Assembly: GCA_017546315.1 (NCBI GenBank)
Contig: JAFYXH010000012.1
Location: 7,617 to 71,616 of the forward strand
Direction: 5' to 3'
DNA: 64,000 nucleotides
Origin: Alphaproteobacteria bacterium
GTDB taxonomy: Bacteria; Pseudomonadota; Alphaproteobacteria; RF32; CAG-239
This document shows, piece after piece, positions 1 to 64,000 of the stretch; positions within the stretch are counted from its first letter, which is position 1; each line of letters begins with the position of its first letter. The notes below the pieces were generated by a model. The model saw nothing but the letters and a program-made list of their open reading frames with translations, did not search any database and had not been told where the DNA came from. The translations under genes were made by a program, and so were the position numbers.

Positions 1-1320
<1,320 letters not shown>

Positions 1321-1371
1321 CTATATTCCCTCTTTGTTTGGGGGATATTCTAACAATGTATGGTTAAAGAA

Positions 1372-2298
1372 TTATAAAATTTTTAGTTGCTTATGAAGAG
1401 GCTTATCTGTCCTTATATTAACATACTGACAGCTAAAACGTTTACAAAAACATTCCATGTCTTTGCGTTTTTTTGCAAAATATTGAAAATATACATCTTT
1501 GAAAGATGATGAAGTGGTATTAAATGAAAGTTTTTTACCATTATATTCGGCCAAATATTCTCCACTTAATGGAGGAACTTCTTCTATATAATCATAAATA
1601 TTTAGGCAGTATACTTTACATCTTTTGGTTAGAGCCACTAAAACTTTTTGTGCTCCTTCTGAAATGTATTTAAAATCGCTAACTACAAAAACAAGCGCTC
1701 TACTTTTGCTACTATATTCTAAAAGTTCTAATGGCTTTTTTATATCTGCTTTTATATCTTGTGAAAATGTTAATATCTGAGAACTTGCTTCTGAAATAGC
1801 TTTTAAGATAGCTATAAGATTTTTTTGACTACTTTGCGGTTTGAAGATACGTGTCTTTATACCATCATACAAAACCAAACCAAAACGATCTTTATTAGAC
1901 AAGCTTTCCCACCCAAGTAAAGATGCTATTTTAGAAGCTGATACTGATTTTAATTCTTTTTTGGTACCAAAAACCATATATGGAGATAAGTCTAATACAA
2001 CATAGACTTCTCTATCTTTTTCTTCTGAAAAAATCTTGGTGTATGTGTCTTGTTTTCGAGCAGTTACTCGCCAATCAATATCTCTTACATCATCTCCATA
2101 GCCATAAGCACGAACCTCTTCAAATTCCATTCCTCTTCCTTTGAAAGCTGACCGAATATTACCGGCTCTATCTGATGTAATATTATTATGTCGCTGTTTG
2201 ATGTAGGGAAGATATTTCTTTTGCTCTATGAGCTCATCTATGCCAACATAAAGGCCATTAAATTTTGTTGAGGTTTCTTTTTTCTTCCTAAAAAACAT
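1372..2298 (-). CDS. DUF58 (vWA-like) protein, MoxR partner
   Basis: Carries the DUF58 hallmark EFEEVRAYGYGDDVRDIDWRVTARK. Lies directly downstream of and co-oriented with the MoxR ATPase gene. Confidence 0.75.
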   Translation of the reverse strand: MFFRKKKETSTKFNGLYVGIDELIEQKKYLPYIKQRHNNITSDRAGNIRSAFKGRGMEFEEVRAYGYGDDVRDIDWRVTARKQDTYTKIFSEEKDREVYVVLDLSPYMVFGTKKELKSVSASKIASLLGWESLSNKDRFGLVLYDGIKTRIFKPQSSQKNLIAILKAISEASSQILTFSQDIKADIKKPLELLEYSSKSRALVFVVSDFKYISEGAQKVLVALTKRCKVYCLNIYDYIEEVPPLSGEYLAEYNGKKLSFNTTSSSFKDVYFQYFAKKRKDMECFCKRFSCQYVNIRTDKPLHKQLKIL

Positions 2299-2315
2299 AC
2301 TTTTTCTCTATGTAA

Positions 2316-3305
2316 TTATGGCAATGGAACTGACTTTAGAATGCTTGTAATAATATCATCTGCAGTTATACCTTCTGCTTGAGCTTCGAAGCTTAAAATT
2401 ATTCTATGTCGTAAAACATCATAAATTACTGCGTGAATATCATCTGGTGTTACAAAATCTCTACCTTCTAACCAAGCATTTATTTTTGCACATTTATCAA
2501 GTGCAATGGTTGCTCTTGGGCTTGCTCCAAACAATATATTACCTTTTAGAGAAGAATCGTATTTTTCTGGCTGTCTTGTTGCGATAATCAACTGAACAAG
2601 GTATTCTTCTAGTTGCTCACTAACGTGCATAGATAAAACTTCTCTTCTTGCTTTTAAGATATCCTCTACTGATATTTTTCCTACTGTTTGAGAAAATTCT
2701 TTCCAATTTTCATTTTGCTCTTTTGTGCATAGAGCTTCTTGTCTTACTAGCTTTAGGATTTTACGCTCTGTTTCTGCACTTGGTTGACCAATTTTGATAT
2801 ACATTAAAAATCGGTCTAATTGAGCTTCTGGAAGATTGTATGTACCTTCTTGTTCGATAGGGTTTTGTGTTGCTAATACCATAAAGAGGTTTGGAAGTTT
2901 ATATTGCTTTCCACCAACACTAACTTGACGTTCTGCCATTGCTTCTAAAAGAGCCGATTGAACTTTTGCTGGCGCTCTGTTGATTTCATCTGCTAGAACC
3001 ATATTAGCAAATATTGGCCCTTCTCTAAAATCAAACTCACAACGTTGAGCAATATAAATATCACTTCCTGTTATATCTGATGGAAGCAAATCTGGTGTGA
3101 ACTGAATACGATTAAAACTCGCTTTTACACATTCTGAAAGTGTTTTGATTGCTTTGGTTTTAGCCAATCCTGGAGCTCCTTCTAACAAAGCATGTCCATC
3201 TGCTAAAAGAGTTATTATCAATTTTTTTACTAATTCTTTTTGACCGATAATTTGGCTGTCTAAATATTTTTGTAAAGCAATAACTTTCTCTTTAACTTCG
3301 CTCAT
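2316..3305 (-). CDS. MoxR-family AAA+ ATPase
   Basis: Walker A GAPGLAKT, RIQFTPDLLPSDITG, Walker B/sensor region ADEINRAPAKVQSALLEAMAERQV. Size is typical of MoxR (329 aa). Confidence 0.85.
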   Translation of the reverse strand: MSEVKEKVIALQKYLDSQIIGQKELVKKLIITLLADGHALLEGAPGLAKTKAIKTLSECVKASFNRIQFTPDLLPSDITGSDIYIAQRCEFDFREGPIFANMVLADEINRAPAKVQSALLEAMAERQVSVGGKQYKLPNLFMVLATQNPIEQEGTYNLPEAQLDRFLMYIKIGQPSAETERKILKLVRQEALCTKEQNENWKEFSQTVGKISVEDILKARREVLSMHVSEQLEEYLVQLIIATRQPEKYDSSLKGNILFGASPRATIALDKCAKINAWLEGRDFVTPDDIHAVIYDVLRHRIILSFEAQAEGITADDIITSILKSVPLP

Positions 3306-3422
3306 TGTTCCCCCGATGTTTTATTTCTGTTCTAAATTTGAACAAAACACTTTCATTTAATAAAAAGATACTTTATGGTATTATATAAGATTCTAGGGAT
3401 AAAAAACAAGAAATATTGTGAT

Positions 3423-5828
3423 ATGAATAACATTTTTGATTTTGATGATAATGATGAAACATTTGGCACTGGTATTTTTGATAATATTAGCGCTTTAAAA
3501 CCTCAAGCCCCTTCTTTTGTGGATGGGTTGAACCCTGAGCAAAAACAAGCAGTATTAAAAACAGAAGGGCCATTGCTTGTTTTGGCAGGTGCTGGAACTG
3601 GTAAAACCAAGGTTTTAACCACTAGGCTTGCGCATATATTGAACAATGGAACTGCAAAACCTTGGAACTGTTTGGTGGTTACATTTACAAACCGTGCAGC
3701 AAATGAAATGAAGGAACGTGTTCGTAATTTTATTGGGGATGCGGTAAACTCTGTTTGGCTTGGAACGTTCCATAGCATTTGCGTTAAAATATTGAGAAGA
3801 TACCCTGAACTCGTTGGCTTGAAAGATAATTTTACTATATTAGGAGAGGACGACCAAAAAAGAGTTATAAAAAAGATATTACAAGATAATGGTATTGATG
3901 AAAAACAATTTACCCCACAAGCTGTTTTGGAAAAAATTTCTCGTTTTAAGGATAAAGGCTTTACGATAGAAAAAATCGAAAGCGAATATAAGGCCAATAC
4001 TACAACTCTTATCTACAAAGAATATCAATCTAGATTGTTAGAACTTAACTGCGTTGATTTTGGCGATATTTTGCTTTATGTTTTGGATATATTATTAAAG
4101 AATCCTGAAGTATTGGTTGAATACCAAGAAAGATTCAAATATATCATGGTTGATGAGTATCAAGATACAAACGTTACACAATATTTGCTATTAAGATTAT
4201 TATCTCAAAAATATAGAAACATTTGTTGTGTGGGGGATGATGACCAATCAATCTACTCTTGGCGAGGTGCTGAGATTGAAAACATCTTAAAGTTTAATAG
4301 TGATTTCCCTGAAGCTGAGACAATCAGATTAGAGAGAAATTATCGCTCCACCGCTAATATCTTAAATGCAGCAAGTGCTGTGATTAGCCACAACTCTAAA
4401 AGACTTGGCAAAACATTAAGAGTGGCCGAGCATAGCCCTGTATCTGATTGCAAAAATGAAAAAATCAAAGTAGTTAGCATGTATAGCGGAGATGATGAAG
4501 CTAAATTTGTTGCTAACAAAATTCAGAGCCTAAGATATGATGGTTTTGAATATGATGAAATTGCAATATTAGTTAGAACAGCTTCTCAGACAAGAAGTTT
4601 CGAAGAAGCTTTCATAAAAGAATCTATCCCTTATAGAGTGGTTGGGGGGTTAAAATTCTATGAGCGTGCTGAAATTCGTGATATGCTTGCTTATTTTAGA
4701 TTGATTTTACAACCGAGTGATGACCTTGCTTTTGAACGTATTATCAATAAACCCGCTAGAGGAATCGGCGACAAGACGGTTGATAAGATTAGGGATAGAG
4801 CAAAATTTGATAAGACACCACTATATCAAACAATGGTTAATATGGTGGAAGATGGTGAATTTAGTGGAAAGACACAAAATGCGTTGAAAAATGTTATTGA
4901 GCTAGTTAGCGAATGGAGAAAGATTTTGCCTGCACTTCCTTTAGGAGAATTTGCAGAGCAAGTTGTTAGCGAATCTCAATATATGGCAATGCTTGAACAA
5001 GATAAATCCGTTGAAGCTCCTGGAAGAATCGAAAACATAAAAGAGCTTCTTAACGTGATGGGAGATGCTGAAACATATCCTGACCTTGCTACATTTCTAG
5101 AACATGTTAGCCTTGTGATTGATAATGAATATAATAACAATGCAAACAAGGTTATTGTTTCCACTTTACATGCAGCAAAAGGTTTGGAATTTGATGCAGT
5201 ATTTTTACCTGGATGGGAAGATGGGATTTTCCCTCACCAAAAATGTATTGACGGAAATGATGATGAAGGATTGGAAGAAGAAAGAAGGCTTGCATATGTT
5301 GCAATAACAAGAGCTAAAAAGATATTATATATAACACTATCTTTTAATAGAAAGTTATATGGGCAGTGGCAAACTTATGCTCCTTCTAGATTTTTGAACG
5401 AACTCCCACCAAGTTGTATTGAACTAATCAACAATACTGGATATGCTAAAGTTGAAAATAAATCATACAGCGGAAGCTATGGTGGAGGCAGAGACTATTA
5501 TAAAAATAGCAACTCATATAATAATGAAAACTATAATAAGTATGATACTCCTTATAAAAAGAAAGAAAAGAGTGGGTATTTTGATAGCTATGAAAGTGCT
5601 GCATATGATGAGTATGATGATTATGGCTCACAAAATTACTATCAGAAAAAATCTCAAAGTGATTACTTCTATCAAAGTAAAAAGAAAAGTCCTTTGATTG
5701 GGATTAGAGTTTATCATCCAAGTTTTGGATATGGAAAAATCTTGAATGTTGATGGCGACAAATGTGAAGTAATGTTTGATAAAGTGGGTAAAAAGAAAAT
5801 TATGGGTGATTATTTGCAGAAATGCTAA
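3423..5828 (+). CDS. uvrD: UvrD/Rep/PcrA-type SF1 DNA helicase
   Basis: Motifs AGAGTGKT, MVDEYQDTN, VGDDDQSIYSWRGA, ERNYRS, LHAAKGLEFD, VAITRAK. The ORF track starts at 3375, but ATG 3423 (MNNIFDF) is the more plausible start. C-terminal Tudor-like tail IGIRVYHPSFGYGKILNV. Confidence 0.9.
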   Translation: MNNIFDFDDNDETFGTGIFDNISALKPQAPSFVDGLNPEQKQAVLKTEGPLLVLAGAGTGKTKVLTTRLAHILNNGTAKPWNCLVVTFTNRAANEMKERVRNFIGDAVNSVWLGTFHSICVKILRRYPELVGLKDNFTILGEDDQKRVIKKILQDNGIDEKQFTPQAVLEKISRFKDKGFTIEKIESEYKANTTTLIYKEYQSRLLELNCVDFGDILLYVLDILLKNPEVLVEYQERFKYIMVDEYQDTNVTQYLLLRLLSQKYRNICCVGDDDQSIYSWRGAEIENILKFNSDFPEAETIRLERNYRSTANILNAASAVISHNSKRLGKTLRVAEHSPVSDCKNEKIKVVSMYSGDDEAKFVANKIQSLRYDGFEYDEIAILVRTASQTRSFEEAFIKESIPYRVVGGLKFYERAEIRDMLAYFRLILQPSDDLAFERIINKPARGIGDKTVDKIRDRAKFDKTPLYQTMVNMVEDGEFSGKTQNALKNVIELVSEWRKILPALPLGEFAEQVVSESQYMAMLEQDKSVEAPGRIENIKELLNVMGDAETYPDLATFLEHVSLVIDNEYNNNANKVIVSTLHAAKGLEFDAVFLPGWEDGIFPHQKCIDGNDDEGLEEERRLAYVAITRAKKILYITLSFNRKLYGQWQTYAPSRFLNELPPSCIELINNTGYAKVENKSYSGSYGGGRDYYKNSNSYNNENYNKYDTPYKKKEKSGYFDSYESAAYDEYDDYGSQNYYQKKSQSDYFYQSKKKSPLIGIRVYHPSFGYGKILNVDGDKCEVMFDKVGKKKIMGDYLQKC

Positions 5829-5837
5829 ATAACTTTA

Positions 5838-7262
5838 TTATTTTCTTACATAGATAAATCCCATATCAACATATTGGTTTCCAAAGTTTTTAGGATCTAT
5901 TTTATCAACCACCTTGCAATTTCTTGTTGGGATATAGTTATCATTTAAGCAATTTGGGAATGTGGCATCTTTTAAGACAACTTTGGGCTTTCTTGCCTTT
6001 ATGATTAAGTTTAATTCAGGAAAAGATCGGCGCGGAAAAAGGTGTTGATGAATTCGTGATGTTGCAAAGTATTCAAACCAATAATATCCTGTCGCATAAT
6101 GTCTTATCCCACCTACAAAAAAGTTATTTATTATATAATCTGACGGAGAACTAACAGATATAATATAGCTATTTAATGCAACATTGACAGCTAAAATCGT
6201 GCCTTTCTTTATTTGGTAGGCATTTATAAAAACAATTAAAGACATTATTGGAAGCAACAACATCATTAAGCTTGCTATTTTCTTATATTTTTTTACCACC
6301 TCATCAATACTGATAGCAAAAACAACCATAAACAAGGCGTATGGCTGTATCTCGTATTGAGGATTATATAATTTGAATACTGTCACAATCATGGCAATAT
6401 TACACAAAACTATGGCTGAATACAATTTTATGCTGTGTGAAAATTTCTTAGAAGTAATGAGATATATGGTCAACAAGCAACTTACGGGAACTATAAAGTA
6501 TGATTTTACAGAAACTACAATCTTCAAATGGAAATTCAATATCCAACAACTTTCCCAATAATCTTGGAGGCTACCTATTTTATACAAATATGTTAGATAA
6601 CTTAGATACAACAAAAATGGAATATATAGAGCCTTTAATACATCTTTTAATAATATTTGCTTGCGGATTATTAAATACACTATACAGAAAAAAACTCCAA
6701 CTAAAGGAGCAAGTACTTTTTGCAAACTCATAAAACTAAAAAAGAACATAAGGAAAGAAACAAACAACAAATGAAAACTTTTTTGAGATAAATATTTAAA
6801 AAAATAAATTAGACCAATCATAAAAAACAATGTCATTAGTGTATCTGGTCTGTAATTTATAGCATTTTCTTGAATGTTTCTTATGTTAGCATATAAAAGA
6901 GGAGCTAATAGAGATGCTAATCTACTTATAGAAAACAAACGACATAGTTTATACATAGAAAAAAGTAGACTTAAAAAAATAATCAAGCCAATTATGCGTG
7001 CTAAGTATAACACTATTGCATCATTAAAAAATGGGTGTAATAAGAAAGCCCCTATATACCATAACAATCCATGATGGTGCTCAAAAAAATCTCTATATGG
7101 GACTTGGTCTTTTGCTATATTAAAAGAAACTTGCAAATGTTCAAATTCATCTAAACAAAACTCATTTAAGAATGTGCTTATATATACTGTAGCAATTGTA
7201 ATTAAGATAGATAGAATAACACTTATCTTATACAATTTAGAGATATTTTGAGTTATGTGCAT
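5838..7262 (-). CDS. polytopic membrane protein, GT-C fold (ArnT/PMT-like) glycosyltransferase candidate
   Basis: About 12 hydrophobic segments. The first loop carries CLDEFEHLQVSFNIAKDQVPYRDFFEHHHGLLWY, resembling the DE...Y.D...PL.YY loop of GT39/GT83 enzymes. Abuts the GtrA-like gene (TAA/ATG contiguous at 7262/7263). Confidence 0.55.
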   Translation of the reverse strand: MHITQNISKLYKISVILSILITIATVYISTFLNEFCLDEFEHLQVSFNIAKDQVPYRDFFEHHHGLLWYIGAFLLHPFFNDAIVLYLARIIGLIIFLSLLFSMYKLCRLFSISRLASLLAPLLYANIRNIQENAINYRPDTLMTLFFMIGLIYFFKYLSQKSFHLLFVSFLMFFFSFMSLQKVLAPLVGVFFCIVYLIIRKQILLKDVLKALYIPFLLYLSYLTYLYKIGSLQDYWESCWILNFHLKIVVSVKSYFIVPVSCLLTIYLITSKKFSHSIKLYSAIVLCNIAMIVTVFKLYNPQYEIQPYALFMVVFAISIDEVVKKYKKIASLMMLLLPIMSLIVFINAYQIKKGTILAVNVALNSYIISVSSPSDYIINNFFVGGIRHYATGYYWFEYFATSRIHQHLFPRRSFPELNLIIKARKPKVVLKDATFPNCLNDNYIPTRNCKVVDKIDPKNFGNQYVDMGFIYVRK

Positions 7263-7730
7263 TTAATTATCTTTTCTGAATGAGAAATATTTATGAATAA
7301 AAAATGTGGCTATTGTGATGATTATTACACAGCAAAGTTGTGCCGTTGCCTTATTTAGATTTGGAATCGACTGCAACATACTATTTGCTGACAATGTTTC
7401 TTGGATATGGATTAGCTTTACGAAAGTTGCAAGCAACCCTATATTTACAAAATATAATACGATATAAGAAGAAAAAGCTTTAGTATATTCGTGCCACCAA
7501 TTACCTGTGCTTTGAAAAACATAATAGCGCATTGTTGCTATGGATAAATTTATATTTACCAAGTTCATTAAAAACAATGACAATTGTTCTTTACCTTGAG
7601 TGAAATATAAAAAAGCATAATAAACTAAAAAAGACACAGTAGTATTGAAGCCACCTACAAGGATGAATCTTATTTTTTGGTTTAAGCGAAACCAAATTTC
7701 TTCAATACTTTTATACAACTTAATTATCAT
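7263..7730 (-). CDS. GtrA-family small membrane protein (putative lipid-linked sugar translocase)
   Basis: 155 aa with four hydrophobic helices and an N-terminal RFILVGGFNTTVSFLVYYAFLYF motif typical of the GtrA family. Confidence 0.65.
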   Translation of the reverse strand: MIIKLYKSIEEIWFRLNQKIRFILVGGFNTTVSFLVYYAFLYFTQGKEQLSLFLMNLVNINLSIATMRYYVFQSTGNWWHEYTKAFSSYIVLYFVNIGLLATFVKLIHIQETLSANSMLQSIPNLNKATAQLCCVIIITIATFFIHKYFSFRKDN

Positions 7731-7877
7731 TTTGACCTCTCTTAAATAAGAATGGCAGAAAAAAATTTATTTGCAGTAAAAAAACTCATTATATACTCTT
7801 TTTTGTGTGTAATTTAAACTTGAAAAAATATGTAGTTATGATAGAAAATTTAGGAATTTTGATAGGAGAAGTTTATT

Positions 7878-8165
7878 ATGGCAATTGATAATGAAACTGT
7901 AAGACAGATTGCATATTTAGCAAGACTTGGCGTTGAAGAAGATAAATTAGAAGAAACACAGCGTGAATTTAATAAAATTTTAGCGTGGGTTGAAGAATTA
8001 GGAGAGGTTAACACAGATAATGTTGAACCACTTTATTCTCCTTTTGATGAAGGAATGGTTTTGCGTGAAGACAACGTTGTTGAGGGAAAACAAAGCAAAG
8101 CTGTTTTAGAAAATGCCCCTGAAAAAGAATTTGGGTATTTTGTTGTACCAAAGGTTGTGGAGTAA
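7878..8165 (+). CDS. gatC: Asp/Glu-tRNA amidotransferase subunit C
   Basis: 95 aa, [19 protein letters not shown]...NVEPLYSP. Immediately precedes gatA. Confidence 0.9.
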
Positions 8166-8166
8166 G

Positions 8167-9624
8167 ATGATGACAAACTTAACAGAACTAACTATCAGCG
8201 AATCGCTTGAGAAATTAAGGAACAAAGAAATATCACCGGTTGAGCTTACAACTGCTTATATTGAGAAACTTGAAGATAATAAAAAGTATAATGCTTTTGT
8301 TACTACAACTCCTGATATTGCTCTTGAACAAGCAAAAGAATCTGAAAAAAGATATATGAACAAAACAAACAAAGCTTTGGATGGTATTTGTTTGGGTATT
8401 AAAGATTTATTTTGCACAAAGGGAATTAAAACTACTGCATGCTCTAAGATAATTGATAATTTTGTACCACAATATGAATCTACAGTTACACAAAATCTGC
8501 TTGATGACGGAGCTTGCTTTTTGGGTAAATTAAACTTGGATGAGTTTGCAATGGGTGGAAGTAATGAAACTAGTTATTTTGGACCTGTTGTGAACCCTTG
8601 GAGTAAAGATACTAAACTTGTTGCTGGTGGTAGCTCTGGTGGCTCGGCTGCGGCTGTTGCTGCTAACATGTGTGCAGGTGCAACAGGAACTGATACTGGT
8701 GGTTCTATCCGTCAGCCTTCTGCTTTTTGTGGTGTCACAGGTGTTAAACCAACTTATGGAAGATGTTCTAGATATGGTGTAATTGCGTTTGCTTCTTCTT
8801 TGGACCAAGCAGGTCCTATTTGTAAAGATGTTAGGGACTGCGCTTTGATGCTTAATAGTATGGCTGGATTTGATGCAAAAGATGCAACATCTTCTAGAAG
8901 AGATGTTCCTAATTTTGAAAGCATCCTTGGACAAGATGTTAAGGGATTAAAAATTGGTATTCCTAGTGAATATAGGCCAGATGGATTGAATGAGGAAATT
9001 GCATCATATTGGGATAAAGCTATTGAAATCATGAAAGAAAAGGGAGCTGAAATTGTAAATATTAGTCTTCCTCATACAAAGTATGCTTTGCCTTGTTATT
9101 ATGTGATTGCACCCGCAGAGGCTTCTTCTAACTTGGCTAGATATGATGGTATTAGATTTGGTAATAGAGTTAATGGCTCTAATTTGGAGGAACTTTATAT
9201 CAATACAAGAAGTGAAGGTTTTGGAAAAGAAGTTAAGCGCAGAATTTTGATTGGAACTTATGTTCTTTCTGCAGGTTTTTATGATGCTTATTATTTAAAA
9301 GCTCAAAAAATTAGACGACTAATTAAAAATGACTTTGATGAAGCTTTCAAAAAATGTGATGTTATATTGGCACCTACAAGCCCTATTGAAGCATTTTCTA
9401 TTGGTGATAAAAAAATGTTAGAAAACCCAATTAACATGTATTTGAATGACGTGTTTACTGTATCTGTTAATTTGGCGGGACTTCCTGCAATGAGTTTACC
9501 AATTGGGTTATCTAAGAATGGTCTTCCTTTGGGTATGCAATTTATTGGTAGAGCCTTTGATGAGGAAACCATTTTTAAGGCAGGATATCAACTTGAACAA
9601 ACAGTTAAATTTAAGAGGATTTAA
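8167..9624 (+). CDS. gatA: Asp/Glu-tRNA amidotransferase subunit A
   Basis: Amidase signature [13 protein letters not shown]...[16 protein letters not shown]. The likely start is ATG 8167 (MMTNLTEL), 2 nt after the gatC stop; the track start at 8113 overlaps gatC. Confidence 0.95.
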
Positions 9625-9627
9625 GAC

Positions 9628-11091
9628 ATGTCTGAATATATTTTAGAATCAGCTAATGGTGATAAATGGGAATTGATTTGCGGTCTTGAAATCCATTGCC
9701 AAATTATATCTAAATCTAAGATTTTTAGTACTGCTTCTACTGAATTTGGTGAAGATGCAAATGAATGCGTTTCTTTTGTTGATGTTGCAATGCCTGGAAT
9801 GTTGCCAGTGCTTAATATGGAATGTGCTAGACAAGCTGTTAAGACAGGTCTTGGATTGAATGCCAAAATCAACAAATATTCTCAATTTTCTCGTAAGAAC
9901 TATTTTTATGCTGACCTTCCACAAGGATATCAAATTACTCAAGAAAAACACCCTATTGTTGGAGAAGGTAGAGTTGCTATCGACCTTAGTGATGGGGGTT
10001 CTAAAGAGATTGGTATTGAAAGAATCCACATTGAACAAGATACTGGTAAATCTATTCATGATATTGACCCATCGAGAAGTTTTATTGACTACAATCGTGC
10101 TGGTGTTGGATTGATGGAGATTGTAACAAAGCCTGATTTTAGAAGTCCTGAAGAAGCAGGTGCTTTTTTAAGAAAATTACGTTCTATCGTTAGATATCTT
10201 GGGACTTGCGATGGCAATATGGAAGAAGGCTCTATGAGATGTGATGCTAGTGTTTCTATTAGGAAAGTTGGTGAAACTGGATTTAGACCTAGATGCGAAG
10301 TAAAGAATGTAAATAGTGTTAGATTTGTTATGCAAGCAATCGAATCTGAAGCTAAAAGACAATTAGAGGTTTATGAAAATGGTGGTAGTTTTGAACAAGA
10401 AACTCGCCAGTTTGACCAAGTTAGTGGAGAAACTAAATTCATGCGTAAAAAAGAATATGCGCACGAATATAGACAATTCCCTGAGCCTGATTTACCTCCT
10501 CTTGTTTTATCTGATGAATTTATTGAAACAATAAGAAAAGGACTTGTTGAACTACCTGATGCTAAAAAGAAACGTTATGTTTCTGAACTTGGGTTAACAC
10601 CTTATGATGCAAGTGTCATTTGCGAAAACAAAGAAGTTGCAGACTTTTTTGAAGAGGCTTCTAAAGGTCATGATGCAAAGAAAGTTGCCAACTGGCTTAT
10701 GGGTGATTTCTTTGCTATGCTTAACAAGAAGGATGTTGATATTAAAAACTCTCCTGTTAGTGCTCTAAATTTGGGTAAACTTGTTGAGCTTATCTCTAAA
10801 GACGTTATATCTGGCAAAATTGCAAAAGATGTTTTTGAGATTATGGTTGAAACAGGTGGCGATCCTGAAGTGATTGTGGAAGAAAAAGGCTTAAAACAAG
10901 TGACTGATACATCACAAATTGAAGCTATTGTTGATGAGATTATTGCTAATAATCCTCAAAATGTTGAAAGCTATAAGGCTGGTAAAAACAATTTGCTTGG
11001 ATGGTTTGTTGGACAAGTTATGAAACAATCCCAAGGCAAAGCAAACCCTGGAGTTGTAAACAAACTTTTGAAAGAAAAACTAGATAATTAG
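9628..11091 (+). CDS. gatB: Asp/Glu-tRNA amidotransferase subunit B
   Basis: [28 protein letters not shown]-terminal YqeY-like [16 protein letters not shown]. Operon order is gatCAB. Confidence 0.95.
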
Positions 11092-11136
11092 TTTTTAAGA
11101 AAAAATTAAGTAATTATATAACTTTAGATTAAAAAT

Positions 11137-11166
11137 AAGGGCATCTAGTAAAAAGATGCCCTTATT
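11137..11166 (+). terminator. hairpin terminator after gatB
   Basis: AAGGGCATC-loop-GATGCCCTT followed by a T-rich stretch. Confidence 0.6.
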
Positions 11167-11251
11167 AACATAGTCATTAGTTTTATATCCACTTTATAAT
11201 GCTAAAACAGTATTTTATATTATTTTCGTATTTTTTAGAGAGGAGTAAATA

Positions 11252-11446
11252 ATGAATAAAGTAAATATTGCAAATTATGTGGTTTTTGATTTATCCAACA
11301 GATTTATTGGTCTTGAGAATAACCATATTGATAATGAAATTATTAAGATGATTGCTGATAATTGGCACAAAAAGCACTCTGTTGGCAACTTAAATAAAAA
11401 TGTGAAATACAATCATCATAATACTAAACAAAGTCTTTTAATGTAA
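11252..11446 (+). CDS. small hypothetical protein (64 aa)
   Basis: Strong Shine-Dalgarno GAGAGGAG upstream of the ATG. No recognisable domain. Confidence 0.4.
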   Translation: MNKVNIANYVVFDLSNRFIGLENNHIDNEIIKMIADNWHKKHSVGNLNKNVKYNHHNTKQSLLM

Positions 11447-11547
11447 TTTTTTCAAATTTCAATATAACAATATTTAGAGCTTTAAAATGCATAAAACGTC
11501 CATATTTTTAGTTTGTTTGACTTAAATAATTATTGCGAGGTGGTAAT

Positions 11548-11796
11548 ATGAACAAACAAGATATAGATAAACTAAAAGAAAATATGATTTTTGTGGGAAC
11601 AATTTATGACAGCTTTGAAGCTTTAGAAGAAACTCTTGGTAAACTCAAACTAGAACGGCCGTTATTTATTACACATATTGCGAAACTTGCTTTTGCAGAG
11701 GAAGTGTTTAAGCGAACTGAAGGGTGTGATGAATATGAAAAAAACGTGCCTCTAAATATAAAAAAGACCAATGCAGAAGATAGAGTATTTAATTAG
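11548..11796 (+). CDS. small hypothetical protein (82 aa from MNKQD)
   Basis: SD GAGGTGG precedes ATG 11548 (the track start at 11533 overlaps the SD). Followed by a terminator. Confidence 0.4.
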   Translation: MNKQDIDKLKENMIFVGTIYDSFEALEETLGKLKLERPLFITHIAKLAFAEEVFKRTEGCDEYEKNVPLNIKKTNAEDRVFN

Positions 11797-11804
11797 CTAA
11801 AAAA

Positions 11805-11833
11805 AATCCCTACATTGATAGGGATTATTTTTT
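11805..11833 (+). terminator. intrinsic terminator
   Basis: AATCCC-loop-GGGATT followed by TATTTTTT. Confidence 0.7.
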
Positions 11834-11865
11834 ATTCTTATGTTTAATATTATCTGTTATCAAAG

Positions 11866-11900
11866 CATAAAAAAAAGGAGCAACTTGCCCCTTTTTTTTG
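11866..11900 (-). terminator. terminator downstream of secF (A/T-flanked hairpin, possibly bidirectional)
   Basis: AAAAAAAAGGAGCA-ACT-TGCCCCTTTTTTTT. Confidence 0.55.
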
Positions 11901-11910
11901 ATTTTTAGCC

Positions 11911-12846
11911 TTAGCCTATTGTTGCGAATATATTATCTTCTTCTTTATGGTTTACAGCTCTTAAATCAAATAAATTTAAAAATGATGTACAAACATAAAT
12001 TGAAGAATATGTTCCAATGATTAAGCCGGCGAAAATTGTAAATGCAAAACTACTTAAAGCATCTCCTCCCCACAAATATAATGGAACAACAGCAAAAAGA
12101 GTTGTTACACCTGTTAAGATTGTGCGAGAAAAAATGTCATTGATGCTCTTGTTTAAGAGTTCAACTTGAGGCATTTTACGATATTTTTTCAAATTTTCAC
12201 GAATACGGTCGTATGTTACCACTGTATCGTTAATTGAATATCCTACTAAGGTTAGAATTGCAGCAACTGTTGTTAAGCTAAAATCAAAACGAAAATATGA
12301 TAACAAGCCTAATGTTATGATAATATCGTGAAATAAACCAACTAATGCGCCTAATGCAAATTGCCACTCAAAACGAACCCAGATATAAATAGCGATTGCA
12401 ATCATTGCTAAAACAGATGCAACTACACCTGCTGTTTTTAGCTCGTCGCCAACTTGTGGACCAACGCTATCTACACGGCGATATTCATAACCGTTTCCGA
12501 GAATATTTTTTATATCAACAATAACTTTTTCCTGAGCTTCTTCTGTTGCATTTTCTGCTTGAGCTCTAATCATCAACTCATCACCTTCGGTGCCGAGTGT
12601 TTGTAGATTTAATTCATCTAATTTTAGAACACTTAATTGAGAACGAAGTTGCTCTACATTGATTGCTTTTTCTGATTTGATTTCAATTAAAACACCTCCA
12701 GAAAAATCTATACCAAAGTTGAACCCTTTGTAATACATACTCAAGAAAGATAACACTACTAAAACTGCAGAAAGAATATATGTAAAAACACGTGCTTTCA
12801 TAAAGTTGATATGTGTGTCTTTTGTTATACATTTTAATATTGTCAT
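11911..12846 (-). CDS. secF: protein translocase subunit SecF
   Basis: GIDFSGG, six TM segments, VGYSINDTVVTYDRIREN motif. Adjacent to secD. Confidence 0.9.
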   Translation of the reverse strand: MTILKCITKDTHINFMKARVFTYILSAVLVVLSFLSMYYKGFNFGIDFSGGVLIEIKSEKAINVEQLRSQLSVLKLDELNLQTLGTEGDELMIRAQAENATEEAQEKVIVDIKNILGNGYEYRRVDSVGPQVGDELKTAGVVASVLAMIAIAIYIWVRFEWQFALGALVGLFHDIIITLGLLSYFRFDFSLTTVAAILTLVGYSINDTVVTYDRIRENLKKYRKMPQVELLNKSINDIFSRTILTGVTTLFAVVPLYLWGGDALSSFAFTIFAGLIIGTYSSIYVCTSFLNLFDLRAVNHKEEDNIFATIG

Positions 12847-12867
12847 ATTTGTTCATCCTTTATCTTA

Positions 12868-14412
12868 TTATATTGGTAATGCTTTTGGTTTGTATTTGTT
12901 ATACCATGCAGTAATGAATAAACGAGTTACAGTTACAGAGGTAAATAAAGATGTAACAATACCGATTGTTAATGTTACGGCAAAACCACGAACTGGACCA
13001 CTACCAAAATAGAACAATACTGCTGCTGCAATCAATGTGGTTAAGTTAGAGTCAAAAATTGTTCCCCATGCAATTGTGAAACCTGTTTCTATTGCATCTC
13101 TTATTGAGCGTCCTGCTTTTACCTCTTCACGCATACGTTCAAAAATTAAAACGTTTGCATCTACAGCCATACCAATTGTTAAGATGATACCGGCAATACC
13201 AGGAAGAGTTAATGTTGCACCCATAAGACTTAGAGCTCCTAGCATCAAGAAAAGGTTTAAGAAAACTGTGATGGTTGTAAACAAACCAAATAAACCATAA
13301 GCAACTAATAAGAAGATTACTACACCGATAAAACCAATGATAGAAGCTTCTACACCAGCTTTAATAGAATCTGTTCCCAATCCTGCACCAACTGTTCTTT
13401 CTTCTAGGATGTTAAGTGGAGCAGGTAAAGCACCTGAACGAAGCAATAACGCTAATTCTTGTGCTGTTTCTGCGGTGTAATTACCTGTTATTACACCTGA
13501 ACCACCTGTGATTGCTGATTGAATTGTTGGAGCTGAGATAACTTCATTATCTAAAACGATAGCAAGTTGTTCACCAATGTTGTTTTTGGTTACTTCACCG
13601 AACTTTTTAGCACCTAAATTGTTAAACTTAAAGCTTACGGCTGGATCACCATCTTGGAAAGATACTGAAGCGTCTGTTAAAGTTTCACCACCAACAGCTG
13701 GCTTTTTAACAATAACATATTGCTCGCCGAGAGTTCCTCGAATGATACGAGAAGATGTTTTTAATTTACCACGTCTTGCTTCTGTAGGTGTTGTTGTGCT
13801 ATCTACTAGGTGGAAACTCATTTTTGCTGTTTTACCAATAAGAGCTTTTACTTCTTCTGGATTTTGAACACCTGGTAATTGAACTAAAATACGTCCTGCA
13901 CCTTGACTTTGAATACTTGGTTCATTTGTACCATATTCATCAATACGTTTGCGAACAATTTCAATTGATTGATCAACGAGCTTTAATTTTATTTCATTTA
14001 ATGCAGGTTCATCATACATAACAACAAGAGTATCACCTTCTTCTGTCACTTTGAGACCATCATCCATTTTTCTTAATGGCGCAAGAGCTTTTGCACGATT
14101 GTTTGGATTGTCTATCTTTACACGTAAACCATCTTCTGTCGAACTAATTGATTGATAACGAATTTTTGTTTCTTTAAGAGCTGAACGAGCTGAATCTTCA
14201 AGATTTTCCATTCTATCTCTTAGGGCTGCTTTGGTATCAACCGCTAACAAAAGACTAGATCCTCCTTGTAAATCAAGACCCAAATTTACAGGTTGCCACC
14301 AAGAAGGAAGGTTTGTTTTGGCATCTTTTACAAAATTTGGCACAGAATAGAAAATGCCTAATGCGCAAATTGCCAAAATCATTATTACTCTTTTTAATGA
14401 TAATTTATACAT
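12868..14412 (-). CDS. secD: protein translocase subunit SecD
   Basis: LGLDLQGG, large periplasmic domain, C-terminal TM bundle with GMAVDANVLIFERMREE. Confidence 0.9.
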   Translation of the reverse strand: MYKLSLKRVIMILAICALGIFYSVPNFVKDAKTNLPSWWQPVNLGLDLQGGSSLLLAVDTKAALRDRMENLEDSARSALKETKIRYQSISSTEDGLRVKIDNPNNRAKALAPLRKMDDGLKVTEEGDTLVVMYDEPALNEIKLKLVDQSIEIVRKRIDEYGTNEPSIQSQGAGRILVQLPGVQNPEEVKALIGKTAKMSFHLVDSTTTPTEARRGKLKTSSRIIRGTLGEQYVIVKKPAVGGETLTDASVSFQDGDPAVSFKFNNLGAKKFGEVTKNNIGEQLAIVLDNEVISAPTIQSAITGGSGVITGNYTAETAQELALLLRSGALPAPLNILEERTVGAGLGTDSIKAGVEASIIGFIGVVIFLLVAYGLFGLFTTITVFLNLFLMLGALSLMGATLTLPGIAGIILTIGMAVDANVLIFERMREEVKAGRSIRDAIETGFTIAWGTIFDSNLTTLIAAAVLFYFGSGPVRGFAVTLTIGIVTSLFTSVTVTRLFITAWYNKYKPKALPI

Positions 14413-14431
14413 TATGTTTCTCTCTATAATT

Positions 14432-14788
14432 TTAACTTATCTTTTTTTCTGTTGATGTTTGTGTTTTAGAAACTACTTCTCTTACACTTGAACGCAAAAC
14501 TTTAATTTCTACACCTTTTGAAATTTCTACAGTTAGGGTATCTTTATCAGCTTTTATAACACGCCCATAAACACCGCCACCTGTTATAAGTTCATCTTTT
14601 GGTTGGATTGCGTTTAGCATATCCTCATGTTCCTTCATTTTCTTTTGCTGAGGACGAATGATGATAAAGTAAAAAATCGCAAACACCAAAAACATCTGAA
14701 TTAAAAATCCAGAGAAAGGCGTTTGCCCTGCCGCAGCATGCTGAGCTGTTGAGGCAAAAGCTTCTGATATAAACATACTTTTCTCCAT
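14432..14788 (-). CDS. yajC: preprotein translocase subunit YajC
   Basis: Single TM followed by RPQQKKMKEHEDMLNAI..GDELITGGGVYGRV. The second ATG at 14776, preceded by GGAGA, may be the true start. Confidence 0.85.
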   Translation of the reverse strand: MEKSMFISEAFASTAQHAAAGQTPFSGFLIQMFLVFAIFYFIIIRPQQKKMKEHEDMLNAIQPKDELITGGGVYGRVIKADKDTLTVEISKGVEIKVLRSSVREVVSKTQTSTEKKIS

Positions 14789-14875
14789 TAAAATTTAGTT
14801 TCGTGGCGTAATTTTAGCTCAACAAAATTAGATAAACAACCTAAAAGACAAAGATTTACAACGAAAATTTGATGT

Positions 14876-15817
14876 TTATGGAAGATATTGACGGGGATTT
14901 ACAGCTCTTTTGCCAGCTCTAACTTCAAAATGCAGTTGAGGGGTATTTACACTACCGGTTTTTCCCACGGTTGCTATCTTTTCTCCCCTTAGAACTGTTT
15001 GACCTTTTTTGACATATATTTTATCTGCATGAGCATAGGCGGTAATATAGCCATCTGAATGTTTTATCAAAACTAAATTACCAAAACCTTTTAGCTCATT
15101 TCCAGCGTAAGCCACTACTCCCTTGTCGGCGGCTTTGATATTTGTTCCTAGGGCGGCTTTGATGTTTATACCATCATTTTTTCTACCTTTACCGACAAAG
15201 CCAAAATTTGAAACAACAGAACCGTTTACAGGCCAAACAAACTTTGTTTTGCGATATGTTGAAACGTTTTTGCGTTTTGCGCTTGATGAGGCTTGCTTGG
15301 TATTTTTTGACACTGCTGATTTGGTTTTGTTTTGTGCTGATGCTACTTTTTTAGATGAGATTTTCGAGGTTGAAAATCTTGAACTTCCACCGCCTGATGA
15401 TGCTTGTTTGATGTTTTCTACGCTACTTGGTAATTCTAGAATCTGCCCTACATTTAGTGAATATGGAGCGTCTAAGCTATTTAGCTTACTTATGGCTGAT
15501 ATATTGACATTATATTTTTGTGAAATTCCGTATAATGTTTCACCTTTTTGAACAACATGTTTTTGTGTGGTTGGCAAATACAATACTTGGCCAATATTTA
15601 ATGAATAGGGGGCTTGTAAGTTATTTTTTTCGATTATACCATTGAGAGAAACCTTATAGCGCTGAGAAAGTTTATATAGGGTATCACCTTTTTGAACTAC
15701 AACACTTTGGGGTGTATAGTTAAAGCCATAACTATCGTACAAAGGAATCCCTCCACTTATGGCATAGCATCCAGTAAGTAGTGGTAGCATAAGAAATACT
15801 ATCAGCGACTTTTTCAT
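14876..15817 (-). CDS. nlpD: LysM-domain M23 metallopeptidase lipoprotein (NlpD-like)
   Basis: Lipobox LLTGC, two LysM repeats (VVQKGDTLYKLSQRY / VVQKGETLYGISQKY), an S/K-rich linker and an M23 domain (HSDGYITAYAH, PQLHFEVR). The likely start is MKKSLIV at 15817; the track start is 15841. Confidence 0.85.
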   Translation of the reverse strand: MKKSLIVFLMLPLLTGCYAISGGIPLYDSYGFNYTPQSVVVQKGDTLYKLSQRYKVSLNGIIEKNNLQAPYSLNIGQVLYLPTTQKHVVQKGETLYGISQKYNVNISAISKLNSLDAPYSLNVGQILELPSSVENIKQASSGGGSSRFSTSKISSKKVASAQNKTKSAVSKNTKQASSSAKRKNVSTYRKTKFVWPVNGSVVSNFGFVGKGRKNDGINIKAALGTNIKAADKGVVAYAGNELKGFGNLVLIKHSDGYITAYAHADKIYVKKGQTVLRGEKIATVGKTGSVNTPQLHFEVRAGKRAVNPRQYLP

Positions 15818-15952
15818 TTTTTTATTCCTTTGTTGTAGCATATTTTTATCACTAAATACCTAAATATTCGTTAAAACTATTGATTTAGTTGCTTGATTTT
15901 TATATTTGCTTATTCTATAAAAAATATGTTTTATGATTAAGGATAAGGAACA

Positions 15953-17398
15953 ATGGCAACAAAACCTGAAATTAAAGATGAGAGCGGAGAAAATTACAAA
16001 TTTGGTTTTGTAACTGATATAGAAACCGAGATTATCCCAAAAGGATTAAATGAGGATATTATTAGGCTTATTTCTCAGAAAAAAGAAGAGCCTGAGTGGC
16101 TATTGGAATCTAGGTTGAAAGCATATCGCAAGTGGCTAACTATGGTTGAGCCTACTTGGGCAAAAGTTTCTTATGATAAGATAGATTATCAAGATTTATT
16201 TTATTATTCTGCTCCTAAGCAAAAGATTACCCCTCAGAGTTTGGATGAGGTGGATCCTAAATTGCTTGAAACATATAATAAACTTGGTATTCCATTAAAA
16301 GAGCAAGAAGTTTTGGCTGGGGTTGTTGCTGTTGATGCGGTGTTTGATAGTGTGTCTGTCGCGACAACTTATAAAGCTCAACTAAAAAAGCAAGGAATTA
16401 TATTTTGTTCTATATCTGAGGCGGTGAAAGAATATCCAAGTTTAGTCAAAAAATATTTAGGTTCAGTTGTTCCTTATACTGATAATTTTTTTGCTGCACT
16501 TAATTCTGCGGTGTTTACAGATGGTAGTTTTGTGTATATTCCTAAAGGGGTAAAATGCCCGATGGAATTATCTACTTATTTTCGTATAAATGCAAAGAAT
16601 ACAGGGCAATTTGAAAGAACTCTTATTGTGGCAGATGAGGGGAGTTATGTATCTTATCTTGAGGGGTGCACTGCTCCACAAAGAGATGAAAATCAGCTCC
16701 ATGCGGCTATTGTTGAGATTTTTGTTCATAAAGATGCCGAAGTTAAGTATTCTACTGTTCAAAACTGGTATCCTGGGGACAAGGATGGAAAGGGTGGAGT
16801 TTATAACTTTGTTACCAAACGTGCTTTATGTGATGGTGAAAACTCAAAAGTTTCTTGGACACAAGTTGAAACAGGGTCTGCGGTTACCTGGAAATACCCA
16901 TCTTGTGTGCTTAAAGGGGATGGGGCTAAAGGAGAGTTCTATTCTGTGGCATTGACCAACAACTATCAACAAGCAGATACTGGAACTAAGATGATCCATT
17001 TGGGTAAAAATACTAGTTCTAGAATTATATCTAAGGGTATTTCTGCCGGATTTTCTGACCAAACTTATAGAGGACTTGTTAAAGTTTCTAAAAATGCAAG
17101 TGGGGCTCGCAATTATTCTCAATGTGATAGTTTGTTGATTGGTAGGACTTGTGGTTCTCACACTGTGCCTTATATTGAAAATGCTTCTAAATCTGCAATT
17201 TTGGAGCACGAGGCTACAACATCTAAGATTAGTGATGAGCAATTGTTTTATTGCAAGCAAAGAGGTATGAGCGAAGAAGATGCTGTGGGATTGATTGTTA
17301 ATGGATTTTGCAAAGAAGTTATGCAAAAATTGCCAATGGAATTTGCTATTGAGGCAACTAAATTGATAGAGATTTCGTTAGAGGGAAGTGTTGGATAG
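15953..17398 (+). CDS. sufB: Fe-S cluster assembly scaffold SufB
   Basis: 481 aa with near-canonical SufB sequence ([40 protein letters not shown]). Confidence 0.95.
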
Positions 17399-17404
17399 AT
17401 TGGA

Positions 17405-17701
17405 CTATCTATACCTATAATATTGATTGCTTATGTTTTGAGCAGGGCGACTTTGGTAATTATTTTTTTTGCATACATAAACTAGATTTCTTGCTCCTAC
17501 CCATTCGCTAGATACTTTATCTTTTACATCAAAACCAAATGGACAATCTTCTTTGGCTTTCATATAACAATCACCAAGGCTTAATGCTGAGCCATTACAG
17601 CTTGCTTCGTATACTGTTTGTCCGTTTTCATCCATATATAGAACTCTTGAATATGCGCAAGATGTGACAAATAACAAAATTAAAACTATTGCCTTTTTCA
17701 T
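17405..17701 (-). CDS. small Cys-containing lipoprotein, family unknown (paralog A)
   Basis: Signal peptide with lipobox LFVTSC, four further Cys, C-terminal YYRYR. Strongly similar to the ORF at 18744-19055. Confidence 0.7.
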   Translation of the reverse strand: MKKAIVLILLFVTSCAYSRVLYMDENGQTVYEASCNGSALSLGDCYMKAKEDCPFGFDVKDKVSSEWVGARNLVYVCKKNNYQSRPAQNISNQYYRYR

Positions 17702-17726
17702 TTTATAACCTCTTTGATAAAAACAT

Positions 17727-17991
17727 AAAAAAATCGCCTTAAAGAGGCGATCGGAGAGTTAGAAAATCATGTTAGTAGAAATGACCGTTCAGGCCTTTAA
17801 AACTCGCAAAGGAGTTTCTGGACATACGCAAGAACCTCCCCGACCATTGTCGGGGATATATCTATTGATACCTAAAATTTATAGGTAGCAATATGACGAT
17901 ACTATATCCAGCACCGCGGTAAACAAAAGAGCTTTCTACGACTCCGAACCAACCTCTTGGTTCTAATATGGCAGATCTAGTCCGCCATACT
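17727..17991 (-). ncRNA. unclassified structured leader RNA (candidate riboswitch/attenuator), copy A
   Basis: Bounded by the promoter at 17998-18026 and the terminator ATCGCCT/AGGCGAT plus U7 at 17751-17727. Contains several hairpins conserved or compensated in copy B. Only 25 nt with an AGAGG SD separate it from the lipoprotein ATG. Confidence 0.6.
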
Positions 17992-17997
17992 CACTCT

Positions 17998-18026
17998 AGT
18001 TTAGCAAAATCGTCAACATTAGTCAA
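17998..18026 (-). promoter_or_regulatory. sigma70-like promoter of leader RNA A
   Basis: TTGACT, 17 nt, TAAACT on the minus strand. Copy B has the same -35 and spacing. Confidence 0.5.
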
Positions 18027-18148
18027 GAGTATTATTTTTTGTTAGCATTAACCTAATAATGCTATAAAAATTTATGATGATTTTAATGATTGTGTTAGTA
18101 TTAAATTAAACGATTGTTTATGATGAGATAAAATTTTAATATTTTATA

Positions 18149-18176
18149 TTGACTAATAGACAAAATGATTTATTGT
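18149..18176 (+). promoter_or_regulatory. sigma70-like promoter of divergent ORF A
   Basis: TTGACT, 16 nt, TATTGT. The homologous copy B site is TTGACT, 16 nt, TATAAT. The two share TTGACTnATAGACAAAA. Confidence 0.5.
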
Positions 18177-18202
18177 ATAGGCAAAATAAATTTTTTTATA
18201 TT

Positions 18203-18685
18203 ATGATTATGGGAAAACAAAACACATCTGTTGGGCAAAATTCGCTCGACTTGGTTTCGGCAAAAGTTTCTAAACTTTTCAAGGGTGTTGAACTTTCAGT
18301 TAAGACTGAAGCGGTTGTTCACTATCTTTACAAAAGAAAAAATCTTCACTTTAGTTTGACTGAAGCGGAAGAAGAAGAACTCTTCTCTGTATTGAACAAA
18401 GTTCTTGAGCCGAAAGAGGCTTTTGTAATGCTTAGAGAATATATTGAGCAATATGGAGTTAAGTCTTCGGAAGCAAAGAAAATTTTTGCAAACTTGAAGC
18501 GCTCTTTTGAGGTTTCTCTCAACTTTAAGGAAGCAGAATTGATGGCTAACAGCGAAGAATTACCTGACTGTTTGACAACTTTTACGCCTCCGAGCAACAA
18601 TATGCCAGAAAACGCCATCGTTAGTGATGAAGAACTGCAAAGTATTGTAAAAGAAGTTGAAGCTGAAATTGAAAACAGCAACTAA
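18203..18685 (+). CDS. hypothetical acidic helical protein (paralog A of divergent ORF)
   Basis: ATG at 18203/18209; the track's TTG start at 18149 is the -35 box. The core EAVVHYLYKRKNLHFSLTEAEEEELFSVLNKVLEPKEAFVMLREYIEQYG aligns with 19507-20154. Confidence 0.6.
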   Translation: MIMGKQNTSVGQNSLDLVSAKVSKLFKGVELSVKTEAVVHYLYKRKNLHFSLTEAEEEELFSVLNKVLEPKEAFVMLREYIEQYGVKSSEAKKIFANLKRSFEVSLNFKEAELMANSEELPDCLTTFTPPSNNMPENAIVSDEELQSIVKEVEAEIENSN

Positions 18686-18714
18686 GTTCAGCTAATATTT
18701 TTGGCTTAAAGATT

Positions 18715-18745
18715 AAACGGATACATTAGATGTATCCGTTTTTTT
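18715..18745 (+). terminator. intrinsic terminator (11-bp stem, T7), shared 3' end with lipoprotein B
   Basis: AAACGGATACA-loop-TGTATCCGTTT followed by TTTTT. A homologous terminator follows ORF B. Confidence 0.85.
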
Positions 18746-19055
18746 ATTTATATCTGTAATATTGGGTGGGTTGATATTGGGGACTTGATGTTTGATATTG
18801 GGTGTTGAGTGTCCTGTTGTTTCTGCATGAATATATCAACTTTCTGGAGCCAACCCATTCACTTGCGACCTTATCTTTGACTTCAAAACCATTTGGACAG
18901 TCTTCTCTTGCCTTTTTATAACAATCACCAATACTTAAAACCTCACCATCACAACCTGCTTCATAAACCATTTGACCATATTCATCCATATATAAAGGTC
19001 TTGAATATGAACATGCAGTACATAATAGAACTGCTAATATTGATATTTTTTTCAT
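18744..19055 (-). CDS. small Cys-containing lipoprotein, family unknown (paralog B)
   Basis: Starts MKKISILAVLLCTAC (lipobox) at 19055. The track ORF extends to 19184, but only by reading through the terminator and leader RNA. Confidence 0.7.
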   Translation of the reverse strand: MKKISILAVLLCTACSYSRPLYMDEYGQMVYEAGCDGEVLSIGDCYKKAREDCPNGFEVKDKVASEWVGSRKLIYSCRNNRTLNTQYQTSSPQYQPTQYYRYK

Positions 19056-19079
19056 AACCCTCTCCTTGCATAAAAACAT

Positions 19080-19343
19080 AAAAAAATCGCCTAAAAGAGG
19101 CGATCGGAGAGTTAGAAAAATCACACACATAAGATGACCGTCCAAGCCTTTAAAACTCACAAAGGAGTTTCTGGACATACGCAAGAACCTCCCCGACCAT
19201 TGTCGGGGATATATTTATTGTTATCTAAAAATTACAGATAACAATATGACGATGTTATATCCGCACCGTATGTGTTTAAAAGAGCTTTCTACGACTCCGA
19301 ACCAACCTCTTGGTTCTAACATAGTTAATGTGTTAACTATGCT
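19080..19343 (-). ncRNA. unclassified structured leader RNA, copy B
   Basis: Same promoter, hairpin and terminator order as copy A. Long near-identical blocks, with compensatory substitutions in the variable stems. Confidence 0.6.
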
Positions 19344-19349
19344 TTTTCG

Positions 19350-19378
19350 AAGATAGCAGAATCATCAACATTAGTCAA
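19350..19378 (-). promoter_or_regulatory. sigma70-like promoter of leader RNA B
   Basis: TTGACT, 17 nt, TATCTT on the minus strand. Confidence 0.5.
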
Positions 19379-19441
19379 GAGCATTATTACATATAACAAA
19401 CGAGCAGAAATTTGAGAAAAACAAAAAATTTAACAAGTTTA

Positions 19442-19469
19442 TTGACTTATAGACAAAAAGTAATATAAT
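19442..19469 (+). promoter_or_regulatory. sigma70-like promoter of divergent ORF B
   Basis: TTGACT, 16 nt, TATAAT (consensus hexamers). Confidence 0.6.
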
Positions 19470-19506
19470 CGTGCTACAAAAATATAATTTATAAAATTTT
19501 TTACTT

Positions 19507-20154
19507 ATGAGAAAATTATTATTTATTATTCCTTGGTGGAATGATTGTATTTGTGAAAGGGTTGATTCTTTATTAAAGGAGCAAGACATTAGCCCTAGAA
19601 TTGAAGCTATTATCTTCTATATCTACAAAGAAAAGAGATTGCCTTTTGTGCCATCTAATTTAGAAGAAACGGAAGTTTTTGACGTTTTGGAAAGATGTAT
19701 TGGACCTAAGGAAACTATAAAGGTGTTAAATAATTATTTTCACAAGTGCGGTTTTCCATCTAATCATTCAGCTTTTTTGTTAAACAAGCTTGTTAATTCG
19801 TATAACATTTCTGTGGAAACTTTGGAGACATTTAATGCTCTGAAGGATGCAAAAGATTCTACTGTTGATGAGTGTACTTTGGACTATATTGATAGAAAAG
19901 AGCAAGAACTTGTCTGTAATATTAAGTATTATCTGAAGTGTCAAAAAAACAAGTATGGTAAAAGGGCTCTTTGCGAAATTGAAAAGGACGTTTGGCTTGA
20001 CATTAGATGTCTTTGGGATGTGGTCGATAGTAGCAAAAATGAAGTTGAGTTTTTTAAGATTAAGAAACTTTTTAATGTTCTAAAGAAGGCTGTTAGCAAT
20101 GGTGAAAATAACATTCATCATGTTATCATGGATTTTATCGAACCCAAAAGATGA
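19507..20154 (+). CDS. hypothetical protein (paralog B of divergent ORF)
   Basis: The core EAIIFYIYKEKRLPFVPSNLEETEVFDVLERCIGPKETIKVLNNYFHKCG aligns with ORF A (about one third identical by hand alignment). The C-terminal half is unique. Confidence 0.55.
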   Translation: MRKLLFIIPWWNDCICERVDSLLKEQDISPRIEAIIFYIYKEKRLPFVPSNLEETEVFDVLERCIGPKETIKVLNNYFHKCGFPSNHSAFLLNKLVNSYNISVETLETFNALKDAKDSTVDECTLDYIDRKEQELVCNIKYYLKCQKNKYGKRALCEIEKDVWLDIRCLWDVVDSSKNEVEFFKIKKLFNVLKKAVSNGENNIHHVIMDFIEPKR

Positions 20155-20172
20155 AAATGCTCTAAACACAAA

Positions 20173-20203
20173 AAACGGATACTTAAACAGTATCCGTTTT
20201 TTA
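20173..20203 (+). terminator. intrinsic terminator
   Basis: ACGGATAC-loop-GTATCCGT followed by TTTTTT. Homologous to the terminator at 18715. Confidence 0.85.
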
Positions 20204-20213
20204 TTTGAAATGT

Positions 20214-22667
20214 TTATTTTGTTCCGTCTATTATCTCTACAGCTTTTTCAAAGGTTAGGTCTTTGGTTATTGTGCCTTTAGGAATGCGATAATTATTTTT
20301 ACCACACTTTAGGTATTCACCATAACGACCTGTTGCTAGCAATATATCTGTCTTTAATTTTGGGTGCTGACCAAGAGATTTTGCCTCTGGCTTTTCTGCC
20401 ACGTTTTTCAAAAGCTCTTCCGCTCTTTCTAGTGTGATGTTGAAGATATTATCATTACCAACTAATGAGCGAGATTTATTGCCTTGTTTGATATATTGGC
20501 CAAATTTACCAATGTTTATAGTTATGCCATTGCCGATATCTTTTGGAAGGCTGATTAAAGTATCTGCATGCTCAAAAGTTATCTCTTCTGGTGATAAAAA
20601 CTTAGGAAGAGCAATACGCTTTGGCTTTTCTGTTGTGGCGGTTGCATCTTCGCCTAGTTGGATGTAGAATCCGTATGGACCTTTCTTGAGATATACATTT
20701 AACCCTTGATGTTCACCTAAGATTTTATCTTCTGGGTTTGGTTTCTTCTCTGTTGAGTTTTCTTCCTCGTCCTTAACATCTGTTAGAGGGATGGTGTATT
20801 TGCATTCTGGATAATTTGAACAACCAAGGAATGCACCAAATTTACCAAGTTTGATACTTAGGTGGCCTTTACCACACTCTGGGCACAAACGAGGGTCTGA
20901 ACCGTCTTCTTTTTCTGGGAATAAGTGATATGCTAAAACTTCATCAATTTTATCTATCACTTCACTTACTTGAAGAGGTTGAACCGCTTGAATGTTGTTA
21001 TAGAACTCTTTCCAAAATTCTTCGAGCAGTTTCTTCCACGCTAGAGAGCCTGCGGATATATCATCCAGATTTTCCTCCATTTGGGCGGTAAAGTTATATT
21101 CTACGTATTTCTTGAAATAGTTTTCTAAGAATATGGTTACAATACGACCTCTATCCTCTGGGATGAAACGTAGTTTTTCAACCTTTACATATTTGCGCTC
21201 TTGAATTACAGCAATAATAGAAGCATATGTTGATGGACGACCAATACCTAATTCTTCTAGTTTTTTAACAAGGCTTGCTTCGGTAAAACGAGGAGGTGGA
21301 GTGGTAAAATGCTGCTCTGGCTTAATTGCTTTTTTAGATAAACTTTCACCAACTTCTACATTTGGAAGAAGTCTATTTTCATCATCTTCGTCTGCATCAT
21401 CTTTGCCTTCTTGATAAAGTTTTAAGAAGCCATCAAACGCAATTACTTGTCCATTTGCACGAAGCAAAATTTGTTTGTCTTTTGAGATAGAATCTATCAC
21501 AACTTTATCCATTACGGCCGGTTCCATTTGACAAGCAACGGTACGTTTCCAAATTAGCTCATAAAGTTTGTGAGAATCTGCATCAAGCTTTTCTTCCATT
21601 TTCTTTGGAGTGTTCATTATATCTGCTGGACGAATAGCCTCGTGTGCTTCTTGAGCATTTTTAGATTTTGTTTTGTATTCTTTGGGAGTTTTAGGAAGAT
21701 AATCTTCACCAAAGTATTTTTTGATTGCTTCTCGACAATTTGCAATAGCCTCGGCAGATAGGTTTACGGCGTCAGTTCTCATGTATGTAATGAAACCTGA
21801 TTCATAAAGCTTTTGAGCAACTTGCATTGTTTTTTTGGCTGAAAATCTGAGCTTGCGAGCGGCCTCTTGTTGGAGGGTTGATGTTGTGAAAGGTGGAGCT
21901 GGGTAGCGATTTGCCTTTTTGCGCTCTATCTTTGCTATTTCAAAATCTTGAGCCTCAATCTTTGCTTTTGCAATGTCTGCTTTTTCTTTGGTGTTTATAT
22001 CAAATTTTTCTAATTTTTTGCCATCTAGGTTTATCAAATGAGATGGAATTAACGCATCTGTTTTGGTGTTTAGATCTACGTCTATTGTCCAATATTCTTC
22101 GGGTTTAAATTTCTCTATTTCCATCTCTCTTTCGCAGATTAAACGAAGAGCAACAGATTGAACTCGGCCTGCTGATTTTGAACCTGGAAGTTTGCGCCAC
22201 AAAACAGGAGACAAGGTAAAACCTACGAGATAATCCAATGCACGACGAGCCATATAAGCAGAAACCAAATTGTCATCTATTTGACGAGGGTTCTCGATAG
22301 CATCTGTTACGGCATTTTTGGTGATTTCGTGGAATACTACACGCTCAATCTTTTTATCCTTTAGTTTCTTTTTTGATTTGAGTTCTTCTAATATGTGCCA
22401 AGCAATGGCTTCTCCTTCTCTATCCGGGTCGGATGCGAGGACTAACGTATCACAATTTTTTAGGGCAGTACTGATATCGTTTAGGCGTTTTTTTCCACCT
22501 GAACTTAACTCCCATTCCATTTTAAAACCTTCATCAGGATTAACTGAACCATCTTTGCTGGGCAAGTCTCTTATATGACCATAACTTGCTAAAACTTGAT
22601 AATCCTTACCAAGGTATTTGTTAATTGTTTTGGCTTTTGCCGGAGACTCAACTACAACTAATTTCAT
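20214..22667 (-). CDS. topA: DNA topoisomerase I
   Basis: Toprim start MKLVVVESPAKAKTI, active-site region ITYMRTD, C-terminal zinc-ribbon repeats (CPECGKG...GCSNYPEC). Confidence 0.95.
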   Translation of the reverse strand: MKLVVVESPAKAKTINKYLGKDYQVLASYGHIRDLPSKDGSVNPDEGFKMEWELSSGGKKRLNDISTALKNCDTLVLASDPDREGEAIAWHILEELKSKKKLKDKKIERVVFHEITKNAVTDAIENPRQIDDNLVSAYMARRALDYLVGFTLSPVLWRKLPGSKSAGRVQSVALRLICEREMEIEKFKPEEYWTIDVDLNTKTDALIPSHLINLDGKKLEKFDINTKEKADIAKAKIEAQDFEIAKIERKKANRYPAPPFTTSTLQQEAARKLRFSAKKTMQVAQKLYESGFITYMRTDAVNLSAEAIANCREAIKKYFGEDYLPKTPKEYKTKSKNAQEAHEAIRPADIMNTPKKMEEKLDADSHKLYELIWKRTVACQMEPAVMDKVVIDSISKDKQILLRANGQVIAFDGFLKLYQEGKDDADEDDENRLLPNVEVGESLSKKAIKPEQHFTTPPPRFTEASLVKKLEELGIGRPSTYASIIAVIQERKYVKVEKLRFIPEDRGRIVTIFLENYFKKYVEYNFTAQMEENLDDISAGSLAWKKLLEEFWKEFYNNIQAVQPLQVSEVIDKIDEVLAYHLFPEKEDGSDPRLCPECGKGHLSIKLGKFGAFLGCSNYPECKYTIPLTDVKDEEENSTEKKPNPEDKILGEHQGLNVYLKKGPYGFYIQLGEDATATTEKPKRIALPKFLSPEEITFEHADTLISLPKDIGNGITINIGKFGQYIKQGNKSRSLVGNDNIFNITLERAEELLKNVAEKPEAKSLGQHPKLKTDILLATGRYGEYLKCGKNNYRIPKGTITKDLTFEKAVEIIDGTK

Positions 22668-22680
22668 ATGTATAATCCTT

Positions 22681-23787
22681 TTAAGATTTAGCGATTTTAT
22701 TACCTGGAAGGCGTATAATCTTGCCGTCTAATTCTAATTCGCTTATTACCATCAATATCTCTTCTGTTGGAACAGAGAAATGGCGAATAATATCGTCTAT
22801 ATCTTCCCCTGTGGTAGAGATGAGTGATAATAAATTTTGATGCAAATTATTTTCGTTTGCACTATCTGTGCTTATTTGGTTATTGTCAAGTGAATATTCA
22901 AATAATTCTCTTGTCGGTATTTTAGAAGGAGTTAGCGAAATAAATTCTTTGTCTTTAAAATCAAAGTTATCGCTTATGTCTTTAGATGTTTCAACTAAAG
23001 TTGCACCTTCTTTTATTAATTTGTTGCATCCTGATGTTCTATTATCAAACGGAGCACCTGGGATGGCATAAACATCACGACCTTGTTCTAAGGCTAAGTT
23101 GGCTGTTATTAGCGAACCTGACATAACACTTGCTTCTACAACTAAAACACCTTTACTTAGACCTGAAACTATGCGATTGCGACGTGGAAAATTTGAGGAT
23201 TGTGGAGACGTGCCTAAAGGATATTCTGATAATACCAATCCTTTTTGAATGATTTTCTTGTATAAAGTGTCATTTTCTTTGGGATAAACAACATCTACAC
23301 CTGTCCCTAAAACGGCAATTGTTGAGGCATTAGTTTCTAGTGCACCTAAATGAGCAAAACTATCAATCCCCCTTGCCATACCTGAAACGATTGTTATTCC
23401 ATTTTCTGCAATTTCTTTAGAAATGTTTTGAGCTAACTTTGAAGCACCAAAAGAAGCACTGCGTGAACCCACTACGGCTAAAGCGTTTTTGTTTTGTAAT
23501 AAGCTTGTATTTCCTAAAGCATACAGCACGGGCGGACAATCATCTATTTGTTTTAGATTATATGGATATTCATCATCTTCAATCGTTATTATTTTTATGC
23601 CTTTTATTTCTGCAGTTAGGAGTTCTTTTTCTGCTTTTTGACGAGGGAATATTGATTTTTTTTGAGATAATTCTTTTAAGGCAATATCTATATCATGATA
23701 TCGGTCCATGAGCCTTTTGAAATTCACGGGACCGATACCAGCTGTATTTATTAGTTGTATGTATGATATTAATTTTTCTTTATTCAC
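22681..23787 (-). CDS. dprA: DNA processing protein DprA
   Basis: VVGSRSAS..G...A......A..G.TIVSGMARGIDSFAH, Rossmann-like DprA core, C-terminal winged-helix-like tail. Confidence 0.9.
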   Translation of the reverse strand: MNKEKLISYIQLINTAGIGPVNFKRLMDRYHDIDIALKELSQKKSIFPRQKAEKELLTAEIKGIKIITIEDDEYPYNLKQIDDCPPVLYALGNTSLLQNKNALAVVGSRSASFGASKLAQNISKEIAENGITIVSGMARGIDSFAHLGALETNASTIAVLGTGVDVVYPKENDTLYKKIIQKGLVLSEYPLGTSPQSSNFPRRNRIVSGLSKGVLVVEASVMSGSLITANLALEQGRDVYAIPGAPFDNRTSGCNKLIKEGATLVETSKDISDNFDFKDKEFISLTPSKIPTRELFEYSLDNNQISTDSANENNLHQNLLSLISTTGEDIDDIIRHFSVPTEEILMVISELELDGKIIRLPGNKIAKS

Positions 23788-24406
23788 TTTTTTCTTCTTT
23801 TTTTAGTTTGATTTTGCTTTCTTCGCCTTTTAGCAATCTTTTAATGTTTGCATGATGACGAACAATTACTAACGCAACAATTGCAGAATAAACATATGTG
23901 TATTCAATTGATGGAGCATAAAAATATGATATCAAAGGAACACAAGCAGATGCAACTAGAGCTGACAATGAAGAATATTTAAATGTAAACGCCATAACTA
24001 ACCAAATAGCAAGAGCGATAAGGGCAACAGGCCAACATGTCATCAAAATAAAACCAAATGTTGATGCAACACCTTTGCCTCCTTTGAACTTTAACCATAT
24101 AGGAAAATTGTGCCCTAATACACCAAAGCTACCTGCAATTAGAGAAGCCATAACAGATGCATCTCCTACGAAAACTTTTCTTGCGATAAATGCGGCAACA
24201 CCTGCTTTTAATGCATCACACAAAACGGTTAGCAAAGCAAGAGTTTTATTACCTGTTCTTAAAACATTTGTAGCACCAATATTACCTGAACCAATCTTTC
24301 TGATATCTCCATATCCAGCCATGCGAGTTAAGATTAAACCGAATGGAACGGACCCTATAAAATATCCAAATAAAGCGCTTATTGCATAAATTATTTCTGA
24401 TGACAT
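23780..24406 (-). CDS. plsY: glycerol-3-phosphate acyltransferase PlsY
   Basis: GYFIGSVPFG, GSGNIGATNVLR, HNFPIWLKFKGGKG. The start at 24406 (MSSEIIY) is more plausible than the track start at 24469. Confidence 0.9.
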   Translation of the reverse strand: MSSEIIYAISALFGYFIGSVPFGLILTRMAGYGDIRKIGSGNIGATNVLRTGNKTLALLTVLCDALKAGVAAFIARKVFVGDASVMASLIAGSFGVLGHNFPIWLKFKGGKGVASTFGFILMTCWPVALIALAIWLVMAFTFKYSSLSALVASACVPLISYFYAPSIEYTYVYSAIVALVIVRHHANIKRLLKGEESKIKLKKEEKSE

Positions 24407-24584
24407 ATCCACTTCTCCCAAAAAATTCATTTTGAGCAATACTACACAATAGTGATTAAATTTCAACAAATTTTACATCTAACGTGTATATTTCATCTTT
24501 TTTTGACGTTAGAGAAAAAAAATAGTGACAAAATTATTTATTTATATAATATGAGGGCAGATTATTTTTTATGAGGGATTTTTT

Positions 24585-25295
24585 ATGAGCTGTGCTTACA
24601 AAAGAATACTTTTAAAGCTTTCTGGCGAAGGCTTGATGGGCAAACAAGCTTTTGGTATTGACGAGGTAGTACTCGACAATATTGTTGAAAGCATAAAAAA
24701 GGTAAGAAAACAAAAAGTAGAACTTTGTATTGTTATTGGCGGAGGCAACTTTTATAGAGGGGTAAACAATAAGAGCAAATCAATTAGTCGCTCTGTTGCA
24801 GACCAAGCCGGAATGCTTGCAACAATCATTAACGCATTGTTCTTAAAAGGCGCTCTGGAAAAAGAGGGAGTATTAACTGAAATCCTATCAGGACTTAACG
24901 CTCCGCAAGTTGTTGAACCCTATTCTTACAGAAAAGCAAAAGAGCTCTTAAGTAAAGGATATGTTTTGATTTTTGCAGGCGGAACTGGGAATCCATATTT
25001 CACAACTGATACCGGAGCAACATTAAGAGCTCTTGAAACAGATTGCGATGCACTCTTTAAGGCAACACAAGTTGACGGTGTTTATGACAGCGACCCAAAA
25101 AAGAATCCTGATGCAAAAAGATTTAACCAAATATCTTATGATGAGGTTATAACGAAAGAACTTAAGGTTATGGATATGACCGCAATATCTATGGCTAGAG
25201 AAAATAAACTTCCTATCGTTGTTTTCAAACAGGAAACATCTTCATCTCTTGTTGATGCAATAAACAACAAAGGTAATTATACAACAATAAAGTGA
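24585..25295 (+). CDS. pyrH: UMP kinase
   Basis: YKRILLKLSGE, GGGNFYRG, GTGNPYFTTDT. Confidence 0.95.
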   Translation: MSCAYKRILLKLSGEGLMGKQAFGIDEVVLDNIVESIKKVRKQKVELCIVIGGGNFYRGVNNKSKSISRSVADQAGMLATIINALFLKGALEKEGVLTEILSGLNAPQVVEPYSYRKAKELLSKGYVLIFAGGTGNPYFTTDTGATLRALETDCDALFKATQVDGVYDSDPKKNPDAKRFNQISYDEVITKELKVMDMTAISMARENKLPIVVFKQETSSSLVDAINNKGNYTTIK

Positions 25296-25301
25296 GGCAA
25301 T

Positions 25302-25865
25302 ATGACTGATTTTAATGAAATAAAAAGAGACACCATCGAACGCATGGATAAGACCCTTGAAACTTTAAAAAATGATTTTGGAAGCTTAAGAGCTGGTCGT
25401 GCTCATGCTAGCCTTTTAGACAATATTATGGTTGAAGCATACGGCTCTCCAACTCCTATTGCACAAGTTGGTACAATTAGTGTTCCAGATGCTAGAACTT
25501 TATCTATTAGTGTTTGGGATAAGGGATTATCTAAATCTATTGAAAAAGCATTAAGAGAATCTGATTTAGGGTTAAACCCTGTTTCTGACGGTCAACTCAT
25601 CCGTATTCCTATCCCACCACTTTCTGAAGAAAGAAGAAAAGAACTAGTTAAAATTGCAGGAAAATATGCAGAACAAAACAAAATTGCAATCAGAAACATC
25701 AGAAGAGATGCTTTAGATGAGGTGAAAAAATTAAAAAAAGACAACTTAATTTCTGAGGATGATGAAAAGAAATATGGAAATGAAATCCAAAAATTAACAG
25801 ATGATTCAATAAAGAAAATTGATGACCTTTTGAGCCAAAAAGAAAAAGACATTTTGCAAGTGTAG
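25302..25865 (+). CDS. frr: ribosome recycling factor
   Basis: 187 aa, LRAGRAHASLLD, LNP...G..IRIPIPPLSEERRKELVK. Confidence 0.95.
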   Translation: MTDFNEIKRDTIERMDKTLETLKNDFGSLRAGRAHASLLDNIMVEAYGSPTPIAQVGTISVPDARTLSISVWDKGLSKSIEKALRESDLGLNPVSDGQLIRIPIPPLSEERRKELVKIAGKYAEQNKIAIRNIRRDALDEVKKLKKDNLISEDDEKKYGNEIQKLTDDSIKKIDDLLSQKEKDILQV

Positions 25866-25869
25866 TACT

Positions 25870-26577
25870 ATGAACGAAAATAATTCATGTAAGCATATTG
25901 CTATAATTATGGATGGCAATGGTCGTTGGGCTAAAAAGAGAGGAATGCCTAGGACTTTTGGACACAAAAAAGGCGCTGAAAACGTTATCAATATAACAAG
26001 GGCCATGAAAGAATCTGGGGTTAAATATTTAACCCTTTATGCCTTTTCTACTGAGAACTGGAAAAGAACAGAAGATGAGGTAATGGCTTTGATGAATTTG
26101 TTAAGAGAATATCTTGATAAAGAATTCAAAGAGATTATGGAAAACGACGTTAGACTTTTGTTTATTGGGGAAAAAGAGATGTTATCCCCTGATATTCAGG
26201 AGAAGATTTCTGAACTAGAAGAAAAATCAAAAAACAACAAGTCTTTAACACTATGCGTTGCTTTATCTTATGGTTCAAGACAGGAGATTTTGAGCGCTGT
26301 AAAAAAGATTGCTAGAGATGCTATAAATGGAGATATTAAGATTGATAACATCTCAATGGAGACTATCGAACAAAGCCTTTATACTAAAGATATTCCTGAT
26401 CCTGATATTTTAATTAGAACTAGTGGGGAACAAAGAATAAGTAATTATTTGTTATGGCAACTTGCTTATACGGAATTATTTTTTACTAACACATTATGGC
26501 CCGACTTTAACAAAGAAGAGCTAACAGATATTATTCAACAATTTAACAATAGGGAGAGAAGATATGGAAAAAACTAA
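25870..26577 (+). CDS. uppS: undecaprenyl-diphosphate synthase
   Basis: HIAIIMDGNGRWA, LTLYAFSTENW.R, DILIRTSGEQRISNYLLWQLAYTELFF. Confidence 0.95.
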   Translation: MNENNSCKHIAIIMDGNGRWAKKRGMPRTFGHKKGAENVINITRAMKESGVKYLTLYAFSTENWKRTEDEVMALMNLLREYLDKEFKEIMENDVRLLFIGEKEMLSPDIQEKISELEEKSKNNKSLTLCVALSYGSRQEILSAVKKIARDAINGDIKIDNISMETIEQSLYTKDIPDPDILIRTSGEQRISNYLLWQLAYTELFFTNTLWPDFNKEELTDIIQQFNNRERRYGKN

Positions 26578-27403
26578 TCTAACATCATTACAGAAACGAA
26601 TATTAACATCGCTTGTTATGATCCCTATTGTTATTGGCGCTTTGCGTTCAGGTCATCCCTATGTTGATATTTTAATCTTCTTGGTTGGTTCTATGCTTTC
26701 TTGGGAATGGGCAAATATGGTACCAAATAAACGCATTAGCACATATATTACTTGTTATGTATTTTCTCTTGGATGCTCTTTGGTTGTTTTTGATAGAGGT
26801 GTTTTATTCTTCACACTTTTGATTGCAACTTTGTTTGTATTCAATAAAGCAAAAGACGAAGAACATAGATATCTACTAACTCTTGGTGTACCATATATCT
26901 CCATTGGTGTTGGTGCTCTTTATTGGATATACTTCTTATTTGATGCTTTTGGAAGTATTCCTGGCGAAAAGGGTAGTTTTGTTATGACTTTATGGTTTAT
27001 CTTGATGGTATGGAGTGTTGATATTGGCGCATATGCTGTTGGCTCTAATCTAAAGGGACCAAAACTAGCGCCAAAAATCAGCCCTAATAAAACATGGTCT
27101 GGACTTATTGGTGGTGTTATTTTATCTGCTGCAGTAAGCTATTTGTATATGTATGCAACAAAGAATATTTTTAGCATAACAATGCCTATTAGCGAGCAAT
27201 TAAAATTTGCTACACTAGGTGCTGTTATTGCAGTTGTAGCTCAAATTGGCGACCTAATAGAATCTGCCATTAAAAGATATTTAGGCGTAAAAGATAGTAG
27301 TTCTTTAATCCCTGGACATGGCGGTGTTTTTGATAGAATAGATGGCTTGATTTTTGCTGCGCCTATTATTTATTGCTACTTTTCTTTGGTTTCATTTAAG
27401 TAA
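26564..27403 (+). CDS. cdsA: phosphatidate cytidylyltransferase
   Basis: Polytopic protein with signature SAIKRYLGVKDSSSLIPGHGGVFDRIDG. Confidence 0.9.
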   Translation: MEKTNLTSLQKRILTSLVMIPIVIGALRSGHPYVDILIFLVGSMLSWEWANMVPNKRISTYITCYVFSLGCSLVVFDRGVLFFTLLIATLFVFNKAKDEEHRYLLTLGVPYISIGVGALYWIYFLFDAFGSIPGEKGSFVMTLWFILMVWSVDIGAYAVGSNLKGPKLAPKISPNKTWSGLIGGVILSAAVSYLYMYATKNIFSITMPISEQLKFATLGAVIAVVAQIGDLIESAIKRYLGVKDSSSLIPGHGGVFDRIDGLIFAAPIIYCYFSLVSFK

Positions 27404-27419
27404 GGATTTTGAGGATATT

Positions 27420-28559
27420 ATGATTATGGAATGGTTATTAAATATTGTTTATTATGTGGTACCTTTTCTTGTTTTGCTTGGGGTACTTGTGTTTGTTCAT
27501 GAATTTGGGCACTTTATTGTAGCAAAAAAACTTGGTGTTAGCGTTAGCGCTTTTTCTATTGGGTTTGGGAAAGAACTTTGGAGCAAAACAGACAAACAAG
27601 GAACTGTTTGGAAACTTTCTTTGATTCCACTTGGTGGGTATTGCCAATTTTTGGGAGATGCTGACGAATCTTCTACCACAGAAGTTGATTTAAGTAAATA
27701 TACAGAAGAGGAGCAAAAACATCTATTTGCGACACAAAAACCTATAAAGAAATTAGCAATAGCAATTGCCGGACCATTATTTAACTACTTGTTTGCTTTT
27801 GTTGTATTTTTTGGATTATTTTTCTTCTTTGGAAGTTATGATATTCCTCCTGTTGTTTCTGAGGTTATTGAAAACTCTCCTGCTCAACATGCAGGTATTC
27901 AAGAGAACGATAGAATCCTCGAAGTAAATGGAGCTGTAATAACAGAGTGGGGAGATATATCTAGAGAAGTTAGCCTTGCTACTGAAAATGTGGATTTATT
28001 GATTGAAAGAAACGGTGAAAAGATAAAACTTACCCTACCTCTTGCTGAGATGGATTATGCTTTTGATGAAACAGAAAAACCCATAAAAAGAAGAATGATT
28101 GGAATTAAGGCTGAAGCAAAGCGCTTTAATATTTCAAAAGATACTTTCGACTTTACTACTGCTGTTAAAAAATCTTATTTTGAAGTTTATAATGTCTCTG
28201 TTATGACACTTCGTGGTGTAGGACAAATTATCTCTGGAGAACGCTCTGGTGATGACGTTGGAGGGATTATTAGAATTGCTGAAATGTCTGGTGATATTTC
28301 AAAATCAAGAGGGTTCTTAGACTTCTTATCTTTTATGGCTTTATTGTCTATTAACTTAGGATTGATAAACTTATTCCCAATCCCATTACTTGATGGTGGA
28401 CATGTTATAATTTATTTGTTAGAAATAGTGTCAAGACGTGAGCTTAATGCAAAAATCAAAGAATATTTGTTTAAACTCGGACTTGGTTTTGTTTTGTGTT
28501 TAATGGTGTTTGCAACTTGGAATGATATAAAACACCTTATTACAAGATGGTTTGAATAA
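27420..28559 (+). CDS. rseP: RIP zinc metalloprotease RseP
   Basis: HEFGHF zinc motif, PDZ domain, NLFPIPLLDGGH. ATG 27420 is preceded by GAGGA; the track start at 27354 overlaps cdsA. Confidence 0.9.
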   Translation: MIMEWLLNIVYYVVPFLVLLGVLVFVHEFGHFIVAKKLGVSVSAFSIGFGKELWSKTDKQGTVWKLSLIPLGGYCQFLGDADESSTTEVDLSKYTEEEQKHLFATQKPIKKLAIAIAGPLFNYLFAFVVFFGLFFFFGSYDIPPVVSEVIENSPAQHAGIQENDRILEVNGAVITEWGDISREVSLATENVDLLIERNGEKIKLTLPLAEMDYAFDETEKPIKRRMIGIKAEAKRFNISKDTFDFTTAVKKSYFEVYNVSVMTLRGVGQIISGERSGDDVGGIIRIAEMSGDISKSRGFLDFLSFMALLSINLGLINLFPIPLLDGGHVIIYLLEIVSRRELNAKIKEYLFKLGLGFVLCLMVFATWNDIKHLITRWFE

Positions 28560-28576
28560 CTTTTAAGGATTATAAA

Positions 28577-30829
28577 ATGAAGTTTAAATTGGCGGGAATT
28601 TCGTTATTAGCTTTATCTCTTTGCTCTCAAGCAATGGCACAAGGGATTATATCTGATATTAACATCATAGGCCTTCAAAGAGTTGAGAAAGATACTGCTC
28701 TATCTTATGCAGGTATTAGGACCGGTGGAGCTGTATCTTCAGAAGAACTAAACAATGCTTTGCGTAGATTATATGACACAGGATTGTTTAGTGATGTTAG
28801 CTTCGATACAAAAGGAAGTACTCTTCTCATAAATGTTGTTGAGAATCCTGTTATTGGTGTTAGAGCATTTGATGGAAACAACAAAATTGATGATAAGATC
28901 TTGGAATCCGAAGTACAATCTCAACCTCGTTCTGTTTTCAACAAAGCAAAGGTTCAACAAGACGTTCAACGTATTTTAGATGTATACAAAAGAGCAGGAC
29001 GTTATGGTGTTAAGGTTGAGCCAAAAATCATCAAAAAAACAGACAATAGAGTTGATTTGATTTTTGAGATTGAAGAAGGTCCTGAAGCAAAGATTGACAC
29101 CATTAACTTTATTGGTAATAAGCACTATACTGGAAAAGATTTACAAGCTGAAATTATGAGTAAAGAAAGCCGTTGGTATAGATTATTCTCTAGTGCAGAA
29201 TCTTTTGATAGAGAAAAAATGAACTATGACCAAGAGCTTTTGAGACGTTTTTATAATCGTCATGGATATGCTGATTTTGCTGTTTTGTCTGCAATTGCAG
29301 AATTATCTAGAGATAAAACATCTTTTGTTTTGAACTTTACAATTGATGAGGGTGTTCGCTACAAGGTTAGTGATATTAAAATCAACTCAAATGTTGCGGA
29401 CATTGATCCTAACCAATGGTATAAGTATGTTTCTCTTAATGTTGGTGATTGGTATAATTCTGACGAAATTGAAAAAACGGTTTCTTCATTGACAGAAGAA
29501 TTATCTCGTAAGGGTTTTGTGTTTGTTGAAGTTGCTCCTTCTATTCATAAAGATAGTGAAACAGGAAAGCTTAGTGTTGTTTTTGACATTAAAGAGAATA
29601 CAAAAGTTTTCGTAAACAGAATTAACATTACTGGTAACACTAGAACTCTTGATGAAGTTATTAGACGTGAATTTAGAATTGCTGAAGGTAATGTATTTAA
29701 TGCTTCTAAGATTAGAGATTCAAGACGCAATATTGAAAGCTTAAACTTCTTTAGTAAGGTTGATATCGAATCTGAAAGAGTTGATTATGATAAGGCTGAT
29801 ATCAATGTTAATGTAGAAGAAAAATCTACGGGTTATTTCAACGTTGGTGTGGGTTATTCTACTGTTAATGGGGCTTTAATTAGAGCCGGCATTACAGAAA
29901 ATAACTTCTTAGGAAAAGGACAACAAGTTAGCTTGAATGCTGGTATGTCTCAACGTTCTAATGATTATAGCTTCAGCTTTACTGAGCCATATTTCTTGGA
30001 TAGACATTTGAGTGCAGGAACAGATTTATTCTACCAAACAGAAGACTACCAAGACGAAAGTAATTATGACATGGATACCATGGGTGTTAGACTTCGTTTG
30101 GGATGGGATTATACAGATAATTTGAGTCAATATGTTCGCTATACTCTTAAAAAAGATGAAATTAAGAATGTTAGCAGTGCATCTAAATACATTCAACGTG
30201 AAGAAGGGGAATCTATCGACTCTGTTATTGGTCAAACTATCGTTTATGATAAAAGAGACAACATAATGAAACCTAGAGAAGGATATTACTTATCGTTTGG
30301 TAATGATATTTCCGGATTGGGTGGGGATGATAAATACTTAAAATTTGATGCTAAGGCATACAAGTTCTATACACTTTCTGACCACTACACATTTAAGTTC
30401 TTCATCAACGGTGGTTATATCACTGGATACGGTAATGAAGACGCAAGACTTGCACAAAGATATTTCTTAGGTGGAAACTCTATGCGTGGATTTGATACTG
30501 GTGGTATTAGCGCTAGAGATAAAGCTACTAAGGATGCTCTTGGTGGAAACTGGATGGTATGGGGAGGTGCTGAGTTAGCATTCCCACTCGGATTGGATGA
30601 GCTCGGCATTAGAGGTAGAACATTCGTTGATATTGGTACTACTGGTAAACCTGATGATATTGACAAGAATGATGTTGACTACTCTTCTTCTCCACGTGTT
30701 GCTGTTGGTTTCGGTTTCGAATGGACTTCTCCAATGGGTAAAATTGATATCGACTTCGGTTTCCCAATTGTTAAAGAAGACTATGATGAAACAGAAGTAT
30801 TTCGTTTGAACTTTGGTACAAGCTTATAA
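28577..30829 (+). CDS. bamA: outer membrane protein assembly factor BamA
   Basis: Signal peptide, five POTRA-like repeats, C-terminal Omp85 barrel ending FRLNFGTSL. Confidence 0.95.
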   Translation: MKFKLAGISLLALSLCSQAMAQGIISDINIIGLQRVEKDTALSYAGIRTGGAVSSEELNNALRRLYDTGLFSDVSFDTKGSTLLINVVENPVIGVRAFDGNNKIDDKILESEVQSQPRSVFNKAKVQQDVQRILDVYKRAGRYGVKVEPKIIKKTDNRVDLIFEIEEGPEAKIDTINFIGNKHYTGKDLQAEIMSKESRWYRLFSSAESFDREKMNYDQELLRRFYNRHGYADFAVLSAIAELSRDKTSFVLNFTIDEGVRYKVSDIKINSNVADIDPNQWYKYVSLNVGDWYNSDEIEKTVSSLTEELSRKGFVFVEVAPSIHKDSETGKLSVVFDIKENTKVFVNRINITGNTRTLDEVIRREFRIAEGNVFNASKIRDSRRNIESLNFFSKVDIESERVDYDKADINVNVEEKSTGYFNVGVGYSTVNGALIRAGITENNFLGKGQQVSLNAGMSQRSNDYSFSFTEPYFLDRHLSAGTDLFYQTEDYQDESNYDMDTMGVRLRLGWDYTDNLSQYVRYTLKKDEIKNVSSASKYIQREEGESIDSVIGQTIVYDKRDNIMKPREGYYLSFGNDISGLGGDDKYLKFDAKAYKFYTLSDHYTFKFFINGGYITGYGNEDARLAQRYFLGGNSMRGFDTGGISARDKATKDALGGNWMVWGGAELAFPLGLDELGIRGRTFVDIGTTGKPDDIDKNDVDYSSSPRVAVGFGFEWTSPMGKIDIDFGFPIVKEDYDETEVFRLNFGTSL

Positions 30830-30845
30830 TTAAAGGATAATACAA

Positions 30846-39088: not shown

Positions 39089-41629
39089 GTGTATTGTAAA
39101 GTATGTAATTTTGGGAGAAGCGTTTTGAAAAAAAGCAACTTAGAAATTGGTGATGAAATTAAAAAAGCTCGTTTGAAGTTATCTATTGAGCACTATATTA
39201 AGTACTTTATAGGTAAGAGAGCTTGTGAATTGACAAAGGAAGAAGCTTTGTATGCTATTTCTTTGGCAGTTAGAGAATTTGCTATGGATGAAATGTATAG
39301 CACAATTGCCCGTTATAATGAGAAATCTGCAAAAAGAGTTTACTATCTTTCTATCGAATATTTAATTGGACGCTCTTTAGAAAATAATTTACATAATTTG
39401 GGATTATACGATCTTTTAAAAGATATAAAAATTGATGATTTTCCAGACCTATCATTAGAAGAGATTTTTGATACTGAATATGACCCTGCTCTTGGAAATG
39501 GCGGATTGGGTAGATTGGCAGCTTGCTATCTTGACTCTATGGCTTCTTTAGGTTTGCCTGGTTTTGGATATGGTATTAACTATCAATTTGGTTTATTTAA
39601 GCAAAAATTTGAAAATGGTTGGCAAGTTGAACAAGCTGATAACTGGTTTTCTGATTTTTCTCCATGGGAATTGGCTAGACCTGAAAGACAGGCTATTGTG
39701 CCAATGTTTGGTCATGTTGAAACATTTAGAGATGCTAATGGAAAAGATACGTATGTGTGGGCAAATACTCATACACTTTATGGTATTCCATACGACTTCC
39801 CAATTGTTGGATACAATGGTAAATCAGTAAATTATTTAAGACTATTTTCTGCTAAAACTGATGAAGAGTTTGATTTGGATATCTTTAACAATGGTGGATA
39901 TATTGAAGCTGTTGAAGATAAAATTAAGACAGAATCCATCTCTAAAGTTTTATATCCTTCTGATGCAATAGAATCTGGTAAAGCTTTGAGATTGTCTCAA
40001 CAATACTTCTTTGTATCTTGTGCTATTCAAGATATCTTTAGAAGATTTTTAGAAAAAAATAATGATTTTGATAAATTGCCTAACGAAGTATGTATTCAAC
40101 TAAATGATACACACCCTGCTTTGGCTATTGTTGAAATGATGAGACTCTTGCTTGATATATATGGTCAAGAATGGGATGATGCTTGGAATATTGTAACTAA
40201 AGTATTTGCTTATACAAACCATACGTTATTGCCTGAAGCATTAGAAACATGGCCTGTAAAATATTTTTCTCATATGTTGCCTCGTCATCTTCAAATTATT
40301 TATGAAATAAACAGAAGATTTATGGAATTTGCACGTGAGAAATTTGGTGATAATGATCCAAGACTTGCAACTGTTTCTATTGTTTCTGGTGATGGGGATA
40401 ATCAAATTATTCGTATGGCAAACTTGTCTATTGTTGGTTCTTTCTCTGTTAATGGTGTGGCAAAAATTCACTCTGAACTTATTAAGACATCTTTAGTTCC
40501 TGAATTTTATGCTTTATGGCCTGAGAAATTTACTAACATTACAAATGGTATCACTCCTCGTCGTTGGCTATTGCATGCAAATACATGCTTGGCTAATCTT
40601 ATTTCTGATAAAATTGGAAAAGATTGGATTGCAAACCTTGATCTTTTAAGAAGAATTGAAGAATTTGTTGATGATGCTGATTTTGTTAAAAAGTTTATCA
40701 AAATCAAAAAAGAGAATAAAGAACTTTTGCGTCATGAAATTTTCAAGAGAACCAATGTTGCAGTTACAACAAATTCTATGTTTGTTGTGCAAGCAAAACG
40801 TATCCACGAGTACAAACGTCAACTAATGGCTATTTTGCAAGTGATCGGTGAATATTTGGCAATTGTTCGTGATAATGTTAGACCTGTTTGTCCTAAGACT
40901 TATATTTTTGCAGGAAAAGCAGCTCCTTCTTACACATTTGCTAAGTTGGTTATCAAACTCATAAACAATGTTGCAAACGTTGTAAACAACGACTCTAGAG
41001 TTGGCGAATCACTTAAAGTTGTATTTATTCCTGACTATAAGGTTTCTGTTGCTGAAGTATTGATTCCTGCGGCAGATGTTAGTTTACAAATTTCAACAGC
41101 AGGTTTTGAAGCTTCTGGTACTGGAAACATGAAGTTTGCATTAAACGGTGCTTTGACAGTTGGAACTTATGATGGTGCTAACATTGAAATTCGTGAGGCT
41201 GTTGGTGATGATAACTTCTTCTTGTTTGGATTAAAAGAAGATGAAATTCAGAATATGAGACCTACTTATAATCCTCGTAAGATATATGAAGAATCTGAAT
41301 ATATTAAACGTATCTTGAATGCTATCAATTCTAATATTTTCTGCGAAAAGGATATGCCTTCTTTGTTCAAGCCTATATTTGATGAATTATTAAATAGAGA
41401 TTATTTCTTTGTATTGGCTGACTTAGAAGCTTTCAATCAAGCAATGAAAGAAGCTGAAAAAGAATATCTCAACAAAGAGACTTGGGCTAAAAAAACTATT
41501 TACAATGTGGCTAGAGTTGGATACTTCTCAAGCGATCGCTCTGTTGATGAATATGCTAAGAATATTTGGCATATTGAAGATGTTGAATCATCTGAAGAAG
41601 TATTTGAAAAGCAATGTAAATCTGCTTAG
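39089..41629 (+). CDS. glgP: glycogen/maltodextrin phosphorylase
   Basis: YLSIEYLIGR, DPALGNGGLGRLAAC, EASGTGNMKFALNGALTVGTYDGANIE (PLP Lys). The start is uncertain: GTG 39089, or TTG 39125 preceded by GGGAGAAG. Confidence 0.95.
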   Translation: MYCKVCNFGRSVLKKSNLEIGDEIKKARLKLSIEHYIKYFIGKRACELTKEEALYAISLAVREFAMDEMYSTIARYNEKSAKRVYYLSIEYLIGRSLENNLHNLGLYDLLKDIKIDDFPDLSLEEIFDTEYDPALGNGGLGRLAACYLDSMASLGLPGFGYGINYQFGLFKQKFENGWQVEQADNWFSDFSPWELARPERQAIVPMFGHVETFRDANGKDTYVWANTHTLYGIPYDFPIVGYNGKSVNYLRLFSAKTDEEFDLDIFNNGGYIEAVEDKIKTESISKVLYPSDAIESGKALRLSQQYFFVSCAIQDIFRRFLEKNNDFDKLPNEVCIQLNDTHPALAIVEMMRLLLDIYGQEWDDAWNIVTKVFAYTNHTLLPEALETWPVKYFSHMLPRHLQIIYEINRRFMEFAREKFGDNDPRLATVSIVSGDGDNQIIRMANLSIVGSFSVNGVAKIHSELIKTSLVPEFYALWPEKFTNITNGITPRRWLLHANTCLANLISDKIGKDWIANLDLLRRIEEFVDDADFVKKFIKIKKENKELLRHEIFKRTNVAVTTNSMFVVQAKRIHEYKRQLMAILQVIGEYLAIVRDNVRPVCPKTYIFAGKAAPSYTFAKLVIKLINNVANVVNNDSRVGESLKVVFIPDYKVSVAEVLIPAADVSLQISTAGFEASGTGNMKFALNGALTVGTYDGANIEIREAVGDDNFFLFGLKEDEIQNMRPTYNPRKIYEESEYIKRILNAINSNIFCEKDMPSLFKPIFDELLNRDYFFVLADLEAFNQAMKEAEKEYLNKETWAKKTIYNVARVGYFSSDRSVDEYAKNIWHIEDVESSEEVFEKQCKSA

Positions 41630-41636
41630 TATGATG

Positions 41637-41664
41637 AAGCCCCGAAAATTCGGGGCTTTTTTTA
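41637..41664 (+). terminator. intrinsic terminator after glgP
   Basis: AAGCCCCG-loop-CGGGGCTT followed by TTTTTTT. Confidence 0.9.
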
Positions 41665-42522
41665 TTTATAAAGATATTCGTCTCGTTGTCGTTTTCTTCT
41701 TAAATCGCTTATGGATGGTTTGCCTGAGGAAGGATTTTGAGCATTTTTTAAGGACCTTATCTGTTTAGCTACTTCCTTATCTGCCTTTTCTTTTACTGAA
41801 ATATAGTCTGTACCTAACTCTTGGCACATTTCTGACATTGCTAAATTTATTTTATATTTTAATTTTATCTTTTCTATTTTGCTATATTCCTCTTTGGGAA
41901 GACAATCTACAACCTCTAAGATGTTTAAGTATGTTTTTAATTTATTTGGAGAGGCGGTGATTGTATGTAAATTGTTTTGACTTATAATATCTGAGAAAAG
42001 CTCTTTTGCCTCTTGCTGATATCTTTGTGTTATTTTTTCTTTATTTGTTTTATCTCTTGGTAATGATTTTTTTAGTTTTGTGATATTTAATGCACGTTCG
42101 TTATAGGCATTTAGCACAGCATCATTACTATATTCTGGAAGATGAGATTTTATTACTTTTTCTAAAATTACAAAATCTTCATGATATTGCTCCATAATGT
42201 GAGGGCGAAAATAATCTATGTAGTTATATATTTTGCGAAATTTATCGGTTGATAATTCTTCATTATCATCGTTATAAGGATCAATCGATATTCGAAATTC
42301 ATCTAACAAAGAACAAAAATCACCAGCTTTTGATACTTCTCTTAGGGTTGGGATTGAGGATGAAGTATTTTCTGTTTTTTCAGAGGAGGTTAGTGTCTTC
42401 CAGTGCTTTTCTCTAAAATTTTCCATAGCAACATCTACTGGCCAATTATTATGATTAAAACATTCGGCAATAGCTTTATTGAGGATTAAGTACATTTGAT
42501 TTGAGCTTACATCTTCTTGCAC
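41662..42522 (-). CDS. hypothetical protein (286 aa), no recognisable domain
   Basis: Long ORF, helical and charged, with a basic tail RRKRQRDEYLYK. Confidence 0.5.
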   Translation of the reverse strand: MQEDVSSNQMYLILNKAIAECFNHNNWPVDVAMENFREKHWKTLTSSEKTENTSSSIPTLREVSKAGDFCSLLDEFRISIDPYNDDNEELSTDKFRKIYNYIDYFRPHIMEQYHEDFVILEKVIKSHLPEYSNDAVLNAYNERALNITKLKKSLPRDKTNKEKITQRYQQEAKELFSDIISQNNLHTITASPNKLKTYLNILEVVDCLPKEEYSKIEKIKLKYKINLAMSEMCQELGTDYISVKEKADKEVAKQIRSLKNAQNPSSGKPSISDLRRKRQRDEYLYK

Positions 42523-42596
42523 AGAGCTTCTCCTTTTTGTTATATATGATAGAGTATATCATAAAATATGGCTAAACTCAAACTAAATTTGTGCAA

Positions 42597-42628
42597 AAAA
42601 ATAAAGCCCACACTTTGGGGCTTTATTT
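42597..42628 (-). terminator. intrinsic terminator downstream of TerB-like gene (A/T flanked, possibly bidirectional)
   Basis: AAAGCCCC-loop-GGGCTTT with a T-run on the minus strand. Confidence 0.75.
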
Positions 42629-42642
42629 GAAGATTTAATATA

Positions 42643-43077
42643 CTATTCTTCGTTTTCTAAAATTATATTTCCGGTTTTTAGCAACACAATCTTATCTAAA
42701 ACCCATTTATTTATTTGTTTGATTTTATCGCTTTCTATGTGCATATTCTCTGCTACATCGATAATAAAATCTATTTCTTCATCATCTAAACCTGTATCTG
42801 AATTTGCTAAATAACAAAGTTCTTTTACGAGTTGCAAAGATTTTTTGCGGTCTGTTATGCGAGAAACTTTTGCCATTACTGAAGATTTATTTAGATTTTG
42901 CAAAATGCTAACGATTTCTTTTTCTTCTATACCATACATTTTTCCGATATTTTTTAGAAAATTTATTTCTTCTTTCGCAATTTTTGCATCTGAGTAAACC
43001 ATACAACAAAAGCACTCAACAAATGTGTATCTTTCCTCGTTTGTTAGGTTTTGGATATAATCATATTCTCTATTCAT
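42643..43077 (-). CDS. TerB-like / DjlA N-terminal-like domain protein
   Basis: Two-repeat pattern FVECFCCMVYSDAKIAKEEINFLKNI and LCYLANSDTGLDDEEIDFIIDVAENM, as in TerB-family tellurite-resistance-like domains. Confidence 0.55.
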   Translation of the reverse strand: MNREYDYIQNLTNEERYTFVECFCCMVYSDAKIAKEEINFLKNIGKMYGIEEKEIVSILQNLNKSSVMAKVSRITDRKKSLQLVKELCYLANSDTGLDDEEIDFIIDVAENMHIESDKIKQINKWVLDKIVLLKTGNIILENEE

Positions 43078-43215
43078 TTGCGTTCTCCTTTGTCTTTTGC
43101 ACGATTATTGTATAATATAATTAAAATGTGGTTAAACTTCTTTGTATAAATATGAATAAATCGCAAAAAAACTATTGACGATAAAAAAAACATAATGTAA
43201 AAGATTTTAAGTTAT

Positions 43216-43303
43216 GGAGCGTTGGCAGAGTGGTAATGCAGCGGATTGCTAATCCGTCATCCTGAATAGGGATGCATAGGTTCGAGTCCTATACGCTCCG
43301 CCA
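43216..43303 (+). tRNA. tRNA-Ser (anticodon GCU), CCA encoded
   Basis: Hand-folded cloverleaf. Acceptor GGAGCGT/ACGCTCC, anticodon loop TTGCTAA, long variable arm CATCC-loop-GGATG, T arm ATAGG-TTCGAGT-CCTAT, discriminator G plus CCA. Confidence 0.9.
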
Positions 43304-43312
43304 CTTTCAGTT

Positions 43313-43340
43313 AAAGTCCTTATTTTTAAGGGCTTTTTTT
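43313..43340 (+). terminator. intrinsic terminator after tRNA-Ser
   Basis: AAAGTCCTTA-loop-TAAGGGCTTT followed by a T-run. Confidence 0.85.
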
Positions 43341-43398
43341 ATATCCATTTTCTTTCTGTATAAAAAAAGCAGTCGGTTAGAACTGCTTTAATTATGGA

Positions 43399-43758
43399 TT
43401 ATTCATACATAACTTCGTTTAATTCCCAATAGGCTTCTGTCTGATAGATTTTGGGATTATCTTTGGCATAATCCAGGGCTGTTTTACCCTCGTTAGACTT
43501 TGCTTTGGCATCAGCGCCGTGTTTGAGGAGTGTGGTGATAATTTCAGGATTTTGATTAAACATACTTGCACATAATAGAGGCGTCCAACCAATTTTATTT
43601 CTTTCTTTAACGCTAGTGCCATTTGCAAGTTCTTTTGCAACATCTTCTAAAGTAGCGGTCTTCCACCAATCAGGTGTTAAGAAATTAGTGCTATTGGCGA
43701 AGGCTGAAGAAGTGCTCAGAAACAAAGCAAATACGGCGGATAAAAAAGAAAATTTCAT
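43399..43758 (-). CDS. Sec-signal ankyrin-repeat protein (119 aa)
   Basis: Signal peptide MKFSFLSAVFALFLSTSSAFA. Ankyrin consensus GWTPLLCASMFNQNPEIITTLLKHGADAKAKSNEGKTALDYA. Confidence 0.75.
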   Translation of the reverse strand: MKFSFLSAVFALFLSTSSAFANSTNFLTPDWWKTATLEDVAKELANGTSVKERNKIGWTPLLCASMFNQNPEIITTLLKHGADAKAKSNEGKTALDYAKDNPKIYQTEAYWELNEVMYE

Positions 43759-43871
43759 CTAACTGCCCTCCTAAAATCAACGTAGAATAAAATTTTTAAG
43801 CAATATGGGGGTATTATACCACAAAAATTGAGGAGTGTCAAAATCTATATTTATATTTTTGGGGGATTGGG

Positions 43872-43931
43872 TTATTTATACATTGCCTCGTTGAGTTTCC
43901 AATAGTCTTCGGTTTTATAGAGTTTGGGATT
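43872..43931 (-). pseudogene. 3'-terminal remnant of a second ankyrin-protein paralog
   Basis: Translates NPKLYKTEDYWKLNEAMYK-stop against DNPKIYQTEAYWELNEVMYE-stop of the intact gene. An in-frame TAA lies immediately upstream (43932-43934) and there is no start. Confidence 0.55.
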
Positions 43932-43954
43932 TTATTTTGAGCAGATATTAAAAT

Positions 43955-44617
43955 TTAGTCAGGCCAAATTAACTTTATTCTATCTTTTAGACATTCTTTT
44001 CTAGACTCATCAACTCTCTTTTCATGCTCTTCACCAAAAGAATCTAAAGAGATTGTTGCTATATAACTCCTACAAGTTTTAGGAAGATTATTATATTCAT
44101 CAACCTTTTTCGCGCAATCTTCCTTACATTCGTTGATTTTAACCTTCAATGCTTCAATTTCTTTATCGCAATTATATTGCTTGCATTCTTCTTTAATTTG
44201 TTTACACTCTTTTAAGATTTCTTTACTTTTTTCTGCCGTATATCTTGCAAAACATTTTGCAAAATCTGATTCACATTTAGCTCGTTTACTAAACTCTTCT
44301 TTAAAGCATTTTACAATTTCATCTGTATCATCACCCTTTTTACAAAATAAATCACAAAGAGATATATCTGTTACTGTATACTCACTTAATCTAAAAGGTT
44401 CGTATCTTATCATTATCAATTTTTTGTTTTCTTGACTTAAATCAGGTTTTTCTTTGAGGTCTGTTATATATATAACTTTTCTTCCGTAAAAAACATCTCT
44501 ATTTATATACAAACATGTAACTGCATAAAATAGCACTGTAAATAGCACTACCTTAAATATCTTAAGCAACGCTTTTATTACTTTTTCTTTTTTATTTGGC
44601 TGTATATTTTTCTCCAT
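43955..44617 (-). CDS. hypothetical membrane-anchored Cys/Lys/Glu-rich protein
   Basis: One N-terminal TM (VVLFTVLFYAVTCLYI). C-terminal region has repeated CK..(E)C spacing (CKQIKEECKQYNCDKE...CKEDCAKK). Confidence 0.5.
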   Translation of the reverse strand: MEKNIQPNKKEKVIKALLKIFKVVLFTVLFYAVTCLYINRDVFYGRKVIYITDLKEKPDLSQENKKLIMIRYEPFRLSEYTVTDISLCDLFCKKGDDTDEIVKCFKEEFSKRAKCESDFAKCFARYTAEKSKEILKECKQIKEECKQYNCDKEIEALKVKINECKEDCAKKVDEYNNLPKTCRSYIATISLDSFGEEHEKRVDESRKECLKDRIKLIWPD

Positions 44618-44839
44618 CCTGTCCTCGCTATCAATTATTTTATATAATAAATGTTTTTAAATTATAGAGAAAAGCAAAAAAATGTCAATAACATAGACAA
44701 AAGCTTTTACTTAAATTTAATATTTTATAAGATATAATGTGTATTGAGAATTATTTTACATTCTTTTTAAAATAAATATTGACAAAAATGGTTTTAGGTG
44801 TCATTTATTGTGTCAATAATAAGAAAGGAAAAAATAAGT

Positions 44840-45061
44840 ATGATTAAGGCTACAATTAGTAATGAAACAAAGAGAAATGCTTTTGCTAAACTCGGGGCTG
44901 AGAAAATTGCTAGTGGTGTTTGTTCTACAAACAAAGTTGTTAATGGCTTAGTTTTGGATGGGTATGAACTTTTAGCTAGCGGGGTTTGTTCTGATATAAA
45001 AATTAATAATAATGAACAAACAAATATCATAATGTTTGCAAAGCAGAAAGAAGTTGCTTAA
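44840..45061 (+). CDS. small hypothetical peptide (73 aa) with internal ASGVCS repeat
   Basis: ATG 44840 is preceded by AAAGGA. A strong GNRA-loop terminator follows. The track start (GTG 44798) is less likely. Confidence 0.35.
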   Translation: MIKATISNETKRNAFAKLGAEKIASGVCSTNKVVNGLVLDGYELLASGVCSDIKINNNEQTNIIMFAKQKEVA

Positions 45062-45071
45062 AAAGTTTTGA

Positions 45072-45098
45072 AAAGCTCACGAAAGTGGGCTTTTATTT
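45072..45098 (+). terminator. intrinsic terminator
   Basis: AAAGCTCAC-GAAA-GTGGGCTTT followed by TTATTTT. Confidence 0.85.
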
Positions 45099-45185
45099 TA
45101 TTATATTTGTGAAAAATTGCTTGCAAAAATACTTTGTTTATATAAACTTTGGGCAGAATTAAACTTAAAATTATAAAAGGAGAAT

Positions 45186-46226
45186 ATGATGCCTTTAGTT
45201 TCTATGCGTCAGATTTTAGACCATGCTGCAGAGAACAATTACGGTGTTCCTGCATTTAATATTAACGATATGGAGCAAATTATTGCTGTTTGTGAAGCTG
45301 CAAGAGAAGTTAATGCTCCTGTTATCATCCAAACATCAACAGGTGCTAGAAAATTTGCTGGTGATCCAATGATTCGTCATATGATTGCAGCTGTTTTAGA
45401 GATGTATCCTGAATTACCAATTTGTTTACACCAAGACCACGGTTCTTCTATTGATGTTTGTCAATCTGCTTTGGTTAATGGATATTCATCTGTAATGATG
45501 GATGGTTCTTTGGAAGCTGATGGTAAAACTCCTTCTTCTTTTGAATACAATGTTAAAGTTACTAAAGAAGTTGTAGCAAGAGCTCATGCAGTGGGCGCTT
45601 CTGTTGAAGGTGAGTTGGGTGTTATCGGCTCTTTGGAAACAGGTAAAGGCGATAAAGAAGATGGACACGGTGCTGAAGGCGTTATTGATAAGAAACGTTT
45701 GGTAACAGACCCTGATGAAGCAGAACGTTTTGTGGCTGAAACAAATATTGATGCTTTGGCAGTTGCTGTTGGTACATCTCATGGTGCTTATAAATTTACT
45801 CGTAAGCCAACGGGAGATATCTTAGCTATTGATGTTATTGAAAAAATCCATGCAAAATTGCCAAACACTCACATGGTTATGCACGGTTCTTCTTCTGTTC
45901 CTCAAGAACTTCAAGACATCATCAACGCCTATGGTGGTGCTATCCCTCAAACATTTGGTGTTCCTGTTGAAGAAATCGTTCGCGGTATTAAGTCTGGTGT
46001 TAGAAAAGTAAATGTTGATACAGACTGTCGTATGGCTATTACTGGTGCTATTAGAAAAGTATTTATGGAGAATCCAAAAGAATTTGACCCTCGTAAATAT
46101 TTGAAACCTGCTATTGAAGAAATGAAGAAGGTTTGTATTGATCGTTATGTTGCTTTTGGTGCTGCCGGTCAAGCTGATAAAATTAAGCCTGTTCCATTAT
46201 CTAAAATGGCAAAAAGATACGCTTAA
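45186..46226 (+). CDS. fba: class II fructose-1,6-bisphosphate aldolase
   Basis: [41 protein letters not shown]; 346 aa. Confidence 0.9.
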
Positions 46227-46242
46227 TTTTGTTTAATCGTGT

Positions 46243-46282
46243 AAAAAAAAAAAGAAGGCTCTAGAAAACTAGAGCCTTTTTG
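46243..46282. terminator. bidirectional intrinsic terminator
   Basis: A-run, GGCTCTAG-AAAA-CTAGAGCC, T-run. Confidence 0.9.
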
Positions 46283-46291
46283 TTATATATA

Positions 46292-47725
46292 TTATTTTAA
46301 GCTTTCAATTAGGGCGACTGGATTAACAATTGTGCCGACACCTTCTTTAAAAGTACCAGTTTTTATGCCTTGTTCAAAAAACTCGTAAGGTGTTAGGCTT
46401 TCTTTTATGCTTTTGGCTAAAATGAAAACGCCTATCATAAAAGTTTGAGCAAAAGAGCCTGCACAATGATTAAACGCATATTCATCCATTTTTACTTCTA
46501 ACGCTACAGTTCTTGCACCTCCAGGAAAGCATAACGAATTTACAAACAATTCTTTTTGTGTGTGAGGAACTTTATGAAGCGGAGAATATTCTGTTAATTC
46601 ATAGTCTGATGGATTTTCAACATCTCCAGCTAATTTACAAAAAATTCGTTCTATTCGCAACATTTTATTTTCTGGATAATTATTAGTAACCCCATTACTA
46701 AACCATATACCAAGTTTTTCTACTTCTTGTTTAACTTCTAATACTTTTTCATGACCTTTTTCGTGTTTAAATAAATCGCTTGATATTCCTCTTTGTATAT
46801 GGATTACATCTATACCTGATTTACCTTCTGATATGAGTTTTTTATGAAGTTCTATTGCTTTTTGTATTGCAATGACAAAATTGTCCTGTGTCATACTTTT
46901 TGTATCATCAACATCATTAACGGCGTAATAATATAAATTAGCAGAAGGCACTATTCCACAAGTTTTACCAACTAAAGATGATATAAAACCTCCATTTGAG
47001 CCACCGCTATAATTATAATTTATGGTGTCAAAGCCTATTTCTTCATACCCCTTTAAGGAATTATGATATTCTATGTGATTGAACAAGCGAAATGGGTCTA
47101 TAACAACAACATTTCTTTCTTGTCCTTTTATGCCAAGTTTGTGAAGAGTTTTAATACCTAACCCTGGATTTTTGCGAGATTCTAAAAACTCTTTTGGATT
47201 AAAACCCTGAGGCAATTTTGTTGAGTCTTCCGGCCATTTGGTATCTTCTGAATAGCGTACTTTTAATGGATCTATGCCCGATAGGTCGTAACTTGAAACA
47301 TCTAAGTGTTCAAAAGACACATATTCACCTCGACCTCCTGCACTAGCAGAATTTCTTGGAAAAAAATTCTTTGTTTTTGGATTATATTCTAGCTGATAAT
47401 CTTCAGGCTTGTGTAGTTTATATAAATTTTGCTCATATCCAGTTGTTATACATCCACCATGCCATAATTTGAACGGACTATTAAAGGTTTTGTTTTTAGT
47501 AACGATTAAAGCTTCTGCTAATTTATGAGGCTCTTGTTTAATTAAATCATTCCAACTATCAAAACCATATTCTTTGGCTATTACGTGTTGAGCGTTCATT
47601 AAAGACAATGAATCTCTGCCATTAAAATATTTTTCACATCTTGATTTTGCTTCTGGGAGGTTTTTCTTAAAGTCTTTTAAAAGACATTTGGCTTCTACTT
47701 GGAAGTATTCAATATACTTTGTCAT
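46292..47725 (-). CDS. hypothetical protein, possibly a divergent subtilase-like (S8) fold
   Basis: Ordered similarity to S8 blocks: VVVIDP (Asp block), GIVPSANLYYYAV, IDVIHIQRGIS, FSNG, NHCAGSFAQTFMIGVFIL (Ser block). The HGTH block reads SNGG. Confidence 0.45.
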   Translation of the reverse strand: MTKYIEYFQVEAKCLLKDFKKNLPEAKSRCEKYFNGRDSLSLMNAQHVIAKEYGFDSWNDLIKQEPHKLAEALIVTKNKTFNSPFKLWHGGCITTGYEQNLYKLHKPEDYQLEYNPKTKNFFPRNSASAGGRGEYVSFEHLDVSSYDLSGIDPLKVRYSEDTKWPEDSTKLPQGFNPKEFLESRKNPGLGIKTLHKLGIKGQERNVVVIDPFRLFNHIEYHNSLKGYEEIGFDTINYNYSGGSNGGFISSLVGKTCGIVPSANLYYYAVNDVDDTKSMTQDNFVIAIQKAIELHKKLISEGKSGIDVIHIQRGISSDLFKHEKGHEKVLEVKQEVEKLGIWFSNGVTNNYPENKMLRIERIFCKLAGDVENPSDYELTEYSPLHKVPHTQKELFVNSLCFPGGARTVALEVKMDEYAFNHCAGSFAQTFMIGVFILAKSIKESLTPYEFFEQGIKTGTFKEGVGTIVNPVALIESLK

Positions 47726-47907
47726 ATCATATTCCTTTCTTTGTGACTTACCATAACGCCTGTCCGATTAGCATTGATAAGCTACAAAAAAGAAATCTAT
47801 GTAAAAATCATTTATGGCAATGTATCACTTTGGCGGACATACCGAGCGCTTGCCTCACTCATGAATAATTTTATATTACAAAAAACTTTTTTGTCAACAA
47901 TTTTTGT

Positions 47908-47941
47908 AAAAAAAAATGACCAACTATTGCTAGATGGCCAT
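47908..47941 (-). terminator. intrinsic terminator after infC
   Basis: ATGGCCA-loop-TGGTCAT followed by T9 on the minus strand. Confidence 0.7.
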
Positions 47942-47966
47942 TATATGAGATATTTATACGATAGGT

Positions 47967-48518
47967 CTATGCTGGAGAAACAATCATAAACATTTGTTTA
48001 CCCTCTGTTTTTGGTGCTGCATCTACCTTGCACAAACCTTCTAAATCTTCTATCAATTTATTTAAGATTTCTTTACCCATATCGTTTGCAGACATTTCAC
48101 GACCTTTATAACGCATAGTAAATTTAACCTTGTCACCTTGGCTTAAGAATTTTTTAGCTTGTTTTAATTTTACTTCATAGTCATGAGCTTCAATCATTGG
48201 ACGAAGTTTTAGCTCTTTTATACTAACCACTTTTTGATTTTTCTTAGCTTCGTTCTTCTTCTTTTGCATTTCATACTTGTATTTACCATAATCAAGTACT
48301 TTACAAACTGGAGGTGTCACTTGTGGAGAAATCTCTATCAAATCAAGACCAACTTCTTGTGCTATTTTCAAAGCTTCTTGAATGGAAACAACTCCTAAAT
48401 TTTCTCCATTATAGTTGATTAAACGAACTTCTTTAGTTTTTATTTCTTTATTTATGCGTGGTCCGTCAGTTTCACGTACTGGCGCATTAGTATTTTCTGT
48501 AGCTATGATAACCTCCAA
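47967..48518 (-). CDS. infC: translation initiation factor IF-3
   Basis: INKEIKTKEVRLI..GE.LGVVSIQEALKIAQEVGLDLIEISP...PVCKVLDYGKYKY. The track's TTG (48518) overlaps the GGAGG SD. The real start is probably non-AUG: ATA at 48506, or ATC at 48509. Confidence 0.9.
   Translation of the reverse strand: MEVIIATENTNAPVRETDGPRINKEIKTKEVRLINYNGENLGVVSIQEALKIAQEVGLDLIEISPQVTPPVCKVLDYGKYKYEMQKKKNEAKKNQKVVSIKELKLRPMIEAHDYEVKLKQAKKFLSQGDKVKFTMRYKGREMSANDMGKEILNKLIEDLEGLCKVDAAPKTEGKQMFMIVSPA

Positions 48519-64000: not shown

Follow-up and report, generated by a model that had tools for sequence, protein, structure and literature searches.

The region between sufB and topA in the 64,000-nucleotide stretch of alphaproteobacterial DNA analysed here (the window) is probably best explained as two paralogous expression units, each composed of a promoter, a structured RNA, a terminator and a lipoprotein gene. 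The RNA is the core, conserved structured feature of the locus, and the family to which it belongs is very probably homologous to the Brt RNAs of Bartonella.

The duplicated block between sufB and topA

The block is a tandem duplication of two units (17405-18745 and 18744-20203) whose parts agree in kind, order and orientation (Table 1). All five components listed in an earlier note on this sequence (a lipoprotein gene, a leader RNA, back-to-back promoters, a plus-strand ORF and a terminator) were recovered with matching coordinates, order and orientation; sufB and topA border the block as it described, and there are no mobile-element ORFs nearby. Promoter-like hexamers of the RNA and of the divergent ORF stand back to back in both units, and the terminators of the AAACGGATAC..GTATCCGTTTTTT form that had been reported are present downstream of both divergent ORFs. 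Each RNA also ends in a terminator of its own, of the GATCGCC..GGCGATTTTTTT form (17732-17752 and 19085-19105), which was absent from that description. Identity between the units is very uneven: the RNA blocks are 91-98% identical, the lipoproteins 58% (E 6e-45, with the lipobox Cys and four conserved Cys in each), and the divergent ORFs 32%, over the N-terminal 91 residues only.

Table 1. Features of the duplicated block and its flanks, in window coordinates
Feature	Position	Strand	Basis and remarks
sufB	15953-17398	+	flank
Cargo gene 1, Cys-rich lipoprotein, 98 aa	17405-17701	-	ORF; lipobox LFVTSC, 4 further Cys, YYRYR tail
Ribosome-binding site of lipoprotein 1, AAGAGG	17709-17714	-	sequence reading; 7 nt ahead of ATG
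Intrinsic terminator, 3' end of RNA copy 1, GAUCGCCU-CUUUA-AGGCGAUU then U7	17725-17752	-	terminator scan; helix 12 of family model
Brt-like structured RNA copy 1, ~267 nt	17725-17991	-	covariance model R1, 271.7 bits; fold z-score -4.6
RNA copy 1 promoter, TTGACT-17-TAAACT	17998-18026	-	promoter-like hexamers; TG ahead of -10
Divergent ORF 1 promoter-like site, TTGACT-16-TATTGT	18149-18176	+	consensus match only
Divergent ORFan 1, 160 aa, pI 4.9	18203-18685	+	ORF; lineage-specific
Bidirectional terminator hairpin, AAACGGATAC-ATTAGAT-GTATCCGTTT	18715-18741		repeat and terminator scan; between divergent ORF 1 (+) and lipoprotein 2 (-)
Cargo gene 2, paralogous Cys-rich lipoprotein, 103 aa	18744-19055	-	ORF and comparison with copy 1
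Intrinsic terminator, 3' end of RNA copy 2	19078-19105	-	terminator scan and family model
Brt-like structured RNA copy 2, ~266 nt	19078-19343	-	covariance model R1, 261 bits; fold z-score -6.3
RNA copy 2 promoter, TTGACT-17-TATCTT	19350-19378	-	promoter-like hexamers
Divergent ORF 2 promoter-like site, TTGACT-16-TATAAT	19442-19469	+	hexamers; 11/12 matches
Divergent ORFan 2, 215 aa, pI 6.5, 9 Cys	19507-20154	+	ORF; likeness to ORFan 1 only in N-terminal ~90 aa
Terminator hairpin, AAAAAACGGATACT-TAAAC-AGTATCCGTTTTTT	20170-20202		repeat and terminator scan; between divergent ORF 2 (+) and topA (-)
topA	20214-22667	-	flank

The divergent ORFs had been called acidic, which is true of the first (pI 4.9) and not of the second (pI 6.5). 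The first matches no Pfam family, and among 5.8 billion sequences the divergent-ORF family comprises three protein clusters, namely the two window copies and a 69%-identical relative. By tblastn, no other RNA locus has the ORF, not even that of the closest lipoprotein orthologue. Because it is confined to the window species and one close relative, it lies outside the conserved module.

The earlier note had proposed a single module, duplicated whole, in which lipoprotein, RNA and divergent ORF function together. The same five parts in both units speak for this, and so does the fact that each of the three known members of the family of divergent ORFs lies divergent to an RNA copy; an unrelated ORFan of 203 aa fills the same position in another lineage. 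In related genomes, however, the parts occur independently of one another, the outcome that the note itself had named as a refutation: the divergent ORF is missing from every other RNA locus, its homologue in L067 is paired with a different cargo, the cargo is interchangeable in general, and the 203-aa ORFan persists in L070 without RNA and cargo. The low and partial identity of the divergent ORFs, set against that of the RNA copies, likewise argues against joint function. The three-gene module is thus largely refuted by the comparative data and is highly improbable, and we regard the divergent ORFs as passengers, specific to their lineage, in a variable island between topA and sufB. What recurs of the proposed module is the RNA with the gene directly downstream of it.

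A structured RNA family with interchangeable cargos

RNA copy 1 consists, in order, of a 5' hairpin, a small hairpin, a long closing stem (P1), four internal hairpins and the terminator. Its GC content is 0.42, compared with 0.33 for the window and 0.19 for the remaining spacer, and copy 2 differs from it by compensatory substitutions in the 5' hairpin and the central hairpin. The leader RNA of the earlier note is present, although its conserved, structured nature had gone unrecognised there. From the U-tract to the lipoprotein ATG there are only about 23 nt, a gap too small for the lipoprotein gene to have a separate promoter of its own.

We found 36 members of this RNA family, whose hosts are many uncultured gut and rumen Alphaproteobacteria. 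Across the 36 aligned sequences 98% of the cells are paired, a fraction inflated by the fitting of this alignment to the covariance model R1 (built from 16 sequences), and 43 of 72 pairs have changes on both sides. None of 500 shuffles reached the observed pairing and covariation, and when the partners were slid by 1-3 columns only 38-46% of the cells paired. Sixteen sequences aligned and folded independently with MAFFT and RNAalifold yielded 16 compensatory pairs, and divergent members folded singly adopt the same architecture. The terminator (helix 12 of the family model) has compensatory changes in seven of its eight pairs. Unpaired stretches are very highly conserved in sequence, the invariant junction nucleotides include UCCCCGA/UCGGGGAGG and UAUGU.CAG, and the -35 box CTTGACTAAT is kept in most members.

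Searches of Rfam 15 returned no match for the window RNA or the L065 variant (E up to 10), nor for a Bartonella Brt RNA (E up to 1). ARAGORN and Rfam gave no match to housekeeping RNAs (tmRNA, RNase P, SRP and 6S); the multi-branched core is also unlike the 6S rod, and several copies per genome, together with the loss of the RNA at the L070 locus, do not fit a housekeeping RNA with a single essential copy.

Most copies sit between topA and sufB, and the position next to topA is kept whatever the cargo; others lie at unrelated loci or on plasmids of Bartonella. In the closest relatives (L001, L016 and L022), one RNA and a lipoprotein gene stand directly between topA and sufB, without a divergent ORF. 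Besides the two copies in the window, three copies in RGIG8741 and two in RGIG8928 each precede a different envelope gene. A ribosome-binding site and a same-strand ORF follow about 20-35 nt past the RNA in all members with a complete 3' flank except L066.

Cargos across the family include Cys-rich, TRL or PEGA lipoproteins, pilin-like proteins, an acyltransferase and an XRE-type regulator, and the window lipoprotein is one of many such interchangeable cargos. They give no clue to a ligand, because they share a cell-envelope location in common but no pathway. The uncurated superfamily to which lipoprotein 1 (100% identical to P0001) belongs consists of small lipoproteins and has 145 representatives; lipoprotein 1 has no match in Pfam, NCBIfam or PDB, and its AF2 model (beta-beta-alpha-beta-beta fold, pLDDT 72) has no significant match among PDB folds. 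Two of three remote superfamily members checked have no room for the RNA upstream, and the third has a weak RNA variant there. Against constant flanks, the cargo segment from the RNA to sufB is hypervariable, and lipoprotein P0002 is a mosaic. Mobile-looking DNA occupies the cargo position in L044 and L066, and the genomes encode DprA and pilin-like proteins.

These features would also suit a homology anchor, in which the DNA of the RNA, together with topA and sufB, serves recombination of surface cassettes and owes its conservation to gene conversion. The variable cargo between constant flanks, the mosaic lipoprotein, the mobile-looking DNA and the presence of DprA and pilin-like proteins are all in keeping with it. 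Helix-preserving compensatory substitutions, however, indicate selection on RNA structure and not on DNA identity, and the copies at unrelated loci and on Bartonella plasmids also speak against an anchor, which we regard as decidedly improbable.

Probable relationship to the Brt RNAs of Bartonella

Brt1-9, which precede trp genes (Tu et al., MicrobiologyOpen 2016/17, PMC5387305), are, like the window RNA, multi-copy structured RNAs, of about 200-265 nt. They have been published as unique to Bartonella and genus-specific (PMC5387305; review PMC8070961). Model R1 matched three Bartonella plasmids, L081 (24.6 bits), L080 (21.9 bits) and L082 (16.1 bits), with E-values of 1e-8 to 2e-5. These E-values are rough, and noise matches reached about 16 bits in a 640-kb search. 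All three matches lie just upstream of an HTH gene and on the correct strand, and the next best match has at most 10.4 bits. In the aligned rows of these sequences 37-44 of 40-45 model pairs form. A Brt-only alignment and folds of single Brt RNAs recovered the small hairpin, P1, helix 4, and the CCCGG/CCGGG and GUGCU/AGCAC hairpins. A further contig, L079, bridges the two groups: its RNA scores 109 bits to R1, and its cargo is an XRE-type HTH protein that is 40% identical (E 3e-21) to a Bartonella Trp-like regulator. A sequence-only search of Bartonella with the family HMM (nhmmer) gave a marginal 8.2 bits (E 0.004), and the reciprocal search for the family with a Brt HMM gave no match.

Brt and window RNAs also agree in layout. 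Each has its own promoter, lies about 15-35 nt upstream of a promoterless gene and carries a 3' stem-loop, for which an attenuator role has been reported in Brt. Both share a small hairpin, a long closing stem (GGAG/CUCC and UAGAAAA/UUUUCUA in the window, GGGA/UCCC and UUAAAAG/CUUUUAA in Brt), a covarying 8-bp helix and a hairpin of the CCCCGA/UCGGGG type, followed by G.UU.U.G..UAUGU.CAG, a hairpin and UAAA.GC. They differ in that the window RNA (about 265 nt) is longer, with an extra 5' hairpin before the small hairpin and one more hairpin inside P1 (four versus three). Its platform is a canonical intrinsic terminator, whereas in Brt a hairpin sequesters both the Shine-Dalgarno sequence and the start codon. 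The cargos are a lipoprotein in the window and other envelope proteins in its relatives, as opposed to the XRE regulator of Brt, an XRE cargo being found only in L079, and the hosts are an uncultured low-GC gut/rumen alphaproteobacterium and Bartonella, respectively.

Expression platforms and possible modes of action

The family has two types of expression platform, an intrinsic terminator in most members and Shine-Dalgarno pairing in the others. In the L065, L050 and L044 group the hairpin lacks a U-tract, and the 3' strand of P1 (UCUCCG) pairs with the CGGAGA Shine-Dalgarno sequence. The Bartonella RNAalifold consensus has the GGGGG Shine-Dalgarno sequence paired to CUCCC and the start-codon region (AAAGUGC) paired to GUACUUU. 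In both groups, such pairing of the P1 3' strand with the Shine-Dalgarno or start-codon region would compete with P1. When Bartonella sequences were folded with the platform, P1 was kept in two of five and lost in three, and in two of the latter (L081 and L082) the P1 3' strand pairs with the Shine-Dalgarno/start-codon region. For the terminator type found in the window we found no convincing antiterminator: the candidate, in which the 3' arm of the small hairpin pairs with the 5' arm of the terminator, is 89% paired across members, yet its covariation comes from one sequence (L029) and does not exceed shuffles, and it would be much weaker than the two hairpins that it has to displace.

By homology with Brt, the window RNA is probably a cis-acting, riboswitch-like attenuator. 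Transcription from a sigma-70-type promoter would yield the structured RNA of about 265 nt, with its terminator 20-35 nt ahead of the lipoprotein ribosome-binding site. Most transcripts would end at this terminator and accumulate as a stable RNA, and the downstream surface-protein gene would be expressed only upon read-through; in members without a U-tract, it would be expressed once the P1 3' strand frees the Shine-Dalgarno sequence. The folded core inside P1 would likely do the sensing, with a metabolite or a protein as the signal. In Bartonella, and reported only there, deletion of the Brt1 3' stem-loop de-represses trp1, and a gfp reporter downstream of Brt1 rises with falling heme (PMC8070961). 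Brt RNAs are strongly transcribed there, and the trp genes behind them, which lack a promoter of their own, hardly at all (PMC5387305).

Riboswitches and attenuating 5' leaders similarly have a conserved multi-helix core whose P1 3' strand abuts or overlaps the platform, combine one core with either a terminator or a Shine-Dalgarno-sequestering platform, and occur in several copies per genome ahead of different genes. Unlike theirs, the cargos of this family do not belong to a metabolic or transport pathway, and the window type has no clear terminator/antiterminator alternative. JUMPStart/ops leaders, which precede variable surface-polysaccharide and pilus operons and depend on RfaH, are comparable as conserved untranslated leaders before variable surface cargo with housekeeping flanks. 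They differ in that ops, a short element of DNA/RNA, serves long operons by recruiting a NusG paralogue. In the window, each single small gene is preceded by a folded RNA of 265 nt and a terminator.

A passive, non-sensing 5' leader that raises mRNA stability or the yield of abundant surface proteins, like the ompA 5' UTR or STAB-SD elements, would fit the 5'-terminal hairpins right after the predicted start site, the Shine-Dalgarno-like GGAG and GGGGAGG motifs in the RNA, and the pilin-like and lipoprotein cargos, which are often highly expressed. We consider it improbable: a strong intrinsic terminator between leader and gene opposes a pure enhancer role, stabilisation would need far less than a junction of some 200 nt that contains invariant residues, and the downstream genes are poorly transcribed in Bartonella (PMC5387305).

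The RNA may instead act mainly as an independent, abundant small RNA in trans, with the downstream genes living on leaky read-through, a role that is compatible with cis attenuation. It is encoded as a self-contained transcription unit that closes with a strong terminator and U7-8 tail, its unpaired stretches are highly conserved, and its place after topA is kept regardless of cargo. In Bartonella, expression of badA went up after antisense knock-down of Brt1, an outcome that the authors ascribed to action in trans (PMC5387305); a dual role in cis and trans has been proposed for Brt1. The same authors cite as a parallel Listeria SreA/SreB, riboswitch-derived RNAs that act in trans (PMC5387305). 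A terminated leader RNA in the window may likewise double as a small RNA, although SreA and SreB are SAM riboswitches, whose ligand is known. Against a mainly trans-acting RNA, every extra copy is tied to a downstream ORF of its own, the RNA of the L065 group and of Bartonella has no U-tract and is thus physically a 5' UTR, its absence from the L070 locus means that it is not a housekeeping RNA there, and no target is predictable. We hold this role to be possible but rather unlikely.

Taking the attenuator reading further, we tentatively suggest that Brt-like RNAs may form a widespread alphaproteobacterial riboswitch class that senses a small molecule of the host or gut and gates surface proteins, pilins and XRE regulators, with the main type in the window, a reduced type in Bartonella and 'b-type' variants as its subtypes. 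The window copies would then be two switches of paralogous lipoproteins. Heme is the sole published lead for the Brt signal (PMC8070961).

In Bartonella henselae, Brt RNAs rank with the most abundant transcripts and control an adhesin and biofilm circuit, and their published structure rested on single-sequence folds only. If the link holds, the Brt family would be much older and broader, with dozens of divergent members and a covariation-supported consensus that features a long P1, invariant junction nucleotides and two kinds of platform, and the signal sensed by Brt would become directly testable on a defined core. Uncultured gut and rumen Alphaproteobacteria would, in turn, have a dedicated RNA control point at their hypervariable topA-sufB surface-protein locus.

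Two unequal copies of a block between sufB and topA

The region between sufB and topA is a tandem duplication, as an earlier note on this DNA had claimed: sequence reading, the ORF list, and a repeat finder all give the same order of parts in two units offset by ~1353 nt, and a site scan found promoter-like and terminator-like sites at the positions that the note had assigned to them (see table). The plus-strand ORF had been described as acidic, which holds for ORF 1 (pI 4.9) and not for ORF 2 (pI 6.5). Divergence between the units is sharply unequal from part to part. The lipoprotein genes share 70% identity in DNA and 58% in protein, the unit terminators are 75% identical, the plus-strand ORFs have an identity of 32% that is confined to 91 residues, and the spacers carry four blocks at 91-98% identity (repeat finder). 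A terminator scan also located an additional intrinsic terminator within each spacer (GATCGCC..GGCGATTTTTTT), directly upstream of each lipoprotein RBS. An ORF of 146 aa with a TTG start begins inside RNA copy 2, crosses the terminator, and continues in the reading frame of lipoprotein 2; it was dismissed as an artefact because copy 1 has this frame closed and relatives do not conserve it. The sole Rfam or ARAGORN match in the 64-kb window is a tRNA-Ser(GCU).

Features of the duplicated block and of related loci (positions are within the window, or within the relative locus named by its L handle)
Feature	Sequence	Positions	Strand	Remarks
sufB	window	15953-17398	+	ORF listing and sequence reading of 17000-20700
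Lipoprotein 1, 98 aa	window	17405-17701	-	ORF listing
RNA copy 1	window	17725-17991	-	
Spacer 1, ~500 nt	window			between lipoprotein 1 and 160-aa ORF; sequence reading
Divergent ORF 1, 160 aa	window	18203-18685	+	ORF listing
Hairpin terminator 1	window	18715-18741		between 160-aa ORF and 103-aa lipoprotein
Lipoprotein 2, 103 aa	window	18744-19055	-	ORF listing
146-aa TTG-started ORF	window	18744-19184	-	artefact
RNA copy 2	window	19078-19343	-	
Spacer 2, ~450 nt	window			between lipoprotein 2 and 215-aa ORF; sequence reading
Divergent ORF 2, 215 aa	window	19507-20154	+	ORF listing
Hairpin terminator 2	window	20170-20202		between 215-aa ORF and topA
topA	window	20214-22667	-	ORF listing
tRNA-Ser(GCU)	window	43216-43303	+	
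Lipoprotein P0002	L001	4207-4503		
203-aa ORFan	L006	80-691	-	
b-type RNA	L028	9870-10115	-	upstream of ORF with signal-peptide-like start
203-aa ORFan, two copies	L028	10177-10767 and 10937-11614	-	
203-aa ORFan	L068	4001-4606	+	
b-type RNA	L068	4652-4899	+	upstream of 51-aa ORF
b-type RNA	L069	2453-2700	+	upstream of small ORF
203-aa ORFan	L070	4001-4621	+	
b-type RNA	L076-L078	2252-2495	+	L076: upstream of remote Cys-rich lipoprotein homologue

A structured RNA family in the spacers

Read on the minus strand, each spacer consists of a TTGACT-17-TA..CT promoter, ~265 nt, the terminator, ~23 nt, AAGAGG or GGAGAG, and ATG. The ~265-nt element, hereafter the RNA, has a GC content of 0.38-0.42 against 0.19-0.22 in the remaining spacer (window, 33%). 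Single-sequence folds of the two copies are far more stable than those of shuffled sequences (z = -4.6 and -6.3), and compensatory substitutions between the copies fall in the 5' hairpin and a central hairpin. Sixteen sequences were used to build a covariance model, R1, which recovers 36 members. In the alignment of these members, which was fitted to R1 itself and from which the pair counts come, 98% of cells are paired and 43 of 72 pairs have changed on both sides; none of 500 shuffles reached this pairing statistic, and sliding the partners by 1-3 columns lowers the pairing to 38-46%. Independent alignment of the 16 seed sequences with MAFFT and RNAalifold gave 16 compensatory pairs, and divergent members folded singly adopt the same shape. 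Rfam 15, searched with the whole window, with the isolated RNA, and with one divergent variant, returned only noise at the gathering score and at E up to 10, and ARAGORN found no tRNA or tmRNA over the region. The RNA family is absent from Rfam and is strongly supported by covariation.

From 5' to 3', the RNA comprises a variable 5' hairpin, a small hairpin, a long closing stem (P1), four internal hairpins, and the terminator. P1 is composed of GGAG/CUCC, UAGAAAA/UUUUCUA, and a freely covarying 8-bp helix. One of the internal hairpins, UCCCCGA..UCGGGGA, is invariant and is followed by GGUUCU.GCGUAUGU.CAGAA; in Brt1 of Bartonella henselae (see below), the residues identified as invariant are those of the UCCCGG/CCGGGAG hairpin, UAUGUCCAG, and P1. 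Weak variants, which we call b-type (28-41 bits to R1), keep the small hairpin, P1 (GGG.GU.GA.ACC / GGUU.UC.AAC.UCC), the 8-bp helix, and the terminator; their interior is unlike that of the main type and has no CCCCGA hairpin.

Several other readings of the element were rejected. A small ORF within it, ATGGTCGGGGAG.. (MVGEVLAYVQKL), at first had an apparent synonymous bias, yet in the L065 group of relatives its frame is shifted (ATGGATCGG), and the ATG is missing in L056 and L029. An ORF starting at GUAUGU after GGAGG varies in length and frame between members, and the loops of ANTAR dual-hexaloop, CsrA GGA-loop, and ops-like GCGGT readings, inspected by eye, are inconsistent across members.

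Variable cargo and lineage-specific divergent ORFs

Among species-representative genomes, exact patterns made from the invariant blocks found 12 true loci, which are all in gut or rumen alphaproteobacterial MAGs, some with 2-3 copies; in metagenomes they found 44 loci, higher-GC divergent variants among them. The exact-pattern scan of viral contigs gave no RNA locus, and blastn with the window RNA found nothing on plasmids. The distance from the topA stop codon to the start of the RNA is 70-135 nt in ten lineages, in which the cargo of the RNA (the gene directly downstream) runs into the sufB 3' end. Cargos include the Cys-rich lipoprotein, a TRL lipoprotein (PF13146), PEGA and other lipoproteins, proteins with a pilin-like N-terminus (G|RSMIEMLGVLA), a SHOCT-tailed membrane protein, and a 576-aa Acyl_transf_3 membrane acyltransferase; at two loci (L044 and L066) mobile-looking DNA takes this position. 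Extra RNA copies elsewhere in the same genomes likewise lie upstream of pilin-like genes. Because the cargo varies between topA and sufB and because there are such extra copies, the constant unit is the promoter, the RNA, its platform (a terminator or a Shine-Dalgarno-pairing 3' part), and any one envelope gene.

At L044, the cargo position holds a 336-aa ORF (+13..1024 past the RNA) that is DNA methyltransferase-like by eye, and at L066 three consecutive ORFs from +474 past the RNA are serine recombinase-like by eye; there the usual terminator is disrupted, as might result from an insertion of mobile DNA into the cargo position. Judged against its near-identical relatives, the pilin-like cargo of L047 (downstream of the RNA, 3001-3297) is split by a frameshift into ORFs of 108 aa and 179 aa, which could reflect a pseudogene, phase variation, or an assembly error.

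The window lipoprotein has only three close clusters among 5.8 billion proteins. An orthologue with 84% identity (L001-L003) is also located between topA and sufB, where there is one RNA copy and no divergent ORF. A relative with 61% identity (L006) is preceded by a TRL lipoprotein, which is the first gene past the RNA. P0002, the lipoprotein of L001, is identical to window lipoprotein 1 in the C-terminal ~55 residues and diverged in the N-terminal half, a mosaic that suggests recombination inside the cargo gene. The wider superfamily of small, four-Cys lipoproteins is uncurated and has 145 representatives; profile searches of Pfam, NCBIfam, and PDB sequences were empty. AlphaFold2 predicted a beta-beta-alpha-beta-beta fold with a moderate pLDDT of 72, for which Foldseek gave no PDB match with E below 0.08. 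Among three remote relatives checked, two leave no space upstream for the RNA and the third (L076) has a weak b-type variant upstream.

The divergent ORFs had been proposed to function together with the lipoprotein, leader RNA, and terminator as one module, and their distribution contradicts this. Their family has three clusters in all and no Pfam family, and tblastn over the RNA loci found them at no other locus. In the one relative (L067, 69% identical), the divergent ORF and the RNA go with a different cargo. A family of 203-aa ORFans, with 11 clusters and no Pfam family, is divergent to the RNA at the same position in one lineage, and one locus (L070) has retained this ORFan between sufB and topA with RNA and cargo gone. 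The ORFans were considered as relatives of the window ORFs and proved unrelated. The divergent ORFs are passengers specific to their lineage. The duplication is real, and its proposed meaning has to be revised: the block is two units of a putative attenuator RNA and a lipoprotein, with the divergent ORFs outside them.

Probable relationship to the Bartonella regulatory transcripts

Among phage records, blastn with the window RNA gave a single match, a contig labelled 'UNVERIFIED Bacteriophage sp.' (L079, MT835859.1, 12527-20641). Its MltA-like, Tim44-like, SecB-like, and hydrogenase-like genes are alphaproteobacterial or housekeeping-type in appearance, and despite its label it is probably an alphaproteobacterial chromosomal fragment. 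The L079 RNA (109 bits to R1) lies upstream of an XRE-type HTH gene, the same order as in the published pairs of Bartonella regulatory transcripts (Brt) and downstream-encoded XRE-type regulators (Trp), Brt1-9/trp1-9 of Bartonella henselae. Its cargo is 40% identical to a Bartonella Trp-like protein (E 3e-21), so both RNA and cargo are common to the two sides of this bridge. The Brts of B. henselae are highly transcribed, 193-205 nt long, and termed genus-specific, and each is followed after ~15 nt by a gene for an XRE regulator; this gene lacks its own promoter and is hardly transcribed (PMC5387305). In a later review, trp1 is reported to be de-repressed on deletion of the 3' stem-loop of Brt1, and gfp placed after brt1 as a reporter goes up as heme goes down (PMC8070961).

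A literature search found no printed Brt sequences; in the published Brt primers, TTCCGGGAGATTTTGCTATGTCCA resembles TCGGGGAGGTTCTTGCGTATGTCCAG of the window in the family core. The published probe sequence places Brt copies on five Bartonella plasmids (L080-L084); the distance to the annotated HTH regulator downstream, which is on the same strand, is 16-19 nt. 'BrtProbe' as printed (Table S6, PMC5387305) has the sense of the HTH-coding strand at these loci, so the probe is RNA sense and not its complement. With filters off, R1 matched three of the five plasmids at the exact Brt place and strand, with 24.6, 21.9, and 16.1 bits (next match, <=10.4 bits) and rough E-values of 1e-8 to 2e-5, noise having reached ~16 bits in a larger search; in these three rows, 37-44 of 40-45 model pairs form. 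The RNAalifold consensus of Brts alone has the small hairpin, a covarying long-range 8-bp helix, a CCCGG/CCGGG hairpin, and a GUGCU/AGCAC hairpin, and all five Brt sequences, cut after CUCCC, give a P1-closed fold. By sequence only, nhmmer with the family HMM was marginal on Bartonella (8.2 bits, E 0.004; decoys <=3.5 bits), and the reciprocal search with a Brt HMM found no family member. One Brt searched against Rfam 15 at E up to 1 gave only noise, and Brt is absent from that release. Together, we consider it likely that the window RNA family is homologous to Brt.

Genes downstream of the RNA have no space for a promoter. Most members end in a canonical terminator, and the L065 group and Bartonella have no U-tract. 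In these, the P1 3' strand (UCUCCG in the L065 group, CUCCC in Bartonella) can pair with the Shine-Dalgarno sequence in competition with P1; in Bartonella the strand can also pair with the start-codon region, and minimum-energy folds that include the platform lose P1 in three of five cases and keep it in two. Using one core with two types of platform is a typical trait of riboswitch-like regulators. In the window, most transcripts would be ~265-nt RNAs that stop at 17725 or 19078, and the lipoproteins would depend on regulated read-through for their expression. For the terminator-type platform, co-transcriptional folds gave one candidate antiterminator, formed by the small-hairpin 3' arm and the terminator 5' arm, with 89% of cells paired and no significant covariation. 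Action in trans has been proposed for Brt1 (PMC5387305).

The duplicated block carries a Brt-like, putative attenuator RNA twice, in each case with one of two paralogous lipoproteins as cargo, within a variable topA-sufB island. The RNA family probably widens the 'Bartonella-specific' Brt family to the Alphaproteobacteria at large and adds cargos and a platform that are new to it.

Follow-up and report, generated by a model that had tools for sequence, protein, structure and literature searches.

A conserved, folded leader RNA upstream of envelope-protein genes in gut Alphaproteobacteria, a putative transcription attenuator

Here we confirm that a region of about 265 nt upstream of a small lipoprotein gene, lying within the window analysed (the whole 64,000-nucleotide stretch of alphaproteobacterial DNA), is a real, strongly conserved and folded RNA. 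We show how it folds, that it is conserved, that it keeps a constant position before envelope-protein genes and that two of its segments, called regions 2 and 3 below, are complementary. We think that it is probably the 5' leader of the lipoprotein mRNA, working in cis as a transcription attenuator with a sigma70-type promoter of its own.

All elements listed in the original prediction for this leader (copy A) were recovered, and their positions are collected in Table 1. The promoter it had placed at the start, TTGACT-17-TAAACT, is present, scores 9/12 and carries a TG extension. Promoter-like sites occur at chance frequency in this AT-rich region (11 seen, 11.0 expected), the hexamers alone being no better than chance, and the promoter call thus rests on conservation in relatives: the -35 box CTTGACTAAT recurs, in unchanged position, in many homologous leaders. 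Sites resembling terminators exceed expectation in the region (6 seen against 1.1 expected), and the predicted intrinsic terminator with its run of seven U is there. Three hairpins (H1, H2 and P5) were confirmed where they had been proposed, and the AU-rich stem was located as P4. We also agree that 25 nt separate the U-run from the lipoprotein ATG; they hold the AGAGG Shine-Dalgarno sequence, and no promoter-like site was detected between terminator and ATG. The minimum free energy of the copy A leader is -95.6 kcal/mol (z = -5.75 against shuffled sequences). The long-range helices P1 and P2 and the pairing of GGUCGGGGAG with CUCUCCGAUC, discussed below, had been missed.

Table 1. Positions in the window of copy A, copy B and the genes that follow them
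Feature	Position	Strand	Remarks
Copy A promoter, -35 TTGACT	18021-18026	minus	17-nt spacer to the -10 box
Copy A promoter, -10 TAAACT	17998-18003	minus	
Copy A transcription start	near 17991	minus	inferred
H1, 5' hairpin	17967-17989	minus	sequence and register vary across the family
H2 hairpin, GAACCAA-GAGG-UUGGUUC	17946-17963	minus	3 pairs changed on both sides
P1 5' strand, GGAG (P1a) and UAGAAAG (P1b)	17932-17945	minus	partner 17753-17766
P2 5' strand, GUUUACCG	17917-17924	minus	partner 17771-17778
P3 hairpin, CGGUGCU-GGAUAU-AGUAUCG	17897-17916	minus	GGAUAU loop conserved; G-U/G-C and U-A exchanges
P4, AU-rich hairpin	17863-17893	minus	3 pairs changed on both sides
P5 hairpin, CCCCGAC-AAUG-GUCGGGG	17838-17855	minus	5' strand is region 1, 3' strand is region 2
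Putative antiterminator 5' strand, GGUCGGGGAG	17836-17845	minus	region 2
J5/7 joining strand, AGGUUCUUGCGUAUGUCCAG	17818-17837	minus	near-invariant, only 3 variable sites in the family
P7 hairpin, AAACUC-CUUUGC-GAGUUU	17800-17817	minus	
J7/2 joining strand, UAAAGGC..ACGGUCAU	17781-17799	minus	conserved
3' strands of P2, P1b and P1a	17771-17778, 17760-17766, 17753-17756	minus	within 17753-17778
Putative antiterminator 3' strand, CUCUCCGAUC	17749-17758	minus	region 3; overlaps with P1a and with 4 nt at the start of the terminator stem
Intrinsic terminator, GAUCGCCU-CUUUA-AGGCGAUU and U7	17727-17752	minus	
Small lipoprotein gene with Shine-Dalgarno AGAGG	17405-17713	minus	Shine-Dalgarno 17709-17713, ATG 17701, 98 aa
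Copy B, promoter through terminator	19073-19378	minus	H1, H2, P1-P7
Copy B promoter	19350-19378	minus	
Copy B H1	19320-19341	minus	compensated version
Copy B P2	19269-19275 with 19125-19131	minus	intact
Copy B terminator	19080-19105	minus	
Paralogous small lipoprotein gene 3' of copy B	18744-19055	minus	103 aa

The claim of a second copy with compensatory changes also holds. Copy B is 87% identical to copy A, differs from it by compensatory changes in H1 and P4 and folds with z = -7.3 against shuffles, and the lipoproteins behind the two copies are 58% identical to each other. These are the only two units of leader, terminator and close ATG in the 64-kb window, where the only tRNA or tmRNA found by ARAGORN is a tRNA-Ser located elsewhere. 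In the lineage of the window the tandem duplication also takes in a lineage-specific gene of unknown function. The divergently oriented upstream proteins (18203-18685 and 19507-20154) are paralogues, 32% identical. They were considered and rejected as a dedicated regulator, having no match to any family and occurring only in this lineage.

Homologous leaders were gathered from contigs encoding lipoprotein homologues and by scanning genomes and metagenomes, with further matching by an nhmmer profile of this family (family 1). We found around 60 instances, 34 of them distinct, in metagenome-assembled genomes (MAGs) of gut Alphaproteobacteria and in metagenomes. A conserved-block scan of species-representative genomes gave 12 loci, all in MAGs of gut Alphaproteobacteria whose sources include human and deer, and a two-block pattern scan of metagenomes gave 31, while homologues of the lipoprotein itself amount to only 19 clusters, all from Alphaproteobacteria MAGs or metagenomes. 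The family is confined to one narrow lineage, with one to three copies per genome, and nearly all instances occupy one syntenic slot, topA -> leader -> cargo <- sufB; extra copies outside the slot were seen in a few genomes (L007, L014, L017 and L053). Every complete member is followed by a gene in the same orientation with a Shine-Dalgarno sequence and no detectable promoter of its own, the U-run lying 17-26 nt from the ATG with a single exception at 39 nt.

What follows the leader at this one slot varies by species. As in the window, the cargo may be a small lipoprotein with four cysteines; it may also be a lipoprotein of the TRL family (PF13146), another lipoprotein, a membrane protein of unknown function with a SHOCT-like tail, or a pilin-like protein of 200-219 aa whose N-terminus is of the prepilin type (weak PF07963 match, named as type II secretion proteins by NCBI). 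The pilin-like family comprises at least 7929 clusters, and a MAG carries many of its paralogues. The AlphaFold model of the window lipoprotein (pLDDT 68.5) has the order beta-beta-alpha-beta-beta, and its comparison with the PDB returned no match with an E-value below 0.07.

The structure was assessed on 26 distinct sequences, for which RNAalifold gave a consensus of 66 predicted pairs. In these, 97.4% of cells are paired, as opposed to 40-45% in controls with slid partners; 17 pairs changed on both sides, a number reached by none of 500 shuffles, and the covariation score is 0.229 compared with at most 0.069 in controls. The alignment of homologues thus bears out the claim of a structured RNA. 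In this fold, two 5' hairpins, H1 and H2, are followed by a multi-helix domain closed by P1 and P2, which contains the arms P3, P4, P5 and P7 and near-invariant joining strands. The terminator starts directly 3' of P1. P1 (GGAG..UAGAAAR with UUUUCUA..CUCC) is invariant save for A-U/G-U at one pair, whereas the 8-bp long-range helix P2 differs in sequence in almost every lineage with its complementarity kept, all eight pairs covarying. Each of 29 members has P7, where a compensatory change turns A-U into G-C and the loop is 2-6 nt long; the H2 loop is a GNRA tetraloop in 19 of 29 relatives, and P5 is invariant except for one compensated pair. The terminator helix covaries as well, GAUCGCC/GGCGAUU exchanging with GACUGCC/GGCGGUU across the family. 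Many of the pairs are G-U, and this fixes the transcribed strand. A possible contact between the P3 loop and AUAUCC (GGAUAU x AUAUCC) is 99% paired but invariant. One further hairpin proposed by RNAalifold, P6 (AGGUUCU/AGAAGCU), was discarded, as it shows no covariation and clashes with the covarying P7, although it remains possible as an alternative conformer.

Conservation of the leader cannot be put down to recent shared ancestry. Four-fold degenerate sites of the adjacent topA gene are 26-58% identical between genomes and, on these values, are saturated in most comparisons, whereas the leader core is 67-93% identical and contains long blocks at 100%. Saturated sites beside invariant blocks point to purifying selection on the RNA sequence. 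Within the window, too, the two leaders resemble each other more closely (87% identity) than do the lipoproteins behind them (58%) or the divergently oriented neighbours (32%).

In P2 of copy A four of the eight pairs are mismatched and only four form. The copy A sequence, mismatch included, is identical in an independent assembly (L055), so the mismatch is real. The 5' strand of this helix is the allele of member L018 and its 3' strand, CUACUAAC, that of L013 and L034; judging by this mix of alleles, copy A looks recombinant. Member L037 is likewise recombinant in appearance.

The original prediction regarded the leader as an unclassified RNA, and the searches of known families agree. With the 4227 covariance models of Rfam 15 there was no match in the leader at gathering score, none over 17350-19550 at E<=10 and none in six other family members at E<=1. 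The T-box model matched neither the leader nor six relatives, and the cargo is unrelated to amino-acid metabolism; the GEMM-I and c-di-GMP-II models showed no match to the leaders in sequence or structure. Conserved strings of the leader were not found in the literature searched, and the leader did not appear in the first 200 of the 408 supplement files of Fremin and Bhatt 2021, the only part of that supplement covered here. As far as such comparisons can tell, the leader RNA family is unclassified and lies outside the known RNA families.

Further information about the possible function was obtained from an unbiased scan of each leader for the best partner of the junction between P1 and the terminator. 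The best partner was every time GGUCGGGGAGGUU, that is, the 3' strand of P5 plus AG, with -18.3 kcal/mol compared with -10 for the P1a strand and -9.5 +/- 2 for shuffles, at most 0.5% of which were as good. A 10-bp helix of GGUCGGGGAG with CUCUCCGAUC (stretches GUCGGGGAG of region 2 and CUCUCC of region 3) takes up the final four nucleotides of P1 and the initial four of the terminator stem. All of its 260 cells are paired, and the pairing is kept in both terminator variants and in the variant of member L021. Both strands of this helix are invariant in family 1, hence it gives no covariation. The H2 3' strand and AAAGGC..CGGUC, each tried as an antiterminator against the terminator 5' strand, were weak and inconsistent. 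A different switch had been proposed originally, in which the segment 17794-17817 had two mutually exclusive pairings. One of them, AAACUC/GAGUUU, is conserved as P7, whereas the other, CCUUU/AAAGG, is absent from most members; the conserved alternative is not that switch but GGUCGGGGAG with CUCUCCGAUC.

The regions can thus pair in three alternative ways, as 1:2 (P5), as 2:3 (antiterminator) or as 3:4 (terminator); region 3 extends into the terminator, as in a three-structure attenuator. The layout would be one of anti-antiterminator, antiterminator and terminator, a pairing scheme inferred from sequence and not probed. The duplex energies are -15 kcal/mol for the antiterminator, -12.7 for P5 and -10 for the terminator, the first being comparable to P5 and terminator taken together. 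The two partners of each strand account for the invariance of P1a and P5. Forcing the antiterminator in a nested fold costs 13-22 kcal/mol of stability relative to the terminator state. The terminator state being thermodynamically favoured, termination is expected to be the default and read-through to need an input; in the same way, the lower stability of the forced fold implies that switching needs a factor, a pseudoknot or kinetic control. For copy A the two states lie closest in energy (12.7 kcal/mol apart), and it may terminate less tightly; with P2 half broken, this copy may be defective in part or tuned differently.

We propose the following mechanism, in which promoter use, termination, read-through, switching and the existence of an effector are all inferred, as there are no expression data. 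In the OFF state P5 would form between region 1 (CCCCGAC) and region 2 (GUCGGGG), together with P1 and the terminator (regions 3:4), and transcription would halt 25 nt before the ATG. In the ON state GGUCGGGGAG of region 2 would pair with CUCUCCGAUC of region 3, that is, the end of P1 and the initial four nucleotides of the terminator stem; this would block the terminator, and RNA polymerase would continue into the gene. P5 would be the anti-antiterminator. The OFF state would be favoured thermodynamically, and an effector not yet identified would tip the balance.

The antiterminator of family 1 is credible by analogy with leaders of other genes. At loci L057-L060, other pilin-like paralogues are preceded by gaps of 250-330 nt, in which a search with the family-1 profile gave no match. 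The gaps hold leaders of the same design, with junction sequences unrelated to family 1. Each of these sister leaders starts with a TTGACA promoter and a 5' hairpin, continues with covarying long-range closing helices and inner hairpins, and ends in a terminator flush with the closing helix, about 20 nt from a Shine-Dalgarno sequence and ATG. Every one of them has an inner hairpin whose 3' strand is a perfect complement of the junction overlapping the terminator, with pairing energies of -16.7 to -18.2 kcal/mol against -7 to -9 for shuffles (0 of 200 reach the observed values). Their 9-bp antiterminator is 100% paired, with three pairs changed on both sides and 19-50% in slid controls, in only four sequences, orthologues and paralogues together; the structure of the terminator state is 96.4% paired, with six two-sided changes.

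These leaders also bear on whether the RNA is a genuine riboswitch, in which the junction closed by P1 and P2 would bind a small molecule or second messenger and thereby set the choice between terminator and antiterminator. It would be a special case of the attenuator. The original prediction had described an expression platform; its terminator architecture and the dependence of the gene on read-through are supported, whereas ligand binding, and with it a riboswitch, has not been shown. Generic features of riboswitches are met by the covarying structured domain and by the mutually exclusive terminator and antiterminator, these deduced from sequence. The domain is large and multi-helical, the near-invariant unpaired strands (J5/7, J7/2 and the P3 loop) stand beside covarying stems, H2 frequently bears the GNRA tetraloop, and the expression platform lies directly against P1. 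Genes for pilins and adhesins, such as pilA1 of Clostridioides difficile, are controlled by the known c-di-GMP riboswitches, and for a cargo of pilins and surface proteins a cyclic dinucleotide would be a fitting ligand. However, no known aptamer class matches, the cargo consists of structural envelope proteins instead of transporters or enzymes that would indicate a ligand, and the family is restricted to one narrow lineage. Moreover, the sister leaders, before paralogous pilin-like genes in the same genome, keep the architecture and share no junction sequence. Since the junctions of the families are unrelated, a protein, an RNA or a structural or kinetic input is likelier than one pocket for a small molecule. 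We consider the riboswitch possible, though unproven and somewhat less likely, and for the effector of the attenuator we slightly prefer a protein or RNA acting in trans to a small molecule.

Other explanations, namely a stand-alone sRNA, a mechanism based on an upstream ORF and a DNA-level repeat, are unlikely. The first of them would make the region a trans-acting sRNA of about 265 nt, with a downstream gene that is unrelated or reached by incidental read-through. Promoter, compact stable fold and strong terminator would indeed define a discrete RNA, the default thermodynamic state is the terminated one, and some genomes hold two or three copies. Even so, an sRNA does not account for a constant orientation and a distance of 17-39 nt to a promoterless gene with a Shine-Dalgarno sequence in all complete members, nor for a conserved antiterminator overlapping the terminator, and we give it little credence.

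Still more improbable is attenuation coupled to the translation of a short upstream ORF within the leader. It could start at AUG-GUC-GGG-GAG... from the P5 loop or at an AUG 9 nt after GGAGG in J5/7. In its favour, the conserved block varies at three sites, which are 9 and 6 nt apart and synonymous in the P5-loop frame, and GGAGG-N9-AUG is invariant. The same three sites are also unpaired positions of a predicted hairpin. The ORF of the P5 loop (MVGEVLAYVQKL) was rejected since its AUG has no Shine-Dalgarno sequence, lies inside a hairpin and is CUG in L053. After the fifth codon, frames and stops differ between members because the P7 loop varies from 2 to 6 nt, and no constant geometry relative to the terminator is kept. 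In the second frame the peptide is non-synonymous at the second (S/F/Y) and fourth (N/S) codons, and the sister leaders have no equivalent ORF. Lacking ORFs with a Shine-Dalgarno sequence or a conserved frame and stop, the leader does not qualify as a leader-peptide attenuator of the trp type.

Finally, a DNA-level repeat without RNA function, either MITE-like or a recombination site for cargo swapping, recalls the resemblance of P1 and P2 to imperfect inverted repeats about 150 nt apart, the different cargo of each species at one syntenic slot and the recombinant appearance of copy A and L037, but it can scarcely be maintained against many G-U pairs that make sense only on the transcribed strand, constant orientation and gene distance, covarying internal hairpins and terminator, the one to three copies per genome (not those of a MITE or REP-type repeat), the absence of matches in phage records, plasmids or viral contigs and the absence of transposase or integrase genes near the leader loci.

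Returning to the cis-acting attenuator, it is tempting to speculate that family 1 and at least two sister families unrelated in sequence constitute a lineage-specific superfamily of large attenuator leaders, gating a large and fast-changing repertoire of surface proteins made of thousands of pilin-like clusters and swappable lipoproteins. They could be new riboswitch classes for a shared signal, for instance a second messenger, or recognition modules of a system of selective expression, and so of surface variation, driven by specific antitermination factors. This idea is only tentative, and we would not rely on it. If the attenuator model holds, the leader represents a new family of large structured attenuator RNAs, forming a superfamily with the sister leaders, in abundant but uncultured bacteria of the human and animal gut. 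The genes under its control, pilin-like proteins and surface lipoproteins, would be those likeliest to face the host, phages and neighbouring cells. A conserved leader with exchangeable cargo at the topA-sufB slot offers a handle on surface variation and on the signal or factor behind it, and the leader is a well-supported orphan candidate for the discovery of a riboswitch or antiterminator.

Several known systems resemble this leader in part. Specialised NusG paralogues, among them UpxY in the capsule loci of Bacteroides, LoaP, and RfaH with ops, recognise locus-specific 5' leaders. As here, leader families precede variable surface-structure genes and several sequence-distinct leader families exist in one genome, and terminator read-through decides expression, as is inferred for our leader; they differ in relying on short recognition elements in place of a folded domain of 265 nt with an RNA antiterminator, and no such protein was identified in this work. 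In c-di-GMP riboswitches a terminator RNA also gates genes for surface appendages and surface proteins, a resemblance that is functional only. Transcriptional riboswitches, such as those for ZTP, fluoride and SAM-I, likewise have a covarying structured domain directly 5' of an intrinsic terminator and a closing helix whose 3' strand also serves in an alternative pairing, whereas our leader has no known ligand or Rfam class and its cargo suggests no metabolite. Similar logic is found in three-structure attenuators of the PyrR and other types, for example in the pyr leaders of Bacillus, and the trp attenuator shares it. By inspection, our leader shows no PyrR binding loop, no TRAP triplet repeats and no conserved leader peptide. 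In the PyrR type, as in the pairing predicted here, four regions pair 1:2, 2:3 or 3:4, the antiterminator strand is tied up in the 1:2 hairpin, region 3 extends into the terminator stem, and the 1:2 state, by default or stabilised by the effector, leads to termination. In our leader, however, the 1:2 hairpin is one arm of a domain of about 190 nt closed by long-range helices and, while PyrR-type attenuators control biosynthetic enzymes, this family stands before genes for envelope proteins.

The interval between topA and the convergent sufB gene is a hot spot, in the window (17405-20213) as well as in the loci of its relatives (L001, L008-L016, L018-L044, L046-L052, L054-L055). In almost every relative the leader is kept in this slot, and the cargo gene directly downstream of it is exchanged from species to species. 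This cargo can be a small lipoprotein, a TRL lipoprotein, a pilin-like protein, another lipoprotein or a membrane protein whose tail is SHOCT-like, and the slot sometimes contains additional insertions of genes of unknown function on the opposite strand. We also observed that similar Tyr/Arg-rich tails recur at the C-termini of unrelated small lipoproteins encoded downstream of the leader, which hints at a common sorting or anchoring signal.

In the window, each leader copy is adjoined by one divergent gene of a paralogous pair, and divergent gene, leader and lipoprotein were duplicated together as one unit. Neither gene of the pair matched Pfam or NCBIfam, and no relatives of them were found in any other collected locus.

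Features in the window and in related loci
Feature	Source	Position	Strand	Remark
Paralogous divergent genes	window	18203-18685; 19507-20154	+	32% identity
Tyr/Arg-rich cargo C-termini	window; L015, L021, L023	17405-17425; 18744-18770 (window)		QYYRYR, QYYRYK, NYRY, YRYYE, QDQYIR
P2 of leader copy A	window	17917-17924 / 17771-17778		
Leader with divergent 5' part	L037	3820-4094	-	metagenomic
Perfect 13-bp hairpin, then U-run	window	32359-32400	+	next gene starts at 32407, + strand
Sister leaders	L057	8850-9042; 9785-9977; 6658-6960(-)		
Sister leaders	L058	9782-9997; 14953-15168(-)		
Sister leaders	L059	9770-9985; 6507-6696(-)		
Sister leader	L060	9785-9979		

The long-range closing helix P2 of copy A is mixed, its 5' strand being that of the L018 allele and its 3' strand that of the L013/L034 allele, so that 4 of the 8 pairs are broken. 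Since a second assembly (L055) carries the identical sequence, mismatched P2 included, this looks like recombination inside the leader. In L037 the 5' hairpin H2 and the 5' strand of closing helix P1 are replaced, and therefore P1 cannot form, the remaining 3' two-thirds being identical to the L008 type; this leader may have arisen by recombination or, alternatively, be a product of chimeric assembly.

Also in the window, the L20 leader model gave a weak, sub-threshold match at 18648-18753 (+) (24.5 bits, E = 0.059). It is merely the hairpin AAACGGAUACAUUAGAUGUAUCCGUUU, which separates the first, here convergent, gene of the pair from the lipoprotein B gene and probably terminates transcription in both directions. 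The 13-bp hairpin with its U-run is located just 12 nt upstream of the next gene and looks like an ordinary inter-operon terminator, though unusually near the start codon. Two further long gaps lack an ORF of at least 70 aa (11092-11532, 441 nt; 63041-63584, 544 nt).

Other pilin-like paralogues are preceded by sister leader families, several sister leaders per genome. They are unrelated in sequence to the leader of the window and share its architecture, with closing helices, a terminator and an inner hairpin, the 3' strand of which shows complementarity to the terminator junction.

Follow-up and report, generated by a model that had tools for sequence, protein, structure and literature searches.

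On the minus strand of a 64,000-nt stretch of alphaproteobacterial DNA (the window), positions 19343-19080 and 17991-17727 hold two copies, B and A respectively, of one RNA, each lying between a promoter and a lipoprotein gene. The question that this locus raises is what such an element does: it could be a leader that controls the gene behind it, a stable RNA that acts elsewhere, a stretch of homology at which neighboring genes are exchanged, or no functional RNA at all. The order of elements is common to both copies, running from a sigma-70-like promoter and 5′ hairpin through a core of several helices to an intrinsic terminator, and then to the ribosome-binding site and ATG of the lipoprotein. 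An earlier note on this DNA had described copy B as a second RNA with the same element order, and every element it named is present at its place on that strand. The features of the two copies are as follows.

19378-19350, minus strand: copy B promoter from a consensus scan, TTGACT (19378-19373), a 17-nt spacer and the extended −10 element TGcTATCTT, with its hexamer at 19355-19350
19343-19080, minus strand: copy B RNA, about 264 nt from the predicted transcription start (inferred from the promoter) to the end of the U-run
19343-19318, minus strand: H0, the 5′-terminal hairpin, predicted from folds and alignment
19316-19299, minus strand: H1 hairpin, GAACCAA-GAGG-UUGGUUC
19298-19282, minus strand: 5′ strand of P1, GGAGUCGUAGAAAGCUC, with its partner at 19123-19106
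19276-19269, minus strand: 5′ strand of P2, AACACAUA, 7 of 8 positions paired with 19131-19124
19268-19250, minus strand: P3 hairpin with the conserved loop GGAUAUA, supported by covariation count
19249-19210, minus strand: J3/4 (UCA), the long AU-rich hairpin P4 and J4/5 (AAUAUA), supported by covariation count
19209-19190, minus strand: P5 hairpin, UCCCCGAC-AAUG-GUCGGGGA, with a near-invariant stem
19189-19171, minus strand: J5/6, a joiner of 19 nt, GGUUCUUGCGUAUGUCCAG, nearly invariant in the alignment and predicted to be single-stranded
19170-19153, minus strand: P6 hairpin, supported by covariation count
19152-19132, minus strand: J6/2, a conserved joiner of 21 nt, UAAAGGCUUGGACGGUCAUCU, from the alignment
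19131-19124, minus strand: 3′ strand of P2, UAUGUGUG, pairing with 19276-19269
19123-19106, minus strand: 3′ strand of P1, UGAUUUUUCUAACUCUCC, including the 14-nt core UUUUCUAACUCUCC
19105-19080, minus strand: intrinsic terminator directly abutting P1, an 8-bp G+C-rich stem GAUCGCCU/AGGCGAUU at 19105-19085 and T7 at 19086-19080
19067-19058, minus strand: Shine-Dalgarno sequence AAGGAGAGGG ahead of the lipoprotein B ATG
19067-18744, minus strand: lipoprotein B gene with its Shine-Dalgarno sequence, ATG at 19055, 103 aa, signal peptide ending in LLCTAC
18026-17998, minus strand: copy A promoter, TTGACT-17-TAAACT
17991-17727, minus strand: copy A RNA, with the architecture of copy B except that 4 of 8 P2 positions are paired
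17924-17917 and 17778-17771, minus strand: 5′ and 3′ strands of copy A P2, which form 4 of 8 pairs
17752-17732, minus strand: copy A terminator hairpin, followed by T7 as the U-run
17701-17405, minus strand: lipoprotein A gene, 98 aa, a paralogue of lipoprotein B

The promoter that had been read at 19378-19350 as TTGACT-17-TATCTT is present, with a TG before the −10 hexamer in addition. Both copies match 9 of 12 consensus positions and carry the TG extension, and the −35 region TTGACTAAT is kept in many orthologous copies; this is a consensus match only, and transcription from these sites is inferred. The terminator and its run of seven U residues are likewise in place, with 24 nt between the last U and the lipoprotein B ATG. 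A promoter-like site was looked for in the terminator-to-ATG spacer in the window, and none fits.

Comparison of the two copies bears out the two near-invariant blocks of the earlier note. The 42-nt block TTAGAACCAAGAGGTTGGTTCGGAGTCGTAGAAAGCTCTTTT is identical in both and occurs exactly twice in the window (19319-19278 and 17966-17925), where chance alone would lead one to expect no occurrence, and 2 differences separate the copies over some 85 nt surrounding the CCCCGAC hairpin. Identity between A and B is 84% across the whole RNA, 86% in the core and 96% in the terminator, compared with 68.5% at the nucleotide level in the lipoprotein coding sequence and 57% in the DNA upstream of the −35 hexamer. 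The RNA is, as had been claimed, more conserved than the flanking coding sequence, and has stayed conserved after duplication to a degree that its cargo has not. The estimate that the lipoproteins are two thirds identical is right for their nucleotide sequences and too high for the proteins, which share 58% of their residues; the divergent ORFs of the two copies agree with the one third proposed for them (32% over 91 aa).

Differences between the copies also appear where compensatory change had been reported. In the AU-rich stem, P4, both the C-G to U-A double change and the conversion of a mismatch to a pair are seen, and the promoter-proximal hairpin, which differs in sequence, folds in both copies. 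The wider claim that structure is kept wherever the RNA differs holds for the stems in general and not for P2 of copy A. Copy B has a P2 sequence of its own (ACACAUA/UAUGUGU), whereas in copy A the 5′ strand is that of one relative (L001) and the 3′ strand that of another (L019), leaving half of the helix unpaired. Judged from these strand sequences, copy A P2 looks like a hybrid of two alleles found elsewhere, and the copy could have arisen by recombination and be somewhat impaired.

One explanation would dispense with a functional RNA altogether, attributing the resemblance to recent duplication or gene conversion, or else to coding, either by a 146-aa ORF (18744-19184) or by a short frame within the RNA. 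The 146-aa ORF does exist mechanically, beginning at a TTG inside the RNA and reading through P1 and the terminator. It can be rejected as a gene, in keeping with the earlier view that it is an artefact, because its extension crosses the terminator, is missing from copy A, where the same frame lacks it, and is unused by NCBI, whose annotation of lipoprotein B has 103 aa and not 146. The true start of lipoprotein B has a Shine-Dalgarno sequence and a signal peptide, and the gene model is to be corrected accordingly. The short frame, which begins with MVGEVLAYVQKL, attracts attention in that three variable positions of the invariant block coincide with its third codon positions. However, one of these three seemingly synonymous sites is a compensated P6 pair, and the frame is also rejected on the grounds that it has no Shine-Dalgarno sequence, that its stop codon moves and that its start is lost in L052. 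As for gene conversion, the earlier note had accepted that its proposal would fall if orthologous loci lacked the structure. That refutation failed: in other species and genera the RNA recurs at orthologous loci with its fold retained and with abundant covariation, and so the similarity is not merely the product of recent gene conversion. Given an RNA that is conserved with covariation across many species, the absence of a functional RNA is scarcely credible.

The relatives that support this conclusion comprise 26 distinct variants, all in assemblies of Alphaproteobacteria from gut and rumen, the human-gut ‘Acetobacter sp. CAG:267’ among them, and three further loci (L061, L063 and L065) reached through homologues of another downstream lipoprotein, of which L061 is the most divergent. 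Among 5.8 billion protein clusters the window lipoprotein has only five cluster representatives, its own protein included, all in Alphaproteobacteria assemblies; their contigs carry one RNA copy, in the arrangement topA-RNA-lipoprotein with sufB convergent. A genome scan with an 18-mer added four Alphaproteobacteria loci, in assemblies of deer-gut and other origin, two of them on different contigs of one genome, and it also hit L023, the same contig as L005. In metagenomes, a search with the 3′ block gave 35 true loci, many from human gut. About 9 of 14 genome hits and 2 of 37 metagenome hits were discarded as chance matches, as was the one match to the 18-mer GGAGGTTCTTGCGTATGT among viral contigs, which falls in the coding sequence of a topoisomerase-like gene. 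A single human-gut type came up 13 times without any change, and its downstream protein, named by NCBI as ‘Acetobacter sp. CAG:267’, is present on 638 contigs. By nhmmer there are exactly two copies in the window and one in each fetched locus, with no extra copy found in either. Going by the assemblies in which it occurs, the family does not extend beyond Alphaproteobacteria of the gut and rumen, organisms that we take to belong to GTDB order RF32, family CAG-239.

Searches of catalogued RNAs give no match. With Rfam 15 (4227 models, including riboswitches, T-box, 6S, SRP, tmRNA, RNase P, c-di-GMP-I/II, raiA, ROOL, OLE and GOLLD), the whole window at the gathering threshold returns only a tRNA-Ser; nothing falls inside either RNA copy between 17300 and 19700 at E-values up to 10, and the four loci with divergent members give only a tRNA at E-values up to 1. 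ARAGORN finds no tmRNA in the window, its only call being tRNA-Ser at 43216-43303. The available text of the most relevant survey contains no match to this RNA (Fremin and Bhatt, 2021; PMC8040213), and the sequence is absent from the searchable part of its supplement, which amounts to 200 of 408 files; with that supplement covered only in part, the searchable literature offers no description of this RNA. This is a genuine and uncatalogued family of complex structured RNAs. It resembles raiA, ROOL, GOLLD and OLE in exceeding 200 nt, in its many covarying helices and highly conserved joiners, in its narrow phylogenetic range and in having been discovered from sequence only. However, those RNAs are not known to serve regularly as gene leaders, a match to this RNA is lacking in all of them, and the present family is restricted to gut Alphaproteobacteria.

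The predicted fold is strongly supported by comparative analysis and is real. Minimum free energy z-scores are −7.2 for copy B and −6.2 for copy A, with none of 200 shuffles folding equally well, and they range from −6.2 to −9.1 over four divergent members. RNAalifold, applied to an unfitted MAFFT alignment, recovers H1, P1, P2, P3, part of P4 and P5, with 16 of 54 pairs compensated. In a structure-guided alignment, which was made by hand from anchors and run through MAFFT with N as the gap character, standard pairs occupy 97.1% of 1679 cells as against 89.1% in shuffles, and only 38-46% of cells remain paired when partners are slid by 1-3 columns. Changes on both sides are seen at 28 of 68 pairs in this alignment (143 cells), and 0 of 500 shuffles attain any of five pairing measures. 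Because the structure-guided alignment is fitted, and the register of P2 in it is the best-pairing one of three, the figure of 97.1% is somewhat flattering and leans towards structure; the pair-type number and the result from the unfitted alignment are the safer evidence.

Individual helices differ in how they accommodate sequence change. H0 varies in sequence by copy and by species and is nevertheless present as a hairpin in every variant examined. Downstream of it, H1 shows changes on both sides in 4 of 6 pairs and in most relatives bears a loop of the GNRA type (GAGA, GGAA, GAAA). The core is then closed by two long-range helices, P1 and P2, both of which the earlier note had missed. P1 (GGAG..UAGAAAR with UUUUCUAA..CUCC) is almost invariant on both strands: 11 of its 14 pairs never vary, one changes on a single side (A-U to G-U) and two depart through unpaired cells. 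Within its 3′ strand, the 14-nt core UUUUCUAACUCUCC is the same in all 26 variants of the first set, and the later loci L061 and L063 differ from it by one base each. Both the 16-mer used to collect candidates and the scan pattern contain that core, and its invariance is therefore partly a matter of selection. P2, an 8-bp helix that also emerges from the unfitted alignment, behaves in the opposite manner, with 14 different strand pairs that are nearly all perfectly complementary. A P2 strand pairs on average at 7.6 of 8 positions with its own partner and at 4.0 of 8 with the partner from another variant, and all eight pairs covary across the family.

The hairpins enclosed by P1 and P2 show a similar division. 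P3 has changes on both sides in 3 of 6 pairs beneath an almost invariant GGAUAUA loop, P4 in 8 of 13 pairs, and P6 in 3 of 5, the L052 version of P6 being AUUCCCG/CGGGAAU. In L052, L057 and L061, P4 and P6 are wholly rewritten yet paired. P5 (CCCCGA with UCGGGG) is, by contrast, almost invariant on both strands, with 7 of 8 pairs that never vary. A terminator is found in every variant, and one pair of its stem covaries between U-A and C-G. Several further pairings were considered by eye, without computation. The possible pseudoknots P3 loop GGAUAUA with UAUAUCC and J5/6 GUUC with J6/2 GAAC show only one-sided or wobble changes, which neither support nor exclude them, and an alternative P3′ (AUCGUC with GACGGU) is not kept in L052 or L057.

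Downstream of the terminator, a ribosome-binding site and an ATG follow the U-run on the same strand, at about 20-35 nt, in 26 of 26 variants. The first gene in this position belongs to at least seven unrelated families, and in all but one case it encodes an exported protein (a lipoprotein, a prepilin-like protein or a small membrane protein). A small four-Cys lipoprotein occupies the position twice in the window and also in L001, L005, L007, L008, L019, L041 and L042; a prepilin-like protein of 199-219 aa (with the motif G RSMIEMLGVLAIVGILS, matching Pfam N_methyl only below threshold) in L011, L022, the L025 group, L030 and probably L018; a lipoprotein of 141-145 aa in L026 and L028; a TRL-like lipoprotein in L032 and L036; a small membrane protein in L029; a PEGA-domain lipoprotein in L052; a lipoprotein of 189-198 aa in L057, L063 and L065; and a 60-aa protein followed by a lipoprotein in L061. 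No shared pathway emerges among these genes, whose common property is the export signal alone (lipoproteins of at least five families, the prepilin-like protein and the membrane protein). What they share is thus export rather than biochemistry, and no ligand suggests itself.

The unit as a whole is found in at least five genomic contexts: between topA and sufB at most loci, after prfA in L022, within infB-rbfA/truB-rpsO-pnp in L052, after a tRNA in L057 and L063, and after rho and a tfoX-like gene in L061. In the topA-sufB slot, dprA, a gene of DNA uptake and recombination, adjoins topA. One locus, L044, has a foreign 5′ half. Two loci, L036 and L042, have near-identical flanks and RNAs and different cargo, with all genes co-oriented with the RNA, four genes following it in L036 and two in L042. 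Where the RNA is duplicated, as in the window and in RGIG8741 (L011 and L018), each copy keeps an exported-protein gene of its own. No conserved protein partner was found: except for paralogues at a single locus, the divergent ORFs upstream have no relationship from one locus to the next. The linkage of the RNA to a downstream gene never varies, and the cargo itself is diverse and swappable.

Such exchange of cargo could in principle be the purpose of the locus, with the RNA and sufB or another flank serving as homology arms for cassette swapping at a conserved expression site, and any function of the RNA being secondary. The different cargo of L036 and L042 between near-identical flanks is what this would produce; the P2 of copy A, with its resemblance to a recombinant of two alleles, the foreign 5′ half of L044 and the presence of dprA beside topA can be read in the same way. 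Homology arms, however, need no secondary structure, and P2, H1, P3, P4 and P6 vary yet keep their pairing. Helices that are free in sequence and constrained in pairing indicate selection on the RNA fold and not on DNA identity, which makes recombination an improbable account of the conservation. Recombination at the locus and a role for the RNA do not exclude one another.

A second possibility is that the RNA is an autonomous, trans-acting stable species, either a regulatory small RNA or the RNA of a ribonucleoprotein, whose 3′ flank is a hot spot for cargo reached by leaky read-through, with no regulation of the neighboring gene. A promoter of its own, a hairpin at the 5′ end and a strong terminator ending in a U-run would suit such a role and are indeed shared with independent small RNAs. 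Like a housekeeping RNA gene, it occurs in most genomes as a single copy in a conserved slot (topA-sufB), the lack of variation on both strands of P1 and P5 is what sequence-specific contact might impose, and the cargo differs between close relatives as it does beside tRNA and tmRNA genes. Against this, the cargo is always on the same strand, 20-35 nt past the U-run and without a promoter of its own, for at least seven families in five contexts, whereas insertion at random should produce either orientation. Every extra copy brings its own exported-protein gene, and the duplicated RNA remains constrained; integrase or mobile-element genes were not found nearby. At about 265 nt and with eight helices, the RNA also goes well beyond typical base-pairing small RNAs in size and structure, and it is invariably coupled to a promoter-less gene on its own strand. 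An autonomous RNA is therefore regarded as rather unlikely, and its standing depends in part on the search for an antiterminator described below.

The reading that is favored, by a modest degree of confidence, is that of a cis-acting leader of the attenuator type, akin to an orphan riboswitch, that controls read-through into a swappable surface-protein cargo. The constant orientation and spacing, the lack of a cargo promoter, for which 20-35 nt between terminator and ATG leave no room, and the duplication of the RNA together with an exported-protein gene all argue that transcription of the cargo starts at the RNA's promoter and passes through the terminator, with the RNA working in cis; that such a leader contains a strong and conserved terminator in turn implies conditional read-through, that is, attenuation. 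The criterion of conserved, covarying structure upstream of a same-strand gene, by which riboswitches are recognized, is met in all 26 variants. The term leader, as applied by the earlier note, is in this way supported by linkage across at least five contexts, and it is not demonstrated: the transcription start, the conditional nature of termination and the existence and identity of any signal are inferences, made without expression data.

On this cis-acting model, transcription would begin at the RNA's own sigma-70-type promoter, and H0 would serve as a protective 5′ hairpin. The transcript would then fold so that two long-range helices stacked on each other, the invariant P1 and the freely covarying P2, close a domain of about 200 nt, within which a multi-way junction would unite P3-P6 with two long invariant single-stranded joiners. 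Most transcripts would end at the terminator, giving a stable RNA of about 265 nt, and a signal read by the conserved core, conceivably a small ligand or an RNA-binding or antitermination factor, would set the extent to which polymerase reads through into the envelope-protein cargo. The invariant joiners and loops are natural candidates for the binding of a ligand or protein, for which no binding data exist.

A mechanism of this kind might be expected to leave a trace in the form of alternative pairing. When transcripts are truncated before the 3′ strand of the terminator, the terminator 5′ strand often pairs with H1, extending P1. In L052 and L061, which belong to a GC-richer lineage, the minimum free energy fold exchanges H1 and the terminator for this P1 extension, which sequesters the terminator 5′ strand, and in these predicted folds the extension is a possible lineage-specific antiterminator. 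Across the family, however, complementarity between H1 and the terminator 5′ strand is no better than with shuffled H1 (mean z −0.19), and the pairing energy of own pairs (−7.8 kcal/mol) is no better than that of cross pairs (−7.0 kcal/mol); in the commonest human-gut type the pairing is weak. Two other candidates, examined by eye and not computed, are rejected: J6/2 AAGGC with the terminator 5′ strand is lost in L052, and J6/2 CGGUC with the terminator GAUCG is mismatched in L018, L030 and L052. The search thus found no antiterminator that is conserved across the family, the ‘alternative-pairing segment’ of the earlier note cannot be identified as one, and a classical terminator/antiterminator switch is not supported. 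For want of a family-wide antiterminator, the autonomous RNA remains a real rival, and with the expression platform unresolved, both factor-dependent antitermination and an autonomous RNA with leaky read-through stay alive.

Two kinds of known leader provide a frame for comparison. Terminating riboswitches and other large leaders of similar size, such as cobalamin riboswitches and the T-box, likewise lie between a promoter and a same-strand gene, and have in common with this RNA a complex core closed by P1, invariant junctions, covarying stems and a terminator right after P1. The present RNA differs in that it has no match in Rfam 15 and no conserved terminator/antiterminator alternative, and in that its cargo consists of biochemically unrelated exported proteins instead of the genes of one pathway, with no ligand identified. 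Leaders governed by NusG paralogues (LoaP, UpxY and RfaH-type) combine a 5′ leader and an intrinsic terminator ahead of variable genes for surface or secreted products, and they achieve read-through without an RNA antiterminator structure, in long operons and by means of short recognition elements. A conserved leader and terminator before variable surface genes are common to both systems, whereas the RNA described here is a 200-nt multi-helix domain whose cargo is usually one small gene (range 1-4). No NusG-like protein was found by a Pfam scan of the nine ORFs nearest the element, to which the scan was restricted.

To our knowledge, few complex bacterial RNAs of more than 200 nt are as rich in covariation, and every such discovery to date has led to new biology. 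The source of this one is an uncultured but widespread gut lineage, in which the pilin-like cargo protein of the human-gut type alone is present on 638 contigs, and the RNA precedes the cell-surface proteins that are most likely to meet the host, phages and competitors. As a tentative proposal, the RNA could represent a new class of sensor, whether a riboswitch or a factor-dependent antitermination element, which would provide a hypervariable slot for surface proteins with a fixed ‘expression site’. If this were true, the RNA and promoter would be kept constant while unrelated lipoprotein, pilin-like and membrane-protein cassettes are swapped behind them, and one host- or envelope-related signal would govern whichever surface antigen a strain carries. 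A sensor would define a regulon in organisms still beyond culture, together with a new ligand or factor; a trans-acting RNA would instead be a candidate for a new housekeeping-like ribonucleoprotein. Either way, the family provides a sharply defined and testable element of 230-265 nt and a marker for a variable surface-antigen locus.

Each of the two RNA promoters in the window has one open reading frame transcribed divergently from it, and these two frames are paralogues of unknown function, sharing 32% identity over 91 aa; a Pfam search with both returned no match. ORFs of this type are missing from the single-copy orthologous loci, which indicates that the duplicated tandem unit here comprises the ORF, the RNA and the lipoprotein gene.

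Features of the two units (window coordinates)
18149-18685, plus strand: divergent ORF 1, 178 aa counted from a mechanical TTG start
19507-20154, plus strand: divergent ORF 2, 215 aa
18715-18741: 12-bp hairpin with T-runs, in the gap where the 178-aa ORF and lipoprotein B converge
17917-17924 and 17771-17778: strands of long-range helix P2 in RNA copy A, GUUUACCG and CUACUAAC
19177-19127: short frame (MVGEVLAYVQKL...) starting in the loop of hairpin P5 in copy B, with equivalents at other loci
19190-19196, 19106-19111 and 19295-19298: Shine-Dalgarno-like and anti-Shine-Dalgarno-like runs in invariant strands

The hairpin between the units is the source of a weak match to the Rfam 'L20 leader' family, which scores 24.5 bits where the threshold is 58.7. 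This hairpin probably terminates transcription in both directions and so insulates the copy A promoter from unit B. Within copy A, only four of the eight positions of P2 pair. By sequence match, the 5′ strand of this helix is of the type found at locus L001 and the 3′ strand of that found at L019, so that the helix looks like a recombinant of two alleles; copy A may be weakened.

Invariant strands of the RNA contain both Shine-Dalgarno-like runs (GGAG, GGGGAGG) and anti-Shine-Dalgarno-like runs (CCCC, CUCUCC). Conceivably, pairing of GGGGAG with CUCUCC could take the place of P5 and the long-range helix P1, and CUCUCC could mask the ribosome-binding site of the cargo gene in read-through transcripts; because these strands do not vary, covariation bears on neither proposal. 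The short frame was considered as a coding sequence and rejected, as it has no ribosome-binding site, its stop codon shifts and the L052 copy lacks the start. Three variable sites within it are third codon positions, and it is preserved only because its nucleotides are invariant.

In one human-gut contig (L044, 3822-4095), unrelated sequence replaces the 5′ third of the RNA, removing hairpin H1 and the 5′ strands of P1 and P2, so that neither long-range helix can form; this copy is either decayed or recombined, or else an assembly chimera. In three of about 25 human-gut contigs, a pilin-like gene is frameshifted at a short A-run roughly 215 nt into the gene (CCTGAAAAAGCC), through a missing G in L027 and L054 and A6 in place of A5 in L045, so that the prepilin-like protein ends prematurely, at 84 or 108 aa. 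These frameshifts could represent phase variation, pseudogenes or assembly error.

A rumen subgroup carries upstream of the RNA a conserved, divergently oriented ORF of 188-225 aa (MTQQEKFxIWD.T.P.V.EV.AYL.R..GK...), of unknown function and unrelated to the divergent ORFs of the window.

Divergent ORF of the rumen subgroup
L028, 10177-11614: two tandem copies
L032, 4244-4810: ORF
L036, 7444-8055: ORF
L042, 3109-3720: ORF

In the GC-richer lineage, the RNA promoter lies a few hundred bases downstream of a tRNA gene (L057, 2-73; L063, about 4480-4555), and this tRNA-adjacent site is a further genomic context for the RNA unit. L036 (4858-7035) and L042 (1903-2695) have near-identical flanks, with the RNA on one side and sufB on the other. 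The former holds four genes between them, encoding a TRL-like lipoprotein, a small membrane protein, a signal-peptide protein and a possibly Fic-like protein, whereas the latter holds two, a four-Cys lipoprotein gene and a 164-aa ORF. The slot from the RNA to sufB behaves as a variable cargo site.
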